Source: a virus
Taxonomy: Duplodnaviria > Caudoviricetes
Length of the DNA stretch: 24,333 nucleotides
Virus record (IMG/VR): IMGVR_UViG_3300012352_000234
Coordinates: 1 to 24,333 of that record
Reading direction: 5' to 3' (one strand)
Shown here: piece by piece, positions 1 to 24,333 of the stretch
Position numbering within the stretch: position 1 is the stretch's first letter
How the letters are laid out: the number at the start of each line of letters is the position of its first letter
Notes under the pieces: model-generated
Told to the model about the DNA's origin: nothing
Databases searched by the model: none
What the model saw: the letters and a program-made list of their open reading frames with translations, nothing else
Position numbers and translations under genes: made by a program

Positions 1-95
1 TCACTTGGATCAACATAGAATTCAAATAAGCTGACGATTGTGTAACTTGTTTCCTTCAGCTTGTTGAGTGTTGCAGTATCAATAGGTCTTGCCAT
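1..95 (-). CDS. N-terminal part (MARPIDTATLNKLKETSYTIVSLFEFYVDPS) of the tail hub/minor tail protein that continues at 24333..23861
   Basis: ATG at 95 overlaps the TAA of the 992-aa gene (TAATG); frame is open to position 1 and continues plausibly as ETTYLTDAAYNI at the window end. Confidence 0.8.
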   Translation of the reverse strand, partial: MARPIDTATLNKLKETSYTIVSLFEFYVDPS

Positions 96-3073
96 TAGCC
101 CAATGCCTCCACGAAGTTAAGTTCAAGAATGTAAAGTCCGCTGCCATCAGTTGTGTATGACAATGCATCATCCGCAAAGCGAACAACAACCCACACATAG
201 TCAAATGTTTCCATGTAAAGTGTTTGGAATGAGTTGTCTTTCTTCATTGGTGGTTCAACACGTATCTTTGCCTGTCCATACCCGTTTGAATTGGCATTGC
301 GAACAATCTGGTAAAGTTTTGTATCACCATTTATTTTGAAGTATGTTCCTTCAGTAACAACATTTGTTGTATTTGGAGGAAGTCCATCAATTGTTATTTC
401 CATATCGCCATATTCGCCACCTTGAATAATCTGAATGTAATCAGAATATCTTGCATCACCTTTGGTAAGCGAGTTAAACAACTTAAATCCAATCTTTGGC
501 AGACGAATACTAAACGCCTTTTCACCAGAACGATATTGTTCAAATGCAGCGATCAACTCTTGCGCTTCTTCTGCATACATTGGCGGATAGGTGTAAGTGA
601 ATGAATAGCGTTGTGCACCCGTTGAACGAATGTTGTCAATCAATGAGCGAGTAGTTGAACGCAGAACTGGTCTTTCACTTGTAATCTTGATTGCTGTTGG
701 GTAGAACTCAGGAAATAGTTCACGTGAAGTTGCGGTATCAATTCCACTGCCATCAAGATTATCGTAACCGTTAAGCAATAGGCTTGGGGCATATGGAGTT
801 GAACGTAAGGCGATAGCATACAGGAATGCATCATCTGGTAGATTGTATCCAGCAAAGAAGTCTGAATGGCTTGTGTTTACGGTTACACTATTTCCAATGC
901 CATTAAAAGATGTTCCATTTACATTGTAATATGCTTTTGGTAATTGATAAAATCCTGACCAAGCCGCCCCACTATTTGCCATAAAAAACAATTCACGATT
1001 GTCATGATCAGAATAATAATCCCAACCGTTGGTTCCGTTAGTTCCATCACCATCTGGTCTTGATATTGGAGTAAATCCTGTTACCTTTCCATCTGTTATT
1101 GTAACATTGTAAACTGCCGCACTCTTGTTGAAGAACAGCGGATCATTCAGGAAATCGTTAAAGTTCGTATTTCGGTATTCGCCTTTGGTATTTCCATTTC
1201 TTGTGTATGGGTAGGTGTATCCATATGGCTGTCTATCTATATGATAATAATCTGCTGGATAGACATAACCTGGGCAAGAAGCAGCAAAGGCGTTGTCGGA
1301 TGGCGTTTGGTCAGTTCCGATACTTTCAACTTTGTTTCCACCATCAAGGAATACAAAACAACCAAATCCTTGATTTTCATATCGATTGTCCGTTCCGAAC
1401 CAAGGACGTGTGTAATTCTTACTACTTTTTGCGTAGTAATTATTACTGTTTGCAATTTTGTAAACATAACGTTCTGGTCTAAATCTAACTGTATCTGTAA
1501 TAGTTAGATATGTGCTCATTGGAACATTGATTACATCTTCATCAATGCGTCCTTTGACTTGTTTTCCATAATCAACACGGCTTGAACCAAAACGTCCCCA
1601 AGTTCCGCCAGTAATGGTGGTTGATGGAGTTGCATTTTCGTAACCACGGCCCGCAGTATCAACTTGAATATAACTATCTTTGTATGTTTGTTCACCAGTA
1701 AAGTTGACATCGGTTCCGCCAACTCCATCAGTTCCACAAACAAATGATGTATTGCCGATAACTTTTGAGCCAGTTGTATTCACTGAAACAATTGCATCAT
1801 AAAGATACATAGTCCAGTTTTTCAAATGGTTGAATGCAATGTTGACAGTTTTGTAAAGCATTGTGGTTGGATCAGCAACAGTTGAATATTCAATTCTGAA
1901 CTTGTAAACTGGTAAGCCTCTTAAATGATAGTAACCAGTGCCACGGCCAGGAGTTCTTGTATCAAATTTCAATACATTGCTTTCAACAATGAATTTCAAT
2001 GCGATAGACTCCGTAAGGTATGTATCATAAACATTTGGGTTACAAGGATTCAGAATGTCCAATGAATTGTAATAAACATCTGGGTCTTCGGCCAATGCCA
2101 GTCTTTGAATAAGTTCTGTTCCATCAAATGGACGATTTCCGTTGTCTTCAAACATATTTGTCAATGGAACTGGCTCAGTTGATGTAGTTGGATCAAGGAC
2201 TAACCATCCATCGTATGGAACTATGATTGAATATGTTGGAGCAACACCGCCACTTGCCAATGTTTGGCTTTTGCTTGTTATTTTTGCATCCGCTTTGAAC
2301 ATCAATGATGCATAATCTGTTAGATTTGCTTCGCTTGGACGTGTCAATAGATTTGTAAGTCCATTGATTGTTCCATTTGGAACTGGACTTGATGGACTTC
2401 TTGCGTTATATCCAACATAAGATTCAGTTGCAGTCTGCATACTAAATGGGTAGGTGTCTTTTACATCAACAGTCGCACCAGTTGTATCTGTAGTTGAACC
2501 AAATACAGTTTTTTCCCAGAATATTGAATACAAATCATCAGATGAGACAACTGGAACGTAAATCAGTCCATCGCCGTTGTCTGTGCGACGAACATAATCT
2601 ATTGGGCCATAGTTGTAAAGTTGATGACTGAATACTGCATTTACTGGTGTATGATAAGAACCAGTTGCAGCCGATACGCTAATATTACTTACAGAAGAAT
2701 AATATTTTGCACTTGAAGTTACAGAATAGAACGCATAACCTGGGTCTTGGTCTACTCGATAAATGCCACCAAGATACCAAAATGCTGTTTGGTTCCAGAA
2801 TATTCCAGTATCTGCTTTTTCTTTTATTGTAGTTGGCATATTACCAGTATTGTAATCTGCATATGTGTCAAACCATTTTATTATTTGATATGCCATTTCT
2901 GTGCTATCATAACCATTTGGATTCATTCTGCTATCAGTGACCATGATATGACCATTCAATGTATGAGCTAATGTTGGCAAATCACAAAGAAATGGAAATT
3001 TATTTTGTAAATTATCACTACTGGAACCAGCCTGTTCAAATAGTTTTGTAAAGACTTGTAAATCGTAAGCCAT
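95..3073 (-). CDS. 992-aa virion protein: ~780-aa N-terminal extension plus C-terminal distal tail (Dit)-like domain
   Basis: Sits right after the tape measure gene; the last ~210 aa (QRYSFTYTYPPM, GTYFKINGDTKLYQI, AKIRVEPPM, LELNFVEAL) resemble small Dit-type minor tail proteins; AAGGAG RBS. Confidence 0.65.
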   Translation of the reverse strand: MAYDLQVFTKLFEQAGSSSDNLQNKFPFLCDLPTLAHTLNGHIMVTDSRMNPNGYDSTEMAYQIIKWFDTYADYNTGNMPTTIKEKADTGIFWNQTAFWYLGGIYRVDQDPGYAFYSVTSSAKYYSSVSNISVSAATGSYHTPVNAVFSHQLYNYGPIDYVRRTDNGDGLIYVPVVSSDDLYSIFWEKTVFGSTTDTTGATVDVKDTYPFSMQTATESYVGYNARSPSSPVPNGTINGLTNLLTRPSEANLTDYASLMFKADAKITSKSQTLASGGVAPTYSIIVPYDGWLVLDPTTSTEPVPLTNMFEDNGNRPFDGTELIQRLALAEDPDVYYNSLDILNPCNPNVYDTYLTESIALKFIVESNVLKFDTRTPGRGTGYYHLRGLPVYKFRIEYSTVADPTTMLYKTVNIAFNHLKNWTMYLYDAIVSVNTTGSKVIGNTSFVCGTDGVGGTDVNFTGEQTYKDSYIQVDTAGRGYENATPSTTITGGTWGRFGSSRVDYGKQVKGRIDEDVINVPMSTYLTITDTVRFRPERYVYKIANSNNYYAKSSKNYTRPWFGTDNRYENQGFGCFVFLDGGNKVESIGTDQTPSDNAFAASCPGYVYPADYYHIDRQPYGYTYPYTRNGNTKGEYRNTNFNDFLNDPLFFNKSAAVYNVTITDGKVTGFTPISRPDGDGTNGTNGWDYYSDHDNRELFFMANSGAAWSGFYQLPKAYYNVNGTSFNGIGNSVTVNTSHSDFFAGYNLPDDAFLYAIALRSTPYAPSLLLNGYDNLDGSGIDTATSRELFPEFYPTAIKITSERPVLRSTTRSLIDNIRSTGAQRYSFTYTYPPMYAEEAQELIAAFEQYRSGEKAFSIRLPKIGFKLFNSLTKGDARYSDYIQIIQGGEYGDMEITIDGLPPNTTNVVTEGTYFKINGDTKLYQIVRNANSNGYGQAKIRVEPPMKKDNSFQTLYMETFDYVWVVVRFADDALSYTTDGSGLYILELNFVEALG

Positions 3074-3095
3074 TTTGACTCCTTATTGTTTCATG

Positions 3096-3103
3096 TATTT
3101 AGG
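3096..3103 (-). promoter_or_regulatory. T4-late-type promoter box CCTAAATA for the tail tip operon
   Basis: TAAATA lies immediately after a terminator and ~22 nt before the ATG at 3073. Confidence 0.6.
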
Positions 3104-3124
3104 AAAAGCCCCGAAGGGCTTTTC
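3103..3124 (-). terminator. Intrinsic terminator after tape measure gene, cUUCGg tetraloop
   Basis: GAAAAGCCC-TTCG-GGGCTTTTC, a perfect 9-bp inverted repeat. Confidence 0.85.
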
Positions 3125-3129
3125 AACTA

Positions 3130-5898
3130 TTAGCCAAATGGACCTGGCTTACCACGTTTTTGGTATGCTTCTTGGACTGACCCAACGATCATGGATTTGT
3201 TCTTCATTAGGAACTCTGCACCTGTTTGAGTATCAATAGCCGAGATATTGAAGTTAACAACGATTGGATCAGCAGAACCACCACCAAGTTGATCATTTGG
3301 AACAACCGTTCCTGCGCGACCAGGATAAAATAGTTCTGGGCCTTTTTCACCAACAACGATTGGCTTTTGACCAGCCTTTGCTGTGGAACCACCATTCGCA
3401 AATCCAAACAAACCGCCAAGGAAGCCAAACAATCCACCACCACCAAACAGACCACCACCAACTCCACTTGGAGTAAATGCGCCACTGAGAGCACTGTTGA
3501 TGTTTTTCAATAGTGGGCTTACAATGAAGTTTTCAATCAATGAACTAACAATTGTTTTTACAACGGATAGTGCAATATCTTTCAACCCTTCAAATCCACT
3601 CTTGACACCCATAAAGACATCTGTTAGAGTTGATGTAATAGTGCCAGACATTGACATTAGACTATTGCCAACAACCTGTGCTACTGATACTGTGTCTTTT
3701 CCAAGAGTTTCATTTATTTTTTCACTGGCATTCTTATAAACATCAAGACTTATTGCGCCTTTTTCAAACTCTGCATTTAGTTGTGCAAGTGCTTGTTGTG
3801 CATAAGGTATTTCATTGGCTGCACGAGTTGCCTGATCAACAACACCTTTGTAATATTGTTCGTATGGATCAAGTTTTGGTGCTCCACCGCCACTTGGACG
3901 AGAAGTGCGACGAACAATACCAAGTTGCTTTTCTGCTTCTGTAATTTGAGCAGTAGTTGCACCCTGTTCTTTCAATGTTGAAACTAGCTTTTCATTAGCT
4001 GCATTTTGTGCCAATGCTGCATCAACATTGCCCTTCAGAGTTACAAGCTGTTGGTCAAATGTTGGAGGTGTTACATCTCCAATTTGTGCCATAGCAGCGG
4101 CATATGTGTCAAGGCTGATAATACCAGCACGAAGATCAGCATCAAGTCTTGCAACCGCAGCACTCATGTTGTCCTGACTTGCAACAGCCGAGGTCGCAGA
4201 TGCAACTAGCTGTTGGTAGTATTGATCAAACTCACTTACTGCCTGGCCACCTTGCTGCAATTCAGCAATTTGTGAACGAAGTGTCGCAGACATAGCTTCA
4301 AGTGATTGTCTGTTTATTTCAGTGATATTTGTATTACCAGCAAGTTCAAGAGTTATTTGTTGCAGTAGTGCTCTTTTTGCATCAAGTGCTTGTGCTTCTC
4401 TCATATATTGAGGAATTAAGTCTGGATTTGCAGCAATTATTGAAGCAGCATTTTCATTTTGAGCAGAAGTCAATGCTTGTAGATTTAGAACTTGTTGCTG
4501 TTGAAGTGCATTCATTCTTTCATAATATGCATTACGAAGTTGAATAAGTTCAAGACCAGATTGATCCTGCATACGAGCATAATCAAATGCAGCAGTCAAA
4601 TCATACATTGCTTTCGCATAGGTGTTGATTTTTGCTTGTGCTTCTGAAACAGCAGTGCTTTGTGGAGTAATTGCTTCATTCGCTAATTTCAATGCAGCAT
4701 CGGTATTTGCCTTCATTGAATCAGCAAAAGACATTCCACCAGATGTATCAACTGGTGGTATCAATGCATCTCGTATTGAATCTTTGAGTGATTTTGCAGC
4801 TACAGATAGTTCTTCGGCACTTGAAATAGCGGCTTCGGCACCATCAACAAATCCTTGGAAAAGAATTCCTTTTCCTTGGGCTTCCAAATCTGCCAATTCT
4901 GCATTAAGTGCATTAAATTCTTTTAACAAACCACCGTAAAGTATATAGTTACCAGACGCAGCAGATTCTTTTAACTGTTTGTCCAACTCTTGCATGCGAT
5001 CAAATAGTTGGGTTGCTGACAATCCAGAACCATTCATCGCTACATCCATTGCGCGAAGTTCTTGTGTTGCCTGTATTAAAGTGTTTGTGTAGAACTCAGT
5101 TATTCCACTTGCTTCTCCAAATCCATTTAAGAATTTAGTAAATGCATCACCAAGTGCTGTTTCTAATTGGTCAATACTGGTTTCCATTTTATTAAATGAT
5201 TCAGTGACCGTATTTGAATTCATCAATAGTTTTGCAAATACATCGGAAGTTAGTTTTCCTTCTTCGGCCATCTTACGAAGTTCAGCAACAGTGTAACCAC
5301 TTTCTTTTGCCATAATTCCAAGTGCAGGACCAAGTGCTTCAACCAATGAATTGAATTCATCACCACGAACAGTTCCAGATGCCATTGCTTGGCCAAACTG
5401 ACGAATAGCACCAGATGCAGTTCCAGCATCAGCGCCAGACACAGCAAGTGCTTGTGATAGTTTGGTTGTTATGACTTCGGCATCACGTGTTGAATATCCA
5501 AGTGCTTCTGTTGATATTCTTACTTTGGTGTAAAGATCAACTGTGTCCGCTAGACTTGTTCTATTTTGAGATGCTAATACTGTCAAACGAGACATAGTTT
5601 TGTTTAAGTCTTCGGTCCCGTTTGTGACAAGTTTCAATCCATTTGTCATAGATTGATACTGCTTTGATGCATTTATGATTGCACCGCCAGCAGCTATTGT
5701 TGCAGTTGCAACGACTGTCATTGCAGCGGCTGCACCAGTAGCCGCTGCTGTAAGTCTTCCAAGTCCAGCGGCACCGCCACTACTTGAACTTCCTAATCCA
5801 CCAAGGTTTCTGTTTAGCCCATTTAACGCTCTGTCAATTTCTCTTATTTGACGACTTGCGTTATCTTGTATGCCTATTACTATGTTTAGCTCTGCCAT
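3130..5898 (-). CDS. Tail tape measure protein (922 aa)
   Basis: Typical N-terminal tape measure domain (QFGQAMASGTVRGDEFNSLVE), Ala/Gln-rich helical body, C-terminal FANGG...VGEKGPELF motif; follows the tail chaperone. Confidence 0.95.
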   Translation of the reverse strand: MAELNIVIGIQDNASRQIREIDRALNGLNRNLGGLGSSSSGGAAGLGRLTAAATGAAAAMTVVATATIAAGGAIINASKQYQSMTNGLKLVTNGTEDLNKTMSRLTVLASQNRTSLADTVDLYTKVRISTEALGYSTRDAEVITTKLSQALAVSGADAGTASGAIRQFGQAMASGTVRGDEFNSLVEALGPALGIMAKESGYTVAELRKMAEEGKLTSDVFAKLLMNSNTVTESFNKMETSIDQLETALGDAFTKFLNGFGEASGITEFYTNTLIQATQELRAMDVAMNGSGLSATQLFDRMQELDKQLKESAASGNYILYGGLLKEFNALNAELADLEAQGKGILFQGFVDGAEAAISSAEELSVAAKSLKDSIRDALIPPVDTSGGMSFADSMKANTDAALKLANEAITPQSTAVSEAQAKINTYAKAMYDLTAAFDYARMQDQSGLELIQLRNAYYERMNALQQQQVLNLQALTSAQNENAASIIAANPDLIPQYMREAQALDAKRALLQQITLELAGNTNITEINRQSLEAMSATLRSQIAELQQGGQAVSEFDQYYQQLVASATSAVASQDNMSAAVARLDADLRAGIISLDTYAAAMAQIGDVTPPTFDQQLVTLKGNVDAALAQNAANEKLVSTLKEQGATTAQITEAEKQLGIVRRTSRPSGGGAPKLDPYEQYYKGVVDQATRAANEIPYAQQALAQLNAEFEKGAISLDVYKNASEKINETLGKDTVSVAQVVGNSLMSMSGTITSTLTDVFMGVKSGFEGLKDIALSVVKTIVSSLIENFIVSPLLKNINSALSGAFTPSGVGGGLFGGGGLFGFLGGLFGFANGGSTAKAGQKPIVVGEKGPELFYPGRAGTVVPNDQLGGGSADPIVVNFNISAIDTQTGAEFLMKNKSMIVGSVQEAYQKRGKPGPFG

Positions 5899-6028
5899 CA
5901 GATTCCCCCTTCAGAAATGCTATCCAATAGGCAATCAGGTTTTTGTCCATCTCATAGACTTCTTCTATGCGATAACCAAGTTCTTTGGCTAGGAAGAAAA
6001 TGGTCCATAATTGCCTATCGTCTTTTAG
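5861..6028 (-). CDS. -1 frameshift extension of tail assembly chaperone (lambda gpT-like part of gpGT)
   Basis: Open -1 frame after slippery A AAA AAC reads LKDDRQLWTIFFLAKELGYRIEEVYEMDKNLIAYWIAFLKGESDGRAKHSNRHTR; no ATG at its 5' end. Confidence 0.8.
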   Translation of the reverse strand, partial: LKDDRQLWTIFFLAKELGYRIEEVYEMDKNLIAYWIAFLKGESDGRAKHSNRHTR

Positions 6029-6372
6029 TTTTTTTCTGCGTCATCCACAGAAATATGTTCGTCAGAGTTAATAGCACTTACAATTTTTAGGATTACGCTT
6101 GGATCAACACTTTGCATAAGTTCTGTTTTACTTGCATCAGTAAAAACTTTTTTGCCGTCCTTATCCAGTGTTTTGTTAATCATAACTTGGATCAAGGCTT
6201 CTGCTGTTTTTCCTTGGTTTTGTAGTTCAATAACTTTTGCTTCTTGGGCAAAGTTAGAACCTTTTTTGAAATAGATAGTTTCGTCCCATTCTTCAATGTA
6301 ATATGATTTTAACTCTTGGTCCATAATATCACGAAAATGTGCTTTCGCTTTGGACATAATCTCTTTACTCAT
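6025..6372 (-). CDS. Tail assembly chaperone (lambda gpG-like)
   Basis: 115 aa, upstream of tape measure gene, ends GAA AAA AAC TAA (slippery site). Confidence 0.8.
   Translation of the reverse strand: MSKEIMSKAKAHFRDIMDQELKSYYIEEWDETIYFKKGSNFAQEAKVIELQNQGKTAEALIQVMINKTLDKDGKKVFTDASKTELMQSVDPSVILKIVSAINSDEHISVDDAEKN
6028..6034 (-). other. Programmed -1 ribosomal frameshift heptamer A AAA AAC
   Basis: X XXY YYZ pattern in the last codons of the chaperone ORF with an open -1 frame downstream. Confidence 0.8.
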
Positions 6373-6668
6373 TTGTATTTTCCTTTATTGAAGTTGCTTT
6401 TTATTTTGTCAATCGCAGGTTTAACCATACCATGTGGTGCTTGCTTACTTTTTCCTTCGTCAAGTTCACTTATGTATGGCTGCTTGTTATTTATTACAGT
6501 TGAATTCTTGGATTTTGACTTTTTCCAAGAGCGTTTAGCGAGACCCGTGTCAACAGGGGTATTCTTTTTTACTTCTTCATAAAAATCATCTCCCATTTCA
6601 GAAACCATACTTGTGATTTCATCAAAGAGAGATGTAAAACCTTGTTTGCTGACACGGGTTCTAATCAT
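6369..6668 (-). CDS. HK97 gp10-like putative tail completion protein
   Basis: TPVDTGLAKRSW and PYISELDEGKSKQAPHGMV motifs. Confidence 0.8.
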   Translation of the reverse strand: MIRTRVSKQGFTSLFDEITSMVSEMGDDFYEEVKKNTPVDTGLAKRSWKKSKSKNSTVINNKQPYISELDEGKSKQAPHGMVKPAIDKIKSNFNKGKYK

Positions 6669-7090
6669 TATACGCCGTTTTCGGTTGCTAGTGGTGCAGT
6701 TCCGATAACAGTGATTGATGCTTCAATCATACCGTCAACAGATGAACTGATTGAACGTGAGGTTACAAGTGCATTACCTGTATAGCCTAGTTCAGTTGCG
6801 CCATCGCCTGCTGGCCAGAAGTGTAGAGTTACTTCATCTGGGCCAGGTGTTAGCATACCAGCTTCAACTTTGTCGCCAGCGGCATCGTCTGTGGTCCAGT
6901 AAACGTCAACAGTTGCAGTCCAAGCACCGAAAGTTGGCTTGTTGGTGCGGAATGCTACGCCTGAAACGTTCATAACAGTTGCGTCAACTGTTTCGTGAGT
7001 TTGTTCCAATGAGAATGAGCGAATTGAGGCAACCGCAGTTGAACCTGAATATACTACACCATTAGAACCTGTGTAAATTTGATTTGCCAT
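6668..7090 (-). CDS. Major tail (tube) protein
   Basis: 140-aa beta-rich protein (SFSLEQT, WTATVDVYW, YTGNALVTSRSISSSVDG, ASITVIGT); AGGAGA RBS; synteny. Confidence 0.85.
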   Translation of the reverse strand: MANQIYTGSNGVVYSGSTAVASIRSFSLEQTHETVDATVMNVSGVAFRTNKPTFGAWTATVDVYWTTDDAAGDKVEAGMLTPGPDEVTLHFWPAGDGATELGYTGNALVTSRSISSSVDGMIEASITVIGTAPLATENGV

Positions 7091-7100
7091 GTTTTATCTC

Positions 7101-7532
7101 CTAGTTGTTTCCACGGTCATGATAGTATTGAATAACATAAACATATGTCTGAGAAACTAATGGAAAGTTACCTTCAATGACATCGTTTACTTCACGTAAT
7201 TCTGTCAATAGTGCAACCTTACCTCTTGTTCGGTCTACTTCCAATGCATCGTCAATAGCAGAGTGAATTGCGTTAAGAGTATTATTCGCCTCTATCCCTT
7301 TTGATTCTGCTTTAATATGAACGGTTACACCGACATACATTGTGCATAATCTATGAGACATTGTAATATCTTCACGGTCTTCGTTTTGAACTTCAATCTG
7401 AACGAATGGATAAGCTGTCTTTGCCAATTTACTGAAATCAACGGGTATGTCACTCACTTTACCAATTCTTGGTGAAGATACGTTTTCAATCGTTTCAATC
7501 AGATTACGAAGTGCTAAGTTCTTTTTGCTCAT
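7101..7532 (-). CDS. Putative tail terminator protein
   Basis: 143 aa, AYPFVQI and DALEVDRTRG motifs; lies between adaptor and tube genes. Confidence 0.65.
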   Translation of the reverse strand: MSKKNLALRNLIETIENVSSPRIGKVSDIPVDFSKLAKTAYPFVQIEVQNEDREDITMSHRLCTMYVGVTVHIKAESKGIEANNTLNAIHSAIDDALEVDRTRGKVALLTELREVNDVIEGNFPLVSQTYVYVIQYYHDRGNN

Positions 7533-7942
7533 CGATCCAATCTTCCTGGAATTACATTTTCTACTTCGCCCTCTTCAAAGGAAGCATCCTCATCAAAGTC
7601 GTAATAAATCCCAGCCAACATTGTGGCTGAGAATTCATCTGCAAAGCGATCTCGGTAGAACGCCATCATATTGAGGAATGTGTCGTTCTCCGAGAAGTTT
7701 GCCAACTTTGGAAGAATGTAATACGCAAGTGAATGATAGACTGTAGCACGAACCCACTGTGAAGCATCAAGCAATTCAGGTTTGAATGTCAATGTATCTC
7801 TTCGAGTCATCCACCATTCACCTTTTATCTTGCGTTGAATGTCCAACGTAGATTGTTCCAACTCATTTTCAAAGCTGGATATACCATGATCAAATATGTC
7901 AGAAACATATTGAACCAAATCTTCATCACTTGCGTATCCCAT
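7529..7942 (-). CDS. Putative head-tail adaptor
   Basis: 137-aa helical protein starting MGYASDEDL directly after the capsid gene. Confidence 0.65.
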   Translation of the reverse strand: MGYASDEDLVQYVSDIFDHGISSFENELEQSTLDIQRKIKGEWWMTRRDTLTFKPELLDASQWVRATVYHSLAYYILPKLANFSENDTFLNMMAFYRDRFADEFSATMLAGIYYDFDEDASFEEGEVENVIPGRLDR

Positions 7943-7962
7943 TATTATCTCCTAGTATGTTA

Positions 7963-8760
7963 TTAGTCTAGCTGTAGAACTACACCACGAGCAGCGTCAA
8001 CAACAGCAACGCCAGCGTGTAGGTTTGCAACGATGTCGTTACCAACAGCAGATGCACGGCGCTGAACTTCAACGTCAACGTTCTTGAACATTGCGATACG
8101 AGCAGCGTCAGCACCGAATACATAACCATGAACGCCAGTTACATAAGCAGACATGAAGATGTTGATGCCAGCAACATTACCAACCCAACCATTGGTTAGA
8201 GCAGCAGTTTGGAAAGCACCACCAGCATATTGTGAAGAACCGATTGCCTTCATTAGAGCAGTTCCAGCGGTTGGTGAAACAACACCAAATAGCTGACCGA
8301 ATTCGCCAGCAGCGCGGATTGCACCAGCAGCGTCAAATAGTTCGTCAACGCCTAGTGAAACGGTTCCGCCGTTGCCAGTTAGGTCGTCAAGAGCAGCCAT
8401 AACATCGGTGTCAAATGCTTTTGCAACTGAGTTACCTAGAACACGGCCTAGTTCTAGTGGGTCAATACCACCTAGATCACGTAGAACTGAACGAGCAGCA
8501 TAGATGTTTGCAGTGATGATGTTGTTTGTGTCGGTGATTGCAGAAGCAGCAACGTCATCAGTTACGCCTTCACTTGCGATCTTGGTTGCAGTTACTTGAC
8601 CAAGTAGTGGAACCTGAGCAGCGATTGAGCCAGCAGGAACAGCGATTTGTGGAATTAGTGCGCCACCAAGGAATAGTGAGTTCTCTTGTGCGGTGTATAG
8701 TGTAGCAGCCTTTGTGTTGACTACCATTGATTCTAGATTGTATGGGCTATTGTATGCCAT
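7963..8760 (-). CDS. Major capsid protein (HK97 fold, 265 aa)
   Basis: Follows scaffold; LGNSVAKAFDTDV, VGNVAGINIFMS and VEVQRRASAVGNDIV motifs; high-expression codon bias. Confidence 0.85.
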   Translation of the reverse strand: MAYNSPYNLESMVVNTKAATLYTAQENSLFLGGALIPQIAVPAGSIAAQVPLLGQVTATKIASEGVTDDVAASAITDTNNIITANIYAARSVLRDLGGIDPLELGRVLGNSVAKAFDTDVMAALDDLTGNGGTVSLGVDELFDAAGAIRAAGEFGQLFGVVSPTAGTALMKAIGSSQYAGGAFQTAALTNGWVGNVAGINIFMSAYVTGVHGYVFGADAARIAMFKNVDVEVQRRASAVGNDIVANLHAGVAVVDAARGVVLQLD

Positions 8761-8780
8761 GATTTAGTCTCCTATAAATG

Positions 8781-9449
8781 TTATATTTTACCTTGCTGTC
8801 TTAGTTTTCTAAACAATTCACGATCAGCAGGTTTATTCATGTCCAAAGATGCAATATCTACCTCTGGTTTTGCGGAAGTTCCAACTCCACCTTGGCTTGC
8901 AATGCCTGATGGTCCAGAACGTAGGAAGTGTGGGTTTGCGTCAAGAAATTCGCTTACCAAGTCTTCCAACTTTTTTGGTTCCGCAGTTTTTTCGTCATAA
9001 ATGACAGTTTTATTCTTGTCAAAAACAACAGGGCGACCTGTTTCATCAAGACCTACATTGCTTCTAAGTAGTTGGACAACCTGTTCTGCATTGATTGCGC
9101 CACGCGATGCAGCGGCATTTAGCAAGGTGCCATCTACTTTTAGCGATGTTAGTTCTGAACGAAGTGCATTTACTTCTGACGAATACTTTTCTTTTTGTTG
9201 AGTAAGTATTTTGTCAAATTCTTCACGCTTCTTCATCGCCTCTAAGGCCCGTTCTTCTTCGGCAGATTTGAGTGATTTATACTCATTGACATCAATGCCT
9301 TCGTATTTACGGCGTTCTTTTTCAAGACGTGCCTGAACGATTTTATCAATGTCTGCCTGCGTAAAAGTGCGGTTTACATCCTGGTTTTCATTTACAGAAG
9401 CACCAGTAACTTCGTTTTTATTTTCCCCGATTTCAACGCCTTCGGTCAT
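8781..9449 (-). CDS. Capsid scaffolding protein
   Basis: FTQADIDKIVQARLEKER motif, coiled coil, FLDANPHF; upstream of capsid gene. Confidence 0.85.
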   Translation of the reverse strand: MTEGVEIGENKNEVTGASVNENQDVNRTFTQADIDKIVQARLEKERRKYEGIDVNEYKSLKSAEEERALEAMKKREEFDKILTQQKEKYSSEVNALRSELTSLKVDGTLLNAAASRGAINAEQVVQLLRSNVGLDETGRPVVFDKNKTVIYDEKTAEPKKLEDLVSEFLDANPHFLRSGPSGIASQGGVGTSAKPEVDIASLDMNKPADRELFRKLRQQGKI

Positions 9450-9504
9450 GGCTAAACTCCTTTTAAAAAGTATTTGGACACGATATTATCGCGTCTCACA
9501 AATG

Positions 9505-9512
9505 TATTTATC
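9505..9512 (-). promoter_or_regulatory. T4-late-type promoter box GATAAATA for the scaffold-capsid-tail operon
   Basis: Intergenic ATAAATA followed by a leader hairpin at 9477-9495 and an AAGGAG RBS. Confidence 0.65.
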
Positions 9513-9537
9513 ATTGAGAAATAATAATTATATCGGT

Positions 9538-9774
9538 TTATTTCTCGTCTTTATCGTTGTTATTAACAGTTCCGCTATTAACATATAATCCAAACCAAGC
9601 AGCACCAGCACCAACTATGACTGATACGAAACCAGCTTGTTCCATAGTTGGTGCTTGAAGTGACATAAACCAATGAGTGACTGATATTACCATATACATA
9701 TACACACCGAGAAATAATCTTGGAATAACTCTCAGTCTATTAATATGAATGGCCAATCGCCACCAGTTAATCAT
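9538..9774 (-). CDS. Small two-TM membrane protein, possible holin
   Basis: Two hydrophobic segments and a charged C-terminus (NNNDKDEK). Confidence 0.55.
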   Translation of the reverse strand: MINWWRLAIHINRLRVIPRLFLGVYMYMVISVTHWFMSLQAPTMEQAGFVSVIVGAGAAWFGLYVNSGTVNNNDKDEK

Positions 9775-9914
9775 TTCTTTTTCTTCTTTGCTTTTGCCTT
9801 TTTAGCAACTGATAATGCAATTGCTATTGCTTGTTTTTGTGGTTTTCCATGTTTCATTTCAGTTGAAATGTTTTTGGAAATAGTTTTCTTACTGTAACCC
9901 ATTTTGAGAGGCAT
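9771..9914 (-). CDS. Small basic phage protein (MPLKMGYSKKTISKNI...KPQKQAIAIALS), 47 aa
   Basis: GGAG RBS 6 nt upstream of ATG 9914; resembles a small Lys-rich family often seen in head modules; overlaps the portal 3' end. Confidence 0.7.
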   Translation of the reverse strand: MPLKMGYSKKTISKNISTEMKHGKPQKQAIAIALSVAKKAKAKKKKK

Positions 9915-11295
9915 CATTATCTCCAATATCAAATGTTTCTGCGTCAAGTTCTGCCATAATATCATCAATGGCATCACCATTCTTAATTACCAACTTGGCA
10001 ATCTGCTTTTGTAGTTCGCGCTGGTATGTTGAACTCTTAATTGGAAGTTGAAGAGCAGAACTATACAATGCCAAATCAGCAGCTTCGTCACGTAGATCAA
10101 AACGCTTATGATATTCAACATTGAACTCTGTTGGCTGTGTGATATTTGCCCATTTCCAGAAAAATTCCCACATCTTATATTCGGCTTGTTCCAAACGAGC
10201 AGCTTTGTCACCAAGACGAACATTCAACATTTCAAATTCAGTTGCAAGAGCAACACCTGATTTTGCAGTAAGTCCTTTTGCTGCCATAATGGCACCAAGG
10301 TGTGTCATTCTTAGCACAGATTCAACATGAATATTAATCATTTCAACAATTGATGAAATGTTAGTGCCACTTGGTTCCAATAGGTATGGCTTCAGGTTTG
10401 GATCAAGATTTGGGTCAAGATCAATAATTGAACCAGCACCAGCAGTTGCACTTGTATCTCTTGTTTTTGCAAGAGTTGGGTGATTGGAAATACGAATGCC
10501 TTGTTCTGCTTCGCTCAATAGATTAAAGATTGCTTGTTGTGCTTTGGACACATCTTCAATATCTGACTTTCCGATACCAGCATCATCACTGTCATTGGCG
10601 CATAGCAAAATGAATGGGACTTCATTGAGTGGATTGAGTTGCATCTCACTCATTGTGATCACTTCTTTACCGTTATCTTCGGTTACTTTATAAGTTGTGA
10701 TTATAGTCTTTTCCCAGACTATGTATTGATATGCATCTTCGTCATATTCTTCACAAGTAACAAGACGAACAAGTTCATTGCGTCCGTTTGCTTGCTTTTC
10801 ATATGCCCAATCAATGACATTTTCTGGCGTAAACAACTTAGCATATGGGCGAATGTCTGCATCAATCTCTTGCTGAAGTGTAATTACGCCTTCCTTGAAT
10901 CCTTTTGTGACCATAATCCATACGTGTCCGTATACCATTGCAAGGTCATTGGCTGAACGCATAAAGTCGTTTAGGTCTTTTCCTTCAAGGTCCACATCAT
11001 ATTGAAAACGATTGACAAGAATATTGTCAGCTTGATTTCCAAATGTTCTGATTGGAGTGGTGCGAAATAGATATGAACGATACGTATCAATTGTCAACTT
11101 GACAAGATTGTCAAGGGCAGTATATTCAAGTCTTTTTTCATACGCTGATGATTTTGAGCCTTCTTCATCAAGATATTTGCGAAGCATGCGAAACTTAGGA
11201 CTACGGTATTCTTTGCCACCCTGGTAAGATGCATTCAAATACTTCCACAGTCCGATGTTTTCTTTGTAATATGGATGGCGTTTTTCAATGTCCAT
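9889..11295 (-). CDS. Portal protein (468 aa)
   Basis: Follows terL; size and motifs (AMVYGHVWIMV, NPLNEVPF, KSGVAL) fit SPP1-like portals. Confidence 0.9.
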   Translation of the reverse strand: MDIEKRHPYYKENIGLWKYLNASYQGGKEYRSPKFRMLRKYLDEEGSKSSAYEKRLEYTALDNLVKLTIDTYRSYLFRTTPIRTFGNQADNILVNRFQYDVDLEGKDLNDFMRSANDLAMVYGHVWIMVTKGFKEGVITLQQEIDADIRPYAKLFTPENVIDWAYEKQANGRNELVRLVTCEEYDEDAYQYIVWEKTIITTYKVTEDNGKEVITMSEMQLNPLNEVPFILLCANDSDDAGIGKSDIEDVSKAQQAIFNLLSEAEQGIRISNHPTLAKTRDTSATAGAGSIIDLDPNLDPNLKPYLLEPSGTNISSIVEMINIHVESVLRMTHLGAIMAAKGLTAKSGVALATEFEMLNVRLGDKAARLEQAEYKMWEFFWKWANITQPTEFNVEYHKRFDLRDEAADLALYSSALQLPIKSSTYQRELQKQIAKLVIKNGDAIDDIMAELDAETFDIGDNDASQNGLQ

Positions 11296-11305
11296 TGTAA
11301 TCTCC

Positions 11306-12523
11306 TTATTGAGCGCCCCAAACAGTGGTAGGCTGAGTGGTTATTTCCTTTGTGACAGGGTATAGGTATTCTACCATATATCCCAATGCGTCCGTAATAT
11401 GATCAAAACCGTCATCCTTGTTTGGAATGAGAGTATTCTCTTTATATGTGTGACGCTGTAATGCTTTAATTAGATTTTTAGCATTACCAATCTTTAATCT
11501 TCTTTCTTTTTTACTATTGCATAGTAAACTATTAACAGCATTTATTCTATCTCTTACGGCTGGATGCTGTCTTTTATATCTTACGATAAATCCTGCATTT
11601 TCAAGTATTGAAATATCTGTTTTGCCATTAGCAGATGTCTTTCGTTGAACACCAGCGGGGTCAGGAAATGCAAATACCTTTTGTGTTGGGTATCTATTTC
11701 TGACTTCCTGCACAAGTTCTTCTGTATTACTACCATAGATAATAATCTCATCAATAACTTGCAATCCATTATCAACTGGAATAGCAACAACACAAGACAT
11801 TGGATTGACGTTAAAGTCAATACCAAGATAGATTTGCTTTATTTCGTTTATCTCTACCTTATTTACATTATCATTTGCAAATGAATAATAGACAACTCCA
11901 GAATAAGTTTCAAAGCTGGCTTCATATTCTTGACGGAATGTTTTCTCATCAAGGTCACGTTTTGCAGCTTCTATTTCTTCGCGTGGAACATTACCACCAT
12001 CAAGAGTTGTAAACTGAAATGATGCCCAATCAATATCGCCTCTTATTCCATTATCATAAACATCTTTAAACCAGTTCAATGACTTTGGAGTTGAAATGAA
12101 AAGAGCAGAACCTTGACGGTCAGACAATGCAGGACGAATAACTTCTGTCCAAACTTGAAAGTCCATATAAGCAGCTTCATCAAACACAACGAAGTCTAAT
12201 GATACACCGCGCATACTGTCATAGTTGTCGGCAGAACGTAGTGATATTTTTGTCCCATTCACAAGAATAACTGACAAATCAGTTTCATTAATTGACTTTA
12301 CCCATCGTCTTATGGTAAGTTGTTCCTTGAGTTCTTCCCACAAGATTTGTTTGGCCATACGATAAGAAGGAGCCACATAGAATATCTTTTTCTTCGGAAA
12401 ACGAGCAACCTTTGCTATTTCCCAAACGGATAGAAATGTCTTGCCAAAACGACGACCAGCCGAAACAACACGAAATCGTTTCGGACAGTCAAATATCTGT
12501 CGTTGAGCAGTTGTTAGTTTCAT
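11306..12523 (-). CDS. terL: Terminase large subunit (405 aa, start MKLTTAQ)
   Basis: Walker A AGRRFGKT, Walker B FVVFDEA, ISTP coupling motif, nuclease LGIDFN and DHITDALGY; ATGA overlap with terS. Confidence 0.95.
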   Translation of the reverse strand: MKLTTAQRQIFDCPKRFRVVSAGRRFGKTFLSVWEIAKVARFPKKKIFYVAPSYRMAKQILWEELKEQLTIRRWVKSINETDLSVILVNGTKISLRSADNYDSMRGVSLDFVVFDEAAYMDFQVWTEVIRPALSDRQGSALFISTPKSLNWFKDVYDNGIRGDIDWASFQFTTLDGGNVPREEIEAAKRDLDEKTFRQEYEASFETYSGVVYYSFANDNVNKVEINEIKQIYLGIDFNVNPMSCVVAIPVDNGLQVIDEIIIYGSNTEELVQEVRNRYPTQKVFAFPDPAGVQRKTSANGKTDISILENAGFIVRYKRQHPAVRDRINAVNSLLCNSKKERRLKIGNAKNLIKALQRHTYKENTLIPNKDDGFDHITDALGYMVEYLYPVTKEITTQPTTVWGAQ

Positions 12524-12852
12524 TTCTCGTCCATATCCCAAGGTAGTATCATATTTGATTCTTCATCATCTCTTGGACTATCCGATTGGTCAAGATATTG
12601 CTTGCCAAGCCATATCAGCATCGTCGCATTTCCACTGTCGGCAACTTCCCATTGACGACGACGAAGACTTGCGCGGCCTTGTGCCTTACCAAGTTCAAGT
12701 TCTCTCGCACATCTATTGCGAATAGTTTCCTTATCAACTCCGATAATATCCGCTATTTCTCGTAGTGTGCATTGTATTGATGCCAGCTTTGTAACTAACA
12801 CCATATCAATATCGGCTTTCGGTCTTCCGACCGATTTCTTTTCCTCAGACAT
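12520..12852 (-). CDS. terS: Terminase small subunit
   Basis: GRPK, HTH (CTLREIADIIGVDKETI), MLIWLGKQYLDQSD; directly upstream of terL. Confidence 0.85.
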   Translation of the reverse strand: MSEEKKSVGRPKADIDMVLVTKLASIQCTLREIADIIGVDKETIRNRCARELELGKAQGRASLRRRQWEVADSGNATMLIWLGKQYLDQSDSPRDDEESNMILPWDMDEK

Positions 12853-12889
12853 GAGTAATCTCCTATTTTACGCCTAGTGGCTAAACCCA

Positions 12890-13204
12890 TTATTTGGTAG
12901 TTTGTTCTGTTGTAGTAGGTAGAGGCAAATACATTTTTGCCACCACTGGTAGTATTAATCCTGCAACAAGTAGAATGATGATGGCCCAAAGTCTGGCATC
13001 CATCTTATCAACTTTTTTGTCGATACCACTTATCTTTGATTCAAGGGCGTTTTCAACCTTGTCGATTTTAGTATCAAGGTTGGGCAATGTTTTATTTTTC
13101 ATCTCATCAATGTCCTTCTTCATCTTTTCCATCTCCAACATAAAAACGTAGTCATTGTTGTCCATTGGCCTGCCCACCTTTTTTTCGCGTTTAGTTTCAA
13201 TCAT
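12890..13204 (-). CDS. Coiled-coil protein with C-terminal TM helix (XhlA/holin-like); start at 13204 or 13165
   Basis: Heptad repeats (LDTKIDKVENALESKISGIDKKVDKMD) followed by LWAIIILLVAGLILPVVA. Confidence 0.6.
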   Translation of the reverse strand: MIETKREKKVGRPMDNNDYVFMLEMEKMKKDIDEMKNKTLPNLDTKIDKVENALESKISGIDKKVDKMDARLWAIIILLVAGLILPVVAKMYLPLPTTTEQTTK

Positions 13205-13205
13205 A

Positions 13206-13472
13206 TCACACCTGTGTGATTTGGCCATTTATATAGATAAATGGATAATCATTCGTGGTGTTATTACGGTAGTCATCAATACTTGTAAATTCTGGTAGTG
13301 AAATATTGAGAATGTCAATCGCTTCTTCAATACTATCGCACCATACCCATCCATTGTTTGGATAGACATATTGTTCTTTGGCTTCCTTTACGAGTGAATA
13401 GTTTGGTCCATGCACATAGTTTGGAGCATAAAAGAAGGTTTCTCCTTCTGGTTTGTAAAATCCTGCTGACAT
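13206..13472 (-). CDS. Hypothetical protein, possibly a fibre-associated chaperone
   Basis: 88 aa, AAGGAG RBS, directly downstream of the repeat protein. Confidence 0.6.
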   Translation of the reverse strand: MSAGFYKPEGETFFYAPNYVHGPNYSLVKEAKEQYVYPNNGWVWCDSIEEAIDILNISLPEFTSIDDYRNNTTNDYPFIYINGQITQV

Positions 13473-13484
13473 AGTGTTCTCCTT

Positions 13485-15242
13485 TTATCCTGTTACGGTC
13501 CATCCCTTGGCAGTTGCAATACTTGGATTGTCTCCTGTTGTTCCTGGGTTTCCTGTTACGGTGATTGTTTTACCTGTAACAGTTCCAAGACTTGTGTAAA
13601 GAGCATCAAGTTCAGTTGCACCAAGAGAGCATCCTGCGATTGTAAATGTTTGGTTGAAACCACCAAGAATAAGTTTTTTTAGGTTAAAACAATTTGAAAA
13701 CATATTTGTTGTTGATGCAGTTCCGTTTGTTGTAAATGTAGTAATGTTTATTTCATCTAACAACTGTTGTCCGCTAAACATTGATCCACAATCAGTAACA
13801 CCAACAAAGTTTGCATTTATGACTAAATCTCGGAGTCTAATGGCGTTTGACCCTGCAAACATACTGTTTACAGAACCAGTCATGTTTACTGCACTGGTAA
13901 ATGTTATTTTTGATGATCCAACCTGAGAAAACATACTTGAACCAGAAATAAGTGAATTGAAAGACATATTGACATTTGACAAGTCAAGGCTAAAACATTG
14001 GTTAAAAATACTTGTTCCAGATGTCAAACTGTTGGCAGTAAGTGTTCCAATCTTTTTGAGTGAGTTACATCCAGAAAACATGCTTGCGGCGGATGGATTT
14101 GTTATTGTTATTGCTGGTAATTCTTTCAATGATTTGCAGTCAAAAAAGGCACTGGTAAGGTTTGTGGCGGCACTCATATTTAAATTTGTTGGGACTTCAA
14201 GCAATGAATAACAAGCGTTAAATGCAGATGAATAACTTGTGCAATTCGCCATTGTTCCAAATGTAGGAAGATACTCTAATGAATAACAAGTTTGAAATGC
14301 TTGGGCTAATGTTGTTGGATTTGCAAGTGTAACGTGTCTTAGATCAACAAGTGAATAACATGCTTGAAACATTCCGCCAGCCGAAATGGTTGTGTATGCA
14401 AAGTTAAATGCGGCTATGTCAACCAATTCATAACATGATGAAAACATTGAAGTTGATGTTGTGACTCCACTGACATTAAAATATGGTATTTCTTTTATTG
14501 CATAACAATCAGAAAACATTGAGCTTGTATTTTGAACAAGATTCAGTGCATCGTTTCTTAATACAAGTTTTTGTAGATTGAAAAATCCAGAGAATAAACT
14601 TGCGGCATTTGTTCTATCGTATGTTACAAGTTCAACTCTTTCACAAATAGTAAAATTGTATGTGGAAAAACCACCCAATAGATATGTCGCTGCATTTCGG
14701 CTATGAATTATCATATCAAGAACTGGTTTTGTTCTTGAAGATGAAAGTTTACCAGTTGATATGTTGAAATCAATACGAGAGAATGTAGTTCCTGCTGCTT
14801 GCAATGTTACTTTACATATTGCTTGTTTGTATCCATCACTTGTCAAAGTTCCATCAAGGGCAACATTGTTGTAATCATAATTACGGTAAGCAACTGCACC
14901 AGATGCATAGTTTGTGACGGTTCCATCACCCCAATCAACGGTGTATGCACCCTGCATTGAGAAGATAAGTTCGTTGTATGTTGTATTATCAACACGGACC
15001 AACATAATTATTTGTTCGTCATCGCTTGCATTTACTGTTGGAAGTGTTAGCCATTGAGCATTTCGTGTCCAAGGTGTGTAATCTGGAATAATTGGTATTG
15101 CACCACCAGTTGTAATTTCACCAATCTTTGTATCATAATCGGTGAATGGAACATCCGTCATATCAACACCTTTGGCTTCAATCGCAGCCTTGATGTCTTG
15201 TTTAGTGCTATTCAGTAATGTTAGGTTGTCTGCTATTGTCAT
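13485..15242 (-). CDS. DUF285/BspA-type surface-repeat protein, candidate receptor-binding or decoration protein (585 aa)
   Basis: About a dozen ~23-aa repeats with MFxxCxxL consensus, PKD-like YTVDWGDGT, C-terminal IATAKGWTV. Confidence 0.75.
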   Translation of the reverse strand: MTIADNLTLLNSTKQDIKAAIEAKGVDMTDVPFTDYDTKIGEITTGGAIPIIPDYTPWTRNAQWLTLPTVNASDDEQIIMLVRVDNTTYNELIFSMQGAYTVDWGDGTVTNYASGAVAYRNYDYNNVALDGTLTSDGYKQAICKVTLQAAGTTFSRIDFNISTGKLSSSRTKPVLDMIIHSRNAATYLLGGFSTYNFTICERVELVTYDRTNAASLFSGFFNLQKLVLRNDALNLVQNTSSMFSDCYAIKEIPYFNVSGVTTSTSMFSSCYELVDIAAFNFAYTTISAGGMFQACYSLVDLRHVTLANPTTLAQAFQTCYSLEYLPTFGTMANCTSYSSAFNACYSLLEVPTNLNMSAATNLTSAFFDCKSLKELPAITITNPSAASMFSGCNSLKKIGTLTANSLTSGTSIFNQCFSLDLSNVNMSFNSLISGSSMFSQVGSSKITFTSAVNMTGSVNSMFAGSNAIRLRDLVINANFVGVTDCGSMFSGQQLLDEINITTFTTNGTASTTNMFSNCFNLKKLILGGFNQTFTIAGCSLGATELDALYTSLGTVTGKTITVTGNPGTTGDNPSIATAKGWTVTG

Positions 15243-15243
15243 A

Positions 15244-16722
15244 TTACACTCCTAGTATCGCGGTCAATGCTGCGTCAATATCGCCAAGAACTGGGCTGTT
15301 TTCCCATACTCCCAGAGTTGAGTTGTAAACCAATACATCGTCATTCGCCACATCTGTAATCAATACATCGTGTAGTTCTCCAACATGTTCTCCCATCTTT
15401 GGACGAACAAAGATACTACCTTGGGTTGCATGTTTGCGAGTGACAGCGGCAACGAGAACTGCATGAGTTGGGGCAGTTGGTGGTGTTGCTGTCAATACAC
15501 CAGGAGTTGTTGAGATGTAAAGCAAATCGCCTTCATTGAAAGCATTTGTATTCAATTGATTTACTTTACCGAATGATGTGACATAACCAAATTGATTAGT
15601 GGTAAAATCTTGTGTGGCAACCCCGACTACATATTCATCTCTAAATCCAACAGCATTGATGTCGGCCTTGGCAATCAATAGATGGTTGCCTTGAGCACCC
15701 GCAAACATAACAGCCATACCATTTGAGATTGCTTCGGTTGCCTTAGCATACACATGTTGTTCTTGCCCAAGTTGTAGAGTTACACCATTATCCAATGGAA
15801 CATCAAGAGTTCCTTCTGTTGCGTTCCACACGATTGGACCTTCTTGTCCAGTGATTGTAAGAGCCGCAGTTGTTACACTGTCGGCAATTGCAGTATCAAC
15901 TCTTGCTTCTGTAAAGTAAAGATTTGTTACACCTTCGGTAATGTCATCGGTAGTTACTGATCCAAGAGAACCAGCAGAACCAGTGTAGCCTACATTACCT
16001 TGACTTCCTGTGTATCCAATATCTCCTTTTTCAGAGATAAGTGTCCAAAATGGTCCTTCAACTGGAGTATCGCCTACGTTACCGCCATTAGAATCAATAC
16101 GATACCAAGTGCTGCCATCATAAGTAGCTAGATCACCAACAGCATAAGCTGCGCCTCCAGAATATGCACCAGTAAAGTTCCATAATGCATCTGTTCCTTG
16201 TGAGCCAGTGTATCCTAATAGACCTTGTGAACCCGTATACCCAATCTGGCCCATCGATCCAGAAAAACCGACTGAACCAGTATACCCTTGGCTCCCAGTG
16301 AAGCCATTAGTTCCTGCACTTCCTGTATATCCGATGTTTCCAAATGAACCAGTGTAGCCGAGGGAACCAGTATAACCATTTGATCCTGCACTTCCTGTAA
16401 ATCCTCTTGATCCAGAATATCCAATAGAACCAACACTACCGCTGTATCCTATAGTTCCGATTGAACCAGTGTAACCTTGATTTCCTTGGCTTCCAGCATA
16501 TCCTCGTTGACCTTCAATGCCTTGGCTTCCAGTGTAACCCATAAGACCCATAGAGCCTGTGTATCCTACACCTTGGCTTCCTGTGTATCCGATTGGGCCA
16601 ACTGAACCAGTATAACCGATTGGACCAGCATCGCCACTTTGTGACAATGTTACGATGATTTCTTCATCATTGACTACATTTACGATGTAATCATTATTCA
16701 ATACTGTTACATTAATACTCAT
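15244..16722 (-). CDS. Collagen-like fibre protein (492 aa, start MSINVTVL)
   Basis: Gly-X-Y repeats (GYTGSQ), CBM5/12-like AYAVGDLATYDGSTWY, TTDDITEG..NLYFT repeat; TAATG overlap with upstream gene. Confidence 0.8.
   Translation of the reverse strand: MSINVTVLNNDYIVNVVNDEEIIVTLSQSGDAGPIGYTGSVGPIGYTGSQGVGYTGSMGLMGYTGSQGIEGQRGYAGSQGNQGYTGSIGTIGYSGSVGSIGYSGSRGFTGSAGSNGYTGSLGYTGSFGNIGYTGSAGTNGFTGSQGYTGSVGFSGSMGQIGYTGSQGLLGYTGSQGTDALWNFTGAYSGGAAYAVGDLATYDGSTWYRIDSNGGNVGDTPVEGPFWTLISEKGDIGYTGSQGNVGYTGSAGSLGSVTTDDITEGVTNLYFTEARVDTAIADSVTTAALTITGQEGPIVWNATEGTLDVPLDNGVTLQLGQEQHVYAKATEAISNGMAVMFAGAQGNHLLIAKADINAVGFRDEYVVGVATQDFTTNQFGYVTSFGKVNQLNTNAFNEGDLLYISTTPGVLTATPPTAPTHAVLVAAVTRKHATQGSIFVRPKMGEHVGELHDVLITDVANDDVLVYNSTLGVWENSPVLGDIDAALTAILGV
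16195..16637 (-). repeat. Degenerate tandem repeat encoding GYTGS collagen-like triplets
   Basis: Recurring GYTGS/GFTGS/GYSGS units; codons are diverged at DNA level. Confidence 0.85.
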
Positions 16723-17063
16723 TAGCGTGTGACCTCCGGTGTAACTACGGCGGTTCCCTCTAATAGACGAACAACAGTTCCGTTTGATTTGACCCATTCA
16801 ACATCATAGACATAGTTTTTACCAAATGTCATAGTAGTTGTAGTTTCATCGGTCATTCTTATGACTACCTTGCCGTCAGTTCCATCTGTTTGGAATTGAA
16901 ATGCAAATGCGCCTTCAACTGTTCCACTCTTGTATGATGAGCGAACTTCGCCACGGAATGTGTCGGATGAAATATCAACTGGAATTGAATCGGCGTCTGT
17001 AATTGTGATAAGGCGGCTGAATGTAGCTCCTTGTTCAATTGTTATATCTAATTTACCTGACAT
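16722..17063 (-). CDS. Small beta-sandwich virion protein (BppU-like fibre anchor)
   Basis: ITIEQGATF...YVYDVE...RLLEG...VTPEVTR pattern; precedes the fibre gene; AGGAGA RBS. Confidence 0.65.
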   Translation of the reverse strand: MSGKLDITIEQGATFSRLITITDADSIPVDISSDTFRGEVRSSYKSGTVEGAFAFQFQTDGTDGKVVIRMTDETTTTMTFGKNYVYDVEWVKSNGTVVRLLEGTAVVTPEVTR

Positions 17064-17072
17064 TAGTATCTC

Positions 17073-17210
17073 CTAGAATATCAGTGATATTACTTGAACT
17101 ATTGCCCATATTGCAATAGCTATATATGATATGGACAATAATCCATTCGCGAGCTTGTAGAACTTCAACCGTTCATTCAATACCGCGTTTTCAAGCAAAT
17201 CATTATTCAT
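17073..17210 (-). CDS. 45-aa single-TM protein (MNNDLLENAVLNERLKFYKLANGLLSISYIAIAIWAIVQVISLIF), not in the ORF track
   Basis: AAAAGGA RBS, TATAAATA box upstream, stop overlaps the RBS of the next gene. Confidence 0.65.
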   Translation of the reverse strand: MNNDLLENAVLNERLKFYKLANGLLSISYIAIAIWAIVQVISLIF

Positions 17211-17237
17211 TTTGTTTTTTCCTTTTAGTTATTGTAG

Positions 17238-17245
17238 TATTTATA
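17238..17245 (-). promoter_or_regulatory. Exact T4 late promoter consensus TATAAATA heading the fibre/packaging operon
   Basis: Intergenic, 27 nt upstream of ATG 17210. Confidence 0.7.
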
Positions 17246-17259
17246 CTCGTAATGTGATA

Positions 17260-17267
17260 GATAAATA
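17260..17267 (+). promoter_or_regulatory. Divergent late-type box GATAAATA driving putative sRNA1
   Basis: Only intergenic plus-strand copy of the motif that I found; points at a plus-strand terminator 46 nt away. Confidence 0.55.
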
Positions 17268-17271
17268 CCAA

Positions 17272-17344
17272 CGTATTTGGGATTTATTTTCCTTTTGACC
17301 AGATACGAGAAAGCCCCAGTGAATCACTCCACTGGGGTTTTTTT
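17272..17344 (+). ncRNA. Putative antisense sRNA1 with two hairpins and an anti-SD loop
   Basis: Stem CGTATTTGG/CCAGATACG with loop GATTTATTTTCCTTTTGA, then terminator hairpin; no ORF. Confidence 0.55.
17314..17344 (+). terminator. Intrinsic terminator, U-tract on plus strand, possibly bidirectional
   Basis: CCCCAGTG-AATCACTC-CACTGGGG-TTTTTTT. Confidence 0.85.
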
Positions 17345-17379
17345 GTTTTATTTCCTTTTAGTCTTATTTGGCGAAATAC

Positions 17380-17826
17380 TTATTCGTCTTTGGTGATAGA
17401 ACGAACTTCATAGTTTTCAAACACAATCATTCCTTGATCATAGAACCAGTATTCAACAGTTGAGTATTCGGTTTCAGTTACAGTCTTGCGTTTTGGTTCA
17501 CCCCAAGTGCTATTCTCAATAGCAACCTTACTCATTCCAAGTTTTGGTTCGCGCTTGTAATCAGGAGTTGAGTTCGTTTCAGTGACTTCATAAACTGCAA
17601 TGTTGGTGTCAGTTGCAGCTTTATACATTTTGCACATAATTTTTGCATGATCTTCGTTAATTGCCTTACGACCATAATATTCTTCAACGATTGACGTGTT
17701 GCAATCTTTTGAGAATGGCTGCATAATAGGAGCAACAGTAACAGAATTACTGTCAAGTGAAGTGACAGTGATGTCTTGACCGAAGGCGATAGTCGGCAGA
17801 ACAGCAAGGATCAGTGCAAGTTTCAT
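17380..17826 (-). CDS. Exported protein with signal peptide (148 aa) and a C-terminal BamE/SmpA-like alpha-beta module
   Basis: MKLALILAVLPTIAFG-Q signal; LGMSK...WGEP...EYWFY...IVFEN..V.SI pattern; GAGG RBS 8 nt upstream; own sigma70-like promoter. Confidence 0.7.
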   Translation of the reverse strand: MKLALILAVLPTIAFGQDITVTSLDSNSVTVAPIMQPFSKDCNTSIVEEYYGRKAINEDHAKIMCKMYKAATDTNIAVYEVTETNSTPDYKREPKLGMSKVAIENSTWGEPKRKTVTETEYSTVEYWFYDQGMIVFENYEVRSITKDE

Positions 17827-17853
17827 TTTCATTTCCTCTTTCATTACATATAC

Positions 17854-17882
17854 TGTATATAGCATCATAATGATTCTGTCAA
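17854..17882 (-). promoter_or_regulatory. Sigma70-like promoter TTGACA-N17-TATACA
   Basis: Perfect -35, 17-nt spacer, imperfect -10; upstream of the exported protein gene. Confidence 0.55.
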
Positions 17883-18295
17883 GAAGTTTTTTTGCCCTTG
17901 ACGTGTTTTTTGTGGATTTTGACTTGAATAATTCCGTTGTAGGTATCATCACGTTCCAGCACACAATACTTCATCTGTTCTTTGAGTTCAAGGTATGACA
18001 ACTCACCAGATGCAGATGCGAAGTGAAGTATTTCTCTACGAAAGAATTGAGGTCCATATGCCAATACATCTGCATTGAGTTCTGAACTTGATCCATAATA
18101 ATCTTGCCAATCACTCTCAACATAACTGACACGCTTACGTTTCATTCCCTTGAGAGGTGGCAAGGTCTTTTTAAACCTTGCCTGTTTCTTTCCAATATAG
18201 AATTTACCCGTAATAACATTTGTGATTTTATAAACAAAGCCAAAGACTTCATTGTCAAGTTCGGTTATTGGTAGATAGTTGTATTCCCACTGCAT
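17879..18295 (-). CDS. GIY-YIG family endonuclease (138 aa, start MQWEYNY)
   Basis: GFVYKITN...FYIGKK, ESDWQDYYGSS, FRREIL, YLELKEQ, YNG motifs; a type I associate with T4-like myoviruses. Confidence 0.8.
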   Translation of the reverse strand: MQWEYNYLPITELDNEVFGFVYKITNVITGKFYIGKKQARFKKTLPPLKGMKRKRVSYVESDWQDYYGSSSELNADVLAYGPQFFRREILHFASASGELSYLELKEQMKYCVLERDDTYNGIIQVKIHKKHVKGKKTS

Positions 18296-18455
18296 TTGTT
18301 CTCTTTGCAACTATGTAGACGAGATTACCATAATCAACGTCCTTCTTCATAGTTCTACTTATACGCTGAGACTTGTAGCCTTTTCGCTTCCAGATGAACT
18401 CGCCTCGTATCTCTCTTATTTCGTCCTTGGATATTTGCAATGTTTCTTCCATCAT
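18255..18455 (-). CDS. Hypothetical basic protein (66 aa)
   Basis: ATGA overlap with the upstream gene; fills the operon gap. Confidence 0.55.
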   Translation of the reverse strand: MMEETLQISKDEIREIRGEFIWKRKGYKSQRISRTMKKDVDYGNLVYIVAKRTNAVGIQLSTNNRT

Positions 18456-19003
18456 GCCCACCCATCAAATATTTTAGGTTTTACATCACACTTGATTGAC
18501 TTTGACCACTTCGGACTATTCTTTTTGTTGAGGCCACTGAGTTCTAATTCACCAAACCAAGTGAAATCCCAGAACCTAAATCCAAACATTGGTAGACTAC
18601 CTTCTTCAATAAAACCAAAGGCAATTGCGGTATTGAGTGTTGCGGCATCTTCAATGCTTTCATGGAAGAAACCAGCACTGAATTTCTTTTCAAACTTTAC
18701 TGGGTCTTTTTTGAGATTGGCGTTTGTTTCAAGTATTTGACGATAGAATGGAAATTCTCTGTATTCAACTGGAATATTGCGTAGCCATCTGGCTGGTTCG
18801 AAGTGGTTGAGTATTGGAGCAATGAATGTGCGTTGATTTCCACTATCATCAGTGAACAGCAAATTCACCTTGTATCTGCTTGCATTCTCTTTTTCTCCGT
18901 TGTCAAACAAGTTGAAATAGATTTTAGAGTAGTCGTCTTCGTTTATCAACTTATTCGTTGTCTTCATTTGATAGGTTCCTATCGCGTCAGTTACGTCTTT
19001 CAT
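18452..19003 (-). CDS. Hypothetical protein (183 aa) next to the putative origin
   Basis: AAAAGGAAAA RBS; no recognisable motif. Confidence 0.75.
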   Translation of the reverse strand: MKDVTDAIGTYQMKTTNKLINEDDYSKIYFNLFDNGEKENASRYKVNLLFTDDSGNQRTFIAPILNHFEPARWLRNIPVEYREFPFYRQILETNANLKKDPVKFEKKFSAGFFHESIEDAATLNTAIAFGFIEEGSLPMFGFRFWDFTWFGELELSGLNKKNSPKWSKSIKCDVKPKIFDGWA

Positions 19004-19131
19004 TTTTCATTTTCCTTTTCTGATTTGCATTTGCTCAGTTTGCTTCTGTCTTCTCTTTCGTTCTCCCCCCAATAGGGGAGTGCGTAGCACTCGTGTTTGC
19101 GTTTTCGTGTTTGAGTTATTTCGTTTTTCAT
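19000..19131 (-). CDS. 43-aa leader-type ORF (MKNEITQTRKRKHECYALPYWGENEREDRSKLSKCKSEKENEK), not in the ORF track
   Basis: GGAG close upstream (short spacing); its TGA overlaps the ATG of the 183-aa gene (ATGA). Confidence 0.45.
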   Translation of the reverse strand: MKNEITQTRKRKHECYALPYWGENEREDRSKLSKCKSEKENEK

Positions 19132-19149
19132 TTTCTCCGTTTTATTACA

Positions 19150-19189
19150 TGTTCTCTTGTTCTACTGTTCTAATGTTATAATGTTCTAT
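19150..19189. repeat. Five tandem 8-bp repeats, consensus TGTTCTAN (iteron-like)
   Basis: TGTTCTCT TGTTCTAC TGTTCTAA TGTTATAA TGTTCTAT. Confidence 0.85.
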
Positions 19190-19214
19190 AGATGGGTGAT
19201 TTTTGAGTAGAGCA

Positions 19215-19243
19215 AGTAAGGAGAATCACTCCTTCTCCTTACT
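19215..19243 (-). other. 11-bp leader hairpin at the 5' end of the transcript, loop GGAGTGA
   Basis: AGTAAGGAGAA-GGAGTGA-TTCTCCTTACT perfect inverted repeat right after the promoters; no U-tract. Confidence 0.75.
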
Positions 19244-19245
19244 AT

Positions 19246-19282
19246 TATTTATCATAATAGCACAAAAAGGCTTCATAATCAA
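19246..19282 (-). promoter_or_regulatory. Tandem promoters: sigma70 TTGATT-N17-TATTAT with extended TG, then late-type GATAAATA (19246-19253)
   Basis: -35 at 19282-19277, -10 at 19259-19254, TGn extension, T-rich upstream tract. Confidence 0.7.
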
Positions 19283-19294
19283 GAAAAAAATAAG

Positions 19295-19326
19295 AAAAAC
19301 CCCGTAGTAACTGACATACTACGGGG
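19295..19326 (-). terminator. Intrinsic terminator
   Basis: CCCCGTAGTA-TGTCAGT-TACTACGGGG-TTTTT. Confidence 0.9.
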
Positions 19327-19368
19327 CTTGAAGGTAAAATGAAAAACGAAACAGATAATCTCAGTTCA
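19295..19368 (-). ncRNA. Putative antisense sRNA2 with anti-start-codon seed UUUCGUUUUUCAUUUUACCUU
   Basis: Lies between TATAAATA (19374-19381) and a terminator; 16-nt and 14-nt perfect complements to two gene starts. Confidence 0.6.
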
Positions 19369-19373
19369 TATTT

Positions 19374-19381
19374 TATTTATA
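19374..19381 (-). promoter_or_regulatory. Exact T4 late promoter consensus TATAAATA driving putative sRNA2
   Basis: Intergenic, 47 nt before a terminator stem, no credible ORF between. Confidence 0.65.
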
Positions 19382-19404
19382 CTACATTTGCACACATATG
19401 TCAA

Positions 19405-19860
19405 TTACTTTTTTGACTTATATGTGCCTTTTGTTATTTTTGGCATCATGAGGTCAGATATTTTGTATTTGTTTTTGAAGTCTCGTCTCTTGCCATAATA
19501 TGGAGGAATTGAATCCCACTCTGCTTTAAGTGCATTGGCTTCATCCTGAGTAAAGCGATAATCAGAACCACCTTTTCTCCAAAACTCACTGCCCTTTGTT
19601 GCGATTTCATAGTGATCTGGATTGACACAATTTACATTATCACATTGATTGACCACACGCTGATTGTGTTTGAGTTCAGTGCCAATCTTATCTTCTTTGA
19701 ACAGACGAGCCGCAATATGCATTTGTCCCTCGTATCGGCACATAGGATATCCCTGAGAATGATGTCCCCCATTCCATTCCCAGCAACCAGTAGTCAAATC
19801 TTCAATGACGTATGCTTCAATCAATTGATCAACGCATGTTACAACTTTTAGTCTGCCCAT
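19405..19860 (-). CDS. HNH/His-Cys (zinc-binding loop) endonuclease-like protein, probably catalytically inactive, with C-terminal HTH-like region
   Basis: GCWEWNG..GY and CDNVNCVNPDH retained; usual AHR and HxCDN histidines replaced (AAR, NQCDN). Confidence 0.75.
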   Translation of the reverse strand: MGRLKVVTCVDQLIEAYVIEDLTTGCWEWNGGHHSQGYPMCRYEGQMHIAARLFKEDKIGTELKHNQRVVNQCDNVNCVNPDHYEIATKGSEFWRKGGSDYRFTQDEANALKAEWDSIPPYYGKRRDFKNKYKISDLMMPKITKGTYKSKK

Positions 19861-19861
19861 A

Positions 19862-20095
19862 TTATTTTCCTTTTATTATTTTTAACATTACCAGATATGT
19901 AAATGTATCACAAAACTCATCGCTCGTATAGTTATATTTATCGCAGAATGAAATGGCATCTAAAAAGACGCCATCCAAGTTTTCTTTTAATTCATAACCA
20001 TTTTGTTTTACGACTGATACGGCATTCAATATGTTTGATACGTAAGGACCATGCATTAGTAATAATCTGGCATATTCACTATCATAATCATACAT
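19862..20095 (-). CDS. Hypothetical protein (77 aa), probable paralog of the upstream gene
   Basis: AAAGGAAA RBS; N-terminus DYDSEYARLLL. Confidence 0.65.
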   Translation of the reverse strand: MYDYDSEYARLLLMHGPYVSNILNAVSVVKQNGYELKENLDGVFLDAISFCDKYNYTSDEFCDTFTYLVMLKIIKGK

Positions 20096-20399
20096 CACTT
20101 ATTTCCTTTGTAACATGAATTGATACGATTGGTGTATTCTTTGAAGTTGTAATGATTAGGTTTTCAAAGTGAGTTCCATACTTTTGTAGAAACTTGATGA
20201 CTTCAACCACACATTCCTGTTGGTCTTTCATTACATCAAATTGATAGTTTATTCTTTTTGACTTGTAAGTAAAGTCATACTCACTTGTAATATCAACTTG
20301 CATATCAAATGGATTCTTACTGTCAAGTAATGTGTAAAATCTCATAAAGTCTTTTTCATACACAAATAGTAGTCTGGCTAGTTCGCTTTCATATTCCAT
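20088..20399 (-). CDS. Hypothetical protein (103 aa, start MEYESELARLLF)
   Basis: GGAG RBS 6 nt upstream of ATG 20399, immediately after the stop of the 122-aa gene. Confidence 0.7.
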   Translation of the reverse strand: MEYESELARLLFVYEKDFMRFYTLLDSKNPFDMQVDITSEYDFTYKSKRINYQFDVMKDQQECVVEVIKFLQKYGTHFENLIITTSKNTPIVSIHVTKEISDV

Positions 20400-20400
20400 A

Positions 20401-20769
20401 TTATTCTCCAATGCTGAATAGATCGTTTCCAAAGATATTATTATCACTTGGACGTTGAGGTTTGTCAATAGTGCCATATAGTTTAAAGTTCTTTGTTTCT
20501 TCGGCTGTCAGTGCTTCGGCCAATACTGGAATACTATCTCCGTCAATCAAATTGTTGTCAAGTATCTTGATTCCAGTGTAAACTCCCCATACTTTATTTA
20601 GCACATTGCTCCAATTGGCCATATTTTTGAAGCCAACACCAATATATGTGTGGTGCTGTTTTCCTGTCTCTACTTCCTTAAAAATGACTATTTTATAGTC
20701 AGGATTTACGGCTATTTTGGACTTTTTCCAGTCAGAAACGCTTATTAGAACGAAATATTTGTTTTTCAT
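20401..20769 (-). CDS. Hypothetical protein (122 aa, beta-rich)
   Basis: AAAGGAG RBS; first gene after a terminator and a CTAAATA box. Confidence 0.75.
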   Translation of the reverse strand: MKNKYFVLISVSDWKKSKIAVNPDYKIVIFKEVETGKQHHTYIGVGFKNMANWSNVLNKVWGVYTGIKILDNNLIDGDSIPVLAEALTAEETKNFKLYGTIDKPQRPSDNNIFGNDLFSIGE

Positions 20770-20797
20770 TTTACACTCCTTTATTTTTGTTCTCTAT

Positions 20798-20805
20798 TAT
20801 TTAGC
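20798..20805 (-). promoter_or_regulatory. Late-type box GCTAAATA
   Basis: Intergenic, 28 nt upstream of ATG 20769. Confidence 0.55.
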
Positions 20806-20833
20806 ATATAGGTCAAAAAAATGGCTAAAATGC

Positions 20834-20867
20834 AAAAAAACCGAGGGTTTTTTACTTCCCTCGGTTT
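20834..20867 (-). terminator. Intrinsic terminator
   Basis: AAACCGAGGG-AAGTAAAAAA-CCCTCGG-TTTTTTT. Confidence 0.85.
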
Positions 20868-20909
20868 CTCATAATATATTGGAGCATAATGGATATTTTC
20901 GGTCTATCC
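20834..20909 (-). ncRNA. Putative antisense sRNA3 with anti-SD plus anti-AUG seed UCCAUUAUGCUCCAAU
   Basis: GATAAATA at 20915-20922, 5' hairpin TGGATA/TATCCA, seed, terminator; same spacing as sRNA1 and sRNA2. Confidence 0.45.
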
Positions 20910-21386
20910 AATATTATTTATCAAAGATTTATAACATTCATAAAGAATATCATCTTCATTCTTGTCAAAAACACAACATAATTGCTTTATTGTGATTCCT
21001 TTTTTCAAAACTTCATAAAGATTTACATTTTCATTCTGAAGTTCTGGGTATTCAAGTATTATTATGTCTTTTGATTTTATTTTATGCGTTGTCTTTTGAA
21101 ACACTGCATGAGCATAATGGGGATACTGTGTTGCTTTTTCAAAATCATCTTTTGTTCGCAACACAATTACTTTCAGTTTTTGAGGTGAAAAGTTGTATCC
21201 GCCATTTACGCCATCCTTAAACATTTGTTTTGCAATCTTTTTATTCACTATCATTGCACCATAATATGATGGATATGGATGATATGGATGTGTGTCATAG
21301 ATTGAATATCCACTTTTTCCACAGGTGAATATTGGATTTGATTTATACTTGATCTCTTTATAGTCAATATAGTCCCAAGTGGACAT
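20904..21386 (-). CDS. Hypothetical protein (160 aa, start MSTWDY)
   Basis: GAGGT RBS; begins 7 nt after the stop of the upstream gene. Confidence 0.7.
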   Translation of the reverse strand: MSTWDYIDYKEIKYKSNPIFTCGKSGYSIYDTHPYHPYPSYYGAMIVNKKIAKQMFKDGVNGGYNFSPQKLKVIVLRTKDDFEKATQYPHYAHAVFQKTTHKIKSKDIIILEYPELQNENVNLYEVLKKGITIKQLCCVFDKNEDDILYECYKSLINNIG

Positions 21387-21393
21387 AATTACC

Positions 21394-21984
21394 TCATGTT
21401 GTTGATATTGCGGCCCCGAAAGATATTCGTCTCCAATTTGTTCCATCAAAGACTGCTAGGCAAGGACTGCCAGCATCGCCATCTGAACAATATGCAGTGC
21501 TACCTTCGCCTTGGAAACCAAGTGCATTTAGAGTAGCGGTGTCAATTTGCCCCAAACGAACAATCCAATTCAATGTCAGAAAGTTATTGATTGTAGTTGA
21601 CCAACCGTCAAATGAAATGTTTGTATTGGTAGTTGCAGTTGTTGCATTATAAAGTTGAATTGAACCAGATGCATCTCCGTCATAAGTTCCAGTATAATTT
21701 AATGACATAAAACTTACATCGTTGGCTGCTGGATAAACAGGTGTGTTTACCAACTTTATTTGATTTAGATTGTAATCGTCAATAACAGTTACTACACGAT
21801 CATCTGTGTAATAAAGATTGAGTGTGCCTTCTGTAACATCGTCAGTTGTAAATGCACCAAGACTTGAAATATATCCTTCGTCATTAATAAACTTTGAAAT
21901 GTTGATAGTATCGCTTAGTTTTTCTTCTGTAACCGCACCATCAATAATATCAGCGGTTGTTGTTGGCAAAATAATTGTAGCCAT
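21394..21984 (-). CDS. Short tail fibre-like virion protein (196 aa, start MATII)
   Basis: DGAVTEEKL and TTDDVTEG..NLYYT fibre repeats, C-terminal AYCSDGDAGSPCLAVFDGTNW; AAGGAG RBS. Confidence 0.65.
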   Translation of the reverse strand: MATIILPTTTADIIDGAVTEEKLSDTINISKFINDEGYISSLGAFTTDDVTEGTLNLYYTDDRVVTVIDDYNLNQIKLVNTPVYPAANDVSFMSLNYTGTYDGDASGSIQLYNATTATTNTNISFDGWSTTINNFLTLNWIVRLGQIDTATLNALGFQGEGSTAYCSDGDAGSPCLAVFDGTNWRRISFGAAISTT

Positions 21985-22026
21985 TTTTGTCTCCTTTGTT
22001 GAAGGGAGCCTCTCCTCTCCCTCCAA

Positions 22027-22034
22027 TATTTATG
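22027..22034 (-). promoter_or_regulatory. Late-type box CATAAATA followed by a leader hairpin
   Basis: Intergenic; AGGGAG/CTCCCT stem at about 22003-22022. Confidence 0.55.
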
Positions 22035-22043
22035 GTTTGGAAA

Positions 22044-23444
22044 TTAGTGGTCTGTGTCGTCCTTATTGTTGATAATAATACTTTGGTTATTATCCCAATA
22101 CACCAGTGGATCATATTCTTTCAGTGTCAATTCCATAGTATGGTCACTTGTAAGAATTTGACCAGTGATACGATACAACTTTTCAGTTTGACCCAACGTA
22201 TCATTACTGAATTTTACAACATCACCAACCGTTGTTTCCATAAGTTGAGTTGTAGTAATAACATTCAACTGACCACTTTGACGGCTTTGGTTTATTTCTT
22301 CTGTTGCTATTCGTTCAACCATTGTGCCACTTGTTGTATGACGGAAATCAATGTCGGCCTTCAACTTAACACCATCAGTAGTTCGTAGTGTTGAAGATTT
22401 TACAATAACAAAGTTCTCTTTGTAGTTGTAATCCGCATCATTCTCATCTGGAAACTTGGCTCTTATTTCATTCAATAAGGAACGCTTGTTGGCTTGTAGA
22501 TATGTAATATTGCCAATAATCATATCATCATTGATGTGATACAGATTTGATGTTGGCAATGGTCTATCTGGCAATAGTTGATATTTTTCACTTGTAGCAA
22601 TACTTGAACGACAAGCCAATAGAAGTTCTTGTAGATTGTCAAACATCTTTTGTTCTGTATCAATATATGCGTTTACAACATATCGCTTTTCGGTTGTGCT
22701 ATCACTATTTGTTACAGTTTCTTCGTAATAGTTGTATGCATCTTCAAGTTTATTCAAATCAATCAGACTTGTAGAAATACCTTTTCCATAAAATGTGCTT
22801 GTCATGTAGTCAGTAATAACTAATGCTGGATTTCTACTGTATCCCATTGCCCCTGTTATTGGATTGAATACTCTTCTTCCACGAATTGTTACTGTTACTT
22901 CTGGCAAGCCTGAATCATATGCATCTTCGTCATAAGTCATTTTTAGATACAGATATGCCAAATTTCTTCCGACATGGGCAGAAGTCCAACCAACATTTTC
23001 AGCAACTAATGATGCACATGCAGTTGTCTGACTTCCTTTGTATGCTTCAACAGCCAACTTTCCTCCATATCCATTATGGTAGGTCCAAGTTGTTCCGCCA
23101 TCTGCACTTGATGCTGCAAGTTCATCATTGAACCATACCTTATCAATACCTTCAACTGGTCCTTCACATAACGTGAATATCATATGGAGTTTGCTGTTCT
23201 TACTTCCATTTGATGCCATAAATGTTCTATGACCACCAAGTCTTCTTTCACCGTAAACTATTGGTATTGCTGCTGAACTACCTTCTTTATTGAGTAGTGT
23301 TCCAGTTATTGGTTCTGGCATCAATGCCTTTTGAGCAAGATACAAAGCACCAACAACAACCACAGCACCAACGATAACTGCTACTGTTCCTGCAAATCCA
23401 AGGAACCCTCCTACTGCTGCGAATACTGCGACCGCCTGTGGCAT
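22044..23444 (-). CDS. Tail tip / host-specificity J-like protein (466 aa, compact)
   Basis: IPIVYGERRLGG, LCEGPVEGI, GLPEVTVTIRGRRV, YSRNPALVITDYM, VGDVV motifs. Confidence 0.85.
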   Translation of the reverse strand: MPQAVAVFAAVGGFLGFAGTVAVIVGAVVVVGALYLAQKALMPEPITGTLLNKEGSSAAIPIVYGERRLGGHRTFMASNGSKNSKLHMIFTLCEGPVEGIDKVWFNDELAASSADGGTTWTYHNGYGGKLAVEAYKGSQTTACASLVAENVGWTSAHVGRNLAYLYLKMTYDEDAYDSGLPEVTVTIRGRRVFNPITGAMGYSRNPALVITDYMTSTFYGKGISTSLIDLNKLEDAYNYYEETVTNSDSTTEKRYVVNAYIDTEQKMFDNLQELLLACRSSIATSEKYQLLPDRPLPTSNLYHINDDMIIGNITYLQANKRSLLNEIRAKFPDENDADYNYKENFVIVKSSTLRTTDGVKLKADIDFRHTTSGTMVERIATEEINQSRQSGQLNVITTTQLMETTVGDVVKFSNDTLGQTEKLYRITGQILTSDHTMELTLKEYDPLVYWDNNQSIIINNKDDTDH

Positions 23445-23864
23445 TTATGTTCTCCTAAATGTTGTGAAATGAGTATTCAAATCATACACATTTGCAAGTT
23501 TTATTTTATTTGTTTCTTCATCGCCTACAAGGACAACTTGACTGTAAATGACTGGAAAATAAACATCAAATCCATTTATGTCTTTTACTTTTACGATGTC
23601 GCCTTCACCTACATGGTTAGTCTGAACTTCTTTGTATCCACAATCTGCCATACATTCTTCCACACTCTTTGGCATATTTCGGTCAATACGTAAGGCACCA
23701 ATGGCGTTATCGTATGTTCCTCTGAGTGCTTTTATTTCTTTTGGCATATCCCATTGAGCATAAAGTTGTAGAAATTCAGCAAGTATCCATCGGCAATCCC
23801 GAACTCCCCATTCAAAAGGTTTGTTTACCATTCCGTCAGCCCACATAGATATTACTTTCCTCAT
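23445..23864 (-). CDS. NlpC/P60-like tail assembly protein (lambda gpK position), 139 aa
   Basis: PFEWGVRDC and GDIV motifs; lies between hub and J-like genes; ATGA overlap. Confidence 0.7.
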   Translation of the reverse strand: MRKVISMWADGMVNKPFEWGVRDCRWILAEFLQLYAQWDMPKEIKALRGTYDNAIGALRIDRNMPKSVEECMADCGYKEVQTNHVGEGDIVKVKDINGFDVYFPVIYSQVVLVGDEETNKIKLANVYDLNTHFTTFRRT

Positions 23865-24333
23865 GCTCTGCCCCATTTTAGGTCTTTAATATTATCCATA
23901 GCGAACTGAAAGAACCTATCACCAGGAAATAATACTTGTTGCTCACTATCGTTAGTATGGCGACCATTTGTTGCGTCAAAGTCAATCCAGTGAGATGATG
24001 CAGACACTTTGAGTGTTGCGGTTCTTGAACTGAAATCTTCGGCAATCGCTGGCGCATCCATTCTGCCATCAAATACAAGGAATGGATTTCCAATGACTCG
24101 ACTATTATCATCCAATATTGCACGATAAACAACGATACGTCTATCAATGTAATTATAATCAAGGAATAACTTGACAAACTTACTTTCAACTGCTGATACA
24201 GTAATATCAACCTTTTCAATAGTAAGTCTGTCTTCTTCTGTAATATCAGACATAGACATCATACCTCCTGTTGAGAGGTATGTGTGTCCATTTGCAGTTA
24301 TGTTGTATGCCGCATCAGTCAGATATGTAGTTT
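23861..24333 (-). CDS. Tail hub/minor tail protein (DUF2163/gpL position), C-terminal part; 5' end is at 95..1
   Basis: Frame open to the window end (TTYLTDAAYNITANGHTYLSTGG...); FDGRMD and QQVLFPGDRFFQF...LKWG motifs. Confidence 0.8.
   Translation of the reverse strand, partial: TTYLTDAAYNITANGHTYLSTGGMMSMSDITEEDRLTIEKVDITVSAVESKFVKLFLDYNYIDRRIVVYRAILDDNSRVIGNPFLVFDGRMDAPAIAEDFSSRTATLKVSASSHWIDFDATNGRHTNDSEQQVLFPGDRFFQFAMDNIKDLKWGRA

What the first reader, a model, noticed from the sequence alone, without database searches (positions are those of the whole stretch)
19295..19381. sRNA2 pairs perfectly with two different AUG-AAA-AAC gene starts
Seen: 19336-19351 is an exact 16-nt inverted copy of 19119-19134 (start of the 43-aa leader ORF). 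19334-19347 is an exact 14-nt inverted copy of 20761-20774 (start of the 122-aa gene). There is also an 11-nt plus bulged CCUU match to the RBS of the 183-aa gene (19003-19017) and a 9-nt match at the exported protein start (17821-17829). Three of these four targets are the first gene of a non-structural unit. Inference: one multi-target translational repressor for all early units.
Basis: partly seen in the sequence, partly recalled or inferred. Interest (0 to 1): 0.8.

Follow-up and report, generated by a model that had tools for sequence, protein, structure and literature searches.

The report
Swappable small-RNA brake on phage genes
A tiny freshwater phage carries a predicted 79-base RNA gene whose exposed middle is the mirror image of three start-region sites in two of its own non-structural gene units, so it likely blocks their translation; a distant relative has a different RNA sequence at the same place, predicted to pair with the start of the same gene family.

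Summary
All four matches are in the sequence. Three are beyond chance: 16 nt in 1 of 3000 shuffles, a second site of 14 nt in 0 of 3000, and they are the three best sites in the 24 kb. The 9-nt match to the exported-protein start is at chance level. The element reads as promoter, 79-nt RNA with an unpaired anti-Shine-Dalgarno linker, terminator. Contigs of two other runs hold it with one difference but new flanks and a kept -35 box. The '43-aa leader ORF' is not conserved; its site is better read as a second copy of the 183-aa gene's start, so there are two target units, not four. A distant relative has an unrelated 81-nt cassette in the same position whose best own targets are the same two gene families (ranks 1 and 2 of 31). 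Family-wide matching is moderate (P 0.025 without the window, 0.14 without that relative too). A second cassette in the window also fits the 183-aa start. No transcript was seen. T4-type late-promoter motifs in a genome with no recognised sigma or polymerase hint at helper dependence. Likely a trans-acting translational repressor; new variant of a known kind.

The parts
19291..19369 (-). Predicted sRNA2, about 79 nt: weak 5' hairpin, unpaired linker, terminator
   Evidence: Only promoter-noncoding-terminator cassette found by an automatic scan of both strands; fold z -5.3, mostly from the terminator; 5' end inferred from the promoter
19374..19404 (-). Promoter: TTGACA (19404-19399), 17 nt, TATAAA (19381-19376), which is also a perfect TATAAATA (19381-19374)
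   Evidence: Sequence; -35 kept as TTGACT at the same spacing in contigs of runs X1 and X5 although the adjoining 10 spacer bases and upstream DNA differ (read by eye)
19330..19353 (-). Pairing region; 19338-19330 (UUUACCUUC) is predicted fully unpaired and would be the toehold
   Evidence: Unpaired probability about 1.0, opening cost about 5 kcal/mol for the rest
19290..19329 (-). Intrinsic terminator (13-bp stem, U tract); also ends the upstream 122-aa to HNH operon
   Evidence: no other terminator listed between the HNH stop (19405) and this one
19117..19134 (-). Target site A in the leader of the 183-aa gene (start of the non-conserved 43-aa ORF); 18 contiguous bp
   Evidence: net -16.5 kcal/mol
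18998..19017 (-). Target site B: Shine-Dalgarno and start codon of the 183-aa gene; 16 bp (one G.U) plus 4 bp
   Evidence: net -16.2 kcal/mol; 19004-19022 kept unchanged in an X5 contig whose coding start differs
20761..20774 (-). Target site C: start of the 122-aa gene; 14 contiguous bp, extendable on both sides
   Evidence: net -15.3 kcal/mol
18452..19003 (-). 183-aa gene, family of unknown function, beta-rich predicted fold
   Evidence: 9 homologues; pLDDT 83.5; only uncharacterised phage proteins at E<=0.001; no PDB match at E<=0.001 or Z>=5
19064..19204 (-). Conserved non-coding leader of the 183-aa gene: AATCAC box (about 19201), short repeats, twin hairpins (about 19093-19064)
   Evidence: Box found in the window and 9 of 11 relatives; 5 of 11 hairpin pairs show two-sided changes
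19246..19282 (-). Promoter of the 183-aa unit: TTGATT-17-TATTAT followed by ATAAATA
20401..20769 (-). 122-aa gene, first gene of the unit that ends in the HNH-like gene; unknown function
   Evidence: Homologues in G001, G002, L007, L090; no Pfam, PHROG or NCBIfam family
19405..19860 (-). 151-aa HNH-like gene; its stop abuts the sRNA2 -35 box
   Evidence: PHROG HNH hits; alignment A4
17261..17348 (+). Second candidate sRNA cassette: ATAAATA (17261), about 76 nt with exposed anti-Shine-Dalgarno stretch, terminator
   Evidence: 13 nt to the HNH start (17284-17296 vs 19862-19874), 11 nt to the 183-aa start; net -14.0 against best -10.8 of 206 foreign starts; terminator
19339..19416 (+). 25-codon open frame on the opposite strand (rival reading)
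   Evidence: no + strand promoter-like site upstream in 19150-19339; no NCBIfam hit

Best explanation
The stretch 19369-19291 is likely a self-contained small RNA gene whose product is predicted to pair in trans with the translation-start regions of two of the phage's own non-structural units (twice on the 183-aa gene's mRNA, once on the 122-aa gene's) and would so block ribosome loading. Shown: the complementarity, its excess over chance, the promoter-like and terminator-like ends, the module's persistence between new flanks. Inferred: transcription; first contact through the unpaired UUUACCUUC linker on the Shine-Dalgarno/AUG, then zipping through the weak 5' hairpin to 14-20 bp; repression. 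Site A, 120 nt upstream of site B, would be a second docking site rather than the start of a real peptide. The RNA is one of a set of interchangeable promoter-RNA-terminator cassettes in this phage family that most often point at the start of the 183-aa gene. Timing is open: the promoter fits both a host sigma-70 and a T4-type late consensus, so the RNA could damp these genes from the start or shut them off late.
For: Chance controls: 1, 0 and 8 of 3000 shuffles for the best, second and third match; third-best energy reached by 0 of 2000 shuffles. The three sites are the top three of the whole contig on both strands and, with accessibility, -15.0/-14.7/-14.5 against -9.4 for the next own start. 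Module kept with one difference over about 100 nt in contigs of runs X1 and X5, flanks exchanged, -35 kept at the same spacing. An X5 contig keeps 19004-19022 while the coding start changes in a way that, read by eye, still pairs. In G001 an unrelated 81-nt cassette in the same position ranks its own 183-aa homologue 1st (-17.6; best of 207 foreign starts -8.7; 0 of 300 shuffles) and its own 122-aa homologue 2nd of 31. Cognate matching to 183-aa homologue starts over 10 phages: P 0.0036, 0.025 without the window. CTCCT occurs 6 times in 10 cassettes against 0.6 expected, AGGAG never.
Against: No transcript, 5' end or repression has been observed. Cognate matching falls to P 0.136 without the window and G001; for 122-aa homologues P 0.125, 0.625 without the window; L017, G002 and L007 rank their own 183-aa start poorly. 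Most of the 18 cassettes have no own target better than foreign ones, though many loci are short. Raw energy margins are thin: an unrelated coding site scores -20.3 against -20.8, one foreign start scores -13.8, and 44 of 2000 shuffles reach the best energy. Site A did not align in the X5 contig that spans it. The terminator is needed anyway for the upstream operon. X1 and X5 pieces are separate metagenomic contigs and may belong to different strains.
Confidence: 0.62

Rival explanations
1. The RNA is real but its main targets are mRNAs of the host or of a co-infecting helper phage; the own-genome matches are left over from its origin as an inverted copy of a gene start.
For: The seed is a generic anti-start: the 17-mer lies in 64 viral stretches, 46 opening a frame of 50 aa or more. 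Many relatives' cassettes carry anti-SD motifs without a clear own target. SviR of PLE acts on both satellite and helper transcripts (10.1101/2022.04.08.487710).
Against: Own sites beat 206 foreign starts; G001 repeats the same target families with other sequences. The two readings can both hold.
Confidence: 0.13
2. The sequence acts in cis: as the 3' end of the 122-aa to HNH mRNA or in read-through RNA it folds onto site A or B and sets translation of the downstream unit.
For: Folding 19369-19100 or 19369-18980 as one strand pairs the seed with site A or B. No terminator separates the HNH stop from the element.
Against: A 13-bp terminator with U tract lies between seed and sites; the 183-aa unit has its own promoter downstream; X1 carries about 288 nt more between terminator and that promoter; site C lies 1.4 kb upstream; the second cassette is on the other strand and 1.7 kb away, so it could act only in trans.
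Confidence: 0.1
3. It is the start of a small gene on the + strand (AAGG, ATG at 19339, 25 codons), live or decayed, and resembles other starts only because A-rich MKN starts are common.
For: The frame is open for 25 codons and stays open over the 10 further codons visible in X1 and X5 (by eye). Several relatives' cassettes also read as SD plus ATG or ATA on the opposite strand.
Against: No + strand promoter-like site in 19150-19339; SD-to-ATG spacing is only 4 nt; the - strand -35 box is what X1 and X5 keep while the would-be codons beyond 19388 change; no shared peptide was seen among relatives' opposite-strand frames (by eye); hairpin has its U tract on the - strand only.
Confidence: 0.08
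4. The four copies are a DNA repeat or protein-binding site (three direct, one inverted), or a chance likeness in A-rich DNA.
For: All copies share one 11-nt A-rich core; short repeats occur in the same leader.
Against: The inverted copy has G where the direct copies have C or T (wobble logic), carries CCUU opposite the SD, and sits in the unpaired part of a promoter-terminator cassette; shuffles rarely reach it.
Confidence: 0.07

Closest known systems
c4 antisense RNA of phages P1/P7 (Rfam C4)
   Same: About 77 nt, phage-encoded apart from its target, pairs at two sites around the ribosome-binding site of the phage's own mRNA and blocks translation; target specificity changes between phages (PMC5320573 and PMC12197685, passages).
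   Different: c4 is cut from a precursor by RNase P, has three stem-loops and uses two loop seeds on one operon; sRNA2 is predicted as a primary transcript ending in its own terminator, with one linear seed over AUG on two units. No Rfam C4 hit. No repressor or integrase recognised in this phage.
SviR of Vibrio cholerae PLE satellites
   Same: Trans-acting sRNA with promoter and intrinsic terminator, predicted to pair near the 5' UTRs of several operons of its own element, including genes next to it; regulation seen without Hfq or ProQ (10.1101/2022.04.08.487710, abstract and passages).
   Different: SviR is 210 nt or more, conserved in sequence across PLEs, has a second seed for the helper ICP1 and alters processing of its own targets; here cassettes differ in sequence between relatives, and the element encodes its own capsid and tail.
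Hfq-class terminator-ended sRNAs of phages (PreS, VpdS, DicF)
   Same: Short, seed plus intrinsic terminator, trans-acting (10.1101/2024.10.31.621285 abstract and one section; PMC12197685 passages).
   Different: Their described targets are mostly host mRNAs with short imperfect seeds; here 14-18 contiguous bp to the phage's own starts. Hfq dependence not testable.
Virion-encoding satellite phages MiniFlayer and MulchRoom (for the genome context only)
   Same: Encode encapsidation machinery but lack key replication genes (PMC10690885, abstract), as this contig appears to.
   Different: Streptomyces systems; no helper is known here, and the hint is a T4-type late-promoter motif, not a culture result.

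Membership tests
Rfam C4 antisense RNA | Covariance-model match at the gathering score | tested here: not met
   No C4 match up to E 1 in the window; none at gathering score in 9 related loci
Rfam C4 antisense RNA | Three stem-loops with loop seeds, RNase P processing | tested here: not met
   Predicted fold is one weak hairpin, a linker and a terminator; processing itself not testable
Rfam STnc180 (RF02079) | Score at or above 50 bits | tested here: not met
   38.6 bits, E 2.6e-4, carried by the U-rich linker and terminator and running over the promoter
Trans-encoded RBS-occluding sRNA (functional class) | Own promoter and terminator outside any gene | tested here: met
   (consensus matches and conservation, not transcript mapping)
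Trans-encoded RBS-occluding sRNA (functional class) | Accessible seed complementary to SD/AUG of targets beyond chance | tested here: met
Trans-encoded RBS-occluding sRNA (functional class) | Seed and target change together across relatives | tested here: inconclusive
   Clear in G001; P 0.025 without the window, 0.136 without G001 too; not seen for 122-aa homologues as a set
Trans-encoded RBS-occluding sRNA (functional class) | Transcript exists and lowers target translation | not testable with these tools
   Needs stranded RNA data or a bench test
Cis-encoded antisense copy-number RNA (CopA/tap type, recalled) | Transcribed from the strand opposite its target; blocks a conserved leader peptide coupled to rep | tested here: not met
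   RNA and targets are on the same strand and apart; the 43-aa ORF is not conserved; the 183-aa protein matches no Rep family
Type I toxin-antitoxin (recalled) | Target encodes a small hydrophobic toxin | tested here: not met
   The 43-aa frame is charged and not conserved; the real targets encode 183-aa and 122-aa proteins
Helper-dependent satellite phage | Cannot multiply without a helper | not testable with these tools
   Only indirect: no polymerase, primase, helicase, sigma, integrase among 33 proteins; [AC]TAAATA enrichment

The most novel reading that the evidence does not exclude
This is a family of 21-26 kb virion-encoding satellite phages that borrow the late sigma factor and replisome of a T4-like helper, and that replace a repressor protein with shuffled arrays of promoter-RNA-terminator cassettes. 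Each cassette is an inverted copy of a gene start; together they hold the 183-aa origin-adjacent gene and its neighbours off until the helper arrives, and may also hit helper mRNAs.
Probability: 0.22. Interest if true: 0.88.

Novelty: new variant of a known kind. Interest (0 to 1): 0.63.

Why it matters
Few phage sRNAs are known to control the phage's own genes in trans (c4, SviR). Here a minimal genome with no recognised repressor holds two such candidates aimed at one gene of unknown function, and relatives reach the same gene with unrelated sequences in exchangeable cassettes. If true, it shows how antisense regulators arise by inverting a gene start behind a promoter, gives short, nearly perfect seed-target pairs that can be tested in a laboratory strain, and points to the 183-aa gene and its leader as the control point of an undescribed phage family that may depend on a T4-like helper.

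Tried and rejected
Expression: the run search listed no RNA holder among 20 runs; this is no evidence either way. Exported-protein (148-aa) start as fourth target: rejected, chance level. 43-aa ORF as a coupled leader peptide: rejected, no equivalent frame in 9 relatives' leaders and its ATG lies 3 nt from GGAG. A 17-nt seed scan of viral contigs gave 64 stretches, none holding the rest of the RNA; a leader-motif scan gave 0 because the pattern was too strict. No relative of the 183-aa protein in GTDB genomes; of annotated phages only three capsid matches at 26-34% and no real DNA match to the early region. Function of the 183-aa protein: Pfam, NCBIfam, PHROG, Atlas, Foldseek and VIA gave nothing usable; an SSB reading from acidic aromatic tails in some homologues was not supported by any fold match. 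A third family test (45-aa homologue starts, chosen after the fact) gave P 0.035, 0.089 without the window. The hairpin at 19243-19215 has no target (best -2.1) and the stretch 20900-20832 has none better than foreign starts. A parallel with PLE CapR through the HNH gene was dropped: CapR is described as GIY-YIG related (PMC8096241, two passages). In some searches near-identical loci (L011, L015, L016, L019) and one false cassette (L018) were left out as queries; 8 of the 18 cassettes were delimited by hand or added after the automatic scan. Paper searches that found no description of this family or of T4-type late promoters in a small siphovirus; most subscription papers and all supplements were unseen.

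Full report
Context. The window is a whole 24,333-base virus record. All recognised genes lie on the - strand and make up a complete small siphovirus-type virion set: terminase, portal, scaffold, capsid, connectors, tail tube, tape measure, distal tail, fibres. Both contig ends appear to fall in one tail gene: homologues align from residue 33-37 onward at 24325-23867 and an ATG at 95 would supply the missing start, though the frame does not run through the junction; the record looks nearly complete. No polymerase, primase, helicase, sigma factor, integrase or repressor was recognised among 33 proteins, but most non-structural proteins have no family. DNA holders are freshwater metagenomes. The host is unknown.

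Observation. The four matches are exact. Counting G.U pairs, the duplexes are 18 bp at 19134-19117 (site A), 16 bp at 19013-18998 plus CCUU/AAGG (site B), 14 bp at 20774-20761 (site C) and 9-10 bp at the 148-aa start. In 3000 dinucleotide shuffles against 33 start windows, the best match reached 16 nt once, the second 14 nt never, the third 11 nt eight times, whereas 9 nt or more was the best match in 1590. A scan of both strands of the contig puts A, C and B first after the element itself, a further spot in the same leader fourth, an unrelated coding site fifth at nearly the same raw energy, and the 148-aa start outside the top 14. With accessibility the order is A -16.5, B -16.2, C -15.3, 148-aa -8.5 kcal/mol among 8 starts. 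Caution: the three sites share one A-rich core, and such starts are common in phages.

The RNA gene. On the - strand the sequence reads TTGACA, 17 nt, TATAAA, then about 79 nt ending in a 13-bp hairpin and U tract. An automatic search for promoter-noncoding-terminator cassettes returns only this one in the window, so it was not chosen for its matches. The predicted fold leaves UUUACCUUC unpaired between a weak 5' hairpin and the terminator. Contigs of runs X1 and X5 carry 19289/92-19388/89 with one difference each, but other DNA upstream; read by eye, their loose ends keep a TTGACT at the same spacing while the next 10 spacer bases differ. X1 has about 288 more bases between terminator and next promoter, and X2 and X5 show the same promoters followed by other hairpins. 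The unit thus behaves as a movable cassette under - strand selection. These are separate short contigs, so linkage within one strain is not shown. Rfam has no family at gathering score.

The targets. The 43-aa ORF is probably not a gene. It crosses a leader that is conserved in front of the 183-aa gene: an AATCAC box (window and 9 of 11 relatives), short repeats and twin hairpins with two-sided changes in 5 of 11 pairs; no relative has an equivalent frame, and its ATG is 3 nt from GGAG. Site A is nearly a copy of site B with ACG where B has its true ATG, and the RNA has G at that position, which pairs with both. So the RNA would bind the 183-aa mRNA twice and the 122-aa mRNA once. In an X5 contig 19004-19022 is unchanged, the coding start differs yet still pairs by eye, and site A does not align. 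The 183-aa protein folds confidently but matches only uncharacterised phage proteins; its function, and whether the leader is an origin or an RNA structure, stay open.

Relatives. Homologues of the 183-aa gene (37-47% identity) were found in 17 loci from viral and metagenome contigs, several redundant. Cassettes of the same build recur beside it or beside the HNH gene; in a first set of 10, CTCCT occurred 6 times against 0.6 in 5000 shuffles and AGGAG never (two of the ten are related, and sRNA2 itself has only CCTT). I scored 18 cassettes against 238 starts. The clearest case is G001: an 81-nt cassette at the position of sRNA2, unrelated in sequence, has two anti-AUG stretches; its best own targets are the 183-aa homologue (-17.6; best foreign -8.7; 0 of 300 shuffles) and the 122-aa homologue (rank 2 of 31, -8.8, barely beyond foreign starts). 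Another G001 cassette matches two divergent early-type genes by 11 nt each. L091 and L010 also rank their 183-aa start first. Over 10 phages cognate pairs beat permuted ones (P 0.0036; 0.025 without the window; 0.136 without G001 too); for 122-aa homologues there is no signal (P 0.125; 0.625); L017, G002 and L007 run against the pattern. Co-variation is therefore shown for one independent phage and suggested, not established, for the family.

A second cassette. The only intergenic [AC]TAAATA on the + strand (17261) precedes about 76 nt ending in a terminator; its exposed part matches the HNH start by 13 nt and the 183-aa start by 11 nt, with -14.0 against -10.8 for the best of 206 foreign starts. 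I looked at it after noticing the motif and the anti-SD by eye; on the - strand it could also be a worn-out ribosome-binding site.

Promoter type. [AC]TAAATA lies in front of each transcription unit of the window: 7 of 11 coding-strand hits are intergenic although only 6% of the DNA is. Over 11 records, 52 of 72 coding-strand hits are intergenic, against about 14 from shuffles and 6 on the other strand. TATAAATA is the T4 late consensus (PMC5587285, two passages). Structural units carry it without an evident -35; sRNA2 and the non-structural units carry it with TTGAC or TTGAT. Dependence on a T4-like helper is an inference; a host sigma factor or an unrecognised phage activator could read the same motif.

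Mechanism and rivals. Most likely the RNA is made as a primary transcript, docks through the linker on SD/AUG and zips to 14-20 bp, blocking initiation on the 183-aa and 122-aa genes (0.62). Rivals: main targets in host or helper (0.13), cis folding (0.10; possible in silico, but against a strong terminator and variable spacing), a + strand mini-gene (0.08), DNA repeat or chance (0.07).

Comparison and novelty. It would work like P1/P7 c4 RNA (PMC5320573, PMC12197685: passages) and like SviR on its own element (10.1101/2022.04.08.487710: abstract and passages), but belongs to neither family. PreS (abstract and one section), STnc6030 (PMC7067206, 12 of 23 passages) and a review (PMC10884466, passages) describe other modes; PMC10690885 was seen as abstract only. 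Ten searches found no account of this family (listed under Tried and rejected). Earlier notes of this scan report eight similar multi-target anti-start RNAs in other phages; they are unchecked AI notes, no support, but they suggest the design is not rare.

Noticed in passing
window 22033, 20804, 19381, 19252, 17245, 9511, 3102 (- strand); same in G001-G007, L003, L004, L087: T4-type late-promoter motif [AC]TAAATA before every transcription unit, in a genome with no recognised sigma factor, polymerase or primase: possible virion-encoding satellite of a T4-like phage.
   Followed up: partly
window 17261-17348 (+): Second candidate anti-start sRNA, best fits: 183-aa, HNH and 45-aa starts.
   Followed up: partly
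window 19064-19204 (-); L001, L005-L008, L010, L012-L014, L017, L091: Conserved 130-200 nt leader with AATCAC box, short tandem repeats and co-varying twin hairpins; candidate replication origin or cis-RNA, no Rfam hit.
   Followed up: partly
window 19405-19860; alignment A4: All 8 aligned HNH-like proteins lack His in the V-x-H-x-C position recalled as catalytic, while a second HNH in L014 has it; possibly a nuclease-dead DNA-binding regulator.
   Followed up: no
window 19215-19243 (-): 11-bp hairpin just behind the 183-aa unit's promoter that holds two AAGGAG copies and an anti-SD; kept in X1 and X5 contigs; no target found.
   Followed up: partly
window 17879-18295: SegE-type GIY-YIG endonuclease domain (Pfam PF19835), a family recalled from T4-like phages.
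   Followed up: no
L090 5230-5683 (G003): In place of the 183-aa gene and leader, a 450-nt gap without a called gene behind the same promoter; preceded by a cassette nearly identical to G002's; may be a larger non-coding RNA.
   Followed up: no
L001 5040-5480; L091 1297-1600; L012 5360-5790; L090 2966-3250: Tandem arrays of two or three promoter-RNA-terminator cassettes.
   Followed up: partly
L087: A 23.5-kb contig with 59% capsid identity sits in a Brevundimonas MAG; no 183-aa homologue in the part fetched; could be a host hint or a binning error.
   Followed up: no
L002 1781-2007: A more distant relative has a cassette with three anti-SD stretches just before two larger non-structural genes; best own target is the first gene of its early unit.
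   Followed up: partly
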